A DNA stretch of 64,000 nucleotides from IMG/VR virus record IMGVR_UViG_3300032053_000007; one strand, given 5' to 3'. The stretch is from a virus. Its lineage: Duplodnaviria > Heunggongvirae > Uroviricota > Caudoviricetes. A program made the translations under genes and the position numbers. The notes under the pieces were generated by a model. It was not told where the DNA came from. It did not search any database and worked only from the letters and a program-made list of their open reading frames with translations. Positions 1 to 64,000 of this stretch are shown piece after piece. Positions within the stretch are counted from its first letter, which is position 1; every line of letters starts with the position of its first letter.

Positions 1-8614: not shown

Positions 8615-8689
8615 GCAAGAGTGGTGTTAGTGGTAGCATATGGGCTTGCCAAGTCTAAGGCGTGGGTCCGATTCCCGCCTCTTGCACCA
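8615..8689 (+). tRNA. tRNA-Gly(GCC)
   Basis: Loop TT-GCC-AA, CCA. Confidence 0.92.
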
Positions 8690-8694
8690 ATAAT

Positions 8695-8770
8695 GCGGGT
8701 GTGGTGTTTAATGGTAACATACGGGTCTTCCAAACCTAAGTTTCGGGTCCGATTCCCGACATCCGCACCA
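8695..8770 (+). tRNA. tRNA-Gly(UCC)
   Basis: Loop CT-TCC-AA, CCA. Confidence 0.92.
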
Positions 8771-8775
8771 GTAAC

Positions 8776-8851
8776 GGGCATGTAGCATAGTCTGGTCCAA
8801 TGCGCCGCCCTTATAAGACGGAGAACACAGGTTCAAATCCTGTCTTGCCCA
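8776..8851 (+). tRNA. tRNA-Ile(UAU)
   Basis: GGGC start, loop CT-TAT-AA, A73. Confidence 0.88.
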
Positions 8852-8854
8852 CTC

Positions 8855-8928
8855 GCACCTATAGCATAACAAGGTTAGTGCGCTGGACCCTTAATCCAGA
8901 CATTCGGGTTCAAATCCCGATAGGTGCA
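8855..8928 (+). tRNA. tRNA-Lys(CUU), C33
   Basis: CTGGA/TCCAG stem, loop CC-CTT-AA. Confidence 0.87.
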
Positions 8929-8933
8929 CTCGC

Positions 8934-9007
8934 GGACCATTAGCATAGCAAGGTTAGTGCAGGGGACCTTTAATCCCCGTACACGGGTTCAAATCCCGTA
9001 TGGTCCT
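8934..9007 (+). tRNA. tRNA-Lys(UUU), C33
   Basis: GGGGA/TCCCC stem, loop CC-TTT-AA. Confidence 0.87.
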
Positions 9008-9012
9008 TTCGT

Positions 9013-9081
9013 GACTTGGGAGCTACGGTAGCAAGGTGGTCTGTGAAGCCACTTCAGACGGTTCAACTCCGTCCCCAAGTC
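9013..9081 (+). tRNA. tRNA-His(GUG) with encoded G-1
   Basis: G-1:C73, loop CT-GTG-AA, short D arm. Confidence 0.85.
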
Positions 9082-9084
9082 CTC

Positions 9085-9157
9085 GCCGATTTAGAACAAC
9101 GGGAGTTCGCCCGACTGAAAATCGGGAATGACAGAGGTTCAATTCCTCTAGTCGGCA
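9085..9157 (+). tRNA. tRNA-Phe(GAA)
   Basis: Loop CT-GAA-AA, full cloverleaf. Confidence 0.92.
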
Positions 9158-9160
9158 TCT

Positions 9161-9232
9161 GCCGCTCTAGCATAATGGTAGTGTACCGCCCTGTTAAGGC
9201 GGAAGGTGTAGGTCCGATTCCTACGGGCGGCG
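9161..9232 (+). tRNA. tRNA-Asn(GUU)
   Basis: Loop CT-GTT-AA, G73. Confidence 0.92.
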
Positions 9233-9233
9233 C

Positions 9234-9310
9234 GGAGATATAGTTTAACAGATTAGAATGCCCGCCTTCGAAGCGGTAAGATGAGAGTGCAACTCTCTCT
9301 ATCTCCACCA
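9234..9310 (+). tRNA. tRNA-Arg(UCG)
   Basis: Loop CT-TCG-AA, CCA. Confidence 0.9.
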
Positions 9311-9315
9311 AATAT

Positions 9316-9390
9316 GGGGTGTTCAGTTAATAGGAAGGCTCTGGTCTCCAAAACCAGATACAGAGGTTCGAATCCTCTACTACCCCACCA
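9316..9390 (+). tRNA. tRNA-Trp(CCA)
   Basis: Loop CT-CCA-AA, CCA end; extra nucleotide in acceptor stem. Confidence 0.87.
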
Positions 9391-9391
9391 C

Positions 9392-9466
9392 GGTCCATTA
9401 GTGTATCAGAGAGCATATGACTCTTACAAAGTCATGGGCATGGTGCGACTCCATGATGGACCACCA
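9392..9466 (+). tRNA. tRNA-Val(UAC)
   Basis: Loop CT-TAC-AA, CCA. Confidence 0.92.
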
Positions 9467-9470
9467 ATAT

Positions 9471-9546
9471 GGGGATTTGGTGTAACTTGGAAGCATCGGT
9501 GGCTTGGAACCATCAGGTGAGGGTTCAAATCCTTCTATCCCCACCA
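9471..9546 (+). tRNA. tRNA-Pro(UGG)
   Basis: Loop CT-TGG-AA, CCA. Confidence 0.9.
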
Positions 9547-9551
9547 ATCGC

Positions 9552-9627
9552 CCCTCTGTCGTCTAACAGACTAGGACCTTCGGCTGTAAACCGAATGATT
9601 CCTGTGCAACTCAGGACAGGGGGACCA
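9552..9627 (+). tRNA. tRNA-Tyr(GUA)
   Basis: Archaeal-type C1:G72, short variable loop, loop CT-GTA-AA, CCA. Confidence 0.92.
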
Positions 9628-9633
9628 ATCAAT

Positions 9634-9708
9634 GGATGCGTAGTGTAGCGGTCAACACACCAGCCTGTCACGTTGGAAGCGCGGGTTCGAATCCCGCCGT
9701 ATCCGCCA
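9634..9708 (+). tRNA. tRNA-Asp(GUC)
   Basis: Loop CT-GTC-AC, G73-CCA. Confidence 0.93.
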
Positions 9709-9751
9709 TAACCTTTATATAGCCGTTTGACATTAATATATTGGGATTAAA

Positions 9752-10363
9752 ATGGCAACTGATATGTGAATCCGAAAAGAGAATTCTACTATTTTGATTA
9801 CGTTAAGTGTTGCCAAAGGTTCTAATAATATTCCTGTAGTCAAACAGCTTAGACGAGAATGTAACACAGCTTCTAATATCAAAGATAATAATACTCGCAA
9901 AAAGGTCTTGAAAGCATTAAACAAACTAATAGTCGAAGTTTCACAAACTCTTGTTGAAGACGGCTATCTAATGTTTGCCGCTTATGATGGTGTCTGAACG
10001 ATTAGACCGCCTTTGCCAGTTACCAGAAACTTCTACGACTGTGGCAAGCGGTTTGAAATTGAGTATTTGAGAAGCCTCTACTCTAATAACCCAAAAATTG
10101 GTATAATTAATCTATCAACTAAAGAGGCTATTATCTCTATCCGAGAAGGTGAATTTGAAGCTGTAAAGTTAAGATTGACTTCTGGAATAGGCGGGCAACA
10201 CAAGAAAGGCGGCTCAAGTTCTGGAAGATTCTATAGAAAACGAGAAGAAGAAATTAACTTTTTCTTTAGAAAAGTCCATAATCGTTCCAGAGATTTCCAA
10301 GTTAACCGATGGGAAATTAGGGGAGACAAAGATATGGTGAAAAGGTATTCTTCATTTGATTAA
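9752..10363 (+). CDS. aRF1/eRF1-like release factor homolog (N and partial M domains) interrupted by two in-frame TGA; readthrough gene or pseudogene
   Basis: One frame from ATG 9752 with TGA at 9767-9769 and 9995-9997; TASNIKD, PP.PV..YDCGKRF (YxCxxxF), HKKGGSS at the GGQ position. Confidence 0.85.
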
Positions 10364-10410
10364 ACCAAAAGGTTTATATAGAGGTATTGACATATATTAA
10401 GGCTACCTAT

Positions 10411-10566
10411 GCGGGCGTAGGGAATCAGAAAACCCAGAGAACGAAAAGTCTGGATGGCTTAAATCTGGATGGCTCAAATCCAAGTCTGGATGGCTAAGAT
10501 TCATTCCCGATAGAGCAAACCCCTTGCTTAGTTGCTGTGGGAGTGCAAATCTCCCCGCCCGTACCA
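10411..10566 (+). tRNA. tRNA-Leu precursor with three tandem anticodon modules (UAA, CAA, AAG)
   Basis: GCGGGCG/CGCCCGT-A-CCA, D arm GGG/CCC, long variable arm, T arm; TCTGGATGGCT x3, each followed by a Leu anticodon. Confidence 0.7.
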
Positions 10567-10579
10567 TTAACTAAAATAA

Positions 10580-10653
10580 TGCGGGATAAGATAACGACAG
10601 TCAGTTGGACTCATAATCCAACAGCGACAGTTTAACTCTGTCTCCCGCAACCA
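10580..10653 (+). tRNA. tRNA-Met(CAU) (elongator/initiator/Ile2 not resolved)
   Basis: TTGGA/TCCAA stem, loop CT-CAT-AA, CCA; atypical T loop TTTAACT. Confidence 0.75.
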
Positions 10654-10793
10654 AAAGATTTATATAGTTGTTTTGTATTATATTTGTGGTAAGTGATTGA
10701 CATGATATTCGAAACTCTTCCTAATTGTCACGACTTGGGTATCAGTAGTCAGTCCACTTGTCAGTCGTCAGCCTAAATTTTTTATCCGTTTGT

Positions 10794-10881
10794 GGCAGGG
10801 TGGCAGAATCAGGTATTGCACCCGTCCTGAAAACGGTGTTCCCTTATGGGAATAGGGGTTCAAATCCTCTCCCTGTCGCCA
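10794..10881 (+). tRNA. tRNA-Ser(UGA), C33
   Basis: Long variable arm, G73-CCA, loop CC-TGA-AA. Confidence 0.88.
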
Positions 10882-10886
10882 TTGAT

Positions 10887-10975
10887 GGTAGGTTGGCTGA
10901 GTGGTTTAAGGTACTGGTTTGCTAAACCAGCGTTCCCATGTGGAACCGAGAGTTCGAATCTCTCACCTACCGCCA
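10887..10975 (+). tRNA. tRNA-Ser(GCU)
   Basis: Long variable arm, loop TT-GCT-AA, G73-CCA. Confidence 0.93.
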
Positions 10976-10985
10976 TTAACTTTGC

Positions 10986-11060
10986 GCGAGTATGCCGAAG
11001 TCTGGTTAACGGGGCGGTCCGCAAAACCGTTATTCGGCGGTTCAAATCCGCCTACTCGCT
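10986..11060 (+). tRNA. tRNA-Cys(GCA), C33
   Basis: U73, loop CC-GCA-AA. Confidence 0.87.
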
Positions 11061-11064
11061 CTTT

Positions 11065-11080
11065 TTAATCAGTTGATTAA
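11065..11080. promoter_or_regulatory. Palindromic operator-like site TTAATCA-GT-TGATTAA (copy 1)
   Basis: Exact copies at 14972, 29627, 45058; GG-spacer variant at 36542. Confidence 0.7.
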
Positions 11081-11137
11081 CTGAACCGAAAACTTTATAT
11101 AGTGGTTTCTATATAGTTATATCCTTCGGTGAGAATT

Positions 11138-11344
11138 ATGGGTCATGCGGAAGTATGTCCAATTTGTCATGGAAAAGGAACAATACCAACAGAAGACGGT
11201 ACTGGTGCTACTAGAACTTGTTATGGATGTAATGGAAGAGGCTGGGTAGAAGTAAATGATATTTTTCCAGTTTATCCGAGAGACCCCGTTCCGCCAATTT
11301 ACCCGTGGTGGGGCAATCCAATCTACTACTGTTGCAATCGTTAA
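11138..11344 (+). CDS. Small DnaJ-type zinc finger (CxxCxGxG) protein
   Basis: CPICHGKG and CYGCNGRG; GGTGA RBS. Confidence 0.75.
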   Translation: MGHAEVCPICHGKGTIPTEDGTGATRTCYGCNGRGWVEVNDIFPVYPRDPVPPIYPWWGNPIYYCCNR

Positions 11345-11925
11345 TTCTTTTGCTGGTTCAATTCGTCCCGTTGCCATTTTTCATAGAGCTTTTTTCGTCT
11401 AGCTACTGCATCTTGTGATAGGTCTTCTTTAAAAGGATGAACATCTTCCATTGAAGTTATTGGAATCATTGTCGCGCGAACTGCATCTTTATGCTTGTTG
11501 ATATATCGTTTGAATTTCTTTCTTTTATTTCTTTTTGTGTGTCTCTTTCTTCTGTTCTCTCCATGTTTGAACCCGTGTTCTTTAGCGTGACATCTTTGGC
11601 ATAAAGTGACCAAGTTTGATGGGTCATCGCTTCCGCCTTTACTTTTGGGAATAATGTGGTGAACTTCGAGATGTTTATAGAAGTTGCATTCTTGACATCT
11701 GAAATTATCTCGTAAAAGAACTTTGCTTCTAATCTGTAGATATAGTTGAAGGTCTGCCTGAGCCTGTAGTGCTTTTGGAGAAGTGTGTGGTCTAGTAGTT
11801 GGGAGTTTAGATTTTTGTGTTTCTTCATAAAGTCGTTTATATTTTTTGTATTTGTTTTTATAGTGAACCGCGAGAGCTAACCCACTTAGTCCTGCTAACA
11901 ATATCGCAATAACTGATTCAATCAT
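11341..11925 (-). CDS. HNH endonuclease with N-terminal membrane anchor
   Basis: Hydrophobic N-terminus; RDNFRCQEC..LEVHHIIPKSKGG..NLVTLCQRCH. Confidence 0.85.
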   Translation of the reverse strand: MIESVIAILLAGLSGLALAVHYKNKYKKYKRLYEETQKSKLPTTRPHTSPKALQAQADLQLYLQIRSKVLLRDNFRCQECNFYKHLEVHHIIPKSKGGSDDPSNLVTLCQRCHAKEHGFKHGENRRKRHTKRNKRKKFKRYINKHKDAVRATMIPITSMEDVHPFKEDLSQDAVARRKKLYEKWQRDELNQQKN

Positions 11926-11929
11926 GCCT

Positions 11930-12292
11930 TTACCACGGCATACCGTTTAGGAAGTGGGTTATTAAGAAAATTATGACTGTCGTGAGTATTGGAGAAGCGA
12001 TAAATGCTATAGCCGCCCAGTATATCTTCCACCGAGCAATTCCTTCTTCCAGTTTGTTAATCTTGTTTTTGGTATCTTCAACTTGCTGGACCAAATCAGA
12101 ACGCCGTTTTTCCAAATCATTTACTTGAGCCTGAAGAGTATTCATTCGCTCTTTGTTATCAGCACAGTCAATATTATATTGTTCATGCAGAGCATCAAGT
12201 TTCTCATCTATTCTACCAATGGAGTCAATAAGTTTAAGAAGACGGTCTATTTCTTTTTCTTTGCCGTTTTTCCCGTTTTGGCTGTTCGACAT
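11930..12292 (-). CDS. Coiled-coil protein with C-terminal TM helix
   Basis: Heptad-rich body, hydrophobic C-terminus. Confidence 0.7.
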   Translation of the reverse strand: MSNSQNGKNGKEKEIDRLLKLIDSIGRIDEKLDALHEQYNIDCADNKERMNTLQAQVNDLEKRRSDLVQQVEDTKNKINKLEEGIARWKIYWAAIAFIASPILTTVIIFLITHFLNGMPW

Positions 12293-12414
12293 GCTTTGAC
12301 CTCTACATACCCATTACCTAAAATGCCATCTATGTGATTCTCTAAATCTCCTATTTTTTCTTCAATTGTTTGAAGGATAACGGCTTTATGTTCCCTAGAT
12401 AGTGGTTTACACAT
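12247..12414 (-). CDS. Possible small hypothetical protein
   Basis: ATG just downstream of a minus-strand promoter at ~12446-12464; overlaps next gene. Confidence 0.3.
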   Translation of the reverse strand: MCKPLSREHKAVILQTIEEKIGDLENHIDGILGNGYVEVKACRTAKTGKTAKKKK

Positions 12415-12457
12415 AGGCAACACTATGAGACATAATGTGACGCGCCCTATATAAACC

Positions 12458-14923
12458 TTATGGTTCATTCGTACAAAAAGTGTCTAATATGCAAACGCCC
12501 AGAATTTCTTTGTCCCAATCTATCCCTAATGGCTCAAGTATCTGGATGAAAGTATTTTTAAATGACTCTATGTATTTTGTTACATTAATATCGTCTGGCT
12601 TGGCTAATTGTGTAGGCTTTACCCCTACCTTATCATTCGTTTTGACAAAGGAAATATCAGACCCTTCACCTATATCGTACCCAGCTTGTCGAAGTTGTTT
12701 AGCCGCTTTAATGTGTTGCGGGTCGCCTTCATAATCGTCAATGTCCCTAGAAGCTGTAACGTGAAAAGCCAAGTTTTCCATATTGTCAAAATTACGAGTT
12801 TTTAGTTTGGTATAGGTAATCTTTACTAATTTCAAGATAGATTTCTTTGTAATTTGAATATCTGCCTCAGTATAAACTTGAGCCAGTAGTTTCTTTGTTT
12901 CCTCAAATGGGGTCTTGATTATTTGCGGCGTGTGTTTTTTCTTTCCTGTTAAACCCTTAACGTCAACGGTTCCATCTTTCAAAACACCCAAATAATTCTT
13001 CTTGCGACCACTCAAACAGACATATCTATACTCTTTATCCAATTCAAAATCAATGTCGAATTGAGTTTTCGCCCAAATTAGCAGTTGGTCTAACACTTCG
13101 CTCTGCGGGTCTTTAAAGAAAACTGAATCTGTATCGCCAGCTATGACGTTTAACCCTAGTTCCTGAGCATGTTTTATGGTTTGAGTGATTATCCATCGTC
13201 CGATTCCAGTTACATATTCAGGCATAGGCGGACAATATAGGACAAATTTTTCGTCACCAAATACTCCATATGAGGCATTACAGATAACTTTTATACTCTG
13301 TTCTGATACAGAATACCACGGTTTTAATGGATTGTTCTTATCCTTTGCCATCTTTTTATACCATTTTACACGCAAATCTTTCAAAGTTCCTATTAATTGC
13401 GATTCTATTGCTCTGTTTTTGAGGCAAATATGATGTTTCATGTCTGCAAATGTGTTTCCTTTACACATATCGTGTGGACAATTGACAGTAGCATATCCAA
13501 GATTCCAATTCTTGATTATTGATGGATATAGACTTGCGAAGTCGCCAACTGCAACGTTAAAATGGTATCCAGCTACAGGATTTACAACAATTGCGCCCTT
13601 ATACTTCTTGCCTTTGATTAGAGCGGTTGTTATTGTCTTTCCCTTCATAGCAACGATGTCTTCGGAGCGCGGAATTATTGTGTTTCGTTTACTATGCTCA
13701 TAATATATGAAACTTCGAATCCATTGAGAGATAGGTTTGCGACTTACTAACTCAATTGGCAAATAGCTTAGTCGAGCTAAGACAAGAATTAAGTTCATTA
13801 CTACGTTATCGCTATATGTCGTTAACTTTATTGTAAGATTTGCATCATTTAAACAGTAAGTAAGAAGTTCCTCATAGGTCATATCGCCTACCCACTCATG
13901 TATTCCCTTTATTTTACCTTCCTTGATTAGTGCTTTCGAAACTTCATCGAGAGTGACGTTTTTATACTTCTGTTGGAATGCATAATTCTGCATTGACTTA
14001 ATTGAGAAGAACTTGTAAAGGTCTATATGTATAGCATCTTTCCAGTAAGCAATTTTCTCTTTGACATTATGCGTTATCGGAATATCTTTTATTGGAATCC
14101 CAAGTCGAATTGCTCGGTTCATTAAATAGGGAAGGTCGAAATCATCGCCGTTAAAAGTGATAATGAAAGGATATTGACTACCAAATTTGAATACCGCTTC
14201 CAAAAGTTCTGCTTCGTCCGAGAACCAATCAATAGCATCTGCTTCTGGACAGGTGAAGTCTTTGTCTTCCTGAATTAATACAAAGGCATGTTTTTCGCCA
14301 GTATTGGAAACCATACAAACACATATTACTGGCAAATTAGCACTAGAAGGACTTGGTATTTTATTTCCTTCATTGAGAATTTCGGCATCGAGAGATACAC
14401 GTTTGAATTCTGGTGCTGGATATTCAAGAAGTTTAGCCAGTTGTTCACAGATAGCTTTATTATAAGTCTCTGGTTTGACTAATTCCGTTAGTTCTTTAAC
14501 TCTTATTTCCGCTTCTTTATCCATATTGAAAAGAAGAGTTCCTCTTTCTCGAATATAAGGCATACCCATTTTGATGTCATTATCGTATATGTAACGCATA
14601 GAAAATCTGATATGATTCTCCCAAACCTCTATATTTTGGTTTTCCCAAGCGTCAACTTTTCTGTTGAAGATTTTAATTACTTCTGGACCTTTAACCGTGA
14701 CTTTCCAAACTTTAACCTGTTCATCATGGAGCGCGTCATATCGCTCAACTTGTTCTTGTTTGATAATTCCTTCAAAGTTTTGTTTCTCTCGCGCGTAAAA
14801 ATAATGTTTGAACACGCTATCATAATAATACTCAATTCTGCCCGTATCTGTATTATACAGTTTGAGAACTATACAAGCTAGTGAGTTGTCATAATCAGCG
14901 GAAACGATGTAGAGCATTTGCAT
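12458..14923 (-). CDS. polB: Family B DNA polymerase with proofreading exonuclease
   Basis: LDAE, FNGDDFDLPYL, YCLND, DFASLYPSII, KVICNASYG, GDTDS, KKNY. Confidence 0.96.
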   Translation of the reverse strand: MQMLYIVSADYDNSLACIVLKLYNTDTGRIEYYYDSVFKHYFYAREKQNFEGIIKQEQVERYDALHDEQVKVWKVTVKGPEVIKIFNRKVDAWENQNIEVWENHIRFSMRYIYDNDIKMGMPYIRERGTLLFNMDKEAEIRVKELTELVKPETYNKAICEQLAKLLEYPAPEFKRVSLDAEILNEGNKIPSPSSANLPVICVCMVSNTGEKHAFVLIQEDKDFTCPEADAIDWFSDEAELLEAVFKFGSQYPFIITFNGDDFDLPYLMNRAIRLGIPIKDIPITHNVKEKIAYWKDAIHIDLYKFFSIKSMQNYAFQQKYKNVTLDEVSKALIKEGKIKGIHEWVGDMTYEELLTYCLNDANLTIKLTTYSDNVVMNLILVLARLSYLPIELVSRKPISQWIRSFIYYEHSKRNTIIPRSEDIVAMKGKTITTALIKGKKYKGAIVVNPVAGYHFNVAVGDFASLYPSIIKNWNLGYATVNCPHDMCKGNTFADMKHHICLKNRAIESQLIGTLKDLRVKWYKKMAKDKNNPLKPWYSVSEQSIKVICNASYGVFGDEKFVLYCPPMPEYVTGIGRWIITQTIKHAQELGLNVIAGDTDSVFFKDPQSEVLDQLLIWAKTQFDIDFELDKEYRYVCLSGRKKNYLGVLKDGTVDVKGLTGKKKHTPQIIKTPFEETKKLLAQVYTEADIQITKKSILKLVKITYTKLKTRNFDNMENLAFHVTASRDIDDYEGDPQHIKAAKQLRQAGYDIGEGSDISFVKTNDKVGVKPTQLAKPDDINVTKYIESFKNTFIQILEPLGIDWDKEILGVCILDTFCTNEP

Positions 14924-14971
14924 TCACTATCTATATCTTGTCTTACAACTATATAAACCTTACGCCTCAGT

Positions 14972-14987
14972 TTAATCAGTTGATTAA
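14972..14987. promoter_or_regulatory. Operator-like palindrome between divergent polB and GNAT promoters
   Basis: Exact TTAATCAGTTGATTAA. Confidence 0.7.
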
Positions 14988-15024
14988 TTTCTGTTAAGAA
15001 TGTTCGTAAGACTTATATAGGGCG

Positions 15025-15474
15025 ATGAGGATGGCATTAGTGGTGAACGTTATGAGGCGAGTAAGAAAAGAGGTCTCAGTTAGTGTGGACATGAAAACTG
15101 AGGAAGTGAAAGTTATGGTCGATGGAGTGGAAGCGGCAAAAGCACAGTTCACTATTGATGGAACACAAATAATGGTTACGAGTGTTGAAACAGAAGAAGC
15201 ATATCAAAAGAGTGGATATGGACGGCTGTTGTTTGATGCTTTAAAGTGTATCTCTCAACAAAAGAAGATGCCACTTATTCTTTGGTCATCTGATGATGCG
15301 ATTCCCTTTTATGAGAGAATAGGTTTGCTTCATCTCGACAACCCAGAAGTTCAAAAGAGAGTAATATTTGGCAATCTCAAAACACGGGAAGACATTGCAA
15401 CAAAGGTCGATGGCGATGACTTCATTTGGATACCGCAAAGTTTAAATAGGCGGAAACCAATCATCTACTTGTGA
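15025..15474 (+). CDS. GNAT family acetyltransferase
   Basis: V..EEAYQKSGYGRLL (motif A) and AIPFYERIG (motif B). Confidence 0.85.
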   Translation: MRMALVVNVMRRVRKEVSVSVDMKTEEVKVMVDGVEAAKAQFTIDGTQIMVTSVETEEAYQKSGYGRLLFDALKCISQQKKMPLILWSSDDAIPFYERIGLLHLDNPEVQKRVIFGNLKTREDIATKVDGDDFIWIPQSLNRRKPIIYL

Positions 15475-15929
15475 CAGCTATGGATGAACGCGAGTTATAT
15501 CCTAAAGTTATGAGAATCGAAGAAGCACGTAAACAATGTATTCCTATGCCTGAAGGTGTAAAGATTCCTAAGAGCGCACGTAAAAGTTCTTCAGGTGGAC
15601 GTTGCAATAATTGTGGACGAGAAACTATGGAAGGACATGAAGATGCTCATGGCATGTGGCATTATAGATGTCCGTATTGTGTAGCTCATCAAAAGCCGAG
15701 TCCAGACCCATGCCCACGATGCAGATGCACCACACATGATAGAATATCTGAAATGTCTGGGTTAGAAATGAGTTCTAATCCATTTAAACCAGACGTAATA
15801 GGATTCAGGTGTTTGAACTGTAGTTTTGAGTGGTTCACATCGGAATATGAAAAGTATCTTTTAACCAGAGTAGTCAAATCTGTTTTGCCAAAGAGCGGGT
15901 TTGCTGAGAAAAGACGGGGTAAACCATGA
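15471..15929 (+). CDS. Multi zinc-ribbon protein
   Basis: Four CxxC pairs. Confidence 0.7.
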   Translation: MTAMDERELYPKVMRIEEARKQCIPMPEGVKIPKSARKSSSGGRCNNCGRETMEGHEDAHGMWHYRCPYCVAHQKPSPDPCPRCRCTTHDRISEMSGLEMSSNPFKPDVIGFRCLNCSFEWFTSEYEKYLLTRVVKSVLPKSGFAEKRRGKP

Positions 15930-16165
15930 ACAGAAATACTTTGTATAGACTTCAAGATGTTAGGCAAAAATTCAGTTGGTGTCCATGCGGGTTCTTCTGC
16001 AAGGATTGTCTGAGGGAAATGATTGATTATGAAGGAATGTTGAGGGGGATATTCTGGCATATCATTTTTCATACTCCATTAGGAAAAATCTACTTCCAGT
16101 TAGAATTAAAAAAACCGATAGAGGGTATAGCGTCAAGCGAAGTCTATGAGATGATTATAGATTGA
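15926..16165 (+). CDS. Hypothetical protein
   Basis: ATGA-coupled ORF. Confidence 0.55.
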   Translation: MNRNTLYRLQDVRQKFSWCPCGFFCKDCLREMIDYEGMLRGIFWHIIFHTPLGKIYFQLELKKPIEGIASSEVYEMIID

Positions 16166-16620
16166 AGATAGAACTTAGGATAGCCGATACAGATTTAGGG
16201 ACCGTTATAAATGTCATGTTCAAACCTAGCAAGCAATTCAAAATGAAGCTGTTTCCTTTGCCGCCAGATGAGTGGGTCGGCGAACAGAAGTGCCAAAGTT
16301 GTGGTGGTAAACCAGATTTTCTTACAGAAGATATGCGCGCAATATGTAAGAAGTGTATTTCCGTTTTAATGATTGGTCTGAATAAAAAAGAATCGGCACA
16401 ATCAACTAGCATTCCTATTACATGGGAAGTTGTTTCTCATGCACGGTTTGAATGGTCTTTAGATAGCGAGAAGTGGTACTCATTAATGGGCAGAAATATA
16501 AAAGTTGATAGAGTAGATTTGTTTCTAAAAGAGTTGAAGAAAAGTATTATCGAGAAACATCCGATGAGTGTTGAAGCGGATTACGAGAAAGAAATAAAGA
16601 CAATGACGATTACGCTTTAA
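16162..16620 (+). CDS. Hypothetical zinc-ribbon protein
   Basis: CQSC...CKKC. Confidence 0.6.
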   Translation: MKIELRIADTDLGTVINVMFKPSKQFKMKLFPLPPDEWVGEQKCQSCGGKPDFLTEDMRAICKKCISVLMIGLNKKESAQSTSIPITWEVVSHARFEWSLDSEKWYSLMGRNIKVDRVDLFLKELKKSIIEKHPMSVEADYEKEIKTMTITL

Positions 16621-17099
16621 GTTCCTACATATAATGCTCTATAGTTATGCACTACACCATCATTTATGGTGTATTTAACGAAGATGTATTTTCCATTTGG
16701 GCTTATAGCTACTGTTCTCATTGCATCATGAAATGTTATATTTGCAAACGCAACACCATCTTTTAAAACAATGATGTGACCTGTATCCTCATCAATATAA
16801 ACGATGTATTTTCCAATAAGAGAAGAGGGGGTATTCCCATAATCTTGATAAGCATAACTTCTTATTTGTGAAACAGTAGCACCAGTAGTAAGATTTATTG
16901 TCCAAATATAAGCATATTCGTCTATATATACCAAAATATTATTGCTGTCATTGGTTATTTGAATGCCAACATCAACAACATTAGCCTCATTCCCATTATC
17001 GGATGAATATTCTAAATCCCATGCAAGAGTCCAAGTAGTATAATTTCCTTCTAGTGCCGCTCTTATTCGAGCATCGTATAGGTCTTCGCAATCTGTCAT
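16617..17099 (-). CDS. Putative virion protein, beta-rich (propeller-blade-like)
   Basis: VAISPNGKYI blade-like motif; last gene of tail operon. Confidence 0.6.
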   Translation of the reverse strand: MTDCEDLYDARIRAALEGNYTTWTLAWDLEYSSDNGNEANVVDVGIQITNDSNNILVYIDEYAYIWTINLTTGATVSQIRSYAYQDYGNTPSSLIGKYIVYIDEDTGHIIVLKDGVAFANITFHDAMRTVAISPNGKYIFVKYTINDGVVHNYRALYVGT

Positions 17100-17692
17100 T
17101 TGGTATCCCCACTATTATAGTGTTGTTCTTCCTTATAAATGTTTCGGTGAAGAGTTTGTCCTTTTAGATGTATAGCTTCCATAGGGAGAGTTTCGACCTT
17201 CAACTCCTTCTTCATCAATTTGTCCCACATATGATTGCATTCGCACATAGACGGTTGTTTGGTGGTAAGTCTCCAATCATAAAGTTCTTTAAGTTGTTCT
17301 GTTCTCCAAACACTATTTCCAAAACCGAGATGATGGTTGTTGTTAAATGGTTCGGCATATTCAGCAGTAACCGCTCCAACTTCTGGGCGCGCTTCTAATA
17401 TTGCTATAGCCTGTTCTATATATCCTTTTGGAAGAACAGTATCAACATCAAGATTAAGAACATATTTGGTTTTGACGAATTCCAATCCGAATCGCCGAGC
17501 GAACCAGAAAGAAGTATTCTGAGTGAAATATTGTATGTTCATATTTCCCTGTTGGTTTAAGAACAAAAATTTGTCCCCACCTTTTTTATCTACAATTATG
17601 ATGGGGTGTTTGACTAAGATTTCATAGTTTTCTTGAATAGAACGTTCTATTATTTTGTCTTCTTCATAACAGGGAATCAATATTGTTATCAT
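17096..17692 (-). CDS. Glycosyltransferase family 2
   Basis: ITILIPCYEE, IIIVD, VLNLDVDT (DxD). Confidence 0.85.
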   Translation of the reverse strand: MITILIPCYEEDKIIERSIQENYEILVKHPIIIVDKKGGDKFLFLNQQGNMNIQYFTQNTSFWFARRFGLEFVKTKYVLNLDVDTVLPKGYIEQAIAILEARPEVGAVTAEYAEPFNNNHHLGFGNSVWRTEQLKELYDWRLTTKQPSMCECNHMWDKLMKKELKVETLPMEAIHLKGQTLHRNIYKEEQHYNSGDTK

Positions 17693-20600
17693 GTGTAGTT
17701 CGCCGTTACCGTAAAGCTATCTGATACCCAGAAGGTTGTGTTAGCATTATTGACATCGGCTATATGTATTCCACCTGTAAAGGACCAATGGCTAAACGTT
17801 CCGCCATTACCGTTTGCTCTCCATTGTAATGGTATAGGAGAGCTAAAGAAATAAGCATCATAAGGACCGTCTGGTAGATTAACCCAGTAAGGAGTAAAGT
17901 AGATATTATATTGTCCTTGATTGGGGTCTAATAGATGATTAGTAATGAATTCCCATACTACATTATGGAATACGGCGGTTAATGTTCCATTAGCTGTAAT
18001 ATGCATAATTGTTGAGGCATCATAAATATCATCTACAGTCACTCCACCAGTTGATTCCCAATGGTCAAAAAGATGGGCGTTATCGCCTGAACCAACACTT
18101 ACAGAAGTTGTCCAATCTCCAAAGAATTCATAAAGTGTATCTGGGAGAATATATTCAACTCCATTGATTATCATTATTGGTGGGTTACATGGGCTATCAT
18201 AACCGCTATAATCTAGGTCCACACTATAATCCACTAAGTCTTCATATATTGCTCTTATCCAAGCTATTGTTCCGCTGTTCATTTTGAAAGTCGTAGAAGC
18301 TGAGTTCACGTTTGTTATTGCGATGTCTCCACAAATTACTTCCCAATGGTCAAACGTGAAGTCTGGGTGAGCGAGGTCTGTTACCCAAATTAAATCGTAA
18401 TAAGTTGGATAACCACCCAAATCAAGACCCACAACAATTGCCCCAACAAAATCTGCTGGTAATCCACCATCTTCACATTCTCCTTGAGGTATTCCATCAA
18501 TACTAATTATTCCAGCATTTATATCAGTTAGTATTGGGCTATACACCAGACTTACATCATCTATCCAGAAGTCTTCATATTCTGGATTTAAGATACCGAT
18601 TCCTATATACTCTATGCTTTCCCAACTTGGTCCCGTAGCCACTAATGCCGCTCTGATGTCTGCGAAGTTCCAATCATTCAAAGTAGCGGCATCAAAGTTA
18701 AGAAGGATGTGAGACTCAATTTCACCGTCCATGAAGTAGGCATATACATATAGAACCGACCATTCTTCTGTAGGATACCAGTATAGACCCCAACTATCGA
18801 TTGTAGTTCCGAGCGCAGGATATAGAAAGTCCTGTCTAATTCCGCTAATTCCACCATTTTCACTTAATTTACAAGACCAATCCCCAGAATATGCTCTGGT
18901 ATCATCAAGTTCTCCCATCGTTCCAATTGTCCACGGCACATAAGAAGGTGCATCTTCAAATCCGCCATTTCTCATCGCCTCATTTGCATTAGCTGTCATT
19001 GCTGAGTCTAAAGCAATAACAACACAAGTAGCTATTGGTGTTGGATAGTGGAACACCGCCTGAATTGTGCAATCTCCATATATAAGAACTGTAAGAATGT
19101 GTTCTCCACCAATTCCATTTGGAGTGTCTCCCCTTGTATCCATTTTGAGTATGTCGCCTGTTATTACCCACCCATCCCATATTGAGCCAGCGGGTTGGAA
19201 GAAGTAGAAGATGTGAACTCCAACAGTACATGAGTTAGAATTGCCATAATCACCACTATATGACCACGGGAGAGAAGAATGTTCTGCATTCGGGTTGTTA
19301 CCCACGGTTATTTCATCAAGATACATATCTCCGTCATTATATGAACTACTAATACTCACAGTTGCCGTTCTACTTTCTATTTCGCTGTTATTAGCTTTAA
19401 GGGCGATTGAGACTTTCCACGGTTTTATCCAGTTATTAGGGTCCCATTGAGCCTCAACTGAAGTAACCCAAGCACCAATTGATTCTGCATTAAGAGACAC
19501 ATCATCAATTGCTATTCCAGCAGATGGCAAAAAGAATGAGACATATAGCAAATTACCAGTTACATCATTAGCTATCATAAGAGCCTTCAAATCAATTTCT
19601 GTCCAAATCCCGCTCGTATTTCCAATAATAGGTAAAGTTAAGAAAGTGTCGTCTGTTGTTACGAAATCAATTTCGGCAAGTGGAACAGTAGATGTAGTTC
19701 TTATCCACATTTTAAATGATTTTATCGCATCAACAGGAACGGGGTTAGCTAAAGTTTGCCCAATATCAATCATATCATATGCGTCATTAGCACAGCAATA
19801 TGTTCCAGAATGAGGATTAGTAGATGTAACTGAGAAATTAGCTTTGTAGTCCCATCCCGTCATCCACATTATGTTTTCGAAGCCGCCATTGACTATTTGT
19901 TCGCCGCCGCCTATACCAGCCTTTGAGAAGAGATTGTGAATATAATCTTCATACGCTAGTTTGGAATGACTTTGTAGAAGTAAGTCCATATGATATTTCT
20001 CGGCGTTAGTCATTCTGCATGTATATGAAGTATCGAGAACACATTCGTTCCAGATGTAACTATCAACTTCCGCGAGTTGGTTAATCCATTTTGGAATCAT
20101 AGGTGGATGCGAATCATCGCGCGAGAAATCTAATACATGGTTTAGTCTTTCGTTACCTATTTTTACAGCTTTCGCAATATTGTCCAAATAGGCACTATTG
20201 TATATTTTCCAGTTAGAATCCTCTAAATATGTTGTATAACCACGATAGTCTGATATTTCCCAAGTTGGTAACGTAGAACTACTTCCTGAGAATTCTTGGA
20301 CATCACATGTTAATGTTACAATCCACCAACGAACATATCGATTGTGTTGATATTCATATATGAATTTGTAGCTTTTATCGGTTATCCATACAAGATAGTG
20401 CCATATATATTTGGAATTGTCGTAAATGAGGTAAAAGTCTAAGTAATTATTTATCGCGGTGGTTAATCTCGATGGCAAAGTTGACGGGTAATTGTAGATT
20501 GATTCAAACAAATCTTTTTCTCTATCCGACAGTCGTATTTTACACTCTATTGTTCTAGGTTTAAGAACCCAAGTGTCTGAATCGAGATATTCAGATTCAG

Positions 20601-21750
20601 CTAGAGGAATAGGTCTAATAGCTGGCTTACAACTTTGGTTTTCTTTCCAACTTATAGGTCTAGCCCACAACGTATAAATTCCATTAGTTATCTGCAAAGT
20701 TTCAGGCACGTCTGGTACTGGTGTTGGCGGAATTATTGTTTGTAGTATAACATCTATAGTTGTAGTTGTTGTTACTCCCAATTTCTTGAACATAACATCT
20801 ATTGAGTCAGTTTTAGTAACACCAAGTTTTTTGAGCAAGACATCTATCGGGTTAGTAACAGTTAGTCCTAACTTCTTGAACAAAATATCTACTTCATCCG
20901 TCTTTGTCAGTCCTAACTTCTTGAACAAAATATCTACTTCATCCGTCTTTGTCAGTCCTAATTTTTGTAATAAAACATCTATTTCGTATTCATAATATGG
21001 GTGTGCATCACTCCATAAACGCATGTCAATAGAAGATGACGTAGTTACTCCTAATTTCTTGAATAGCACATCAATTGAATCGGTTTTGGTTATCCCTAAC
21101 TTCTTGAAGAGAACGTCTATATCGTCTGTGCTAGATACTCTTGACGTAATAAGAACGTCTATAAAATGTGGTTTTGTTAATCCTAATTTTTTGAATAAGA
21201 CATCTATTGAATCTGTTTTTGTTACACCTAGTTTCTCAAATATAACATCTATTGAATTTGTTTTTGTTGATAGTGGAAAATCATCCCATATTATAGTATA
21301 GTTTTCTCCATCATCTACTGTTAGGTAATCAAGTCTCCATACAGCACTTGTCTCTACATCTGTATTTCCTATGACTACGCTTCTTATATGATTCCATCCT
21401 GTAGGAGTACCAAATGTAGAAAAGGCTGACCTTAATATGTGGAAATATTGCCATCCAGTAAAATTATCGATAAATGTGCGAGTATATCCATCGCTGTAAT
21501 CATCATAAACTTCATTGATAAAGTCAATGTACATATTTTGACCAGTATTAGCACCATACCACCAGAACGATATGTAGGCATATCCTGTGAAGTCTTGGTC
21601 GCCAGCATAGTCATGGTAGATAGTCATGCTATGTGTATCATCATCAATAAAAGTCATCTTAAGGCTATTATTTCCATGTTGCTTTTCAACCGAGTCAACA
21701 GATAGAGTAAGAACGCCGCCAATACTACCATTTATCCAGAAATCAGTCAT
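17689..21750 (-). CDS. Large tail/receptor-binding protein with 15-aa repeats and carbohydrate-binding-like modules
   Basis: 1353 aa; (K)TDSIDVLFKKLG(V/L)T repeats, two NGGFE jelly-roll starts, F.HW repeat domains. Confidence 0.7.
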   Translation of the reverse strand: MTDFWINGSIGGVLTLSVDSVEKQHGNNSLKMTFIDDDTHSMTIYHDYAGDQDFTGYAYISFWWYGANTGQNMYIDFINEVYDDYSDGYTRTFIDNFTGWQYFHILRSAFSTFGTPTGWNHIRSVVIGNTDVETSAVWRLDYLTVDDGENYTIIWDDFPLSTKTNSIDVIFEKLGVTKTDSIDVLFKKLGLTKPHFIDVLITSRVSSTDDIDVLFKKLGITKTDSIDVLFKKLGVTTSSSIDMRLWSDAHPYYEYEIDVLLQKLGLTKTDEVDILFKKLGLTKTDEVDILFKKLGLTVTNPIDVLLKKLGVTKTDSIDVMFKKLGVTTTTTIDVILQTIIPPTPVPDVPETLQITNGIYTLWARPISWKENQSCKPAIRPIPLAESEYLDSDTWVLKPRTIECKIRLSDREKDLFESIYNYPSTLPSRLTTAINNYLDFYLIYDNSKYIWHYLVWITDKSYKFIYEYQHNRYVRWWIVTLTCDVQEFSGSSSTLPTWEISDYRGYTTYLEDSNWKIYNSAYLDNIAKAVKIGNERLNHVLDFSRDDSHPPMIPKWINQLAEVDSYIWNECVLDTSYTCRMTNAEKYHMDLLLQSHSKLAYEDYIHNLFSKAGIGGGEQIVNGGFENIMWMTGWDYKANFSVTSTNPHSGTYCCANDAYDMIDIGQTLANPVPVDAIKSFKMWIRTTSTVPLAEIDFVTTDDTFLTLPIIGNTSGIWTEIDLKALMIANDVTGNLLYVSFFLPSAGIAIDDVSLNAESIGAWVTSVEAQWDPNNWIKPWKVSIALKANNSEIESRTATVSISSSYNDGDMYLDEITVGNNPNAEHSSLPWSYSGDYGNSNSCTVGVHIFYFFQPAGSIWDGWVITGDILKMDTRGDTPNGIGGEHILTVLIYGDCTIQAVFHYPTPIATCVVIALDSAMTANANEAMRNGGFEDAPSYVPWTIGTMGELDDTRAYSGDWSCKLSENGGISGIRQDFLYPALGTTIDSWGLYWYPTEEWSVLYVYAYFMDGEIESHILLNFDAATLNDWNFADIRAALVATGPSWESIEYIGIGILNPEYEDFWIDDVSLVYSPILTDINAGIISIDGIPQGECEDGGLPADFVGAIVVGLDLGGYPTYYDLIWVTDLAHPDFTFDHWEVICGDIAITNVNSASTTFKMNSGTIAWIRAIYEDLVDYSVDLDYSGYDSPCNPPIMIINGVEYILPDTLYEFFGDWTTSVSVGSGDNAHLFDHWESTGGVTVDDIYDASTIMHITANGTLTAVFHNVVWEFITNHLLDPNQGQYNIYFTPYWVNLPDGPYDAYFFSSPIPLQWRANGNGGTFSHWSFTGGIHIADVNNANTTFWVSDSFTVTANYT
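20864..20961. repeat. Exact 45-bp tandem repeat (2 copies plus 8 nt) in a degenerate 45-bp array
   Basis: AGTCCTAACTTCTTGAACAAAATATCTACTTCATCCGTCTTTGTC x2; encodes the 15-aa repeat. Confidence 0.9.
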
Positions 21751-24700
21751 TATGGCATCACCTTTCTTTCACATTTCAAATTGAAAAAGTGCATAATACA
21801 TCGTGTGTGAGCACTTGTTCCATCTCCATAAGCATGAACATATATTGGTCTAACACTAACATCCTCTATCTTTATGAAAACGGCACTTATTGGGGTGTCC
21901 CAATTTTCTGTTTCATTATACACATTAAATGTGACGGAACTTATTGGTTCTGAAAAATCCGTAATGATTTCAACTTTATATTTAGTAAAGTAATTATCAG
22001 GGACGGGTGCATAGTCATCTCTTCTTGAGCGAGTAAGACTACACATTTTTCTCGTTATTTCTGTAGTATTTGCATCTGCTGGATGCTTTACATTATAAAC
22101 AGCATATAAGACAAAATTGCCACTTTCTTTCACTATTCTAAATTTGAACCCGTTTGTAGTTTCACAATTGAAAATCCCAAACTCAGCATAATCACCATCT
22201 ACCCAATTGGACCAACTTGCAGAAGATTGAACACTATCTGGTTCCCAAATTGTGAATTCACAAGTAAACTTTGGTTCTTGGCTCATTGAAATATCTACTG
22301 GTAGAGCAACCGTTCCATCTGGGCTTCCAGCAATAGGAGCAAATCTAGCTTCAACTTCTATTTCGCCTATTCCAAGCGTTCCACCGTAAATTACTAGATT
22401 TTGGTTTTCCGCATCCCAATCAGCACTAAAAAGGGGAGAAGGAGTTTCCCACCATTTTGTGCTAGTTTTACCATCTTTATCTTCAGCAATAGTTTCTTCA
22501 TTCTTTCCAGTTACATCAAAGAGAGAAGTTAATTTTTCTACTGCTATTTTCGATGATTGTGTACCCTGTCCAGCCCAATCTTGAGCTATGCCGCCGACTA
22601 TACCCACGTTCTTTAGTTCTTTCCAGATTTCCTTCCAGATGTTTTTAATGTCAAGTAATGGTGCTTGAATAGTTATAGTTGGAACTTCCCCACCATTATC
22701 AATGACTGTTTTGATATTATAAATTCTGAAACTACCATTTATATTTGTAAACAAATCCGTAACAGTTATGTCATCTCCAACATTGTAAGTATCTGTAGCG
22801 GCTGGTGTTGCATAGTCAAAACTTGTGTATCCGTCTTTCGAAATATAACAATCAATTGAGTTCTTTCCTGTTGGACTTGCATCTAATTTGAGTTTTACTT
22901 TTGCATAGCGATTTGCTAGAACTGGGTTTGAGATTTGTTTTTGTGTGACAATATCTTCTATGAAGCCATTAACTACGTCCATCGCATTTTCATCAGATGT
23001 CCAGAACGAACTAGATTTATCTTGAGATGAACCTTCTCCTTGTCCTATTACTTCACATCTCTGGTAAGTGTCTCTCGAAGATTTTTGGTATTTTACTCCA
23101 CCCATGTTTACGCCAGTTATGAAAGAGACTGTTGTATGTTTATCATATCCACGTCTGCTTCCAATGTGGAAAGTATTTGGTGTGTCATAATCTACCCACC
23201 ATTCATAAGGCATAAAGTTGGTGTCACATATTGCAATAGATAAGTCCCAGAGAACATCAAACAATCTGTTCTTTGAAATGTTCATAGGTTCCATTGGGAG
23301 AGAATATTCGAAACTTGGGTCAAGTTCAGCACCTATAGTAATATACGGACCACCAGCATAACCGTCTATAGAATCAATTGATAATGTACCATCACCAGTT
23401 CCATACAATATGTGAATTGTATCCCCAGAAACAGGAGAATAATAACAACCAACATTATTGACACGCCATTCTTTAGTATCATTATCATAAGAAACAAGTG
23501 TTCCTACCATACGAGGAACTATGGTTGGTGGGTGTTGCGCCCAAACTACTAATCCTTTATCACTTTTTATACACGAAACATAAGTGCCACCAAATGTCAA
23601 TTTCTTCTCTATTGGTTGAGTTTCACCAGCATCAAGAGTTACCCGATATTTTATGGGGTCTGTTTTGTATATATAGATTTGGGTGATTTCCCATCCGTGG
23701 TCGGGGTCATCTGCTGTAATTACAATTTTGAGGTTGCTCATTACTTGTGGTTTCCAACTATGAATTATATCTTTATAGGTATTGTTTACCACATTGACAA
23801 GTGTAACGTCTGAACCATATCCAGAATAAACGAACCCATCACTATGAGTCGCACATTTACTTTCTATATTTGTCAAATCCAGATAAACGTCTTGACCATT
23901 TCCGTTGTATGTACCATATTCTACTTCAAATTCATATCTATCAATTGGACCGTAATTTATGTTATTTAGTCCCGTGCGTTCACAAAGCCATACTTCACTT
24001 CCACTTGTAATGTCATAAAGTTTGAAATAGCCAGTATAGCCACCAGTTGGGTCTCTTTTAGCATAGAGTCTAAGATGATACCAAGTATCATATGCGGCTT
24101 CTCCTATTGAGTAGGCTGAATCCCACGTTCCAGTATCAGTAAATCCATCCACCTTCCATCTCCATTTATTTTGGTTGACTATGGAAGGAACAACTGAAAC
24201 ACCAGCAAGCCAATCATTATCAGGATTTGGACCGACAGCCATTGCATTGTTGTAAAGTTTCATTAGGTTGATTGTGCCCATATAACCTGTTCCTTCCATG
24301 TGAAGTTTAATATATCCAATTTCGATTGAACAATTTGTGTTGCTACCATAAGTCTGAAGAATATCAATTCGAACTTTTGCAAATTGCCAATCTTCGAGAG
24401 TTGTAAGATATGGGCTTATGTCTATATCAGTATCACCGCCGTATTTCATTCTTTGCCAACTTGTATCAGTAAAGTGGTCAGAAACAAAAACGGTCATCCA
24501 TGCTGATGGATTACTTTCTGGCAATCCACTATGTTTTTGATAGACACGAACAGCAAATGTTACCCAATCTAAATGTCCAGAACCAGTATCATGAATTCTT
24601 GCATCAATTGATATGTATGAATTACTATTAGGCGCAAATGAGCCATATTTGGAATTTGGTTGGTAAAAATTCCATTCGCCATCCAAATAAGCTGGCGTAG

Positions 24701-27188
24701 GAATACTGCCAGCGGCAAAAACATGGTTGTTATCCATGTCACTATTATATTTAACATATGGAGTTGTCCCAATTGTACCCCAATGATATGGTTCAGCAAT
24801 CCACGCATAATAGGTGTTAACTAACAAATCGGTATTTATACCTTCTGAAGTTGGTGCTGGAACACGAACCCAAGCATCAACTTTTGTTTCATCTGTAGGA
24901 AAAAGGTCTTGTTCAAAATAATATCCTTGTCCATTTGCATTTCCGTGAATTTTTTGGCTTCCTATGTTTGGAGTAAACGGGGCTTTAATTGTTATCTCAT
25001 CTGAACGAGTTGCCGCTCCACCACCAGTTGCACCACTTCTTGACCAACCAGATGAACCAATAATCAATGAGAAATCGTCAACTAAAAAGAAGAAAGAACC
25101 AACCGAAAGAATTTTGAAGTTTTTTAAAGATTTACCATTTGTGACATAAGGTAAAAGGTCCATATAGTGCCAACTATTATCTACACATGTTTCGAAATGA
25201 GCCGAGTAAATTGCATCTGTGTAATACAAGTAACAGCGGAATTCTTTGCCATTTATGCCTCTATACCAAAATCCAAATGTTTCTATGCTACTTTTTGTTA
25301 TTGTTGGTGAAAAATCAGCCGCTTGACCTAAAAGCGCGTTAGTAAGAGACATGTCCAAACAGTATGTACCGCTGTGTTTGTCCGTGTTAACAACATATCC
25401 ATTTTCGTTATCCCATCCAGTATCATCACCTGTTTCAAATCCACCATTTACTATTTTTTCTCCACCACTACCAGAGTAGTAATCCATAGTATTTAGAAAT
25501 ACTTCTGCCCATTCAAGACCATTATACGTTATTGCTTGGTAACGATATTGGAACGGTTCATCTGAAGTAAATGTTTCATCCATAATAGGAGTACCTGCCA
25601 TATCTGAATTATCCCATATTCTATATCTTAATGTTGTATCAACCCTTTCTACTTTTGCAAAATATCGGGTGTTATTATCAATATCGCAATATGTTTTATA
25701 TACCAGACCACTAGAATCTTGAAGTGCAACACGAACAGATAATTGCCCAAAATCGTATTTAACTTCTAATGCTGTAAAGTAATGTGACGGGTCTTCAAGA
25801 AGAGAAGAATATCCCTCAATATTATTGGCAAGACACCACGGAATAAAAGCATGTGGAGAATTTTCTGATGTATCTATCTCAAATGAGAATGATTCATCAA
25901 AATCTGTAATCTCGCCTGAACCATAATCTTTATAGAAATATGCTAATTCATTTTGATAGGAATTAAAAGCGAGAGTTTTCTTATCTGATGATAGTGAGAG
26001 ATGACTATTAGGGTCAACTTCCGTATAACCAGTAAAAGGCTCTTCTGCACCACGACACGTTATTTTATAGTTTCGTGGATACATTTCAGCGGAATTTCTC
26101 GATTCAACATATATACCCATTATTTCTTCTTCGTTAAATGCTACTTCTACAAACTCGTTTGTTGTTTGTGACCCCTCACCTACATATCCTATATCGAGAG
26201 CCGCATATGTAATGCTTGTTCCTAAACTTCCCTTCTCAACAAATTTTACTTTTGCCGCGTTAACATCTGAAATTGTTTTGAGAATATAAAAGAGGTCAAA
26301 CTCTATTTCTCTCCACGGATTATTCCACGGTGGGTCGCGCCCGCCAAAATCACCAATATATTGCCAATTCTGTAAAGATTCAACCCAGATATAAACCCAA
26401 CAATCTGAGTTTATCCAAGTCCAATATGTTGTATCTGGTCTATAGTAAATTACCAATTTACAACCATAGATTGAAGCGGCATCTTCCGTTAGACCCAAAT
26501 TTTCAAAAGAAAATTCAGCATATTCATCTACACCAGAAGAATGAATGTAATTAGTATCATCATAAGTGTTAAGATATGGTGTAGTACCAAAAGTTTCCCA
26601 ATTAGTACCAATAACAGCGTCAACTTTTTTAGTAACTACTGAATATGGGTCCCCAGTATTTCGCCAACCCAGACCTCTCTTTCGTAAAGTAGTCCAATTA
26701 ATGTCTCCATATGCAGTTTTGTCTGCTATAAGACTATTAATTTTGGAAGTGTCAATTCCCCAACCTTCTTTATTATGGGGATAAATAACAGTTCCATTAG
26801 CGTCAATTGGAAGGTCCGAGCGCGGGGTTCTAAGTAAGAATTTTATTAGTTCACTTGCACTAACATTTCCAAAAAATCCACCCGTTCCTTCAATCATGTT
26901 AGCAAAGTTTTCTACATATTTTCGCCAAATAAGAAGAGTAATATCTCGCCCACCTATATTTAGGTAACGTCCACTTTCATCCCAAGCAATTTCCATATCC
27001 TCAATAAAACCTTTCCACTCTGTTTTGCCATCACGTTGAATTATAACTTCATTATTAAAAGTGACATCGCTTCCATATTCGATTGTTGCTGTAAACTCTG
27101 GCGGAGAGTCCATTCTAACCTTTCTATTTATTTCAACAGTTTGGTATTTGCGGTCAATTCCGCCTACAGATATTGTCCACGCTGGCAA
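21750..27188 (-). CDS. Large tail tip/baseplate hub-like protein with inserted beta domains
   Basis: 1812 aa; hub-like N-terminus (VIIQRDG..WKGFIED..IGGRD) and C-terminal part; NGGFE module. Confidence 0.7.
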   Translation of the reverse strand: MPAWTISVGGIDRKYQTVEINRKVRMDSPPEFTATIEYGSDVTFNNEVIIQRDGKTEWKGFIEDMEIAWDESGRYLNIGGRDITLLIWRKYVENFANMIEGTGGFFGNVSASELIKFLLRTPRSDLPIDANGTVIYPHNKEGWGIDTSKINSLIADKTAYGDINWTTLRKRGLGWRNTGDPYSVVTKKVDAVIGTNWETFGTTPYLNTYDDTNYIHSSGVDEYAEFSFENLGLTEDAASIYGCKLVIYYRPDTTYWTWINSDCWVYIWVESLQNWQYIGDFGGRDPPWNNPWREIEFDLFYILKTISDVNAAKVKFVEKGSLGTSITYAALDIGYVGEGSQTTNEFVEVAFNEEEIMGIYVESRNSAEMYPRNYKITCRGAEEPFTGYTEVDPNSHLSLSSDKKTLAFNSYQNELAYFYKDYGSGEITDFDESFSFEIDTSENSPHAFIPWCLANNIEGYSSLLEDPSHYFTALEVKYDFGQLSVRVALQDSSGLVYKTYCDIDNNTRYFAKVERVDTTLRYRIWDNSDMAGTPIMDETFTSDEPFQYRYQAITYNGLEWAEVFLNTMDYYSGSGGEKIVNGGFETGDDTGWDNENGYVVNTDKHSGTYCLDMSLTNALLGQAADFSPTITKSSIETFGFWYRGINGKEFRCYLYYTDAIYSAHFETCVDNSWHYMDLLPYVTNGKSLKNFKILSVGSFFFLVDDFSLIIGSSGWSRSGATGGGAATRSDEITIKAPFTPNIGSQKIHGNANGQGYYFEQDLFPTDETKVDAWVRVPAPTSEGINTDLLVNTYYAWIAEPYHWGTIGTTPYVKYNSDMDNNHVFAAGSIPTPAYLDGEWNFYQPNSKYGSFAPNSNSYISIDARIHDTGSGHLDWVTFAVRVYQKHSGLPESNPSAWMTVFVSDHFTDTSWQRMKYGGDTDIDISPYLTTLEDWQFAKVRIDILQTYGSNTNCSIEIGYIKLHMEGTGYMGTINLMKLYNNAMAVGPNPDNDWLAGVSVVPSIVNQNKWRWKVDGFTDTGTWDSAYSIGEAAYDTWYHLRLYAKRDPTGGYTGYFKLYDITSGSEVWLCERTGLNNINYGPIDRYEFEVEYGTYNGNGQDVYLDLTNIESKCATHSDGFVYSGYGSDVTLVNVVNNTYKDIIHSWKPQVMSNLKIVITADDPDHGWEITQIYIYKTDPIKYRVTLDAGETQPIEKKLTFGGTYVSCIKSDKGLVVWAQHPPTIVPRMVGTLVSYDNDTKEWRVNNVGCYYSPVSGDTIHILYGTGDGTLSIDSIDGYAGGPYITIGAELDPSFEYSLPMEPMNISKNRLFDVLWDLSIAICDTNFMPYEWWVDYDTPNTFHIGSRRGYDKHTTVSFITGVNMGGVKYQKSSRDTYQRCEVIGQGEGSSQDKSSSFWTSDENAMDVVNGFIEDIVTQKQISNPVLANRYAKVKLKLDASPTGKNSIDCYISKDGYTSFDYATPAATDTYNVGDDITVTDLFTNINGSFRIYNIKTVIDNGGEVPTITIQAPLLDIKNIWKEIWKELKNVGIVGGIAQDWAGQGTQSSKIAVEKLTSLFDVTGKNEETIAEDKDGKTSTKWWETPSPLFSADWDAENQNLVIYGGTLGIGEIEVEARFAPIAGSPDGTVALPVDISMSQEPKFTCEFTIWEPDSVQSSASWSNWVDGDYAEFGIFNCETTNGFKFRIVKESGNFVLYAVYNVKHPADANTTEITRKMCSLTRSRRDDYAPVPDNYFTKYKVEIITDFSEPISSVTFNVYNETENWDTPISAVFIKIEDVSVRPIYVHAYGDGTSAHTRCIMHFFNLKCERKVMP

Positions 27189-27189
27189 A

Positions 27190-27567
27190 TCAAATTTCTC
27201 CCTTGTTGTATCGCTTTATCCAATTACAATTAGCGCATAACAGTTGATAGTCCTTAGAACCAGCTTTTATTTGTTCCAAAACATGTTCATAATATCTTCT
27301 GTAATCTGCTTGAAATATTTTCCGTTCTTTTTGACCATTGCCATTCACATGGTCTATTTGTAATGCTCGAATATCTAACTTATCTCTAGGTATTGGGCAT
27401 TTAAGATTAGAACATTTATTACCAAGTAATTCGAAAATTTCTTCACGTAATATTTTTATTATTTTTCTCTTCTTTTCTGCAAATTTCTCATCATATTCTG
27501 GATGGTTTAATCTATATCTTTCGTGATTGGTCAAACCATCATTTATTCTTCTTCTCATCATATTCAT
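27190..27567 (-). CDS. HNH-like endonuclease
   Basis: LGNKC..LQIDHVNGNG..YQLLCANCN. Confidence 0.8.
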   Translation of the reverse strand: MNMMRRRINDGLTNHERYRLNHPEYDEKFAEKKRKIIKILREEIFELLGNKCSNLKCPIPRDKLDIRALQIDHVNGNGQKERKIFQADYRRYYEHVLEQIKAGSKDYQLLCANCNWIKRYNKGEI

Positions 27568-28388
27568 CTCTGGTCGTTTGCAATTCTTCTGCCTTGTTTC
27601 TTAAATAGCTCATTCATTTCTTCTATGCCCATCTTTGTATTAACAGTATCAATATGCATCGAGGCATCTATTTGAGTTCCGCCGCCCATTCCACCTTGCA
27701 AATCATTACCCACTTGGGTTGGTCTTCCAGTTGAGGGATTATAAACAACTTCTCCCGCGTGAAGCAAAGCTGGACCTGTTCTTCCAACATATCTTGTACC
27801 ATGTTGCATTCCGAGCATTGATGTGCCCATACCACTAATTCCAGCAGTTGCGTTAGTTACTGTAGCCGCCAAACCAGCCCCACCAACTGTTAATACGTTC
27901 ATTGCTTTGCTCGCCAGTAATAATGGAACGAGCAAAATTGCTACAGCCGCCGCAATCGCAATCATAGCCGCTGGAATTGGTCCAAGATAATCTTTCAATA
28001 TGAAGAATATAGCAAATCCAGCACCTATAGCCGCTCCTAATCTGAAATAAGCACTTGAGAGAAGATTTACTATTATGGAGTGGTTATGTAACACAGAGTT
28101 TGCGAAAATTATTGCCGCTTTAAGATAACTGAGACCAGCTACAATGAACATAAGATATGAACTATAAGTTAGCATTTTACCAAATGTTCCACCCATTTGA
28201 CTACCTAGAACATTGAACAACATTCCAGCCGCATAAGCTGATTTTCCCAAATTCATACTCGAATTTATAGCTTGTCTTTGAGCGGCATCTAATCCTTTCA
28301 GATTGCTAATTACATTTGTAAATACAGCAGTTGTATAGTTTACCGCTCTTAGAGTGAGCCAAATTGTTCTTAAATTTGTTCCAGACAT
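27564..28388 (-). CDS. Short tape-measure-like protein
   Basis: LRAVNYTT N-terminus, Ala/Gly-rich hydrophobic helices, ALLHAGEVV C-terminal motif; downstream of tail chaperones. Confidence 0.6.
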   Translation of the reverse strand: MSGTNLRTIWLTLRAVNYTTAVFTNVISNLKGLDAAQRQAINSSMNLGKSAYAAGMLFNVLGSQMGGTFGKMLTYSSYLMFIVAGLSYLKAAIIFANSVLHNHSIIVNLLSSAYFRLGAAIGAGFAIFFILKDYLGPIPAAMIAIAAAVAILLVPLLLASKAMNVLTVGGAGLAATVTNATAGISGMGTSMLGMQHGTRYVGRTGPALLHAGEVVYNPSTGRPTQVGNDLQGGMGGGTQIDASMHIDTVNTKMGIEEMNELFKKQGRRIANDQR

Positions 28389-28398
28389 TTCACATCAC

Positions 28399-28866
28399 CT
28401 ATTGTTGAGTGTTCCATCCATTTTCACTCATGGCTCTATCCACACACGCATCTAGTTCATCTTGAAAAGCCGCAACAGCATCAGTAAGAAACGCCACACC
28501 CTCATGGAATCCGCCGTTTGGCAAAGCGTGACCATCATGAACGAAAAGAGCATATAAAGCTGTTGGTTCCCCCCGTGCATTGGAAGTTGCAAAGTTTCCA
28601 GCATATATTGAACTATTGTAAAATAGTCCGCCACTAATTCCACTAACTCCTATCGCACCACTTCCACCTTCATTCTCTATTTCGATAGAAGAAGCCAATG
28701 CTCCTGTTTCTTTAGGGCACATCTCAATTGCTAAATCCCTGATTTGTTCCCAAATAATATCGAGTTCCAGCGCAATCTGTCGTTCAATATTATCTCTAAT
28801 CTCTTGAAGACTCATCTCTACATCTTCTAGTGTACCATTATCCGATATATCTAAACTCATTGCCAT
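28399..28866 (-). CDS. HK97 gp10-like tail completion protein
   Basis: CPKETGALASSI..YALFVHDG..FLTDAV. Confidence 0.8.
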   Translation of the reverse strand: MAMSLDISDNGTLEDVEMSLQEIRDNIERQIALELDIIWEQIRDLAIEMCPKETGALASSIEIENEGGSGAIGVSGISGGLFYNSSIYAGNFATSNARGEPTALYALFVHDGHALPNGGFHEGVAFLTDAVAAFQDELDACVDRAMSENGWNTQQ

Positions 28867-28878
28867 TTTTACATTCCT

Positions 28879-29142
28879 CTATTTTTGTGCTCGCCTCATA
28901 GCATATTCTTCTTTATTGGCTTTGTTTTTAACGTATTCAAGTATCATTATTCTATCTGCCAATGATGGACACCTTGAATCTAGTTCGCTGTAACTGCAAT
29001 GTAAGAACTCACAGATTGACATGGTGTTGTATCCGTAATTGGTGTTTAAAAATTTCCGACCATTATTCCTAGTTTCCGATATACATCTAATAGGTATATC
29101 TGAAACATTTCTTGGAATATCAAATCGGTATTTTCTTTCCAC
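28879..29142 (-). CDS. Tail assembly chaperone GT extension (reached by -1 frameshift)
   Basis: No good start; entered from A AAT TTT slippery site at the end of the upstream ORF. Confidence 0.7.
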   Translation of the reverse strand: MERKYRFDIPRNVSDIPIRCISETRNNGRKFLNTNYGYNTMSICEFLHCSYSELDSRCPSLADRIMILEYVKNKANKEEYAMRRAQK

Positions 29143-29519
29143 CAGTTAGCGTCATGCTGTGGTTTTGCAATTAGTCTAGCCATCATTTCAAATTGGTGAT
29201 TTTTGTATTTTTCAATGAGTTCCTTCGGAACCTCTTCTGGGGTATCTTTGTATTGCATCAATTCAGCAGGAGCCATATCTTCCCAATCTTTTTGAGAAGG
29301 TCTGCTAACCCAACATAGAGGTTGACCAGTATTCGGGTCAAGTATAGGGTCCAGAAGTTCATGGAAATGCTTTAGATTTCTATCTAGGTCTTCTGAGTTT
29401 TGTGTCATCTTCTGTTTTGCGAGTTCCATTTTTTTGATGTCTTCGGCTAATTGTTCAGGGGTCCTTTTATATCTTTCACCCAATCTTCGTGCTCTTTCAT
29501 CTTCTGCCATGATTATCAC
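29046..29519 (-). CDS. Tail assembly chaperone G
   Basis: Ends GGA AAT TTT TAA; gene context; own promoter. Confidence 0.7.
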   Translation of the reverse strand: MIIMAEDERARRLGERYKRTPEQLAEDIKKMELAKQKMTQNSEDLDRNLKHFHELLDPILDPNTGQPLCWVSRPSQKDWEDMAPAELMQYKDTPEEVPKELIEKYKNHQFEMMARLIAKPQHDANWWKENTDLIFQEMFQIYLLDVYRKLGIMVGNF

Positions 29520-29626
29520 TCGATGGGTATATATACGTCAAACGAGTATTTAAGCCTTATTCTAACACAAAGTGTATAAAAACTTAACACTTTTTGCCAT
29601 AACATTTAAATACCTGTTCTTACATA

Positions 29627-29642
29627 TTAATCAGTTGATTAA
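29627..29642. promoter_or_regulatory. Operator-like palindrome over a predicted TSS
   Basis: Exact copy ~14 nt downstream of TTTAAATA. Confidence 0.7.
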
Positions 29643-29645
29643 CAG

Positions 29646-30104
29646 GTGATATATGCTTTGATTACACGAAAAATGCAAAAATTCCTTGAAAACATCGAGC
29701 TACACCCAGAATTGATGAAACAAATCAAATATTGTGTGTATATGAATCGTATCCAGAAACGGATTGAGAAAGAGATGGATTCTACGCTTTGGCTTGCTAT
29801 TCATTATCCCAAAATCCTCTTAGATGAGGAAAAAGAATATCAAGATGCGAGCGGAAAGATAGTTTGTCATCGTAGGTTGAAGAAACTACTTCTGGTTGTG
29901 AAAGCTGTAAACCCAAAAATGGAAGTTGAGTTGGTGTTGAAAAACTTGGAATTTCCAGAGAAAGAACAACCACAGGGAGATATAAAAGACCTCTATATAG
30001 CAAAGGGAAGATGTCCAAAATGTGGATTGCCAATAGACCTTTGTGCTTGCAAAGAAGAAGAAGCAGAAACAAAGAGAACGTCTGTTCAGCCTAGACCTAA
30101 CTAA
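29646..30104 (+). CDS. Hypothetical protein with C-terminal Zn knuckle
   Basis: CPKCGLPIDLCAC. Confidence 0.7.
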   Translation: MIYALITRKMQKFLENIELHPELMKQIKYCVYMNRIQKRIEKEMDSTLWLAIHYPKILLDEEKEYQDASGKIVCHRRLKKLLLVVKAVNPKMEVELVLKNLEFPEKEQPQGDIKDLYIAKGRCPKCGLPIDLCACKEEEAETKRTSVQPRPN

Positions 30105-30478
30105 CTTTCTTTTATTATTTTGATTTCTATTCCGTATCTTGACGCTCTCTCAATCATGTCTTTAGTACCTTTGCTATCTTCTATGTGATTGTGAAACGCT
30201 ACAACCAAATCTGGTTTGTATGTGTCAAGCATTTCTTGATTTCTAATTGGACCAGCCGCGAGACCATATTTTTCCCACTTGGCTGAAACACGAATAACTT
30301 GGAGTCCATGTTGTTTGGCGAGATACCCAGAAATTTTGTCTGCGCCTCTACAGTCTCCTTCTATTATTATAGTCTCCTTTGGTAGAGTTAAAATGTAGTC
30401 TTCGATAACCTTAAAGTTGTTCCAGTTTCGGTCTCCACAAATAAGAACGCGCAATTTAGATTGCTTCCTTATTTTCAT
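30101..30478 (-). CDS. DUF2493/YspA-like SLOG family protein
   Basis: ICGDRNW, EGDCRGAD, AAGPIRNQEM, GTKDMI. Confidence 0.85.
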   Translation of the reverse strand: MKIRKQSKLRVLICGDRNWNNFKVIEDYILTLPKETIIIEGDCRGADKISGYLAKQHGLQVIRVSAKWEKYGLAAGPIRNQEMLDTYKPDLVVAFHNHIEDSKGTKDMIERASRYGIEIKIIKES

Positions 30479-30743
30479 ATCGTTTTATCCAATTGCAATT
30501 TGCACAAAGAAGTTGATAGTCTTTGCTTCCATTTTTGAGTTGTCTTAAAACATACATATAGAACATTTTATGAGATGGAAATCTTTTCCTCTCTTTCTGC
30601 CCACCGCCATTAATGTGGTCGATTTGTAAGGCTCTAGGGTCAGAGAAACCACAATGAACACATTTATTACCAAGCAATTCAAATATTTGTTCTTTCAAAT
30701 GAAAATAATACCTTTGTTCTATCTCTTGTCGAGTACGTTTCAT
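30456..30743 (-). CDS. HNH-like endonuclease
   Basis: LGNKCVHCG..LQIDHINGGG..YQLLCANCN. Confidence 0.8.
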   Translation of the reverse strand: MKRTRQEIEQRYYFHLKEQIFELLGNKCVHCGFSDPRALQIDHINGGGQKERKRFPSHKMFYMYVLRQLKNGSKDYQLLCANCNWIKRYENKEAI

Positions 30744-31436
30744 TTAACTCACTTCGCTTTTTTCCTCTACCCTATACCACGGACAGCCATTACCTTCACG
30801 TTTACGCATTGAACGATATGGACACCATTTACATTCTGTTCTTTTAGGTTGAAGAAGTTCTGGCTTCTTTTGTTTTATCGAATCGAGTATTGTGCCCACT
30901 TGATAAACCATTCCATCGAGAAACATTTGGCGTTCTTCTTTACTCATTGCAATTTCCCAAACGGTCATGCTAAAATTTATGACATTAAAAACCATTAAGT
31001 AACCGAAGTCAACGTCACAAACTCCCATTGCAATTCCCAACTGCTCAAGCCATTCTTGTGGAATATCGGCTTTGCTATAGATTTTTTTTCTAGTAGTTTT
31101 AGATTCTATTGGAAATCTTTTGCCGCCTGAACCACTTTCTAATCCAAAGATTGCATCTATCGTTACGTTTACGCCGTGAACATCGTGAATTTCTTCTTGT
31201 GCATCAAAATTTTTGTGAAGCGCAATATGAGCTAAAGTTCCAATTAGAAGTATGCCTACGTTGCTACTATCATATATAGCTTGTATTTCTCCCGTCAATC
31301 TCCAATAGGCTTTAAGTGGACAAGCTATGGCATCAGACCTATGTAATCCGCTTCGGTCTTTTTGCCCTTTAGAAAAGTCTTTCATCATAATCTCGGCGAA
31401 TTTCTGGACCATTTCGGCTTTATGAGTTATTTGCAT
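30744..31436 (-). CDS. Cas4-like PD-(D/E)xK exonuclease (stand-alone)
   Basis: N-terminal Cys, GTLAH, D..ESK, QL, C-terminal CxxCxxxxxxxxxxC Fe-S-like cluster. Confidence 0.75.
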   Translation of the reverse strand: MQITHKAEMVQKFAEIMMKDFSKGQKDRSGLHRSDAIACPLKAYWRLTGEIQAIYDSSNVGILLIGTLAHIALHKNFDAQEEIHDVHGVNVTIDAIFGLESGSGGKRFPIESKTTRKKIYSKADIPQEWLEQLGIAMGVCDVDFGYLMVFNVINFSMTVWEIAMSKEERQMFLDGMVYQVGTILDSIKQKKPELLQPKRTECKWCPYRSMRKREGNGCPWYRVEEKSEVS

Positions 31437-31744
31437 TTCTTTTTCTCCTTACGGCGATATTTACACGGGTCAATGATTAGTAAATTGAATTTGTCGAGTA
31501 GAATATCGATACAATGACTATGAAAGAAAAAGTGAGTAAACTCATGAAGAAGACAATCAATCTCATTGAGTGATGGATATTTCATCTCTCGAATTAAAGT
31601 ATTGAGGAAAATAACGTTTTCTTTATTATCATAGATTCCTTTTACATGACTACCAACACATTGTTTTTTATGCCCAGCTATTTCTTCCGCTTCTTTGTCG
31701 TAAACCCACATTACTTTTGGGGGATGCATATTTGTTCTATTCAC
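31427..31744 (-). CDS. Small zincin-like (HExxH) protein
   Basis: IFLN..LLHEFTH. Confidence 0.6.
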   Translation of the reverse strand: MNRTNMHPPKVMWVYDKEAEEIAGHKKQCVGSHVKGIYDNKENVIFLNTLIREMKYPSLNEIDCLLHEFTHFFFHSHCIDILLDKFNLLIIDPCKYRRKEKKKCK

Positions 31745-32015
31745 TACATAACACCTTCTGTAACATATCGTAAACTTCTTCTGGGGTCATCTTCAAGAAT
31801 TCGTCTTTCTCTTTTTCCAGCATTATTTTGAAAAGTTCTACACGTTTTTTATACTCTGCATTTTCAGCTACAACTTCTACTTGTTTCTTCTCAATCTTTA
31901 TTCTATAGATTGTAGCTACAGCCGTTATTGCCATAATAATTGTGTTGCTAACTAGAACAATAATTGTTGCATCTACCAAAGATTTACACCAGCATCTCCC
32001 TTTTTGACATCCCAA
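31737..32015 (-). CDS. Small membrane protein
   Basis: One hydrophobic helix. Confidence 0.5.
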   Translation of the reverse strand: MGCQKGRCWCKSLVDATIIVLVSNTIIMAITAVATIYRIKIEKKQVEVVAENAEYKKRVELFKIMLEKEKDEFLKMTPEEVYDMLQKVLCSE

Positions 32016-33559
32016 TTCTCGCCATTGTCAACTTCTTCATAGTAGCTTATGGCGTAAATCATTGCGTCTGCCGAGTGGTCGTCTTGTTTACGGATTTTAC
32101 CAGTTTCATCATAGGTCAAGTTTCTGAGACTTCGAACGAGGTCGTCATTATCCTGATGACGTGGAATACATACTCTATGTCGTTCAAAGAATTTCTTCAT
32201 TGTAGCAACATATTTGTACTTTTCGTTTCCACCTTCGGGACCAGTAAACAATTCGTGTACGCCAGCTTCTACACGTTCTGCAACCCAGCCGTTAAGTGCC
32301 CACTCGCGCGGGTCTGGTCTGATAACTTCGCATTGCCATTTCTTGCAAAGTTCTACAGCTAAGTCAAGTTTTTCTTGGTCTGTTAAGCCAACTGTTTCAT
32401 GAGCTTCGAGAACAAAAACCCAATCCTTGTATTGTCCAAGTACAACATAAGCAGTTGGACTTCCTCTGCCCCAATCTATTCCGAGCACTCTATTGTGAAT
32501 ATATTCATTTAGAGCTTGTTCGGTGCTTTTTGGCAATTCATCAAATGGGGTTCCTTCCATCAAAAGAACTCTCTGGACAAATTCAAGACATATTCCATCC
32601 TTATATGGATGGCATTCGTCACATGTGGCTTTACAAATTGCAACACCAAAATCTGCTGGATTAAGCACTAGACCAGATGACATACTTATGCCACCTAGAG
32701 CTTCAACTAACCATTTGTCATTTCCCTCTTTTATACGAAGAATTTCAATATTACGGTCTAGCATCCACGGTACATTTGATACCCAATGTTTTGGATTAGT
32801 ATCTTCATAAACTTTATAGGGGTCTAGTTCTCCACTAATGTGTTTAGCGATAGCCCATTGATAGCGTTTATATCCTAGCTTCTCGGCATTATTCCAAGTT
32901 ATTAAGAAATCGCCGTGAATATACTGAGCGGTAGAGGCTTGAATTATGTGAATATCTGGGCTTGTAGAAACTTCCCACATAGCGGCTTTAATAGATTTTC
33001 CACCACCGCTTTCTTCACCAGCCGCTTGCTCGTCTATAATTAAATCATGGGTATGTGGACCTCGAACTGATGTGCCTGAGCAAGCATGAAATTTTGCATC
33101 ACCTTCCGAATAAGTGAATGTTTCTTTCTGGATATTCTTTAGTGTATAACTTTCTAAAACTGTATTGTTACGAATCCAACCTTTAATGTAAGATGCGATT
33201 ATGTCCGACTGTTCTTGAGAACCACCCATACATGAAACACTCCATTTTTCATGTGTAAAAATTCTCCACATAATATAGATAGCTAGAACAAAAGTCTTAC
33301 CTGAGCCACGACCAGCCGTGATGATTGCGAGTCTAATTCCCTTCATGCCTATGTCTTCGAGAAATTCTTTCTGCCCGTCTGAAAGAATTAAAGGTTTACC
33401 AGTATTTGGGTCGATTCTAAGAACTTGATAAGCAAACTTTATTGGACCTTCCGCCCGCCAATAGTCACGCCATTTACGATAGTCTTCTAACTCCATAATG
33501 TCTCGTTTTTTGAACTTCTGTAAAAGTTCGGTCTCTTTATCAAACATACCCTTCGGCAT
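31973..33559 (-). CDS. terL: Terminase large subunit
   Basis: AGRGSGKT Walker A, LIIDE Walker B, GIDWG and DDHSADA nuclease motifs. Confidence 0.92.
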   Translation of the reverse strand: MPKGMFDKETELLQKFKKRDIMELEDYRKWRDYWRAEGPIKFAYQVLRIDPNTGKPLILSDGQKEFLEDIGMKGIRLAIITAGRGSGKTFVLAIYIMWRIFTHEKWSVSCMGGSQEQSDIIASYIKGWIRNNTVLESYTLKNIQKETFTYSEGDAKFHACSGTSVRGPHTHDLIIDEQAAGEESGGGKSIKAAMWEVSTSPDIHIIQASTAQYIHGDFLITWNNAEKLGYKRYQWAIAKHISGELDPYKVYEDTNPKHWVSNVPWMLDRNIEILRIKEGNDKWLVEALGGISMSSGLVLNPADFGVAICKATCDECHPYKDGICLEFVQRVLLMEGTPFDELPKSTEQALNEYIHNRVLGIDWGRGSPTAYVVLGQYKDWVFVLEAHETVGLTDQEKLDLAVELCKKWQCEVIRPDPREWALNGWVAERVEAGVHELFTGPEGGNEKYKYVATMKKFFERHRVCIPRHQDNDDLVRSLRNLTYDETGKIRKQDDHSADAMIYAISYYEEVDNGENWDVKKGDAGVNLW

Positions 33560-33564
33560 TTAAA

Positions 33565-34023
33565 TTAACTCTTAGCTTGTCTCAACTTCGTAAGTTGAAG
33601 ACTCAATTCGGACTCTTCATGCATTGCAAATTTCGATAGCAATCGTTTCTGTCCGAGAGCCAGAAGTTTTACTCTGTAGATTGAGTTAGTTCTTTCTATC
33701 TCAACTTTGTCGGTGCAATTAGTAAACTCGTCATGACATTCTTTCATTAGTGTCTCAATTCCTTCATCAATCTTTTCTACAGACAAAACGCGAGTCATTC
33801 TAAGTTTATGAATTTTGTCTAGTGCTTCCTGAATCCTTTGTTCCTCAGTTGGCAATGCTTCCCTGATTAATTTTTGGAACCCTTCTTGAGAAAGATGAAT
33901 TTCGACTGTTTCTTCTGTAGGTTTACCATCTACATCTGTTATGTTCGCTATGAGAACTGTATCGCTCGTAGTTGGGTCCTTTTTATATTCTTTAATTCGT
34001 GCTTGGGTAGGCAACATCCACAC
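33565..34023 (-). CDS. Hypothetical protein (terminase small subunit candidate by position)
   Basis: Helical 152-aa ORF directly upstream of terL. Confidence 0.5.
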   Translation of the reverse strand: MWMLPTQARIKEYKKDPTTSDTVLIANITDVDGKPTEETVEIHLSQEGFQKLIREALPTEEQRIQEALDKIHKLRMTRVLSVEKIDEGIETLMKECHDEFTNCTDKVEIERTNSIYRVKLLALGQKRLLSKFAMHEESELSLQLTKLRQAKS

Positions 34024-34161
34024 TTCCTGATAACAATAAGTGTCATGACACCTATATAAGTCTTATGGTAAATGTACCACAACAGAAAATGTTAAGGCGA
34101 ACCGACAGATTTAAATACTACGTTCTACTTGTTATCAAGTCACTATAAGAAGATGATGTAA

Positions 34162-34653
34162 ATGACTAGAGGAACATATACAAATCCCTTGTCTGGAAGA
34201 AGTGTATTAGGACCTTTTAGATGCGTAAACATGGTTGTCAAAGTCATTACTCACGGCGGCACGACATACACAGTTGGTGTTGTTGAGGGTATGGACATCC
34301 AGATGGGCTATAAAGGCGGACCAGAACCAATCTATGGACAGAGAATACAAGTACATTCTGCTGGGGCTTTTGAAGTAACATTCACTTTGACTCGATGGTA
34401 TTTTGCAGACTCAGGACAAGAAGACCTGTTGCTAAATCTACTCCAATCCGAAACAGAATTTTCGTTGGAAGGATTGCTATATGACAATGCTGGTAATGCA
34501 GTATCGAATTCAACATTGAAGATAACAGGTTGCAGAATCTACAAGTACAGACCAAGAACTGGTGGAGCAGACGACATAATTGGTGAGGAAGCAAGCGGCT
34601 CTGGAACTGAATGGGACTTGACAGGGTTCGTAGATGGAAGAACCACACCTTAA
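34162..34653 (+). CDS. Tail tube protein
   Basis: Beta-rich 163 aa, VGVVEGMDIQ..EVTFTLTRW..LKITGCRI..IIGEE pattern; monocistronic. Confidence 0.7.
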   Translation: MTRGTYTNPLSGRSVLGPFRCVNMVVKVITHGGTTYTVGVVEGMDIQMGYKGGPEPIYGQRIQVHSAGAFEVTFTLTRWYFADSGQEDLLLNLLQSETEFSLEGLLYDNAGNAVSNSTLKITGCRIYKYRPRTGGADDIIGEEASGSGTEWDLTGFVDGRTTP

Positions 34654-34674
34654 AACGGTCCAAAAATCTCAATT

Positions 34675-34878
34675 TTACTCTCTTTTTAGAATTCCCGCTA
34701 ATTCTAGTATTTTCAAGTATTCATTTGCTATTCTGATGGATACAGCTTCTTCATAACAGAATAGACCAATTATGGCTTCTTCTGATTTATCTCCCTTATT
34801 AAGAAGCATAGTCTTGAGTTTATTAATGCGGGCTTGACGGTCTGATGAACCCCTACGCAACGGTGGAAAAATGCTCAT
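34675..34878 (-). CDS. Small winged-helix-like protein
   Basis: AVSIRIANEYLKILELAGIL. Confidence 0.5.
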   Translation of the reverse strand: MSIFPPLRRGSSDRQARINKLKTMLLNKGDKSEEAIIGLFCYEEAVSIRIANEYLKILELAGILKRE

Positions 34879-35396
34879 CCGTGTATAATCCTCTCTACAA
34901 TTTCTCGGCGTTCTCTTTCTAGTATTTTAAAAACGTCCTTGATTTCTTCGCCTATGTCTGGAATAAAATTGTAACTGTCTATCATATAGTCTTCTATCCA
35001 ACGGTAAGCTTGGCATTCATCCAGTTTGATTTTGACATCTTTTGCATCTCTGTTAAGATGAACATAGAAACTCAAGATTACCCGTCTTGTATCGCCCCAT
35101 ATTGTCGTAATTGAGCAAAAATAATGGAGTATTTCGCTTCCAACAAACTGCTCAACCCAGATTCCAGTTTCCTCAAAGAGTTCTCGTCTTGCACAACTTT
35201 CAACTGAGTAATAACGAAATCCTTCGCTATGTGGGATGCCGTCTGTTGTTTGCATCTTGCCGCCCGCGACAGTCCAGAGATTTGGAAACGCTTTATCTGG
35301 TGGTCTTTGTACTATAAGAGCCTTATTGTCTTTAGATATGACGATTACGGTTGCGCTTACTTTAACATTTTCTAGTTCGGTCATATTTTCACTCAC
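34875..35396 (-). CDS. NUDIX hydrolase
   Basis: WTVAGGK..ESCARRELFEETG Nudix box. Confidence 0.92.
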   Translation of the reverse strand: MSENMTELENVKVSATVIVISKDNKALIVQRPPDKAFPNLWTVAGGKMQTTDGIPHSEGFRYYSVESCARRELFEETGIWVEQFVGSEILHYFCSITTIWGDTRRVILSFYVHLNRDAKDVKIKLDECQAYRWIEDYMIDSYNFIPDIGEEIKDVFKILERERREIVERIIHG

Positions 35397-35604
35397 ATGG
35401 ATGTTCGTTAATTTCAGATAATGTTTTTCGGCATCTTCGACATCTTTTGAATCTTATTTCATAGGGTTTTCTGCTCTTTCTCCATCGTCTAAAATGCCAT
35501 TCTCCCCAATCTCCATAATCATGTTTTCCATCTGGACAGAGTTTATGTTCTTTATCTAATCTTCGAAAAATATCCCGAATGTATTGAGCACAACCGCTTG
35601 GCAT
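35389..35604 (-). CDS. Hypothetical Cys/His-rich protein
   Basis: Coupled ORF, C..H..CRRC. Confidence 0.55.
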   Translation of the reverse strand: MPSGCAQYIRDIFRRLDKEHKLCPDGKHDYGDWGEWHFRRWRKSRKPYEIRFKRCRRCRKTLSEINEHPCE

Positions 35605-36047
35605 TAGTATGTCCCACTCTCCTGTCGTTCGTAATTCACTTTGAGTTTCGCCAGATAGACCTTGAATAGTTCTTCTGGGGTTATCTTCTCCTTTATCATA
35701 TAGAGCATAAAGAAATGAAGAACATCAACAAGTTCCTCTACTCGTTGTTCACGAGATGGAACGGGCTTTTTGCTCCACCATTTGTAGCTTTTGTCTCCCT
35801 TATATGGAGTTTTGAGCATTAGTTCAAGGGATTCAACCAATAGGGCTATGCTTGAGAGAAACTTTGTGAACTTGAATCGTTCCTTGTACTTCTGTTGGAA
35901 CCCGTTTTGTAGTTCAAACACGAAGTCGAACATATCTATGTTTTCGAGTAATGGTGAATTTGGTTCACACCACGGACAAGCATAGAGGGTAGGAATCATA
36001 CGCCTACATGTTGGACATTCATGTTTTCTAGGTAGTTTTATCATCAT
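35604..36047 (-). CDS. Dimeric dUTPase-like all-alpha NTP pyrophosphatase
   Basis: VESLEL, KWWSK, EELVDVLHFF, K..VNYERQ..Y. Confidence 0.85.
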   Translation of the reverse strand: MMIKLPRKHECPTCRRMIPTLYACPWCEPNSPLLENIDMFDFVFELQNGFQQKYKERFKFTKFLSSIALLVESLELMLKTPYKGDKSYKWWSKKPVPSREQRVEELVDVLHFFMLYMIKEKITPEELFKVYLAKLKVNYERQESGTY

Positions 36048-36093
36048 TCTTCAATCACTATAACAGAATGTGTTAAAGGTATATATAAATGTT

Positions 36094-36162
36094 GCGGTGT
36101 GTGTCGGGCGCGGTGTGTGTGTGTTGCGGGGGCGCGCGGGGGGGCGGGGGGTGTGTGTGTCG
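36094..36162. repeat. G-rich/GT low-complexity tract
   Basis: (GT)n runs around G5, G7 and G6 tracts in an AT-rich genome. Confidence 0.85.
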
Positions 36163-36541
36163 CTCAAGTTGTTGTTGGATTGTTACTCTATTTGGTTCCC
36201 CCCTTGCTATAACCCCCTTCCAATAATTAACCAATTGAATAATAATCTCTCAAAAATTAGATAACTCATTTGGGTTTGTATGAGGAACGCCGAGTTTCGG
36301 CAAGTAGATAAGCTCACTCGATTTCGGGCACGGATGTCCATAATGGTTACAGGCGTTAAGTCCCTACTTTCTCATTGCTTGGTCTTTTTCCCGTTGCCAA
36401 TGAGTTATTGTATAATGTGAGTATTAAGATGTGAGTAGTCCTATATAAGCGTTATGGATGGATTATACACTTTAATATGCGCGACCCATATTTTGGCGGC
36501 GAAAACAATATGTCCAAATATGACCCTATCCGAATCGAATT

Positions 36542-36557
36542 TTAATCAGGTGATTAA
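36542..36557. promoter_or_regulatory. Operator-like palindrome variant TTAATCA-GG-TGATTAA
   Basis: Directly upstream of a BRE-TATA. Confidence 0.6.
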
Positions 36558-36593
36558 TAGAAAGACTTAAATAGTTATGTCGCCTATTATATA

Positions 36594-36884
36594 GTGTTGA
36601 CCTATATGAATCTACATTCAAAGGCTTTCAGAGCTACCTTTTCTGCTGTAGCATTCATGTGGACTATACGATTAGATGATATTGAATTTGATGTTCGGTA
36701 TTTGATTGGCATTGATGGACTTAAAACTAAGATTCAAGAAGTAGAAGCCTCTGAAGTAGATTTGGAATGGATGGGAAATATCTTATGTTTGGTCGGATGG
36801 AAGACTATTTCAACTGTGCAAAATGAACCACTTTATGACCCAGACAAACCGAAAAATTTAGCTAAAACGGTTACTGTGAAGTAA
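36594..36884 (+). CDS. Hypothetical protein
   Basis: ORF between two promoters; start may be ATG 36606. Confidence 0.6.
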   Translation: MLTYMNLHSKAFRATFSAVAFMWTIRLDDIEFDVRYLIGIDGLKTKIQEVEASEVDLEWMGNILCLVGWKTISTVQNEPLYDPDKPKNLAKTVTVK

Positions 36885-37011
36885 CCGCAACCTTTAAATA
36901 GTTTGTTTTCCCTTACTTTAATATGTCACGAAAGTATCCTGAGATTGGTTGGCGACAATACATTATGCGTTACGCCAAAGAAACTAAAGACGGGATGTTT
37001 TGGTGTGATAT

Positions 37012-37431
37012 ATGTGGACAATGGGTGAATCATCAACGATGGGGACATTACAAAAAGTACCATCTAAAGTATATATAAAGGAACTTCGTGCTCGATTCGA
37101 AAAGGCGTGGAGTAGAGATACATGTTGGCATAAAGCAGTTTTTCATCCTAAAGTTCCGAGTGGCGGTCAATGCTTTGTGACGGCGATGGTTGTTCAGGAT
37201 ATTTTTGGCGGAGATATTATTCAAGGAACAGTTAGGCAAATAGATGGTAAAATGAATCATTATTGGAATAGATTTCCTAATGGTCAAGAGTTTGACTTTA
37301 CATCCGACCAATTTGTAGAGGGGGATGGAATTCATCGTCATCCTTTTGCAGTTAAATCTAACAAATTTGCATCTCCCAATCGTAAATCTAAACGTTATCT
37401 CTTACTCAAAAATCGTATAGTAGAAACGTAA
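37012..37431 (+). CDS. YunG-like protein
   Basis: AWS.DT..GQCFVTAMVVQDIFGG..HYWN..DFTSDQF. Confidence 0.75.
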   Translation: MWTMGESSTMGTLQKVPSKVYIKELRARFEKAWSRDTCWHKAVFHPKVPSGGQCFVTAMVVQDIFGGDIIQGTVRQIDGKMNHYWNRFPNGQEFDFTSDQFVEGDGIHRHPFAVKSNKFASPNRKSKRYLLLKNRIVET

Positions 37432-37475
37432 GGTTTAAATAGGACGACTTGATATGTATAGGATAGTGAATTTGA

Positions 37476-38402
37476 ATGTTTGAGAAATCTAAGGTTTGGA
37501 AACCAAAAGTAAAATTGTGGGACGGAACAACCGTTCACGCTAGTTTGGATACACTTTTGATGCAAGATGTTGCATTGAAACTTCAACGAATGGGATTCGA
37601 AGCCGAGCATAAGGCTTGGTGGAGTATAGAGGACCTTCATAATGGCAAGACGGCGTTTGTGACGCACACTAGACGATTAGGTGCACTTAACCCATATTCG
37701 ATTAGCCAGAGAGATGCTGAGAAATTTATGATTGACATGTACGCTGGTAAACTTCCAAACAATATTGCAATGATGGTCACGGCTCACGGTCACACTTCAA
37801 GAGGGTCAATAGATGACGACCCGTTCAGAATTGTTAATGTGCCCTGTTGGACCACATTCCAAGAATATCCGAAAGCAAACGCTAACTTTCCACACTACCA
37901 GACAGACATCGGCGCGTATTTTATAATCGTGACAAAGGAAGGACGAATCAGAGTTCAGAAATGGCTCTACAAACCGTTCGTCTATAATCACAATGAAAAC
38001 ATAATCTATGAAGCTGAATCTATTGAGTCTAAGAAATATGTTGAGGAAGGAAATGGTAAAGTTGACATTGAAGAATACTTTAAGGTCATGTGTAGGGATG
38101 CAAAGTTTCTTGTTGCCGTTGTAGCAGACTTTCACGTTGGCGAAGTCTCTTCGATTGCACCAGAAAGATACACATATAACGGACAGATTTGGGATGTTCA
38201 TCAATCAATAGCAAACAAACGATTGCTTCAATACTGGCGAAACTTCTCTCGTGTTTTGAAGATTTTGAAGCCTGACGAGATTTGGGTAGTCGGCGATGTT
38301 TGTGCTGGAACCCAGATTTTTGAAAAGATTAGGCGGACTTTGACTCAAAATTTGGAAGAGCAAAAAGCAATGTTCGTGGAGCTTTTCAAAGAGTTGCTAT
38401 AA
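37476..38402 (+). CDS. Circularly permuted calcineurin-like metallophosphoesterase
   Basis: GTTVH, THT, AHGH, PCW, TDIG motifs precede ADFHVG and VGD motifs. Confidence 0.75.
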   Translation: MFEKSKVWKPKVKLWDGTTVHASLDTLLMQDVALKLQRMGFEAEHKAWWSIEDLHNGKTAFVTHTRRLGALNPYSISQRDAEKFMIDMYAGKLPNNIAMMVTAHGHTSRGSIDDDPFRIVNVPCWTTFQEYPKANANFPHYQTDIGAYFIIVTKEGRIRVQKWLYKPFVYNHNENIIYEAESIESKKYVEEGNGKVDIEEYFKVMCRDAKFLVAVVADFHVGEVSSIAPERYTYNGQIWDVHQSIANKRLLQYWRNFSRVLKILKPDEIWVVGDVCAGTQIFEKIRRTLTQNLEEQKAMFVELFKELL

Positions 38403-38576
38403 ATGTTCGGGTTCAGATGCCCCAAAGGTATGGGGTTTTTTAAAACCCATAAATACAAATACGTTTACGGAAACCACGGAGATTGGCGCGTTTGTTCTAA
38501 CTGTGGTCAAATGGAAATTCGTGTTGGTTCTGGAAGAACTTGGTATTGGAAAGTAATTGAATGTGGAAATGAATAA
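38403..38576 (+). CDS. Small zinc-ribbon protein (57 aa, below ORF-track cutoff)
   Basis: TAA-ATG coupling; C..H..CSNCG. Confidence 0.5.
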   Translation: MFGFRCPKGMGFFKTHKYKYVYGNHGDWRVCSNCGQMEIRVGSGRTWYWKVIECGNE

Positions 38577-38578
38577 TA

Positions 38579-38854
38579 ATGAAAGATTCAGAAAAGTTTG
38601 AAGAATGGTATAAAAGCCTCTTCATCTGTTCTCTTTCTCCCGCTTCTCCACTTCTCCTTTCTGATAACAAAGCTGTAGAAGGTAAATCACTTCGTATGCT
38701 CGAAATTTGTAAAATGATTCTCGACAATCCGAAGCAAGATGATGAAACTATTAGAAAAGAAATAGCGTTACATTTTTTCATTACAATGCGTGTAGCACTT
38801 GACTACCTCAATTATGCCAAACTTATAATTGATAAATGGAACAGAAAGGTTTAA
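38579..38854 (+). CDS. Hypothetical protein (winged-helix-like)
   Basis: C-terminus resembles 34675-34878. Confidence 0.6.
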   Translation: MKDSEKFEEWYKSLFICSLSPASPLLLSDNKAVEGKSLRMLEICKMILDNPKQDDETIRKEIALHFFITMRVALDYLNYAKLIIDKWNRKV

Positions 38855-38891
38855 ATAGTCGTTTATTCCTATCTATGTCTTGTGATGTATC

Positions 38892-40169
38892 ATGAATTTC
38901 AAATTTGGTAAGTTACCAAAGAAAATTGATACCAGAACTCTTCAATTGAAGAACTTTTTAGTATATAGAAACTTGCCACCATTACCAGATTTTTGTGATG
39001 TTGATTCAGCATTCACAAATTTCTCTAACGGTCATATGTATGGCAACGATAGATATGGCGACTGTGTTATTGCTGGTCGAGCACACATGACTCTCAGATT
39101 TGAAGAGTTCGAAGAAAGCAAACTCATTCCTATTACAGACTCAGAAGTTACTACAGAATATTTCAAAGAAAGCGGTGGATTAGATAGCGGGTTGGTTATG
39201 CTTAGTAGCCTTAATGCATGGAGACAATCAGGCTGGACCGCCGCTGGAAAATCTTACAATATTCACGCTTACGCTGAGATTGACAAAGCTAACCACAACG
39301 AACTGAAATATACAGTTCTGCTTTTGAGAGGAGCTTACACAGGATTTTCAGTTCCACAATCAGCTATGGACCAATTCAATGCTGGGCAACCGTGGACTGT
39401 TGTTGCAAATAGTCCTATTGTCGGTGGGCATTGTGTCTATATTAAAGCCTACAATGCAATAGGTCCGATATGCGTGACTTGGGGTGCAGACCAACAAATG
39501 ACTTGGGAATTCTGGGATAAATACTTTGACGAAGCCTATGCAGTAATTGACAATATAAATACGTGGTGCGACCCAGCAACAGACCCATTAAATCTTGTAG
39601 AACTAGATGCACAGTTAGCAGAAATAACTTCTTCTTCACCTAATCCAACACCACCAACACCTTCTCCATGTGGCACAGGAAAAACTGCCGCAAAAATTAT
39701 TGATATAATTCCGTGGTTACTTCATAGAAAGGGAAGATTTTACTACATGAATCCATCTACACAAAAGAAAGGATTAATTAGGAAATTAAAAACATTTGCA
39801 AGTAACTTCACTAAAGCATTTGTGTCAATACTAGGTGGTCTGATAACTCTAGTTATTTCTGCAATGTTCCAGATTCATTCATTATGGCAACTAGACATCA
39901 TTTGTGTAGGACCAGTATGGAACTTGTGTGTGAACAATATTGTAAAATACCAAGACCTTATTGCGCGAGGATTTATGCACTACTCTGACGAAACTGGATT
40001 TCAAGATGGTCAATTCTTCAGAATGACAGTCGGCAATGCTTATGATTTCTTCTTGGGCATGAATTATCTTGGATGGTGTCTCGCTGTAGTAGGAACATTT
40101 CTAATAATGTTTGGGATTATTTTATTCTACAAGGAACAAATAAAAACCCTCAAGAACCGCAAGGTTTAA
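38892..40169 (+). CDS. Papain-like cysteine peptidase with C-terminal membrane domain
   Basis: GNDRYGDCV (Cys), GGHCV (His), TWG..MTW; hydrophobic C-terminal segments. Confidence 0.7.
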   Translation: MNFKFGKLPKKIDTRTLQLKNFLVYRNLPPLPDFCDVDSAFTNFSNGHMYGNDRYGDCVIAGRAHMTLRFEEFEESKLIPITDSEVTTEYFKESGGLDSGLVMLSSLNAWRQSGWTAAGKSYNIHAYAEIDKANHNELKYTVLLLRGAYTGFSVPQSAMDQFNAGQPWTVVANSPIVGGHCVYIKAYNAIGPICVTWGADQQMTWEFWDKYFDEAYAVIDNINTWCDPATDPLNLVELDAQLAEITSSSPNPTPPTPSPCGTGKTAAKIIDIIPWLLHRKGRFYYMNPSTQKKGLIRKLKTFASNFTKAFVSILGGLITLVISAMFQIHSLWQLDIICVGPVWNLCVNNIVKYQDLIARGFMHYSDETGFQDGQFFRMTVGNAYDFFLGMNYLGWCLAVVGTFLIMFGIILFYKEQIKTLKNRKV

Positions 40170-40214
40170 ATACTTCATTAATAACTATAACTATATAAAG
40201 GTGGTGAATGAATC

Positions 40215-40409
40215 TTGGGTTTGAAAACGACAATACAAGCATTGTCTAATATTCAGAAAGCCGTATTGACCTTTATTGTAGCAGTAGCACCGCCAGTAAT
40301 CGTATTGCTACAACAGCAAAATAGCAATCCATTTCTATATGGTGCGGCTATTCTTGGTGGGGTATTAGCATTTGCTATCAAGATGTTAGGCGATACTCCA
40401 ACTGAATAA
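40215..40409 (+). CDS. Small two-TM membrane protein (holin-like)
   Basis: Two hydrophobic helices; next to peptidase. Confidence 0.55.
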   Translation: MGLKTTIQALSNIQKAVLTFIVAVAPPVIVLLQQQNSNPFLYGAAILGGVLAFAIKMLGDTPTE

Positions 40410-40501
40410 TTTAATCAATCTATCCTTTTTTTATGGATAGTTTTCCATCATTTTTTTTCCGCAAAGTTTATATACTCCTTCTAACACATCAATAGTAAAG
40501 G

Positions 40502-41062
40502 TTGAATAATATGGCAGAACAACCAGAAAAACAAACAGAAGAGAAACGTAGTTTTGTTGACCCGAAAGACTATGAGGATAAAAGAGAAAATACTTCTCCC
40601 ATTACCACTATAAAGGTAGAAGGGAAAGAGATTCATCTACTTAAACCAGATGTCGCATTGACCCTTATCTATGGTAGGCTAAGTGCAATTTTGGACGAGA
40701 TGAAAATGTTGAACTCGGTTTTTTCCAAAGCATCAGAACCTAAAACTTTTGTGAACACAGTACAACCAACGGTGAGCAATACTCCACCCGCGCAATCAAC
40801 AGCACCACTCGTAATGCCACCGCCAGCAACAGAACAATCTCCTAGAATAAAGGAGATTTTAGCCGCGCTTGAACCTGTAAAAGACATCTTGATAATAGAT
40901 ACTGAGGGTTCAGCGATGTTTGTGATGGTTAAACCATCATCGTTTTTGGGTCCTGAGAACTTCGCTAAAGTTGCTCAACTAATCCGTTCTATCGGTGGAC
41001 AATACGTTTCTGCTGGGAAAAACACCCATTTTGAAATACCAAAAGCCCCATTGAGAAAGTAA
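40502..41062 (+). CDS. Hypothetical protein
   Basis: Promoter plus 186-aa ORF with Pro-rich linker and compact C-domain. Confidence 0.7.
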   Translation: MNNMAEQPEKQTEEKRSFVDPKDYEDKRENTSPITTIKVEGKEIHLLKPDVALTLIYGRLSAILDEMKMLNSVFSKASEPKTFVNTVQPTVSNTPPAQSTAPLVMPPPATEQSPRIKEILAALEPVKDILIIDTEGSAMFVMVKPSSFLGPENFAKVAQLIRSIGGQYVSAGKNTHFEIPKAPLRK

Positions 41063-41150
41063 TATAATACTTTCCTTCTTTTTTTATCAATTTCTGTTAG
41101 TATTAACCAATAGATTTATATAGTCCGCACGTCTATTCTTTCCCAGAGTA

Positions 41151-41492
41151 GTGACCAAAATGGATGAAGAATGGTATTCTATTTACGAAGGGGAGAATGT
41201 CACCATTGAAGAGGCAAAACTTTCCTATGCTGAACGAGCAAATCTGCCATCGTCCGCATTCTGTGGACCCGATAGGTCATTTCCCGCTCATGATGCTCGT
41301 CATGTTCGTAATGGTTTGGCACAATTGAAGAAATCAAAGTTTTCTACGGCTATCAAAGCTAGAATTCTTGCTTGTTTGCGAAGACGAGCAAAGAAATACG
41401 GAATTGAAGTAAGCGAAACAGAAGGAATTGCTGTACCTGAGAATAGAGATGAAGTCATCCGTTGGTATCTCAAAGAAATAGGAATGGAATAA
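41151..41492 (+). CDS. DUF6582-like head-associated protein
   Basis: ERANLPSSAFCGPDRSFP.HD..HVRN.LA. Confidence 0.65.
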   Translation: MTKMDEEWYSIYEGENVTIEEAKLSYAERANLPSSAFCGPDRSFPAHDARHVRNGLAQLKKSKFSTAIKARILACLRRRAKKYGIEVSETEGIAVPENRDEVIRWYLKEIGME

Positions 41493-41494
41493 AT

Positions 41495-41683
41495 ATGTCT
41501 AATCAAGAACCAAAACAAACATTAGATGCTGTTGCTCATGAAAAAGAACTTGAAGAACTTCGGAAAAAGAAAGTAGAATCAATCGATTTTACACAAACAC
41601 CCGAAGAAGCTGAAAAACGAAAGAAAGCCGTGACACCACCTGAAATTCAGGATAAAAGTCACGATTGCCCTTGTGGAAAATAA
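41495..41683 (+). CDS. Hypothetical protein
   Basis: ATG just after previous stop. Confidence 0.55.
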   Translation: MSNQEPKQTLDAVAHEKELEELRKKKVESIDFTQTPEEAEKRKKAVTPPEIQDKSHDCPCGK

Positions 41684-41699
41684 ATCATAGTGACCTATT

Positions 41700-42074
41700 A
41701 TGCCAGTTGAAGAGACAGCAAACTACGTTCGGATTCGAGTAGCTAGTCCGAGCAAATTCACTCGTATGCGAGTGAAACTTCTGGGTAAAGGAATTAGAGC
41801 TATTATAGGTTTTAAGAAAGGTGGTGGGTCAGAGATTCAGGCTTTTCTATTTCCGAGAAGTCGATATACTTTGGCACAAGCCAAAGCGTGGATAAAAGCT
41901 CACGATTATTCGGTTCATGAATCATTTCTTGTAACTGATATTCAGGTTAGTGTAGATTTTCTTGATTTCGAGGAAACTCTGATTACGCCAGAAATAGAAA
42001 ATGAACTACTCAGAACAGAAAAAATAGATGTACTCACAATAAAGAAAGAAATTTGGGAGTGGATGTTTGAATGA
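41700..42074 (+). CDS. Head morphogenesis-associated protein
   Basis: VRIRV..P..F..GIRAIIG..QAFLFP..A..W motif often seen next to phage prohead proteases. Confidence 0.55.
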   Translation: MPVEETANYVRIRVASPSKFTRMRVKLLGKGIRAIIGFKKGGGSEIQAFLFPRSRYTLAQAKAWIKAHDYSVHESFLVTDIQVSVDFLDFEETLITPEIENELLRTEKIDVLTIKKEIWEWMFE

Positions 42075-42700
42075 CCGAAATTGAAGAATCAATGAGATTC
42101 GATTTTGAATATACTTCACCTTTGGCAATAGAAATTGAAGAGAGTGCTATAGGTGTTGCTATGGTTACTGGAACTCTTCTTTCAGAAGGAATCTCTAGGA
42201 ACGGAAATCAATACACTCTTGATATGATGGACCAAATAGCACAAACAGCTATAGGTGCACCAATATTTTTCGGGACCACAACAAGAATAGACCCGAATAC
42301 TGGTAAGCTAACAAGAAATATGCATCTGAAAGAAGCGTTTGCTCGCGTTGGCGAAATCACAGAAACGTGGATTGATAACGCGGCTAGAAAAATCAAATTC
42401 AGAGCACACATTATCGGCAATGAAAACTTCCCTAATCTGATTAGTGAAATCAAGAAAGGTTGGGGAATTAGCATAGGCGGAAAGGGGTTTGGTAAAGCGT
42501 TCTTTGATGTAGCTGGCAGAAAAATTACAAAGATATTAAGTATGATAGTGAATCACGTTCAACTATTGTCTCCCGATATGCCCGCTGGCGTTGACGATGC
42601 TAAGATAGAAACCGCCGAGCCAAAAGTCATTCAAGAATCTATGATGTGGATTGAGGAAGATACCGAAATCGAAGTTCCACCTATTCATATATCGCTCTAG
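42071..42700 (+). CDS. Prohead (capsid maturation) protease
   Basis: GTLLSEGISRNGNQYT, H, VGEI, GISIGG; upstream of scaffold and MCP. Confidence 0.75.
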   Translation: MTEIEESMRFDFEYTSPLAIEIEESAIGVAMVTGTLLSEGISRNGNQYTLDMMDQIAQTAIGAPIFFGTTTRIDPNTGKLTRNMHLKEAFARVGEITETWIDNAARKIKFRAHIIGNENFPNLISEIKKGWGISIGGKGFGKAFFDVAGRKITKILSMIVNHVQLLSPDMPAGVDDAKIETAEPKVIQESMMWIEEDTEIEVPPIHISL

Positions 42701-43083
42701 GCAAAGAACCACTCAATAAATTTCTCTATACCATTTTGATTTAGTTTCCAGCTTTGAAATGCGTTTATACAAGGAACACAAAGAGTAACTATGTTGTTTG
42801 TGGAGATATTATCTATGTTTCCGTCTATATGAAAGAATCCAAGACATTTTTCTGAGCCACATTTTTCACACTTAGTAAGTAACGTGAATGCTTCTCTTTG
42901 TCCTATCCATTCTTCGAAGTGTTGGAATTGCGCGGCTTTGGTTTTCTGGAAAAGACCTTCCATCAACACTTGTCGTATAACAGACGAGCGTTTCATACCC
43001 ATAAAGGCGGCATATTGGTTTATCAAATTATCTAATATTTCTCCCAAACGGATGGACGTATTCTTGGATTGTGTCATATGCAT
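42697..43083 (-). CDS. Ribbon-helix-helix protein fused to degenerate HNH domain
   Basis: TSIRL..LINQYA..MKRSSVIRQVL then CEKC..FHIDGN..NIVTLCVPC; start moved to ATG after a minus-strand promoter. Confidence 0.65.
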   Translation of the reverse strand: MHMTQSKNTSIRLGEILDNLINQYAAFMGMKRSSVIRQVLMEGLFQKTKAAQFQHFEEWIGQREAFTLLTKCEKCGSEKCLGFFHIDGNIDNISTNNIVTLCVPCINAFQSWKLNQNGIEKFIEWFFA

Positions 43084-43221
43084 CACAGGTATATAAAGGG
43101 TATGGTCTCCTATATAAGTCTTTTGTAATGCATTATCAAAAATTGTATTACACCAGCCATAACCTTTAAATACTCGTCTGTGTACTCTATTACCAATAAA
43201 CAAATAATGGAGATATGAAAA

Positions 43222-44109
43222 ATGTCCGAACAAGATAAGAATCCGAAACCAGCAGAAGACAACAAGCCGAAGGAAAAGGAAATTCATATAACTGTTGACA
43301 ATACTGAAACCAAACGTCTTGCCGAGGAACTTGCTAAGGCAAAACAGGAAAAGGAAGAGATGGAGAAGAAACTCAAGGCAATTGAGGCTCAGAAAATCAT
43401 AGATGCCGAAGCCTCAAAGAAACTTGGCGAAGAGACAGAAGACCTCAAGAACAAACTTGGCATAATCGCCGAGAAGGAACTTGAGAAGAAACGTAATTCC
43501 GTCAAGGAAAAGGCTACCGCTCTTCTAAAGGACCCTGAGCGCGTCAAGGAAATAGAGGCAAAATTGAGCACTCCTGAAGGTATCGCCGCAATGGAATACA
43601 CTATGAACGTCCTTGAGAAACAAATGAAGGTTGGAGAGGACCAGTTCAAGTCGTATCAAGAAGGCGAGCGCAAGAAAGCAGAGGAAGCCGCCGCAAAAGC
43701 AAAGGCAGATGCCGATGCCGCCGCGAAAGCCGCCGCTGATGCCGCCGCCGCTGGAAAACCAGCCACACCACCGCCAGCAGGACAAGCTCCGCTTAATGCC
43801 GCTCAAATGGGTAATCCACAACCAACCGACTTGATGCATATGAAGTTCGATAGTTATGGAGCAATGGTACGTTATCTACAGGAACTAGAGAAAGGTCCTG
43901 ACAAGTTACGTGCCGCCGAAGCTAAAGCCGCTTTGAACGAACTTCTAAAGAAGTGGGCATCATTAGTTAAGAAAAACTATGATGAAATGCGTCAACCACC
44001 AGTAGAAACTTCTGAAAATACTCCGACATTCAAGGAACTTGGTCTAAGCAAACGCGCACAAGAGGAACTCAAGCGAAGACAACAGGGTGGACAACCTGAA
44101 AGTATATAG
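43222..44109 (+). CDS. Capsid scaffolding protein
   Basis: E/K/A-rich coiled coil between protease and MCP. Confidence 0.7.
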   Translation: MSEQDKNPKPAEDNKPKEKEIHITVDNTETKRLAEELAKAKQEKEEMEKKLKAIEAQKIIDAEASKKLGEETEDLKNKLGIIAEKELEKKRNSVKEKATALLKDPERVKEIEAKLSTPEGIAAMEYTMNVLEKQMKVGEDQFKSYQEGERKKAEEAAAKAKADADAAAKAAADAAAAGKPATPPPAGQAPLNAAQMGNPQPTDLMHMKFDSYGAMVRYLQELEKGPDKLRAAEAKAALNELLKKWASLVKKNYDEMRQPPVETSENTPTFKELGLSKRAQEELKRRQQGGQPESI

Positions 44110-44113
44110 GTGA

Positions 44114-44563
44114 ATGACTATGACAGACAAAGATGAATATCCTATAAGTCCGATGCACAGACATCTCAAAGAAGTTGTTTGGTATCAATTGGCACGAGAA
44201 CAAACAGCAGAAGGTAGAGAGGCTGGTAAAGTTCACCGTATGAAATGGCTATTTCAACAGAAAGACTTTCCATGTGGTGCTTGCAAAGGCATAGACAAAA
44301 CGAAGTTCATGGTTCTTCCGACAGGTGTTTTCCGCTCATGTGAGCAAGAAGGTTTCACCGAGAAGATTGACCCTATTGATGAGGGTGAAATGCATTCGGA
44401 AGCCATTCTGCTCGAAGATGTCATATTGACTGACAATGCAGATGCGATAGCCGTTATCAAAAGGTATCGTCAAGAGAAGATATTTCTTGATGAGGAATCG
44501 CATATAAACCTTCCACCATACAAACTTCCTAAGTCTGTTGGCAGACGGCAATCAAGTAAATAG
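44114..44563 (+). CDS. Hypothetical protein
   Basis: GGTGA RBS, 149 aa. Confidence 0.65.
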   Translation: MTMTDKDEYPISPMHRHLKEVVWYQLAREQTAEGREAGKVHRMKWLFQQKDFPCGACKGIDKTKFMVLPTGVFRSCEQEGFTEKIDPIDEGEMHSEAILLEDVILTDNADAIAVIKRYRQEKIFLDEESHINLPPYKLPKSVGRRQSSK

Positions 44564-44614
44564 TAGAATAAAAATCTACTATCCCTAACTTTTTTTGGTT
44601 TTCTATTTTTCTAA

Positions 44615-44974
44615 TTAACGATGTGATGGAGCACATTTTCTGAATTTAAGTAAAGCCTTATGAAGCCATTCATGACACGAACGACACAAAGTTTTCTCTA
44701 TTACTCTAATATGGTATCTTACATGATGGTTCAAAAGATTTTCTGTGGACCCACAAACCCAACATTCTTTTTCTAGTGGTTTATCTTCTACAAATTCTTG
44801 ATGGTCCACTAACCATTTCATTCTCTTTTTTGCTCGTTCTTTATGTTTCCATTCAAGTTGCTTTTTAAGTTGTCCTTTGTAGCGGCATTCATCTGAGCAA
44901 TATTTAGCAGGGTATCTTCCTTTTCTTCCAACAAATTCTGTTCCACAGATGTCGCATTTCATATCTTTCACCAT
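44615..44974 (-). CDS. HNH-like endonuclease
   Basis: CDIC..YCSDEC plus CWVCGS..LLNHHVRY..LCRSCH. Confidence 0.75.
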   Translation of the reverse strand: MVKDMKCDICGTEFVGRKGRYPAKYCSDECRYKGQLKKQLEWKHKERAKKRMKWLVDHQEFVEDKPLEKECWVCGSTENLLNHHVRYHIRVIEKTLCRSCHEWLHKALLKFRKCAPSHR

Positions 44975-45057
44975 ATATATAGTATATATCCAACTATTTA
45001 AATCTTTCGGAATATACTTATTCTGTCACATAAGACTTATATACTCGTTCTTACATA

Positions 45058-45073
45058 TTAATCAGTTGATTAA
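45058..45073. promoter_or_regulatory. Operator-like palindrome over the MCP TSS
   Basis: Exact copy; 28 nt identical with the 29627 site context. Confidence 0.7.
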
Positions 45074-45094
45074 CTAAAAACGGAGATAAGAAAA

Positions 45095-46045
45095 ATGACT
45101 GAAATAACAATTGAAGAGACCTTAACTGCTTCTACCGTAGTTTCGGGATTAGGCGCAACTCCCTTCCTGATTTATAGTGAAGTGTTCGAACTTCCCAGAC
45201 GACCTCTTGTTTTCCTGACTCTGCCACTTGAGGATTTCTCCTTGATTGGCGCGACAGGTAACACGATTCGTGGTATGTTCCTCACCCACATGTACGCAAG
45301 TACAATCACGGAAGCAAACCTAGTCAACCCATCAGTCGGTATGGTCGCTACAACTAAGGGCGTGAGTAACTGGTATGTGTCTGTAACGGACCCCATTTTC
45401 TCTGCCACTAACTTGTCGGACATACTGCTTGAGGATTTCCCAAACATCGAGTGGGTTAGACTCCACTTGAGAAACATGGGACTCGCCATTATGGAGTATC
45501 TTGATGCATTGATAGCTGACACATTCGAAGCTGGTGCTGGAACAACTTACTCCCCTTCCGCTGGAATGGGTTATAGTACAGTTGTGTTGGCATTAGCAGA
45601 GATGGAAGAAGTCAATTGGGTTGTGGACGTAGCTAATCCACCGTTCCTGATTGTTTCCCCAGACTGTGCCGCAAAGATGTTGCAAGAGACCCAGTTCCTT
45701 GACTCAAAGCGTTATACGCTTTATGACTTGGGACGAATGATGGAAGGAGAAATTGGCATGTACGCTGGTTGTCGTGTCTTGAAGTCACCTTTGCTTTCGG
45801 GCACAGGTGTCGGTGGAACTCCATCCGATTTGACTCAAGGCGAGGACAAATATGCATACATCGTCTTTCCGAATGATACTGGTCGTGGTCCTGTTTGTCT
45901 GATGGCTTGGAAGCGGCGACTCGAAACCCGCAACTTCTATTGGACACAATGGGCATACACGTACTATGTGTCAAGCGTAAGGGTGAAGCCAGTTCTGGTC
46001 CAATCAACAGGTGTTTGCAAGATAGAATTGGGCGATACGCCTTAG
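45095..46045 (+). CDS. Major capsid protein (HK97 fold)
   Basis: 316 aa; A..EYLD..I helix, LIVSP, GEIGMYAGCRV, C-terminal beta strands; own promoter. Confidence 0.82.
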   Translation: MTEITIEETLTASTVVSGLGATPFLIYSEVFELPRRPLVFLTLPLEDFSLIGATGNTIRGMFLTHMYASTITEANLVNPSVGMVATTKGVSNWYVSVTDPIFSATNLSDILLEDFPNIEWVRLHLRNMGLAIMEYLDALIADTFEAGAGTTYSPSAGMGYSTVVLALAEMEEVNWVVDVANPPFLIVSPDCAAKMLQETQFLDSKRYTLYDLGRMMEGEIGMYAGCRVLKSPLLSGTGVGGTPSDLTQGEDKYAYIVFPNDTGRGPVCLMAWKRRLETRNFYWTQWAYTYYVSSVRVKPVLVQSTGVCKIELGDTP

Positions 46046-46216
46046 TTTGGGAAACCAAGCTAGGTAGATTGTTCGACTATCTTTCCCTATCTTTTTTTTA
46101 ACTTTTTTTGTATAGCAGAAGCGATGCATTTAAATAGGAGAACGATACATTACTCTTAGGGTGCGGCTGGACTTTAGCTTAAAAGTTCGGGGGCATCGTA
46201 AAAGAGATGAACATAC

Positions 46217-47488
46217 ATGACAGTTAACCCAGAAGATAAACAGTCTAATCAGATGATTTCATCAACTGCACTTGGGTATTGGTCAACAGAAGCCCAAGTA
46301 TATTCTGTAACAGGAATGTCTTCAACAGTTGTTCAAAAAATGATGGGTGCAAATAAAGTTGCAAATGATGTAACTACTTTGATTAATAGCTACATCAAAG
46401 TAGCAGACCAGAGGATTCGCCATCAAATGGGTCTTCCATATACAATTCGAAAAGAATATCACGTTTTCCACTTCAACGAACAGACTAGAGATTTTGGTCC
46501 AATGGAAGACGAATATGAATTTTTCGATTATTATGACCCAACTAATCGAGTAGAAAAAGTTTTTGCAATCTATTCTAACAAAAGACGAATGAAATATCCT
46601 TTTCCTAGAAATTGTGACGATTTGACTGAGGACGATACAGTTGTAAGTTCAGAAAGTACGATAAACGGAAAAGAATGGGATGTTGATGACCTTCCTCATG
46701 TTGCTTCTCCTACCACTACAATAGAAAAAGATGAAGACGATTTTATGGCTGGAACAGCAAGTTTGAAAGTTACTGTAACTAATTCAACTGGCGGAATGAT
46801 TATCTTTCCAAAAACTAAGAACTTGGCAAAACAACAGTATCCGTGGGACTATCTTGCATTCTGGATGAAAGTAGATGACCCTACAGTAAAGTTTACTTTC
46901 AGAATGTATGATGTTCTGGAACGAAGTGTTTCTCAGGAATTCTATTGTGGAAACAACAATTTCAACATGACATTACAGTTTAATCCAGCTTTGCCAGACA
47001 CATGGCAGATAGTTGCTCTAAAATTCATGATTATGCAAGGTTATGCGGGCGGCACAAATTGGGTTTTTGTTCCAGTTCAATACTTCACAATAGAATGCGA
47101 CAAGCCATGCGTATTTCACATCGACAACCTAAACTGGAACGATGGAATATTCTTCACAACACCAAAAGGATTACTATGTTGGTCAAGAAGTGAAATTTCT
47201 GCTATTGCAGACGAACTAGAAGTAACCTATTCATTTGACCCATTCAAGCAAGAAGTTCCAGAAGATATAAGTATTGGTAGCGCAAAGATGGCTGGGATAC
47301 TACTGCTCGAATATTTGATAGGAATTAGACAACGTTCAACAGCTTTCACACAAAGTTCTGACGCTCTTTCAGTATCTCCCGATAGAGAAACATTGGAGTT
47401 TACTAAGGCTCGTCTGGAAAGAGAAGTCGAATCATTCTTAGCTGGAATAGGATTCAAGACATACAGCGGAGTAGGTGCAGAGGGCTAG
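46217..47488 (+). CDS. Head-tail adaptor-like protein with inserted beta-sandwich domain
   Basis: Follows MCP; YI..A..RI N-terminal helix and Y.YSF..VPEDI..SAKMA C-terminus. Confidence 0.6.
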   Translation: MTVNPEDKQSNQMISSTALGYWSTEAQVYSVTGMSSTVVQKMMGANKVANDVTTLINSYIKVADQRIRHQMGLPYTIRKEYHVFHFNEQTRDFGPMEDEYEFFDYYDPTNRVEKVFAIYSNKRRMKYPFPRNCDDLTEDDTVVSSESTINGKEWDVDDLPHVASPTTTIEKDEDDFMAGTASLKVTVTNSTGGMIIFPKTKNLAKQQYPWDYLAFWMKVDDPTVKFTFRMYDVLERSVSQEFYCGNNNFNMTLQFNPALPDTWQIVALKFMIMQGYAGGTNWVFVPVQYFTIECDKPCVFHIDNLNWNDGIFFTTPKGLLCWSRSEISAIADELEVTYSFDPFKQEVPEDISIGSAKMAGILLLEYLIGIRQRSTAFTQSSDALSVSPDRETLEFTKARLEREVESFLAGIGFKTYSGVGAEG

Positions 47489-47490
47489 TC

Positions 47491-48096
47491 ATGTCAACGA
47501 AAAATAAAGGATATAGCATAGATACACAAACTAAAAAGAAGGATATAAAGAAAACTCCCTCTATAGATGTTATAATTGCTCCTACAAATGAGGGTAGAAT
47601 GACACCAGTAAAAAACGAAATGTTGCGGATTATTTCCAGTTCAGACGACCAGCTTCAACCACAAGAAACTCACGTTCGTCCAGATTGGAAAATAGCAGAT
47701 TTTTATGTTGTAGAAAACTACCCAGTAGTGACTCTTCGACTTGGAACTGAGGATATGACAGAGCATGTTTATGGACGACAATTAAGCGCAACTCAACGTG
47801 GTCATTTTGTAACTTACAAATTTTCAGCACACGTCTGGGCAGAAAAATCATATCAGTTATTCGATGAGGGCGCGGACGAGACTCAGGCTCAAGCGAAACC
47901 AGCAAGTGAATTGGCAGATAAAATAATGGATGTTCTTCTGCTCTATACTGGTGACGAAACTTCTGGAATCTGGTATTTCGACAAACTTACTGCAAGAGAA
48001 TCCGAACCAGAACGTGGTCCACAACGATTGACAAGAGTAATAATTGAGGGGTATGTACTCGCAAAACGCCCCTTAGCTGATGCTGGTGGTCCTTAA
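47491..48096 (+). CDS. Tail terminator/completion-like protein
   Basis: Position and YPVVTL..FSAHVW..ADKI pattern. Confidence 0.55.
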   Translation: MSTKNKGYSIDTQTKKKDIKKTPSIDVIIAPTNEGRMTPVKNEMLRIISSSDDQLQPQETHVRPDWKIADFYVVENYPVVTLRLGTEDMTEHVYGRQLSATQRGHFVTYKFSAHVWAEKSYQLFDEGADETQAQAKPASELADKIMDVLLLYTGDETSGIWYFDKLTARESEPERGPQRLTRVIIEGYVLAKRPLADAGGP

Positions 48097-49700
48097 TGGC
48101 TGGAAATGTTTATGCCAAAATGACTCCAATTTCAATGTGTGAAGCACTAACAGGTTGGGCTACAACTGGTACTGGTACTCTTGCGGTAGCAGACAATACT
48201 ATTTACGACCCTATTCAGGGAACTTACAACTTACAAGATTACAAAGCATCAGCGGGAAATCGTGGAGCAGATTACGATTTGGGTGCTGGTGGAACTGATT
48301 TAACTGGCAAGGCTATCTATTGTTGGTTCTCTTTTAACCGAACTTCCATTCTTCAAGTCAAAGGTTCAACAGGACTCAGAATAAGAGTAACGGATACATC
48401 TGGAAACTATTCTGAGTGGGATATTGCTGGAAGTGATACACTTCCTCACGCTGGTTGGATTGCTTATTGTATCGAACTAGCATCTACTCCTAGTCGTATT
48501 AGTGGAACTCTTATCAAAACCGCAGTTCGTTATGTTGGTTATAAAGCAGACACAGTTGCGGCAAAAGGATTCATTTACTTTGATGCTTGGCGATACGGAA
48601 CTGGTTTGACTATTACTGGTGGGAATGAGGGTGCTCCTGTCGCATTATCAGATTTGAATGCGGCAGATACTCCAAATCCAAGCGGCAATACAAATGCTTA
48701 CGGAGTAGTCCAATATCTCAACGGAATTTACTTCATTCAAGGTCAAATAAATATTGGATACGAAACGGGTGCTACCGCTGAATCTACTTACTTTAAGGAT
48801 ACCAGCAAAATTGTTGTTTTCAAATCTAGCACTACGGTTACTGATACCTTCTATCGAATATATGGTCAAGGTACTTCTTCGTACATAACCAAGATATATT
48901 TTGGAACAAAGTCAGGTTCTCAAGGTATTTCTGGTCTTGTCGTCATGTCTCAATCTAGTTCATACAGATATACAATGGACTTCTCAGATACAGATGTTAC
49001 CTATTACGGTCTTTATGGATGCACATTCATCCGAGCAAGCACAATTACTTTGCCAGCGTATAACATAAACAAAGAAGTCCTAAGTTGCACTTTTGAAACC
49101 TGTGCTAAAGTTATCGCAAGCACCGCAATCATTACATATAGCAAATTTCTCAATTCTACTGGTGACGCGCTACAATTTAATAGTACATCGCACCATGTTA
49201 CTTATACAGATTTTATTGCTTGTCAGACCGCAATAGAAATCACAGTTGCGGGACCATTCACATATAATAGTTTGTCTTTCTCAAGTTGTACATATGATGG
49301 TCACAACACTTATGGAAGTACAATAGCGGTTAGTTACGATTCTGGATGTAGTCCCGCACCTTCGACATATGACCCCGCTGGAAGTGTAATCACTTATGCA
49401 ACATCAGTAACTTTGACAGTTCGACACGTCAAAAGCGGAAGCGAACCAACTAACTATGCTGTTGTTGCAATCTACAAAGCAAGTGACATGACCCAGATAA
49501 TGGACACAGATGCATCAACAGCAGACGACCAGAACGCGGGATACTATAAGGCTTCTACATCCTATGAAACTACTGGAATTGCTGTGAAAGTTCGAGCAAG
49601 ATATAAAGGATATTTACCATTTGAAGTAACATTGACTATTCCAGCAAACGGACTAGACGTTACGGCTATTTGGATTGCGGACCCTAACTATACTCCATAA
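48096..49700 (+). CDS. Virion structural protein (beta-sandwich/beta-helix)
   Basis: 534 aa, T/S/G/Y-rich. Confidence 0.6.
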   Translation: MAGNVYAKMTPISMCEALTGWATTGTGTLAVADNTIYDPIQGTYNLQDYKASAGNRGADYDLGAGGTDLTGKAIYCWFSFNRTSILQVKGSTGLRIRVTDTSGNYSEWDIAGSDTLPHAGWIAYCIELASTPSRISGTLIKTAVRYVGYKADTVAAKGFIYFDAWRYGTGLTITGGNEGAPVALSDLNAADTPNPSGNTNAYGVVQYLNGIYFIQGQINIGYETGATAESTYFKDTSKIVVFKSSTTVTDTFYRIYGQGTSSYITKIYFGTKSGSQGISGLVVMSQSSSYRYTMDFSDTDVTYYGLYGCTFIRASTITLPAYNINKEVLSCTFETCAKVIASTAIITYSKFLNSTGDALQFNSTSHHVTYTDFIACQTAIEITVAGPFTYNSLSFSSCTYDGHNTYGSTIAVSYDSGCSPAPSTYDPAGSVITYATSVTLTVRHVKSGSEPTNYAVVAIYKASDMTQIMDTDASTADDQNAGYYKASTSYETTGIAVKVRARYKGYLPFEVTLTIPANGLDVTAIWIADPNYTP

Positions 49701-49776
49701 CTTAACATTTTTTGATAATAACTAACGATACATTTATATAGTCCTTTCACCTTTAATTCCAAGAAGTGATTACGAT

Positions 49777-51927
49777 ATGACGATAGATACTGACTTCACG
49801 ATAGATTATGTGAATAAACGTATTTGGAATAAGTACGCTTGGGGACAAGGTGGAACGGTAACAACTTATACAGTAAACGCTCTCTATTCTTGGCTCATGG
49901 ACGTTTTTGATGCTCAAGGCATGATGGACGATGATGTTCCTATGTCTGCTCAGACTCCGAACGCCTATTCATTAATTAATGGGTGGTTCATAGATGATGA
50001 AACTACCAAATATCTATATCTAGGTGCAATTACAACCGTAAGAGGCGACACCGTAATTTCGATGATTACTTTTCAAGCATCTGGTTACACAAGTGCAATC
50101 TTCTCTGACATCACAAAGCAAGTTATTTGGGATGCGGCAGATAAAGGTGCACTTCTGGCATACGATAACACGCGAAGAATTTGGTGGGTTAGAACAACCA
50201 CAGCAATCAGTCCACCCGAAGCAATAACTATCAATGGTGGAACTGGTCTTGGAACTGCAACCGCAGAAGACAGTACAGGTGAAGACCTCTATGCAAACCT
50301 ATATACATTGGGTACGATTGAATCTGGCACACAAATTTACATCTACCAAGCTGGCTCAAAAATAAATGGCTGGTGGAGCACAGGTCATATTGACGTTATA
50401 GTGAAAGTCAAAGAATATGGGACCGAAATTGATAATGCGAACGTAACTGTTTACGCTCGTGTCTATACAGACCTCTATGACTACTTTGCAGTTGATTTGG
50501 GTTCTGGTGGTAGAAATGCTGTACCTTTGGCTACGTCTAACGACCTAGACAATCAGGTAGCAATTGCAACGGCTCTGAGTTACTTAGAAGTAATCAAGAT
50601 AGGATTTGTGAACGGAACAATAACCTTCACGGGAGCATCTGGTGATGCCGCCGTTGCATACAAATGCATTCACGGAGCAACGAGCCATGCAACTGCTTTG
50701 ATTGCGAATACAACTTCGCCATTTACGCTGTTGAGCATTGAGGGAACTTTCCAGAATTCCGAGACAATCGAGATTCTTGAGGAAGTAAAGTTTGACACAT
50801 TGACAGACGTTTTCGATACACTTGGTCAAGTAATTACATCTGGTTCTGCTGGAACTGGCACTCTACGAAGAGTTCAACAAGACCCACAAGGAGTAGGTGT
50901 AAAAGGCATACTTTTCCTTTCTGGTGTTTCAGGAACTTTTGCTAATGAAGATTCTCTGACAGGTGCAACAGATGGTATTGCAGTTCAAGATGGTGCAATT
51001 GCTACAAATACATTCTCAGCAACAACTTCGAGTACAGTCACATTTGCAGACACGTTCGATAAAGACCTGAATAATCCTAACGGTTTGCAACCATACAATG
51101 TTCTGATTTATTGTGCAAGCCAAACAGTTGAAGTTCTTTACGAATTGCTGAAAGGAATAACTCAAAGAACTTCTACATTCCAATGCAGACCAACAAACGG
51201 CTCAAATACAGTCTATGTCTATAACGGTGAATTCTACCAAACGGCAGACACAACTTTCACACAGATAAAGAAAGCATCTCCATTCGGCACATTCGCTGGT
51301 GGAAAGTTCTTCGGTGCAAGAGGCGTTTGGATAGAAAGCGTTGCTGGTGCAGATTCAGAAAGCTACTCATTAATTGATGCCTTAAATGCAACAGAAGACC
51401 CGCCAACAAGTTCGGCTCTAGTAGTAGTATCATGTCGTCCAACAGACGACAGAGTTCTCGTGTGCGAAAGTACGGGTACTGGTTTGACAACAATCAAAAA
51501 GAACCAATACACTCTTACATCACAAAACAATCAATCCTATATTGAAGTGTCAGGTGCAATTGCAGATGACGCTCCAACTACAGGTGTGGTTAGAGTTGTT
51601 GTGGACTACGGACTTAGCACAGAACACGAAGACATCTACAACTATACATCGATTAATAGAGCACCCGCAAATGACCAATTCATTTTAGCCTCTCCAACAG
51701 GACAAACATATGACTCAGCCGACAAAGCATATAATCCATACATAGACGGACTTGCTGATGGAAGTGGAGAAGTAACTATAAGTCTAAAATACTCTGGTTC
51801 GACCAAATACATTGTTACAAGAGTAAGACTGAAGGCATGGGTTCCATTCCAAGTAGCTGGCTCGTTTGCATCTGGAACTACAACGATTACAGCAATCAGA
51901 ACGGCAGACGGAATATATCAACCATAA
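49777..51927 (+). CDS. Virion structural protein
   Basis: 716 aa, T/G/A-rich; own promoter. Confidence 0.65.
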   Translation: MTIDTDFTIDYVNKRIWNKYAWGQGGTVTTYTVNALYSWLMDVFDAQGMMDDDVPMSAQTPNAYSLINGWFIDDETTKYLYLGAITTVRGDTVISMITFQASGYTSAIFSDITKQVIWDAADKGALLAYDNTRRIWWVRTTTAISPPEAITINGGTGLGTATAEDSTGEDLYANLYTLGTIESGTQIYIYQAGSKINGWWSTGHIDVIVKVKEYGTEIDNANVTVYARVYTDLYDYFAVDLGSGGRNAVPLATSNDLDNQVAIATALSYLEVIKIGFVNGTITFTGASGDAAVAYKCIHGATSHATALIANTTSPFTLLSIEGTFQNSETIEILEEVKFDTLTDVFDTLGQVITSGSAGTGTLRRVQQDPQGVGVKGILFLSGVSGTFANEDSLTGATDGIAVQDGAIATNTFSATTSSTVTFADTFDKDLNNPNGLQPYNVLIYCASQTVEVLYELLKGITQRTSTFQCRPTNGSNTVYVYNGEFYQTADTTFTQIKKASPFGTFAGGKFFGARGVWIESVAGADSESYSLIDALNATEDPPTSSALVVVSCRPTDDRVLVCESTGTGLTTIKKNQYTLTSQNNQSYIEVSGAIADDAPTTGVVRVVVDYGLSTEHEDIYNYTSINRAPANDQFILASPTGQTYDSADKAYNPYIDGLADGSGEVTISLKYSGSTKYIVTRVRLKAWVPFQVAGSFASGTTTITAIRTADGIYQP

Positions 51928-51985
51928 TCTACCGAAACCTTTAAATACCCCCTTCTTCTTTATATTATACGTCAGGTGCTACTAG

Positions 51986-52204
51986 ATGGAAAAAGTCATT
52001 CATATTATTGACATCAATGGAAAACCAAGAGATGTCCTTTACGTTCATAAGATAACTATGCAAATCCCCGATAGAGTTAATGGCGGAATTGCAGTAACTA
52101 AAAACTATGCAGAAGTCATTATAATTGGTCATTTTAGGTCATGGAAAGAGTGGTATCCACTAGAACAGTTTCTCGATATGAATCCTGACGTGGTGGTTAG
52201 CTAA
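51986..52204 (+). CDS. Hypothetical protein
   Basis: Promoter and GGTG RBS. Confidence 0.6.
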   Translation: MEKVIHIIDINGKPRDVLYVHKITMQIPDRVNGGIAVTKNYAEVIIIGHFRSWKEWYPLEQFLDMNPDVVVS

Positions 52205-52728
52205 TGGCAATCGAATTTTATCCCACACCAAAACTCATAAAGATTACATCTGGAACAAGTATTACTGCTCTGGAAATATATAATGCCGCAATGGATTGGG
52301 TTGATTCTCAAGAAGGAATGGCTTACACTTGTCCAATAGCGGCATATGGAAAATTCGGCATGGGTGGTGGAGTTTATAGCGACTCAATTTTTGTTCTTCT
52401 GGACGGCTGGAAAATTAAACTCTATAACGGGACATATCAATTCACAATCATTGGCACACTTATTACAGATGACCAAACTGCTAGAACAATTTCGCCAGAT
52501 AGTGGAAATGTTGAAGTTGTTTTTCAAGTCACAAGTCAAGGCATCAACCTTCAATCAGATGACATTGCGACAATAAAGAAACTGAATCAAAATAGATGGA
52601 AGATATTAAATAACCAACTGATAATCTATGATGATAATGGTGTGACTCCGATACGAACTTTTGATTTGAAAAACGCGGCAGGGGAACCAGCCGAACAGGA
52701 TGTTTACGAACGTCAACCAACACCGTGA
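52204..52728 (+). CDS. Virion structural protein, related to the N-terminus of 49777-51927
   Basis: TALEIYNAAMDW resembles TVNALYSWLMDV; LINGW/LLDGW. Confidence 0.6.
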   Translation: MAIEFYPTPKLIKITSGTSITALEIYNAAMDWVDSQEGMAYTCPIAAYGKFGMGGGVYSDSIFVLLDGWKIKLYNGTYQFTIIGTLITDDQTARTISPDSGNVEVVFQVTSQGINLQSDDIATIKKLNQNRWKILNNQLIIYDDNGVTPIRTFDLKNAAGEPAEQDVYERQPTP

Positions 52729-52740
52729 GCGTGACCTAAC

Positions 52741-53907
52741 TTGAAAATAGTCACGCAAGGACTCGGACCTAACCAAATGCTTATTACTCAAGGCTATGGG
52801 CTAGAAGCATTAATAGCAGGAACATACATTATAGATACCATGTTTAAGAAACTTGGTATCAAACCTACCTATAATTTAGATGTCATTTTTGCACAAGCGG
52901 CGGCACTTACTCAATTATATGATGTTGATGTTCTTTATGAAAAACTAGGGATTACAAAAACAGACACAATAGATACTATTTTCAAGAAATTGAAAGTATC
53001 TAAGACGGACTCGATAGACGTTCTCTTCAAAAAATTTGGGGTTTTAAAGACCGATTCTCTTGATGTTATTTTTAAGAAATTCGGAATAACTGCAATAGAT
53101 TCAATCGATGTATTGCTCAAGAAACTAAGAGCTACAAAGACTTATTCGGTTGATGTGTTGTTTAAGAAATTCGGAGTAATTGAGACAGATTCTATTGATG
53201 TAGTCTTTAAAAAGTTAGGAATAACAAAAACAGACTCTATTGATACTTTGCTCAAAAAACTTAACATTACGGTTACAGACCTTATTGATACTCTGTTTGC
53301 GCTACGTAATATAAGAACAGACCAAGTAGATGTTGTATTCAAAAAACTCGGAATTTCAAGAACAACATCAATTGATGTTTGTATAAAGTCACTTGCTCCA
53401 ATAACAATTGGAAGAATAACTGCGGTAAAAGATGCAATGCTGGAAATTATTGCGTTAGCTGATTCACAACTTGAACCTCAAGAAATTCATGTTCGTGGAG
53501 ATTGGAAAACGGCAGATTACTATTTGGAAAACAACTATCCAGTAGTGCTTCTTAGACTTGGAAACGAAACTATTCCAGAACGTATTTATGGGCGTGAAAT
53601 AACTAAAATAGAACGTGGTCATTATGCTACTTATGCTTTTTCAATACACGTTTGGGCAGAGAAAGAATACCAATTATTTGATGATAATGGTGACGAAATA
53701 GTTGCACAAGCCAAACCAGCAAGTGTTTTAGCTGATGAGATTATTAAATATTTTGTAAAATATAGAGGTGATGACGAATCTGGAATAGTCTATTTCTACG
53801 ATATAATTTCTAGGGAGTCTGAACCAGAGCGCGGTCCACAGAGGTTAACAAGAATCATTATTGATGGGTTTATATTAGTAAAGCGTCCCATTGGCATCCT
53901 ATTTTAA
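52741..53907 (+). CDS. 15-aa-repeat protein fused to a paralog of the tail terminator-like domain
   Basis: KTDSIDVLFKKLG repeats then HVRGDWK..NYPVV..ESEPERGPQRLTR near-identical to 47491-48096. Confidence 0.75.
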   Translation: MKIVTQGLGPNQMLITQGYGLEALIAGTYIIDTMFKKLGIKPTYNLDVIFAQAAALTQLYDVDVLYEKLGITKTDTIDTIFKKLKVSKTDSIDVLFKKFGVLKTDSLDVIFKKFGITAIDSIDVLLKKLRATKTYSVDVLFKKFGVIETDSIDVVFKKLGITKTDSIDTLLKKLNITVTDLIDTLFALRNIRTDQVDVVFKKLGISRTTSIDVCIKSLAPITIGRITAVKDAMLEIIALADSQLEPQEIHVRGDWKTADYYLENNYPVVLLRLGNETIPERIYGREITKIERGHYATYAFSIHVWAEKEYQLFDDNGDEIVAQAKPASVLADEIIKYFVKYRGDDESGIVYFYDIISRESEPERGPQRLTRIIIDGFILVKRPIGILF

Positions 53908-53919
53908 GTTGGTATAAAA

Positions 53920-54174
53920 ATGTCACAAAGACCTCATCCACCTTTTTATAAATCTCATTTTGAAATGGTTCCCATAGAAAAAATAATTGACCCAGATATT
54001 TGGAATCTCGATGTAGAGCAACTAATAAAAGACATAGAACAAAATGGTTTGAAAGAGCCATTATATGTTTCTAAAGTTGGGGACTTATATAAGGTTGTAG
54101 ATGGAAATCATAGGCAAAGAGCATTAAAGAAACTCAGTTGGAAAAAAATTCCGTGTATGGTTTTTGATGAGTAA
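53920..54174 (+). CDS. ParB/sulfiredoxin-like domain protein
   Basis: LIKDIEQNGLKEPL.V..VVDGNHRQRA. Confidence 0.8.
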   Translation: MSQRPHPPFYKSHFEMVPIEKIIDPDIWNLDVEQLIKDIEQNGLKEPLYVSKVGDLYKVVDGNHRQRALKKLSWKKIPCMVFDE

Positions 54175-54222
54175 CCGCAAGGTTTATATACTCGTAAGCT
54201 AACATAGTTGTTGTGAACGTAG

Positions 54223-54537
54223 ATGGTTGAGAAATTTAAGTCCATTCAGGATGTTCTGAATGAGATAAAGAGGGACTATAAGACTATGCTTTATTCAACA
54301 CCTATTTCTCTTACTCTTTGGATAGATACTCATCAGAAATTTTGTACTCCTATACTTGGAAAATTACGTTTAGATTTTGGCGGAACTGCTTTTCGTACAG
54401 AAATGGTATTGGCAATACTTCTCAAAATTAATAAAGTTACACCGATAACCATGATTCTAATTGAGGGTCATCCATTCAAAGTCTATCGTGTTACTAAAAC
54501 AGAAGAATATATGAATAAGCCGTGTGAGGTATGTTAA
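54223..54537 (+). CDS. Hypothetical protein
   Basis: Promoter at 54174; coupled operon. Confidence 0.6.
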   Translation: MVEKFKSIQDVLNEIKRDYKTMLYSTPISLTLWIDTHQKFCTPILGKLRLDFGGTAFRTEMVLAILLKINKVTPITMILIEGHPFKVYRVTKTEEYMNKPCEVC

Positions 54538-55005
54538 ATGACAGAACAACCAGAAAAACGTGAAGCATTACCCGCGCCAGAAGAGAAAAAGAAGCAAATG
54601 CTTCATTTGGATATTGATTTGGAAGACCTCTTTACTAAGATTCCGCCACATGTAACCCCAGAAAATCAAGCTATCTGGAAAAATAAAATAGATATGAGCG
54701 AAGATTATATTAAATTGAACCGAACTCTTCAAGTCTTGGCTATGTATCTCGCTAGAGCTTGTAATGAGGGACCAGAAGTTAAAGATAATATCAATAAACG
54801 TCTAGCTCTTGTATCTACAATTCTAAGAGTCCTTTTTGATAATTTGGCTATTACTGGTTATGATGCTTATGGGCTTTTAACCGAATTACTTATGGATACT
54901 CATATGAAGATTAGCGGGAAAAGACATGTCATAAATATTCTCGCTCAGATTGAAGAGGCGAAAGAACAAATCGCCCAAGAAAAATCATCAGAATATACGA
55001 GTTGA
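54538..55005 (+). CDS. Hypothetical protein
   Basis: 155-aa helical ORF. Confidence 0.65.
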   Translation: MTEQPEKREALPAPEEKKKQMLHLDIDLEDLFTKIPPHVTPENQAIWKNKIDMSEDYIKLNRTLQVLAMYLARACNEGPEVKDNINKRLALVSTILRVLFDNLAITGYDAYGLLTELLMDTHMKISGKRHVINILAQIEEAKEQIAQEKSSEYTS

Positions 55006-55011
55006 TAAAAT

Positions 55012-55296
55012 ATGACAGAACAACCAAAACAAGAACAAGAACAACTTCCAGTTGACGAAGCCATCCAAGTCATAGACTACCGCACCATCTATAAAACTCA
55101 AAAATGGTGGTGTGCCGTCTTGCTCGGCAACATGTTTGGGCATGATAAGATAATGGTCTATCTCTGGCAATGGAATGATAAAATGGGCGGCTGGAAACGA
55201 AAACAGAAAATGGGAATAAATTTCGAAAAGGATTGGGAAAACATCAAAAAGGCAGTAGATGAGTTCATGCCTAGAATTAGGACGGCGACAGGTTAA
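55012..55296 (+). CDS. Possible PC4-like ssDNA-binding protein
   Basis: Beta-rich, Trp-rich, C-terminal helix; upstream of RadA. Confidence 0.45.
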   Translation: MTEQPKQEQEQLPVDEAIQVIDYRTIYKTQKWWCAVLLGNMFGHDKIMVYLWQWNDKMGGWKRKQKMGINFEKDWENIKKAVDEFMPRIRTATG

Positions 55297-56288
55297 TGCC
55301 AGAGGAAACACAAAAGCAAATTACAGATATTATAGGCGATTTGGCAGACCAAAAAGAGAAGAAGATAGTTCAATTTTACAAAGACCATAAAGGCAAAAAG
55401 ATAAAACCAGTTGACCCATTTGCGGCATATGACAAAGAACAGGCTCAGATAAAACTCAAAACTGGGACGCTTATTGATGATATGATAGGCGGCGGATTTG
55501 AGGCTGGTTCGTCCATGCTTCTCTTTGGAGAATATGGTTCTGGAAAGACAGAAACCTGTTTTACAGTTGCAGTTTTATGCCCAGATACAGTCATTTACAT
55601 TGATTGTGAAGGTTCATTCAAATGGTCCAGAATAAAAGAGATGTGTGACTCAAGAAAATTAGATTATAAAGTTGTCTTTGCCAAAATCAAACTGTTTCAG
55701 CCAGCAAATTGGGTCGAACTAATGATGACTCTTGCACAATTGCCATCGCCAGCAGACGAAGGCATAGGAAAAATTGGCGTGATAATCATCGACTCATTGA
55801 CAAAATTATTCCGTGGAATAGAATTTGCGGGACGACAGGAACTTCAAGTGAAGCAACCACCGATTAGGGAACTTATGATAACTGGAACAGAAATAGCAAA
55901 GGCTTACGAATGCGCTCTGATATTCACTACACAAATCTATGAGTCGCCTAATGCTAGTGCATTTATGCCAAAATGGGCAAGTTTCCACGCGGTTGGTGGG
56001 GCATCAATAGAACACCAAGCCTCATATGTTATGTTCCTAAGACGGGCACAGGGAAACCTTCGCATTGCACGACTAACTGATTCAGATTGGAAACCTTTAT
56101 CTGAGCGACCATATCTCATAACTATTAATGGAATAGAGGATTTACCAGATACCCAGAAAGCGGCAGAAGTTCTTGAAAAAGCAGAATCATATGAAAGAGA
56201 AATGGCTGAAAAGCTAAAAGACAAAGAGAAAAAGAAGAAGAAAGGCGAAGAGCAGACAGAAGAAAAAATGGAGCAACCCCCAGTTTAG
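55296..56288 (+). CDS. radA: RadA/Rad51-like recombinase
   Basis: TG..ID.MIGGG, GEYGSGKT, YIDCEGSF, IIIDSLT. Confidence 0.9.
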   Translation: MPEETQKQITDIIGDLADQKEKKIVQFYKDHKGKKIKPVDPFAAYDKEQAQIKLKTGTLIDDMIGGGFEAGSSMLLFGEYGSGKTETCFTVAVLCPDTVIYIDCEGSFKWSRIKEMCDSRKLDYKVVFAKIKLFQPANWVELMMTLAQLPSPADEGIGKIGVIIIDSLTKLFRGIEFAGRQELQVKQPPIRELMITGTEIAKAYECALIFTTQIYESPNASAFMPKWASFHAVGGASIEHQASYVMFLRRAQGNLRIARLTDSDWKPLSERPYLITINGIEDLPDTQKAAEVLEKAESYEREMAEKLKDKEKKKKKGEEQTEEKMEQPPV

Positions 56289-56296
56289 GTGAGAAT

Positions 56297-56692
56297 ATGG
56301 GATTCACTTACACACCGCACATCGAATCTATTCTTCGTGGTAGAGGGATGTTCAAAGACGGCTCACTTAAATGTTGTGCTACTCATTGTATCTTCGAAGT
56401 TGGTAAAGGCTTTGGAAGAGAAATAGTAGTTATGGGTAGTACAAAATGTCCAAATTGCAATGCGCCAGTTACTTATCCAGATGACTTGGAATTTCAAGAA
56501 TCGACACAGAAATCTTTACTCAAATGCTCTGTTTGTAAAACTCAAATCTCATTGACAGTAGTTAAATGGACACAAGATGTAATTTCAAAACATCATCGTA
56601 GCAAACATCTTTATTTCCATAAAGAATGTTATGAAGCGATGTATTGTGATGCAGAAGAAGATGGAATTGAGGAAGATGTCGGAACAGCCTGA
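56297..56692 (+). CDS. Zinc-finger protein
   Basis: Multiple C/H pairs. Confidence 0.65.
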   Translation: MGFTYTPHIESILRGRGMFKDGSLKCCATHCIFEVGKGFGREIVVMGSTKCPNCNAPVTYPDDLEFQESTQKSLLKCSVCKTQISLTVVKWTQDVISKHHRSKHLYFHKECYEAMYCDAEEDGIEEDVGTA

Positions 56693-56900
56693 GCAACAAC
56701 CTAAGCAATATAAAGAAGAAGATGAATTTTTCGAGGACGAACGAGATGAGCAACCAGAACCCCAAAACGAACGAGATGAACGAGCAGAAGAAAGACTCAA
56801 AAAGCGAAGAGATTGGCTCAGAAGTCTTACTCAAGAAGACAGAGATTTCATCGCTAGATATGGCGAAGACCTATGGAGAAATTGGAAAATTAGAAGATAA
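56676..56900 (+). CDS. Acidic hypothetical protein
   Basis: Start MSEQ at 56676. Confidence 0.55.
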   Translation: MSEQPEQQPKQYKEEDEFFEDERDEQPEPQNERDERAEERLKKRRDWLRSLTQEDRDFIARYGEDLWRNWKIRR

Positions 56901-56904
56901 AAAA

Positions 56905-57330
56905 ATGTCAGAGAAAAAGAAAGATTATAAAGTACGATATGAAACTGCTCACGGTCATGGGATAGTAGTTACTTTACCATTTGACCCCCGAAAGCATGTA
57001 TGCGACTCTTGTGGAAAATCTGTTGCTGACGGTGAAATAAGAGTAACCGCTCTTCATCATTGGTGGTATGCTTATCAACCTAATACAGTAAGAGAAAATC
57101 CTATATTGGCTGTAGAAAATACTAGCGAACTTTGCTTTGGGTGTCATCCAATTGGTGATGCGATTAGAGCATTGCTTTATGCTAATCCTTCTCGTGTTGC
57201 TATGGTCTCCGAACTTCTTCGTGGAGAACCGAGGGAAAAATTTATTAAGGTGCTTGACGAAGTATCTAGGAGACTAAAGGAGCAAAATGTGGACTTGGCA
57301 AAGAAGATATTAGAGATGGGGAAAAGATGA
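56905..57330 (+). CDS. HNH-like protein
   Basis: CDSCG..TALHHW..ELCFGCH; start MSEKK. Confidence 0.6.
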   Translation: MSEKKKDYKVRYETAHGHGIVVTLPFDPRKHVCDSCGKSVADGEIRVTALHHWWYAYQPNTVRENPILAVENTSELCFGCHPIGDAIRALLYANPSRVAMVSELLRGEPREKFIKVLDEVSRRLKEQNVDLAKKILEMGKR

Positions 57331-57809
57331 CAAGTACATATCTAGCTGGACCTATAGGTGTAGTCATTGAAAAGGGTGCTATGGAATGGAGACAAAATAT
57401 AGGTGGTTCATTATCAAGAATGGGAATAGAAGTTTTAAATCCTATGGGAGAAACTGGCGGAGATAGGTTAGGAAAAAACAGAGCCAAGCTAAAGATATGG
57501 ATGGAAAATGGAGAAGTTGATAAAGTAAGAGCTTTTGTAAAAAACATTGTTATTCCCCCAGATTTGAAGATGGTTGAAAAATGCGATTTCATTACTCTTT
57601 ATGTTCCAGAAGATAATGGATATGAAATCTGTGGAACTTACGGTGAAGCAACTTTGCAGTTTTATCTCAAGAAGCCATTGCTCGTTGTAACTGATAGAAG
57701 TTTGAAGCCCATAAAACTTCCAGCATGGCTTATAGGTTGCTCTACAAAAATATTCCAATCATGGGCTAAGTATTTAGAATACATAAAAGATACATATACA
57801 GATGATTAG
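57327..57809 (+). CDS. Nucleoside 2-deoxyribosyltransferase-like protein
   Basis: YLAGP..WR..NP..D..CD..GTYGE. Confidence 0.8.
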   Translation: MTSTYLAGPIGVVIEKGAMEWRQNIGGSLSRMGIEVLNPMGETGGDRLGKNRAKLKIWMENGEVDKVRAFVKNIVIPPDLKMVEKCDFITLYVPEDNGYEICGTYGEATLQFYLKKPLLVVTDRSLKPIKLPAWLIGCSTKIFQSWAKYLEYIKDTYTDD

Positions 57810-57960
57810 ATGGACAAAGATGTTTTTACACAGCCAGACGGCACATGGATAAGTTGCGAAGAATGCACATATTGTGGAAAGAATGAAGGACGAAGATGTA
57901 TCAATTATTGGCAACAAATGTTTGTAAAACGTGCAGACCGAAATTGTGAGGAAAATCTAA

Positions 57961-59100
57961 TTGGATAAGGACCATATATCTAAAGAGGAATTTCTTCTAG
58001 AATTTTTTGGGATGCTTGGTAGAGAACTGGCGGACCCAGCACAGTATTTTACAGATAATCCTAACGACATATTTCAATTTATGGAAGACTGTTGTGTTCA
58101 GAAGAAGCCAGCTTTCATTAGTGTTAATCCTAGAGATGCCCACGAGAAAGTTTCTGGAATAGAAAAGTTGTTCTTTGACTTTGACTATGCAGATAAAACA
58201 TTCGTTAAGAAGTTAGAACAAAGAATAAAGGACCTAGCTAAACGCGAAGTAGTTTATGAGAAAAGAAAAATAGAGATGCGAAAAGAAGTTAGCTTTTTCC
58301 TATCTAAGCTAAAGGGAAGAGGTATTATTCCGCTTGTAGTAAAAACAAGAAAAGGATTCCATGTTTATATCTATCTTGATAAAGTTTACACGGTAACGGA
58401 CAACAATGAGGAAGTTCTTAAAGAGACATATTATCAACTTCAACGTGAATTTATGCGAGACAAAAAAGGCGGTTATGAATATCTCGATAATGCAGTTATT
58501 GGAGATTTCAAACGGATGTGTAGAATACCAACTTCTGTTCATGAAGTAAGTGGTGAAGAATGCTATCTTATTGAGGATATAGAAGGGGATAAAATCACAA
58601 AAGCCAAGTTTCGTGGTATAGACGATTTTAGGTTAAACGGTCTGAAAGATGAGGATTGGTTACGTGGGGTTGGTTTGGCATACGATGAAATCAAAAAGAG
58701 GGAACTCGCGGTTATTAAGAACAAAGAAGAGCATAAAGAGAATTGGGAAATGTCTCATGGATTCGTAGGCAAGATTAGACCTTGTTTTCAACGGCGAATG
58801 GAAGCTGGGGAAATGGGTCATCAAATGCGTTTGGCTCTTGAACTTGAAGCATATTGGGCTGGGTATAATACTTTCGAAAAGATGAAGGAATTATTTAGAT
58901 GTTTTCACGATTATGACGGGGATAATCCTATTAGTAGTAAATGTCGGGACCAACTTGAGTGGTTCTTTAAAACTAAAGTTCCAGAGATAGAGAAAAGTCA
59001 TAAGTGGAAACCATATCGTTGTACCACAATTGAAGACCTCAACTGGTGCGACAAATTACAATGTCCAATCTACAGACGAAGGAAAGAAAAAAATGAATAA
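57961..59100 (+). CDS. Archaeo-eukaryotic primase, PriS catalytic domain fused to PriL-like Fe-S domain
   Basis: FFDFD, TRKGFHVY, RMCRIP; C-terminal RPCF..HQMR..PYRC..C..CP. Confidence 0.82.
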   Translation: MDKDHISKEEFLLEFFGMLGRELADPAQYFTDNPNDIFQFMEDCCVQKKPAFISVNPRDAHEKVSGIEKLFFDFDYADKTFVKKLEQRIKDLAKREVVYEKRKIEMRKEVSFFLSKLKGRGIIPLVVKTRKGFHVYIYLDKVYTVTDNNEEVLKETYYQLQREFMRDKKGGYEYLDNAVIGDFKRMCRIPTSVHEVSGEECYLIEDIEGDKITKAKFRGIDDFRLNGLKDEDWLRGVGLAYDEIKKRELAVIKNKEEHKENWEMSHGFVGKIRPCFQRRMEAGEMGHQMRLALELEAYWAGYNTFEKMKELFRCFHDYDGDNPISSKCRDQLEWFFKTKVPEIEKSHKWKPYRCTTIEDLNWCDKLQCPIYRRRKEKNE

Positions 59101-59168
59101 AAAACTGTTAAGTAGAACAGAAAGGCTTAAATACTGGTTTATACTTCTTATTACTCAGGTGAAAGAAT

Positions 59169-59717
59169 ATGCCATATAAAGACCCTAAAAAACAAAAACA
59201 ATGGAATAAGGATTATCGTAAGAAGAATAAAGATAAACTAGATAAGCGTTCGGCAGATTGGAGAAGAAACAATCATAAAAGGTTTTTGACTAAATTGAAT
59301 GATTGGAGAGAAAGAAATAAACAACGAATTCGAGATGCTAGTAATCGTTATCATAGAAAACTAAAGATGATTGTGATTATTCACTACGGTGGCGACCCAC
59401 CTAAGTGTGCCTGTTGTGGGGAAACCAATATTGAGTTTCTATCAATTGACCACGTTAATGGCGGCGGAAACGCTCATCGAAGACAATTGAAAACTCGTAA
59501 CGGATGGGCGTTCTATCTCTGGCTCATCAAGAATAATTATCCAGAAGGGTATCAAGTGCTTTGCTTCAATTGTAATCTTTCTAAAGGATTTTATGGATAT
59601 TGTCCACATCAAACTTGTAAACATTATGATAGAGAAGAAATTAATCTTGGTTTGGTTGGCAAAACTCCACCCGTTTTAAGATGCAAAATCTGCGGTTTAT
59701 ATTTAGACAGGAAGTAA
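59169..59717 (+). CDS. HNH-like endonuclease
   Basis: YGG..CACCGE..LSIDHVNGGG..YQVLCFNCN. Confidence 0.82.
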   Translation: MPYKDPKKQKQWNKDYRKKNKDKLDKRSADWRRNNHKRFLTKLNDWRERNKQRIRDASNRYHRKLKMIVIIHYGGDPPKCACCGETNIEFLSIDHVNGGGNAHRRQLKTRNGWAFYLWLIKNNYPEGYQVLCFNCNLSKGFYGYCPHQTCKHYDREEINLGLVGKTPPVLRCKICGLYLDRK

Positions 59718-59813
59718 TAAAAATGCAAAAAAATCAAAGAAAAAATAGACCAAAAAAGAAAGAAGTTTCACAAGAAAAGTGGGACGAACAATTAGAAAAT
59801 TTGAAAAGGCAGT

Positions 59814-60044
59814 ATGAACATGGCGGAAAAAGAAAAGAAGAAGTACAACCGTCCAGCGGGAATAGCACCGAGAAATAAGCAATCCCACGCTCAATATGTC
59901 TGGATACGAAATATGTTTTGTCGTTTGGATAGAATAGATGCTCGGTTGGATAATATGGAAGAATTTCTCAAACCTTTTGGGTATGATAACCGTAAGGTTT
60001 ATAAGGAAGAAAATGAACAGTCTAGTAAGGTTGGAACACCATGA
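59814..60044 (+). CDS. Hypothetical protein
   Basis: ATGA-coupled to the next gene. Confidence 0.5.
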   Translation: MNMAEKEKKKYNRPAGIAPRNKQSHAQYVWIRNMFCRLDRIDARLDNMEEFLKPFGYDNRKVYKEENEQSSKVGTP

Positions 60045-60598
60045 GAAAACCACCAAAAGAACCTGAAGGAAAATCTGATTATGAAATTAAGGATTCTGGT
60101 TCACGTAGAGAATTTGGAACAGGTGCAGTTAGAGATATGGCTATTGGGAAAGGTCGGTTTGACCTTTTGCCGTGGGCTGTTATTCGAGCAATTGCCATTC
60201 ATTATCAGAAAGGTTGTGAAAAGTACGGGGACCGAAATTGGGAAAAAGGTTTGCCAGTAAAGTCTTTTTTGGACTCAGCTATACGTCATGCCGCGCAAGT
60301 TATCGATGGACGAAATGATGAGAACCATCTTATAGCGGCGATATGGAATCTTCTATGTGCTTATCAAACTATTCTATGGATTCAAGAAGGCAAACGTCCA
60401 GCAGAACTTTATGATTTGCCACGTAAAATCACTCTTCCAGACCCCTATGGAGAATACATAATGGAAATGATTGACGGAAAACCAACAATAGTAGCCGCTA
60501 CAGAAAGCAAACTTAATGATTGGACTAAGATTCCCCCATTGAAGGAATTGGCAAAGTCAATCAAAAAGGATGAAAAAGGGCGTAAAAAACGTCAATAA
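60041..60598 (+). CDS. DUF5664-like dATP/dGTP diphosphohydrolase
   Basis: FGTGAVRD..KGRFDLLP..KYGDRNWEKG..RH..HL.AA.WN. Confidence 0.85.
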   Translation: MRKPPKEPEGKSDYEIKDSGSRREFGTGAVRDMAIGKGRFDLLPWAVIRAIAIHYQKGCEKYGDRNWEKGLPVKSFLDSAIRHAAQVIDGRNDENHLIAAIWNLLCAYQTILWIQEGKRPAELYDLPRKITLPDPYGEYIMEMIDGKPTIVAATESKLNDWTKIPPLKELAKSIKKDEKGRKKRQ

Positions 60599-60657
60599 TT
60601 CTGTTAAAGTGAACCATAACCTTTATATATCCGTTTGTATTATGTATTATGTAATAG

Positions 60658-63243
60658 GTGTTATGCATGAGCACAAAGACTAGGAAAGCCATAAAGCGCA
60701 ATCCAGCCAATTTTAACACTCGTGATTTACGTGAATATATCATTGATGAGGTACAAAAAACTGGAAAGAGCAAAGAGGAAATTCTTGAGGAAACATTCCA
60801 TGATGGTTATGTGGTCATTAGTGAGTCTGGCGATGGAGCATTTAAGGTTGAGGGTGGACAACTTTTTAAACCAACTGGTGAAAAAGTAGATGACCTAACC
60901 GAATGTCGCCGATTGAGGGAAAGATTTGGTCCTATATCCGCTTGTGTTGAATATATCAAAGACATTATTCTTGGAAGCGGCATTGATGTTGTGCTTAACG
61001 ATATAACTGACTCACATCAGAAAGATGTAAAGAAAGAACTTCAACAATGGATGGATAATATTTACCAAGACGTTTATACTATCGGTCTAAATTCTTTGCT
61101 TAACATTCTTGTTGATAATGCTCTTACTGACGGGTTTGCCGCCGCTGAAATAGTTTATGAAACTGATGAAGACTACTTTTCAAAATATGCCAAGCCAATA
61201 ACATCCTCATCGATGTCTCAAGAGGGTGGGAAACTTGCAAAATCTGATTATACATCTTATGAAATTACAGACCCAATATGGAGTGACTTGAAAGGAATAT
61301 CTAGATTGAAAATCTTTCTTGATGCACCTACAAGATTGAGACTCTATAGAAAAGGTAGAACATGGGAAGCCGATTATTGGGTTCTCGACCAGCCTAACGT
61401 AGCTGGTGCTCAAGCTGGTATGACTTCATCTTCTCAGAAGAATCTTCAACAAGGTACACCTATGCAACTTACAAGTGCAGATTTAGTAAGGTCAACTATA
61501 GTAGGTTCAAAACAGGCACTTGTTAAACCATCCGCGTATTTTCTCCCGTGGCAGATATTCTCTCTCTCAGTAACTCGAAGAAATTGGCTAGAAAAAGGAC
61601 CGAGCATAATTCTTCCAGCTATGAAAACTGCTCAACTGCTTGAGAAAATTATGAATGCAGTTGGCGAAGGAATCTATCGCGCGGGCAACAAGAAATACTT
61701 CATAATCTGTGGCACTAAGGATAGACCGTGGGGAGCTATACACATTCGTAACTTGTTATCACAAATCAAGGACGCATCTGAGAAAAACTGGTCAACAATT
61801 CCAGTTCCAGCGGGGTTTGATTTGAAGGAAGCTGGTGGACAAGTTTTCGAAGCACAAAACGCCATCAATTACTTCTTGAGGGTTATCGCTGGCATTATGC
61901 ATGTTAATGCATCTGTTCTTGGATTAGATGCTCGTGAAGGAAGAAATGTAACTGATTTTTCATATTCTTCACATATAAGATTGAAGCAAGAAATGTTAAA
62001 TCAAATAAGAACACAACTTTTCCGATTACATATATGGGCAAAATATGGTGAAAAGAAGAGCAAGCAAGGTGGGTATAACGAGCCTACATTGATTCCAACA
62101 ATAAGAGCAATGACAGAGGATTTGCTTAATCCAGCAGACCGTTTGAAGTTAGACATAGATATTCTCAATGCGGCTAACCCCGTAATGCCACAAACTAAAC
62201 TCGAAGTTGAACGCGATATTGTGAAAACCAGAGGATGGGAAGTTATTCTTCCATCTCAGGAAGAGTTTATGATTGAACTAAAGAAGAAACAGGAAGAGGA
62301 TGAAGCATTTAAGAAGGAACAACGGAACGCACAAATAAAGAATATGCAACAGCCTAAAGCCCCAGAAGAGAAGGGCGACAAAACTATGGGACCACCTTCT
62401 CCGCCAAGTGCTGAGAAACAACAGAAGCGTCAAGAAGCTGGAATGAATAAGCAAAAAGTTGGTGCAAAAGAAACCCCACCTAGAGGAAGTACAAGAACCC
62501 CAGCAGAAGCTAAGAGACAAGTACAAGAATCAATAATGATAGAAGAAACAATTCCACAAGTAACGAAAGTTGGCGATACTTTTACAATTGCTAATCCATT
62601 CAATTCTCCTAGCACAGCTTCAAAAGAAGAGTTCGCTGGAATAACAATAGAAGTTGTAGAATTGTCTGGCGATGATGGGTATATTGCCAGATATAATAGG
62701 GACCTTACAAAGATTTATATGGACCCACTTGTTCCAGTAGAATTTTACAAACCAATGATTGCTCGTGAAATCTTGGAATACATTTTTGAACAAGATATGG
62801 ACTATCCATTTAAAGAAGCTGAACGAATGGCTACAAATTTCGAAATAAAATTCGTCAAAAAACTCGGAATCAGTCCAGATGTTTATGCAAGAAAATGTGC
62901 AGAGATTGTTGCAGAAGTTTCAAAGAGAACTGGTATAGAAAATCCCCCAGATGTAGTAGAGCATGATGATGTTCAGGAAAGTGAACAAAAACCAGTAGAA
63001 CACCAGAAGGTCGATGTAAACATTACAGTCGAAGCAAAACAGCCAGAAAAAACCCAGCATGAAATTACAATCAAGACAGAGCCACTTCAGGTTAAAACTG
63101 AAAAACAAGAAGTAGAAGTTAAACTCAAACAAGACCTAACTCTCACAGAAGACCCAGAGAAGAAAAAAGAGGAAGCTGACCTTCGGAAAAAGAAAAAGGA
63201 AATCTTAGAAAAAATGGATAAGAAACTCAAGGAAGATGAGTAG
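60658..63243 (+). CDS. Portal protein with long C-terminal extension
   Basis: ISACVEYIKDIILGSG..ALTDGFA..EIVY portal pattern; ~330-aa charged extension. Confidence 0.75.
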   Translation: MLCMSTKTRKAIKRNPANFNTRDLREYIIDEVQKTGKSKEEILEETFHDGYVVISESGDGAFKVEGGQLFKPTGEKVDDLTECRRLRERFGPISACVEYIKDIILGSGIDVVLNDITDSHQKDVKKELQQWMDNIYQDVYTIGLNSLLNILVDNALTDGFAAAEIVYETDEDYFSKYAKPITSSSMSQEGGKLAKSDYTSYEITDPIWSDLKGISRLKIFLDAPTRLRLYRKGRTWEADYWVLDQPNVAGAQAGMTSSSQKNLQQGTPMQLTSADLVRSTIVGSKQALVKPSAYFLPWQIFSLSVTRRNWLEKGPSIILPAMKTAQLLEKIMNAVGEGIYRAGNKKYFIICGTKDRPWGAIHIRNLLSQIKDASEKNWSTIPVPAGFDLKEAGGQVFEAQNAINYFLRVIAGIMHVNASVLGLDAREGRNVTDFSYSSHIRLKQEMLNQIRTQLFRLHIWAKYGEKKSKQGGYNEPTLIPTIRAMTEDLLNPADRLKLDIDILNAANPVMPQTKLEVERDIVKTRGWEVILPSQEEFMIELKKKQEEDEAFKKEQRNAQIKNMQQPKAPEEKGDKTMGPPSPPSAEKQQKRQEAGMNKQKVGAKETPPRGSTRTPAEAKRQVQESIMIEETIPQVTKVGDTFTIANPFNSPSTASKEEFAGITIEVVELSGDDGYIARYNRDLTKIYMDPLVPVEFYKPMIAREILEYIFEQDMDYPFKEAERMATNFEIKFVKKLGISPDVYARKCAEIVAEVSKRTGIENPPDVVEHDDVQESEQKPVEHQKVDVNITVEAKQPEKTQHEITIKTEPLQVKTEKQEVEVKLKQDLTLTEDPEKKKEEADLRKKKKEILEKMDKKLKEDE

Positions 63244-63245
63244 AA

Positions 63246-63623
63246 ATGTCTGAGCAAATAGATAACTTACAAATCTACGCTGATGAACCGTGCACCCAAC
63301 CAATTTCTACTATTGGGTGGAGCAATTCTATAAAGATAAAACTTGCAGATGGAACAGAAAAAATTCTTCCTAATACCGCTCGTGGTGGAGATAAAGCAAC
63401 AATCACAGTCTGGATAAAGAACAAATCTCCATACGACTATGGTATAACTGGAATATCATTTGATGACAGCAGGGTTCAAATAATTCTTTCCTCATCTTGG
63501 GTGTATCCTAATCGACCAACACAAATGACAATCGTTTTCCCCGTGCCCGTCAACCCAACAAAAGACGACATCATAAAAGCTGGCAAAATCAACATAATAG
63601 GCTACTACATCTATAAATCCTAA
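63246..63623 (+). CDS. Hypothetical (likely virion, Ig-like) protein
   Basis: Beta-rich ORF after portal. Confidence 0.6.
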   Translation: MSEQIDNLQIYADEPCTQPISTIGWSNSIKIKLADGTEKILPNTARGGDKATITVWIKNKSPYDYGITGISFDDSRVQIILSSSWVYPNRPTQMTIVFPVPVNPTKDDIIKAGKINIIGYYIYKS

Positions 63624-63699
63624 GTTTTTTCTTTTTTTTATTAAAGTCAAGCGAAACGTTTATATAGTCGATTGACTATGTTATTTCTTGTGATACAAA

Positions 63700-64000
63700 A
63701 TGGTATTCAAGTTCGAACACCCAGAAAATAGGCATCAAAGATATTACGCCAGACACAGGGATGAAATCAAATCTCAACAAAAAGAGTACAAACGGAATAT
63801 GACAAAGGAACAACGAGAAGAAAAACGAATATATGAACGTGCATATTCTAAAACAGACAAATTCAAGAGTCATAGACATATTTACTATCAGAAACTTGTT
63901 GAAAAGTATAAAGTCGAAGTCTTTCAATTGCTCGGCGGAAAGTGTGTTCGTTGTGGGTTTTCAGACCCCAGAGGCTTTCAAATCGACCATATCAACGGTG
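63700..64000 (+). CDS. HNH-like endonuclease, truncated by window end
   Basis: Open frame from ATG 63700: LLGGKCVRCGFSDPRGFQIDHING. Confidence 0.8.
   Translation, partial: MVFKFEHPENRHQRYYARHRDEIKSQQKEYKRNMTKEQREEKRIYERAYSKTDKFKSHRHIYYQKLVEKYKVEVFQLLGGKCVRCGFSDPRGFQIDHING

What the first reader, a model, noticed from the sequence alone, without database searches (positions are those of the whole stretch)
9752..10363. aRF1 homolog with two in-frame UGA codons, GGQ changed to GGS, and no C domain
Seen: the two track ORFs (9794-9997, 10013-10363) share a frame with ATG 9752, giving MATDM*IRKENSTILITL..ECNTASNIKD..AAYDGV*TIRPPLPVTRNFYDCGKRF..HKKGGSSSGRF with no frameshift. Known: TASNIKS and YxCxxxF recognise stop codons; GGQ hydrolyses peptidyl-tRNA; the C domain binds aEF1-alpha/eRF3; mimivirus-group eRF1 genes contain internal stops bypassed by recoding, similar to RF2 autoregulation. 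Inference: the protein is made only when UGA termination is weak, and may act as a hydrolysis-dead stop-codon binder that modulates termination. Alternative: a pseudogene from two TGG-to-TGA changes, since Trp fits both contexts.
Basis: partly seen in the sequence, partly recalled or inferred. Interest (0 to 1): 0.9.

Follow-up and report, generated by a model that had tools for sequence, protein, structure and literature searches.

The report
Viral mini release factor needing UGA readthrough
A probable archaeal virus carries, inside its tRNA gene cluster, a half-size copy of the protein that ends translation, and this gene and all nine sequenced relatives contain conserved in-frame UGA stops, often where relatives have tryptophan, so the protein can probably be completed only when termination at UGA fails.

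Summary
Window 9752-10363 (+) is one 203-codon frame with TGA at codons 6 and 82. It is homologous to aRF1/eRF1 on both sides of the stops. It has NTASNIKD and YDCGKRF, GGS where GGQ should be, and no C domain.

It is not a pseudogene. dN/dS is 0.14-0.19, and similar on both sides of codon 82. All 10 distinct family genes for which DNA was available carry at least one in-frame TGA. There are 15 such TGAs, never TAA or TAG, and every one is followed by A. They fall at four recurrent sites. At two of these sites, other members or cellular aRF1 have TGG (Trp).

TGA is a normal terminator elsewhere in this virus (16 of 73 ORFs). No UCA-anticodon tRNA was found. The short proteins form one well-supported clade separate from full-length aRF1. 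Most members keep GGQ; GGS marks one subclade.

Best reading: programmed UGA readthrough, probably by Trp-tRNA, ties synthesis of a GTPase-independent mini release factor to termination efficiency. This resembles Mimivirus R726 and bacterial prfB. Whether the GGS form hydrolyses peptidyl-tRNA is untested.

This scan noted the same kind of gene earlier on other DNA (e1-1858492). I found no paper describing it.

The parts
9714..9721 (+). TATA-box-like promoter element (TTTATATA) about 31-38 nt upstream of the ATG, directly after tRNA-Asp. The gene is its own transcription unit inside the tRNA array.
   Evidence: Sequence. The same arrangement lies upstream of the L001 orthologue. The related motif GGTTTATATA is enriched in the window, 24 matches against 6.6 expected.
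9752..10363 (+). Mini aRF1-like gene: 203 codons plus TAA. It covers the N (stop-codon recognition) domain plus the core of the M domain, with no C domain.
   Evidence: Pfam eRF1_2, E 1e-5; aRF1 3agk E 5e-15; AF2 pLDDT 96.3; Foldseek match to eRF1, TMq 0.89.
9767..9769 (+). In-frame TGA 1 (codon 6, 'site A'), context TGA-A.
   Evidence: TGA is kept at the same place in L001 (91% identity) and L003 (64% identity). It is identical in contigs of runs X6, X7 and X8.
9863..9886 (+). NTASNIKD, the NIKS-type stop-codon recognition motif.
   Evidence: Aligned to TASNIKS of eRF1. Cellular aRF1 loci L004-L006 carry the identical NTASNIKD.
9995..9997 (+). In-frame TGA 2 (codon 82, 'site C'), context TGA-A. 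It lies in a predicted beta-strand and is aligned with Trp of cellular aRF1.
   Evidence: TGA here in 7 lineages, TGG in L010 and L012, TTA in L001. Cellular aRF1 has W at this position (RLWSLEPP). Predicted strand 80-84.
10034..10054 (+). YDCGKRF, the YxCxxxF stop-codon recognition motif.
   Evidence: Aligned to YLCDNKF of eRF1.
10190..10198 (+). GGQ tripeptide five residues upstream of the canonical position. It is not conserved in relatives.
   Evidence: GGQ in window, L001 and P0008; HGQ in L003; GNQ in P0004; SGQ in L047.
10208..10216 (+). GGS at the position of the catalytic GGQ, immediately before the long M-domain helix.
   Evidence: HMMER alignment to aRF1/eRF1 and model secondary structure. 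The subclade has GGS, with GDS in L001.
10310..10312 (+). TGG Trp187 (RWEIRGDK). The homologous codon is an in-frame TGA ('site D') in relatives L047/L048.
10361..10363 (+). Genuine terminator TAA.
   Evidence: The true stops of all nine family genes that could be followed to their end are TAA or TAG.
9316..9390 (+). Virus-encoded tRNA-Trp (anticodon CCA), the likely near-cognate decoder of UGA, 360 nt upstream in the same array.
   Evidence: A second mini-aRF1 virus (G002) also encodes tRNA-Trp(CCA) and no UCA tRNA. Neither tRNA has a Hirsh-type A24.
8228..11061 (+). Array of 22 tRNA genes that encloses the gene.
   Evidence: ARAGORN; Rfam.

Best explanation
The gene encodes a virus-specific miniature class-I release factor. 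It has the stop-codon-reading N domain plus the core of the peptidyl-tRNA-hydrolysis M domain, and it lacks the C domain that binds the GTPase.

Its mRNA carries two in-frame UGA codons, so full-length protein forms only when ribosomes read through both. The most likely route is insertion of Trp by near-cognate Trp-tRNA(CCA), which the virus itself supplies. Output therefore rises steeply when termination at UGA is inefficient and falls when it is efficient. That makes a termination-sensing circuit of the prfB / Mimivirus R726 type, built here from plain readthrough.

Shown: the stops are real, conserved and under selection, and the gene is a monophyletic truncated aRF1 derivative.

Inferred: readthrough with Trp, and the feedback logic.

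Open: whether the GGS form still releases peptides or only occupies stop codons.
For: (1) Purifying selection on both sides of codon 82: dN/dS window-L001 is 0.24 before and 0.09 after; window-L003 is 0.15 before and 0.23 after, at dS 1.4-1.9. Under neutral drift at that divergence, two TGA codons would both survive with probability of about 0.002 (my Jukes-Cantor estimate).

(2) All 10 distinct family genes with DNA have at least one in-frame TGA. There are 15 in all, none TAA or TAG, and all are followed by A.

(3) Four recurrent sites. Site C is TGA in 7 lineages, TGG in 2 and TTA in 1, and it aligns with Trp of cellular aRF1. Site D is TGA in L047/48 where the window has TGG.

(4) No conserved restart codon follows site C (alignment), and the amino-acid sequence is conserved right across each TGA.

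(5) TGA is an ordinary terminator in this virus: 16 of 73 ORFs. The large genes have no in-frame TGA.

(6) No UCA-anticodon tRNA, tRNA-Sec or SECIS hit in the window or in virus G002.

(7) Control: 38 cellular aRF1 genes are about 415 aa with no internal stops.

(8) The mini family is one clade (100/98 support) with a conserved C-terminal end.

(9) The model is confident (pLDDT 96.3, pTM 0.83). It superposes best on accommodated, ribosome-bound eRF1 (TMq 0.87-0.89) and less well on pre-accommodation or crystal forms (0.43-0.53).

(10) Precedent: Mimivirus R726 needs UGA readthrough at a Trp position (PMC3521657).
Against: There is no expression, proteomic or reporter evidence.

There is no conserved RNA structure after site C.

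UGA-A also ends 4 of 16 TGA-terminated ORFs in the window, so the context alone cannot be a strong readthrough signal.

Two serial UGAs imply a very low yield.

Site C is dispensable as a stop: TTA in L001, TGG in L010 and L012.

The viral tRNA-Trp has no Hirsh-type A24.

In this subclade GGQ is GGS, and GDS in L001. The product may therefore not restore termination, which weakens a simple negative-feedback reading for this particular gene.
Confidence: 0.62

Rival explanations
1. UGA is read as Trp generally in this system, either as the host's code or through a virus-induced or late-phase reassignment. The TGAs would then be ordinary Trp codons and not regulatory stops.
For: TGA and TGG interchange at sites C and D. 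In L047 every Trp-aligned position is TGA.
Against: 16 of 73 window ORFs end in TGA. No other long gene (PolB, RNR, terminase, 1353- and 1812-aa proteins) has an in-frame TGA. No tRNA(UCA) was found in the window or in G002. Sites A and B are not Trp positions in relatives (K/H/Y and L/C/S).
Confidence: 0.1
2. Dual-product gene. The main products are the short peptides that end at the UGAs, for example an 81-residue N-terminal fragment. Readthrough would give a minor second product, so the stops set a fixed ratio and do not sense termination.
For: This design is common in RNA viruses. Both halves are conserved.
Against: Residues 1-81 lack the YxCxxxF strand and half of the N-domain sheet in the model, so they are unlikely to fold alone. 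Site C can be TGG or TTA without loss of the gene. Site A would give only a 5-residue peptide.
Confidence: 0.1
3. Split gene: the pieces are translated separately from internal starts and assemble into one protein.
For: Gene callers report separate ORFs, and the window has a TTG at 10013.
Against: No start codon is conserved after site C: L003 and L011 have none within about 26 codons. The pieces are always in the same frame and contiguous, and residues flanking each TGA are conserved.
Confidence: 0.05
4. Pseudogene or assembly error: two TGG-to-TGA changes in a decaying gene.
For: Trp fits codon 82, and the gene is truncated relative to aRF1.
Against: dN/dS is 0.14-0.19. The TGAs are conserved at dS above 1.4. 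There are no frameshifts and no TAA/TAG in 10 genes. The truncation point is shared by the whole clade. The first TGA is identical in three further runs.
Confidence: 0.03
5. Selenocysteine insertion at the UGAs.
For: UGA is the Sec codon, and some archaea have the Sec machinery.
Against: The sites exchange with Trp or Leu codons, not with Cys. Site C is a buried strand position. There are up to two sites per gene at varying places. Rfam found no tRNA-Sec or SECIS hit, although archaeal SECIS may not be modelled there.
Confidence: 0.02

Closest known systems
Mimivirus R726 / Megavirus mg280 class-I release factor (Jeudy et al. 2012, PMC3521657)
   Same: A virus-encoded eRF1/aRF1 homologue with a conserved in-frame UGA at a Trp-aligned position. 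Readthrough by Trp-tRNA is proposed, the virus carries its own tRNA-Trp, the genuine stop is not UGA, and the function is read as autoregulation.
   Different: R726 is full length, with GGQ and a C domain. It also needs a +1 frameshift, uses the UGA-C context, and infects a eukaryote. The gene here is half-size, has no frameshift, has one to two UGAs at four alternative sites, always uses UGA-A, sits in an archaeal-type virus, and this subclade has GGS. The viral tRNA-Trp here lacks the Hirsh-like A24.
Bacterial RF2 (prfB) autoregulation
   Same: A release-factor gene interrupted by an in-frame UGA, so that its own synthesis rises when UGA termination is slow.
   Different: prfB escapes by +1 frameshifting with an internal Shine-Dalgarno sequence, and RF2 is unrelated in fold to aRF1. 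The gene here stays in frame. Whether the product itself recognises UGA is unknown.
Canonical archaeal aRF1 (e.g. A. pernix 3agk/3vmf; Pfam eRF1_1/2/3)
   Same: Clear homology over the N domain and the M-domain core (E 5e-15). The NIKS-type and YxCxxxF motifs are intact, and the fold is the same (TMq up to 0.89 to eRF1).
   Different: It lacks the first N-terminal helix, the end of the M domain and the whole C domain that binds aEF1-alpha. GGQ is GGS. Cellular aRF1 genes (38 examined) have no internal stops.
Non-canonical eRF1-fold factors (Pelota/Dom34, Vms1-like VLRF1 / acVLRF1, bacterial Balon)
   Same: eRF1-derived proteins with an altered or lost GGQ that act on ribosomes outside normal termination. 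This is a possible functional analogy for the GGS subclade.
   Different: Those proteins lack the NIKS/YxCxxxF codon-reading motifs and keep C-terminal domains. The Pfam acVLRF1 score is below its cut-off (20 against 27.1 bits). Foldseek matches to Pelota and Balon are much weaker (TMq 0.34-0.45).

Membership tests
Class-I release factor aRF1/eRF1 | N domain with a TASNIKS-type loop and a YxCxxxF motif | tested here: met
   NTASNIKD and YDCGKRF align to the motifs of eRF1/aRF1. The fold matches.
Class-I release factor aRF1/eRF1 | Invariant GGQ at the tip of the M domain | tested here: not met
   GGS aligns with GGQ. Most other members of the mini family keep GGQ.
Class-I release factor aRF1/eRF1 | C domain (eRF1_3) that binds aEF1-alpha/eRF3 | tested here: not met
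   The protein ends at about eRF1 residue 230. There is no eRF1_3 hit. The same end is found in the whole clade.
Class-I release factor aRF1/eRF1 | Stop-codon-dependent peptidyl-tRNA hydrolysis | not testable with these tools
   This needs a biochemical release assay.
Recoded viral release factors (Mimivirus R726 type) | In-frame UGA conserved among diverged orthologues at a Trp-aligned position | tested here: met
   Site C is TGA in 7 lineages and aligns with W of cellular aRF1. Site D exchanges TGA and TGG.
Recoded viral release factors (Mimivirus R726 type) | A second recoding event by +1 frameshift at an internal stop | tested here: not met
   The window, L001, L003, L007, L010-L012, L047 and L049 all use a single frame throughout. 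Only L046 shifts frame, possibly through an assembly indel.
Recoded viral release factors (Mimivirus R726 type) | Readthrough demonstrated experimentally | not testable with these tools
   No RNA or protein data were available.
prfB-type autoregulation | In-frame UGA bypassed by +1 frameshift with an upstream SD-like stimulator | tested here: not met
   The downstream sequence continues in frame 0, so no frameshift is needed.
Vms1-like / acVLRF1 release factors | Match to the family profile above its threshold | tested here: not met
   PF18859 scores 20-21 bits against a cut-off of 27.1.

The most novel reading that the evidence does not exclude
In the GGS subclade the product is no longer a release factor. 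Instead it is a GTPase-independent stop-codon binder that competes with host aRF1. Because its own synthesis needs UGA readthrough, it would form a positive-feedback switch that raises UGA readthrough during infection. That would be a virus-controlled, reversible change in the meaning of a stop codon in archaea.
Probability: 0.12. Interest if true: 0.92.

Novelty: new variant of a known kind. Interest (0 to 1): 0.74.

Why it matters
Programmed stop-codon readthrough has hardly been documented in archaeal systems. Release-factor autoregulation by recoding is known only from bacterial prfB and from mimivirus-group giant viruses.

This work adds a whole clade of archaeal-type virus genes that shows the same logic in a third, simpler form: in-frame UGAs at Trp positions, with no frameshift and no RNA structure. 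The protein has been cut down to the two domains that read the codon and reach the peptidyl-transferase centre.

That gives three things. First, a natural minimal, GTPase-independent eRF1-type factor to test. Second, a natural GGQ-versus-GGS contrast within one family. Third, a direct handle on how viruses of archaea sense or manipulate termination.

Tried and rejected
Phage database: no DNA or protein match.

IMG/VR scan with the close alignment: nothing. The wider alignment gave L007-L009.

Genome scan for proviral copies: it returned only cellular aRF1 genes of Thermoproteota/Nitrososphaeria-type MAGs, which gave no host clue.

Whole genome of the window: not held. A suppressor tRNA elsewhere in the ~152-kb genome therefore cannot be excluded. 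Only the window and the 84-kb relative G002 were scanned.

Conserved RNA structure downstream of site C: RNAalifold predicted no pairs.

Hirsh-type tRNA-Trp: position 24 is G in both viral tRNA-Trp genes.

PTH2 seen weakly next to the L001 orthologue: not recovered in the window's ORFs by Pfam.

RNA runs: no RNA holder listed.

In read laying, the second TGA was covered only by the possible source run.

Literature: six searches found no paper on archaeal-virus mini aRF1. Subscription journals are not covered.

True stops being TAA/TAG in 9 of 9 genes is not significant against the 22% TGA background (P about 0.1 before allowing for relatedness).

Full report
OBSERVATION. Window 9752-10363 (+) reads as one frame from ATG 9752 to TAA 10361. 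It is broken only by TGA at 9767-9769 (codon 6) and 9995-9997 (codon 82). The two mechanical ORFs 9794-9997 and 10013-10363 are parts of this frame. In-frame stops lie 5 and 7 codons upstream of the ATG, so the ATG is the first possible start. With the TGAs read through, the 203-residue product (P0001) matches A. pernix aRF1 (3agk, E 5e-15, residues 12-181) and eRF1 (E about 1e-10) across both stops.

In those alignments NTASNIKD falls on TASNIKS, YDCGKRF on YxCxxxF, and GGS (residues 153-155) on GGQ. A GGQ tripeptide lies five residues upstream (147-149). Pfam detects only the first half of eRF1 domain 2 and no domain 3.

An AlphaFold model built from 57 relatives is very confident (pLDDT 96.3, pTM 0.83). 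It shows an N domain plus a four-stranded M-domain core, the GGS loop, the long helix, and one more strand and helix. The end of the M domain and the whole C domain are missing.

SETTING. The gene sits inside an array of 22 tRNA genes (8228-11061). It lies directly after tRNA-Asp, and a TATA-like box (9714-9721) lies about 31-38 nt before the ATG. Another such box follows its stop codon (10371-10380). The motif GGTTTATATA is enriched in the window, with 24 matches against 6.6 expected.

The window also encodes ribonucleotide reductase, dCMP deaminase, a family-B DNA polymerase, an HNH endonuclease, a terminase-like protein and very large proteins without known domains. Earlier notes of this scan describe the genome as a ~152-kb uncultivated, probably archaeal virus. 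The promoter pattern and the aRF1 ancestry agree with that. The DNA occurs in several sediment metagenomes.

NOT AN ERROR, NOT A PSEUDOGENE. Contigs of three further sediment runs are identical across the first TGA. The second TGA is covered only by a run that may be the source.

The decisive evidence is comparative. The 91%-identical orthologue L001 keeps TGA at codon 6 and has TTA at codon 82. The 64%-identical L003 keeps TGA at both codons. Nei-Gojobori dN/dS is 0.14 (window-L001) and 0.19 (window-L003), and it is similar before and after codon 82 (0.24/0.09 and 0.15/0.23). Synonymous divergence between window and L003 is 1.4-1.9. At that divergence, two neutral TGA codons would both persist with a probability of roughly 0.002 (my Jukes-Cantor estimate).

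A FAMILY TRAIT. An exhaustive profile-free search found 122 proteins at E below 1e-10. The best hits are all short (about 80-250 aa), and full-length aRF1s follow at about 30-36% identity. Many hits are fragments that end exactly at residue 81 or begin just after it, which is what a gene caller produces at an internal stop.

DNA could be fetched for nine further distinct genes. Every one of the ten genes has at least one in-frame TGA. There are 15 in all, never TAA or TAG, and each is followed by A. They occupy four recurrent sites:
- Site A (window codon 6): window, L001, L003.
- Site B (equivalent to window K22): L007, L010, L011, L012.
- Site C (window codon 82): TGA in window, L003, L007, L011, L046, L047/48 and L049; TGG in L010 and L012; TTA in L001.
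- Site D (window Trp187, TGG): TGA in L047/48.

Site C aligns with the Trp of the closest cellular aRF1s (RLWSLEPP). So at two sites TGA and TGG replace one another, and every non-TGA state at site C is one mutation away from TGA.

The genuine terminators of the nine genes that can be followed to their end are TAA or TAG. No start codon is conserved after site C, and RNAalifold finds no conserved structure there.

As a control, 38 cellular genomes each have one aRF1 of about 415 aa without internal stops. A 121-kb viral contig (L008/G003) has a longer aRF1-like ORF without stops.

A maximum-likelihood tree separates the short proteins from full-length aRF1s with 100/98 support. It groups the GGS forms as (L047,(L003,(window,L001))) at 89/87. 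All members end at the same point (...RWEIRGDKDMVKRY...), so the truncation is ancestral to the clade and is not decay.

WHAT DECODES UGA. TGA is an ordinary stop in this virus: 16 of 73 ORFs of at least 70 codons end in TGA, 40 in TAA and 17 in TAG. The long genes have no in-frame TGA. ARAGORN and Rfam find no UCA-anticodon tRNA, tRNA-Sec or SECIS in the window, and none in the 84-kb relative G002, which has 16 tRNAs. Both viruses encode tRNA-Trp(CCA).

From established knowledge, UGA is the leakiest stop codon and is misread mainly by Trp-tRNA. The TGA/TGG interchange fits Trp insertion. Neither viral tRNA-Trp has the Hirsh-type A24 noted for Mimivirus (PMC3521657).

The context UGA-A is invariant at the recoding sites, but it also ends 4 of the 16 TGA-terminated ORFs. 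It can therefore be only a modest contributor, and at site C it is partly explained by the conserved Thr/Ile that follows.

MECHANISM (inference). Full-length product requires readthrough of one or two UGAs, so the yield is the product of the readthrough frequencies. It therefore responds steeply to the balance between aRF1 activity and Trp-tRNA at UGA. This is the logic of prfB and of Mimivirus R726. For R726, UGA readthrough was shown experimentally (in E. coli), and negative correlation with host eRF1 expression was reported.

The protein lacks the domain that docks on aEF1-alpha. The model superposes on accommodated, ribosome-bound eRF1 (6xa1, 5lzu, 3jag; TMq 0.87-0.89) much better than on pre-accommodation or crystal forms (0.43-0.53). 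This suggests a factor that enters the A site already extended, without a GTPase. That reading rests on a prediction only.

For GGQ-bearing members, the simplest reading is a back-up release factor made when termination capacity is short. An untested idea concerns demand: earlier notes report about 85 tiny genes with stop-start overlaps in this genome, which would make termination demand unusually high.

For the window's subclade, Gln is replaced by Ser. The GGSSS motif is conserved at 64% overall identity, and L001 even has GDS. From memory of the mutational literature, the glycines are essential, while changes of the Gln have variable, sometimes modest, effects on hydrolysis. I could not verify this in the paper library. 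The GGS form may therefore be weakened, altered or inactive. 'Hydrolysis-dead binder' is possible but not shown.

COMPARISON AND NOVELTY. The closest known system is the Mimivirus/Megavirus release factor. It shares a viral eRF1 homologue, a conserved UGA at a Trp position, and a viral tRNA-Trp. It differs in being full length, needing an additional +1 frameshift, using the UGA-C context, and having a eukaryotic host.

The gene is an aRF1 derivative by homology and fold, but it fails two defining features of the family (GGQ and the C domain), so I do not file it as a bona fide aRF1. It is not a Pelota, Vms1-like or Balon-type factor either (sub-threshold or weak matches).

Six literature searches found no description of archaeal-virus mini release factors with in-frame UGAs. 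This scan itself noted the same kind of gene earlier in another genome (e1-1858492), along with related cases (e1-1731342, e1-1697535). My results were obtained independently here and agree with them.

I rate it a new variant of a known kind. The principle is known. The simple multi-site UGA-at-Trp design, the truncated architecture, the archaeal-virus setting and the GGQ/GGS split are new.

VERDICT. The recoding interpretation is supported by strong comparative evidence, and the pseudogene alternative is rejected. The biochemical role of the GGS protein is open. Confidence that the in-frame UGAs are selected, functional features is about 0.85. Confidence in the full termination-sensing readthrough model is about 0.6.

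Noticed in passing
window 10404-10566: Between the gene's stop and tRNA-Met lies a promoter-preceded stretch with three tandem copies of GTCTGGATGGCT. ARAGORN and Rfam call no tRNA here, although Leu, Thr and Gln tRNAs are missing from the array.
   Followed up: no
window 9316-9390: The viral tRNA-Trp(CCA) is aberrant. It has C instead of the near-universal U at position 8, a U-C mismatch in the acceptor stem, and the lowest clean Rfam score in the array (41 bits). Position 24 is G, so it is not Hirsh-like.
   Followed up: partly
L046 976-1588: This family member has TGA-A at site C, and then its M-domain part continues in the +1 frame (second ORF 1265-1588). This is either a homopolymer indel in a long-read-style contig or a second recoding event like the Mimivirus frameshift.
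   Followed up: no
P0005 (ENA ERZ27247924, 635-nt contig, no DNA available): The protein has a membrane (VTT/DedA-like, weak) N-terminus. Its last 29 residues are identical to window residues 53-81 and stop at the same place. It is probably a chimeric contig, but it independently supports a stop after ...DGV.
   Followed up: no
window 9712-9745 and 10369-10400; L001 4050-4085 and 4716-4745: The gene is bracketed by a two-part cassette, (G/C)(G/C)TTTATATA, then 6-7 nt, then TTGACAT plus an AT-rich run. It is conserved in the orthologous locus and matches the promoter cassette noted earlier for this genome.
   Followed up: partly
L008 / G003 (IMG/VR UViG, 121 kb, 92% complete), 4890-5880: Another large virus-like contig encodes a longer aRF1-like ORF (about 329 aa) with GGQ, a divergent DNIKS loop and no internal stops. 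In the tree it groups with full-length aRF1s. Viral release factors of archaeal type therefore come in at least two architectures.
   Followed up: partly
L001 versus window 5542-9752: The 91%-identical relative has the same RNR ... mini-aRF1 ... HNH ... PolB order, but only one tRNA gene (Cys), where the window has 18 tRNAs between RNR and the mini-aRF1. The tRNA array is therefore a recent gain or loss around a fixed release-factor gene.
   Followed up: partly
window 17689-17691, 54538-55005, 54988-55311(-): Several TGA terminators are immediately backed up by a second stop (TGA TAA, TGA TGA). This would limit the damage from UGA readthrough. The count is too small to test.
   Followed up: no

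Follow-up and report, generated by a model that had tools for sequence, protein, structure and literature searches.

A tRNA-Leu gene with its anticodon loop present in several tandem copies lies at positions 10411-10566 of the window, by which we mean the whole 64,000-nucleotide stretch of viral DNA analysed here. The observation is confirmed: a conserved gene of this kind, proposed earlier from the letters of this DNA (the original prediction), recurs in nine lineages with compensatory changes in its stems. From its sequence and that of its relatives, we consider it very probable that the gene is real and functional only after splicing. On balance we also favour the reading that this separately promoted class II tRNA-Leu gene would yield several isoacceptors through a choice among its anticodon modules. 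The parts of the gene are listed in Table 1.

Table 1. The tRNA-Leu gene and its promoter in the window. Downward arrows mark predicted cuts or junctions; exon, intron and tRNA position assignments follow the proposed splicing.
Feature	Position	Strand	Description
BRE/TATA-like promoter AAAGGTTTATATA	10368..10381	+	Putative, assigned from sequence; about 30 nt upstream of the tRNA-Leu 5′ end
5′ exon	10411..10439	+	tRNA positions 1-29: acceptor 5′ strand, D arm GGG/CCC, A26, GAG (27-29)
CCAG and 5′ bulge AGA	10434..10440	+	5′ strand of the intron 1 central helix; predicted cut after G10439
Leader, start of intron 1	10440..10449	+	Differs between lineages; partner is module 1 or the spacer preceding module 3
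Module 1	10450..10463	+	CTGG, AT↓G bulge, predicted mini-exon GGCTTAA 10456-10462 (positions 30-36), anticodon UAA
Module 2	10465..10478	+	CTGG, AT↓G bulge, predicted mini-exon GGCTCAA 10471-10477, anticodon CAA
Module 3	10486..10499	+	CTGG, AT↓G bulge, GGCT-AA↓G
Module 3, two readings			Mini-exon with anticodon AAG (10492-10498), or 3′ acceptor AA↓G donating G10498 as position 36
Module 3 flank ATTCA	10499..10503	+	3′ strand of the outer helix of the putative inter-module BHB
GAGC (10513-10516) and 3′ bulge AAA	10513..10519	+	3′ strand of the intron 2 central helix; predicted cut after A10518
3′ exon	10519..10566	+	Positions 37-76: A37, C38, CCCTT 10521-10525 (positions 39-43)
3′ exon, remainder			Variable arm 10526-10538, T arm 10539-10555, acceptor 3′ strand 10556-10562, A73, CCA

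The window comes from a tailed archaeal virus. Among its products are a family B DNA polymerase (12458-14923, minus strand) and a ribonucleotide reductase, along with terminase-like and portal-like proteins. A dense tRNA array spans 8072-11061. With default settings ARAGORN finds 22 tRNAs in the window and Rfam finds 19, none of them for Leu, in agreement with the earlier claim that no other Leu-type tRNA is encoded here; 10411-10566 is the sole Leu-type gene in a tRNA set for 20 amino acids (64-kb window; loci L002 and L004). This set has separate U34 and C34 genes for Glu and for Lys, and its remaining 4-fold codon boxes are decoded by U34 tRNAs. Since the Gln gene at 8072-8191 holds a textbook BHB intron, the array relies on a splicing endonuclease. 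Archaeal BRE/TATA-like motifs stand upstream of the window's transcription units, and the motif found ahead of the Leu gene recurs before further units of the island, near 9712, 10656 and 11093. Among Leu codons the virus uses CTT, TTG and TTA, those cognate to the three triplets of the gene, most often (28, 20 and 19%), an abundance expected of any A+T-rich genome that weighs little for the use of particular cassettes.

Three copies of TCTGGATGGCT, starting at 10449, 10464 and 10485 and followed by TAA-A, CAA-A and AAG-A, can be read directly from the DNA, as first described. Searching with this pattern at no more than one mismatch gave four matches in the window where 0.23 were expected, a count reached in 0 of 100 shuffles. 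The tRNA body around the repeats has an acceptor stem of 7 bp (GCGGGCG/CGCCCGT), a D stem of 3 bp with a class II-like D loop, and a T arm (GGGAG/CTCCC), together with A73 and an encoded CCA. At 10411-10566 RF00005, the tRNA model of Rfam, gives no match, either at its gathering threshold or at E≤10, as would be expected when 72 nt of intervening sequence interrupt a gene. That sequence consists of the repeats, and no group I intron family was matched in the window by Rfam. ARAGORN run with relaxed settings places a gene at exactly 10411-10566 and labels it Phe(aaa) with a 76-nt intron. We rejected a Phe(aaa) tRNA with an intron at position 38, as the leader triplet that would serve as its anticodon varies between lineages (AAA, TAA, TAT, CAT).

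We gathered relatives of the gene through homologs of the DNA polymerase B (54-91% identity) and through one pattern scan of metagenomes. The three-module layout is kept in nine diverged metagenomic lineages, which we call A to I: A comprises the window, L024 (identical), L048, L098/L004 and L002; B, L007/L008; C, L011/L018/L037; D, L026/L074; E, L089; F, L021 (partial); G, L023; H, L163/L188; and I, L165. In each lineage a single promoter precedes the gene, whose parts lie side by side in a stretch of 156 nt. Scans of IMG/VR with four patterns and of GTDB representative genomes returned chance matches only, such as coding repeats, and a scan of IMG/VR with the DNA polymerase B protein returned zero matches. 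The IMG/VR pattern scan likewise found no intron-less version of the mature anticodon arm.

The acceptor stems of these genes are almost wholly different between lineages (GCGGGCG, GCGGGTG, GGATGCG, GCCTCTG, GCTAGTG, GCGAGCG), and the T stems have diverged likewise. In an alignment of 11 sequences all 220 cells of the cloverleaf pair (220/220), with both sides changed in 10 of the 20 pairs; this level of pairing and covariation was matched in 0 of 500 shuffles, and slid controls came nowhere near it. The acceptor and D stems are paired in each of the 11 aligned sequences, with compensatory changes, and A73 is invariant across lineages. The variable region, 12-14 nt long (13 nt in the window), is short for a class II tRNA and has a covarying stem of 2-3 bp (GC/GC, GTC/GAC, GCG/CGC). 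A long variable arm and the discriminator A73 are Leu identity elements for archaeal LeuRS. Because the stems always pair despite near-total divergence, and because A73 never changes, the comparison indicates that the gene is under selection as a tRNA and is not a relic.

The modules themselves are more constant than the sequence around them. Across 13 sequences, with 39 module instances, CTGG, GGCT and the triplets are invariant, except that T and C at position 34 are swapped in H and I; what varies is the pair of bulge bases (AT, AA, TT, TC) and the stretch following the cassette. Module order is TAA, CAA, AAG in most lineages versus CAA, TAA, AAG in H and I, with the triplet set kept. No non-Leu triplet was seen in any module of the lineages examined, so that conservation in relatives, a check named in the original prediction, came out in its favour with the same three modules in nine lineages. 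In lineage B, module 3 is damaged and has lost U33. The introns diverge freely between lineages, and the leaders are unrelated (AACGAAAAGT, ACTTTAAGG, ACTTAAGGG and others) around fixed modules. Leaders, spacers and flanks shift their pairing register while the modules stay fixed, a pattern contrary to that expected of modules serving as pairing partners alone.

The anticodon stem of the tRNA is divided over the gene. GAG at 10437-10439, continued by the GG of a module, pairs perfectly with CCCTT at 10521-10525, and this stem is paired in all 11 aligned sequences. The 5′ exon of lineage E has GAA at its end and the 3′ strand of the stem reads CCTTC, a difference made up of one compensatory change and the replacement of a G.U pair by G-C; lineage G has the stem GAG+GG/CCCTC. 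The covariation of the anticodon stem rests on these two lineages. The stem is present only once both introns are removed and, because GAG, GG and CCCTT lie in separate parts of the gene, the mature tRNA needs two excisions.

The first of these excisions is predicted at position 29/30. As had been proposed for any repeat of the window, CCAG (10434-10437) can pair with CTGG and leave 3-nt bulges, AGA on one side and NNG on the other, and this central helix is 4/4 in 39 of 39 module instances. The rule for BHB cutting (a 4-bp helix, 3-nt bulges and a cut after the second bulge base; PMC4090602), applied to CCAG/CTGG, predicts the junction GAG↓GG, which is exactly what the anticodon stem requires. 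The joining of G10439 to GG suggested earlier has thus held up well: it gives the 5′ strand GAGGG demanded by the comparative data, and the pairing of this strand covaries in lineage E. The outer helix of this motif is 1 bp everywhere, and the inner helix ranges from 0 to 6 bp, with 4-6 bp in C, D, E and I and 1-2 bp in the window's own lineage. Since helices of at least 2 bp do not flank it on both sides, the putative intron 1 motif is of the relaxed HBh′ type, not the strict hBHBh′ type. Its formation requires the D stem and a local hairpin to open. In the minimum-free-energy fold of the window's gene, AAGUC of the leader pairs with GGCUU of module 1 and CCAG pairs with module 2. At equilibrium CCAG pairs mostly with module 1 or 2, and module 3 takes a share of at most 0.6% of the ensemble, although such shares are equilibrium estimates only and carry little weight.

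The second intron is common to all modules and in the window would end at 10518/10519, where GCUN of a module pairs with GAGC and AAA bulges lie on both sides. Its 3′ end is conserved in relatives as (G/A)AG(C/T)-AAA-CCCCTT-G, or as TGAG-AAA-CCCTT-G in D, E and G. In these last three lineages it has the form of a canonical 37/38 intron: the central helix CUNA/UGAG is 4/4, the outer helix is the 5-bp anticodon stem, and both bulges, each AAA in the case of CAA, would be cut after the second base. Folding the intermediate of lineage D recovers this canonical motif. In A, B, C, H and I a one-base shift of the motif (GCUN with (G/A)AG(C/U)) goes with one extra C, and the predicted cut falls at 36/37. 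The two registers covary with the length of the C-run, and a 7-nt loop results from both. Module position 37 is G or even T, a pyrimidine, only where base 37 derives from the 3′ exon; its variability in A, B, C, H and I follows from the register shift, which puts base 37 in that exon. U34 and C34 modules form the intron 2 helix at 4/4 in every lineage, save for CAA in H, and GCTC of module 2 pairs 4/4 with GAGC. For the A34 module the helix is 3/4, with a mismatch in every lineage.

When the two introns are removed in silico, the products have the cloverleaf of a class II tRNA-Leu. That of the window is 84 nt long, has no stem mismatch and carries a 13-nt variable arm. Default ARAGORN labels every in-silico product as tRNA-Leu in every lineage, whether the anticodon is taa, caa, aag, tag or cag.

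When the gene was scanned for strict BHB motifs, the top-ranking one came as a surprise: the GGCU of module 1 or 2 pairs with the GGCU of module 3. This helix consists of two G-C and two G.U pairs, and its bulges are N34-N35↓A and A-A↓G. Between modules 2 and 3 the outer helix has 5 bp, the central helix is 4/4 and the inner helix has 5 bp, enclosing a putative intron of 21 nt (10477-10497); between modules 1 and 3 the values are 5 bp, 4/4 and 8 bp, and the intron would be 36 nt (10462-10497). Splicing at these places is predicted to join C10475-A10476 or U10460-A10461 to G10498 and to give CAG or UAG. Strict inter-module BHB motifs that would give UAG and CAG are new here.

The GGCU/GGCU helix is 4/4 in every lineage except B, and its flanking helices are strict in lineages A and E (outer 5-6 bp, inner 5-8 bp). 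In the window the flank ATTCA pairs with TGGAT of module 1 or 2, or else forms a hairpin with module 3's own TGGAT. Lineages D, E and G have ATTCAG as the corresponding flank; H and I have TTCCAG. In lineage D, where the three module hexamers are CTGGAT, CTGGAT and CTGGTC, ATTCAG pairs 6/6 with modules 1 and 2 versus 4/6 with module 3; in H and I, with CTGGAA, CTGGAA and CTGGAT, TTCCAG pairs 6/6 with modules 1 and 2 versus 5/6 with module 3. The outer helix of the inter-module motif appears to track the hexamers of modules 1 and 2, in what would be two or three independent events. Local hairpins are favoured over the inter-module BHB in lineage C. The third module is also a place of insertion. 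Extra introns lie exactly after GGCTAA (35↓36) in G (415 nt, with an ORF) and in I (107 nt), both with good BHBs that restore GGCTAA↓G, and lineage F has an insertion at the same 35↓36 place in module 3. The ORF within the 415-nt intron of lineage G had no Pfam match at E≤0.1.

Given these motifs, the triplet AAG more probably serves as a splice acceptor (AA↓G) than as an anticodon with A34. The original prediction had counted AAG among the Leu anticodons; the triplet is indeed present, and its use with A34 is doubtful in view of the mismatch in the intron 2 helix and the AA↓G BHB. We know of no use of A34 tRNAs in archaea. Reading AAG as an acceptor explains both the oddity of A34 and its constant mismatch in the intron 2 helix, and also why no U34 tRNA reads CUN although U34 is otherwise used in this set; with U34 in the other 4-fold boxes, UAG fits better than AAG. 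An acceptor-only reading is nevertheless incomplete, because the AA of AAG never varies, whereas bulge bases should vary freely, and direct use of AAG as an anticodon cassette is possible. Two further candidates were rejected. The idea that a TadA-like viral deaminase makes I34 from AAG fails on the protein encoded at 3141-3743, which matches dCMP deaminases (ComEB model, PDB 2hvv, 1vq2) and not TadA. As the mature anticodon arm, the local hairpin of module 3 (GATGG/TCATT) would suit no lineage but A and B; it does not work in C, D and E, and the variable region would then be 33 nt long.

The analysis shows the conservation, the covariation, the geometry of the motifs and the canonical form of the products in silico; cleavage itself, its order and the proportions of the products are inferred. 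We propose a gene in which three tandem anticodon modules stand between a 5′ exon (positions 1-29) and a 3′ exon (37-76) common to all of them. All three modules present one kind of acceptor, CUGG followed by two free bases and ↓GG, and one kind of donor, GCUN pairing with GAGC. A host EndA, presumably of the lenient alpha2beta2 type, would remove two introns together with a ligase, one at the non-canonical position 29/30 and one at 36/37 (at the canonical 37/38 position in three lineages). One mini-exon of 7-8 nt, GGCU-NNN(-A), would be left between the shared exons to give a canonical 84-nt tRNA-Leu. The module kept would be whichever one offers the CUGG that pairs with the single CCAG of the 5′ exon, and UAA and CAA would arise directly from modules 1 and 2. 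Cuts at N34N35↓A and AA↓G in the inter-module BHB would put G in place of base 36, yielding UAG and CAG. The three kinds of BHB are mutually exclusive folds, and ordered refolding is therefore required. We put forward tentatively that such splicing is combinatorial, and that four or five Leu isoacceptors (UAA, CAA, UAG, CAG and perhaps AAG) come from one 156-nt gene. With similar reserve, we suggest that the route would combine a choice among three tandem acceptors with an inter-repeat motif that exchanges the third anticodon base.

The best-surviving alternative, which we regard as rather improbable, is a tRNA-Leu gene with three introns and a single product, the other modules being guide helices within introns that serve folding or the presentation of splice sites. 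The product would come from the middle module, as CAA (or CAG after the splice between modules 2 and 3) in A-G and as UAA or UAG in H-I. The folding of the precursor is in keeping with this: the minimum-free-energy folds of A, B, D and E pair CCAG with module 2 and the leader with module 1, GCUC/GAGC is the only perfect intron 2 helix in lineages A-C, and tRNAs with up to three introns are known (PMC4033280). The pattern of conservation points the other way. Modules 1 and 3 are invariant at exactly the bases that would be exonic while their pairing partners drift, whereas guide helices should covary on both sides; the middle anticodon would differ between lineages (CAA versus UAA), and yet the triplet set is kept. 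In lineage H, moreover, the intron 2 partner AAGC is perfect for UAA and mismatched for CAA.

Far less probable is the splicing scheme as first written, with UAA, CAA and AAG as the anticodons, TCATT(C) at 10501-10506 as the 3′ strand of the anticodon stem and, for UAA, a 37/38 intron bounded by the helix CTTA (10458-61)/TAAG (10495-98) with the junction 10463↓10501. Its 5′ junction is right, CTTA can pair with TAAG in every lineage but B, and the AA of AAG does not vary. The proposed 3′ strand, however, is intronic and unconserved, with ACCAG, TCAGA or TCCAG at that stretch in other lineages, and each product would have a stem mismatch and a 33-nt variable region, whereas the true partner, CCCTT, gives perfect covarying stems in all lineages. 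The constant mismatch of A34 and a viral deaminase that is not of the TadA type also stand against this scheme.

It is equally improbable that the locus is a relic or decoy, either a pseudogene expanded by slippage or an RNA whose exposed Leu anticodon loops would, for instance, titrate an anticodon nuclease. In favour of this, the unspliced gene is rejected by standard tRNA finders, the third module of lineage B is damaged and mobile insertions sit in module 3 of F, G and I. Against it, the stems evolve by compensation, A73 is invariant, promoter and CCA are the gene's own, conservation of the modules extends to viruses sharing only 54% identity in DNA polymerase B, and the triplets occupy loop positions 5-7 of local hairpins, which is not anticodon-loop geometry.

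Much of what the proposed splicing calls for is textbook in Thermoproteota, including non-canonical 29/30 introns, up to three introns per gene, relaxed motifs and lenient alpha2beta2 endonucleases (PMC4090602). The closest likeness in working is to the split and tri-split tRNAs of Caldivirga maquilingensis and Nanoarchaeum equitans (Fujishima et al. 2009; Randau et al. 2005; reviewed in PMC4033280 and PMC4090602). There, too, shared 5′ and 3′ pieces are combined with interchangeable anticodon-bearing pieces to give synonymous tRNAs, and joining goes by a BHB or relaxed BHB cut by the splicing endonuclease at sites that include 29/30 and 37/38. Split tRNAs, unlike the viral gene, are separate genes whose transcripts are joined in trans, whereas the 156 nt of the viral gene stand behind one promoter and the choice would be made in cis. 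The exchangeable piece of the viral gene is only 7-8 nt, and its base-swapping inter-module BHB is without a counterpart in split tRNAs. By this comparison the gene would be tri-split-like in its working, yet it is not a member of the split tRNA family.

The tRNA genes with two or three introns (Marck and Grosjean 2003, reviewed in PMC4090602) are alike in the combination of 29/30 and 37/38 positions, in their relaxed hBH/HBh′ motifs and in processing that depends on alpha2beta2 or epsilon2 splicing endonucleases (PMC4090602). They differ in giving one product per gene and in having no further copies of acceptor or anticodon in their introns; the viral gene is set apart by its viral location, by the triplication of its acceptor and by the conservation of that triplication. 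Our literature searches for alternative splicing of archaeal or viral pre-tRNAs found no description of it in the papers covered. Should this gene yield several tRNAs, it would be, as far as we know, the first case of a tRNA alternatively spliced in cis.

If the proposal is true, the archaeal BHB system can be used combinatorially, down to a single anticodon base. The combinatorial reading would further mean that splicing in effect edits the anticodon and that all six Leu codons are decoded from one compact gene. The hypothesis is directly testable with one in-vitro transcript and recombinant endonuclease. The gene also bears on the debate whether split and intron-containing tRNAs are relics or late inventions, as its modular layout is clearly derived, maintained and viral. 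The gene escapes standard tRNA finders altogether; counts of tRNAs in archaeal viruses, and in some archaea, may therefore be too low, and a Leu decoder that appears to be missing may hide in a gene of this kind.

DNA of the window occurs in sediment, freshwater-sediment and peat metagenomes, and queries of 401 nt and 166 nt yielded no RNA run. The nearest named cellular relatives of the viral DNA polymerase B belong to the Bathyarchaeia, at about 46% identity, a likeness that is only a hint of a possible host. In lineage I, a Ser-like gene of L165 gave ambiguous anticodon calls when a single intron was removed in silico.

Among the relatives, L023 and L021 carry insertions within module 3, the last of the three tandem anticodon modules, of their tRNA-Leu genes (see the table for all features). 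The intron of L023, a related metagenome contig of lineage G, has a bulge-helix-bulge (BHB) motif with an outer helix of 6 bp, a central helix of 3/4 and an inner helix of 9 bp. It holds a 135-codon ORF (plus-strand 160-565) that is broken by one in-frame TAA and has no Pfam match at E<=0.1; this ORF is probably a decayed passenger of the homing-endonuclease type. In L021, a partial contig of lineage F, the inserted DNA includes a TATA-like promoter, and a Cys-rich ORF (MKKICEQCKKEF...) begins in it; the 3′ exon of this Leu gene is not seen because the contig stops within the insertion.

The Ser-like gene of L165, a lineage I contig, has an acceptor stem identical to that of the window tRNA-Ser(GCU). 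The gene contains an intervening sequence of ~135 nt and several Ser-type anticodon-like heptamers (GCT, TGA), and removal of a single intron led to ambiguous calls. We suggest that this may be a further multi-cassette gene.

In the window's own array, the tRNA-Gln(UUG) intron has a BHB with a 6-bp outer helix, a CCTT/AGGG central helix and a 3-bp inner helix. The gene was not found by default ARAGORN or by Rfam in a search of the window, and ARAGORN called the intron-removed sequence as tRNA-Gln.

Features of the window and of related contigs
Feature	Location	Strand	Remarks
BHB intron, 415 nt	L023, Leu gene module 3, at 35/36	-	
A+T-rich DNA interrupting Leu gene module 3	L021, about 960-1133	+	after GGCTAA
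Class II Ser-like gene, 222 nt	L165, 17365-17586 (reverse-complement positions 4905-5126)	-	
tRNA-Gln(UUG), C33	window 8072-8191	+	43-nt textbook BHB intron at 37/38
tRNA-Thr(UGU), C33	window 8307-8378	+	relaxed ARAGORN settings only
aRF1/eRF1-like ORF	window 9752-10363	+	within tRNA array; own TATA box
CDA-fold deaminase	window 3141-3743	+	adjoins ribonucleotide reductase
Peptidyl-tRNA hydrolase PTH2	L002 8621-8932; L005 3675-3986; L007 8891-9232		precomputed Pfam

The aRF1/eRF1-like ORF encodes a TASNIK-type motif, the Pfam domain eRF1_2 and, on translation, an intact GGQ motif (SGIGGQHKKGG). It lacks the C-terminal domain, and two TGA codons lie in frame, one after MATDM and the other after AAYDGV. 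The CDA-fold deaminase matches dCMP deaminases best (ComEB model, PDB 2hvv) and not tRNA adenosine deaminase. PTH2, encoded near the family B DNA polymerase in three related contigs, is an additional translation-related gene in the family of the window virus.
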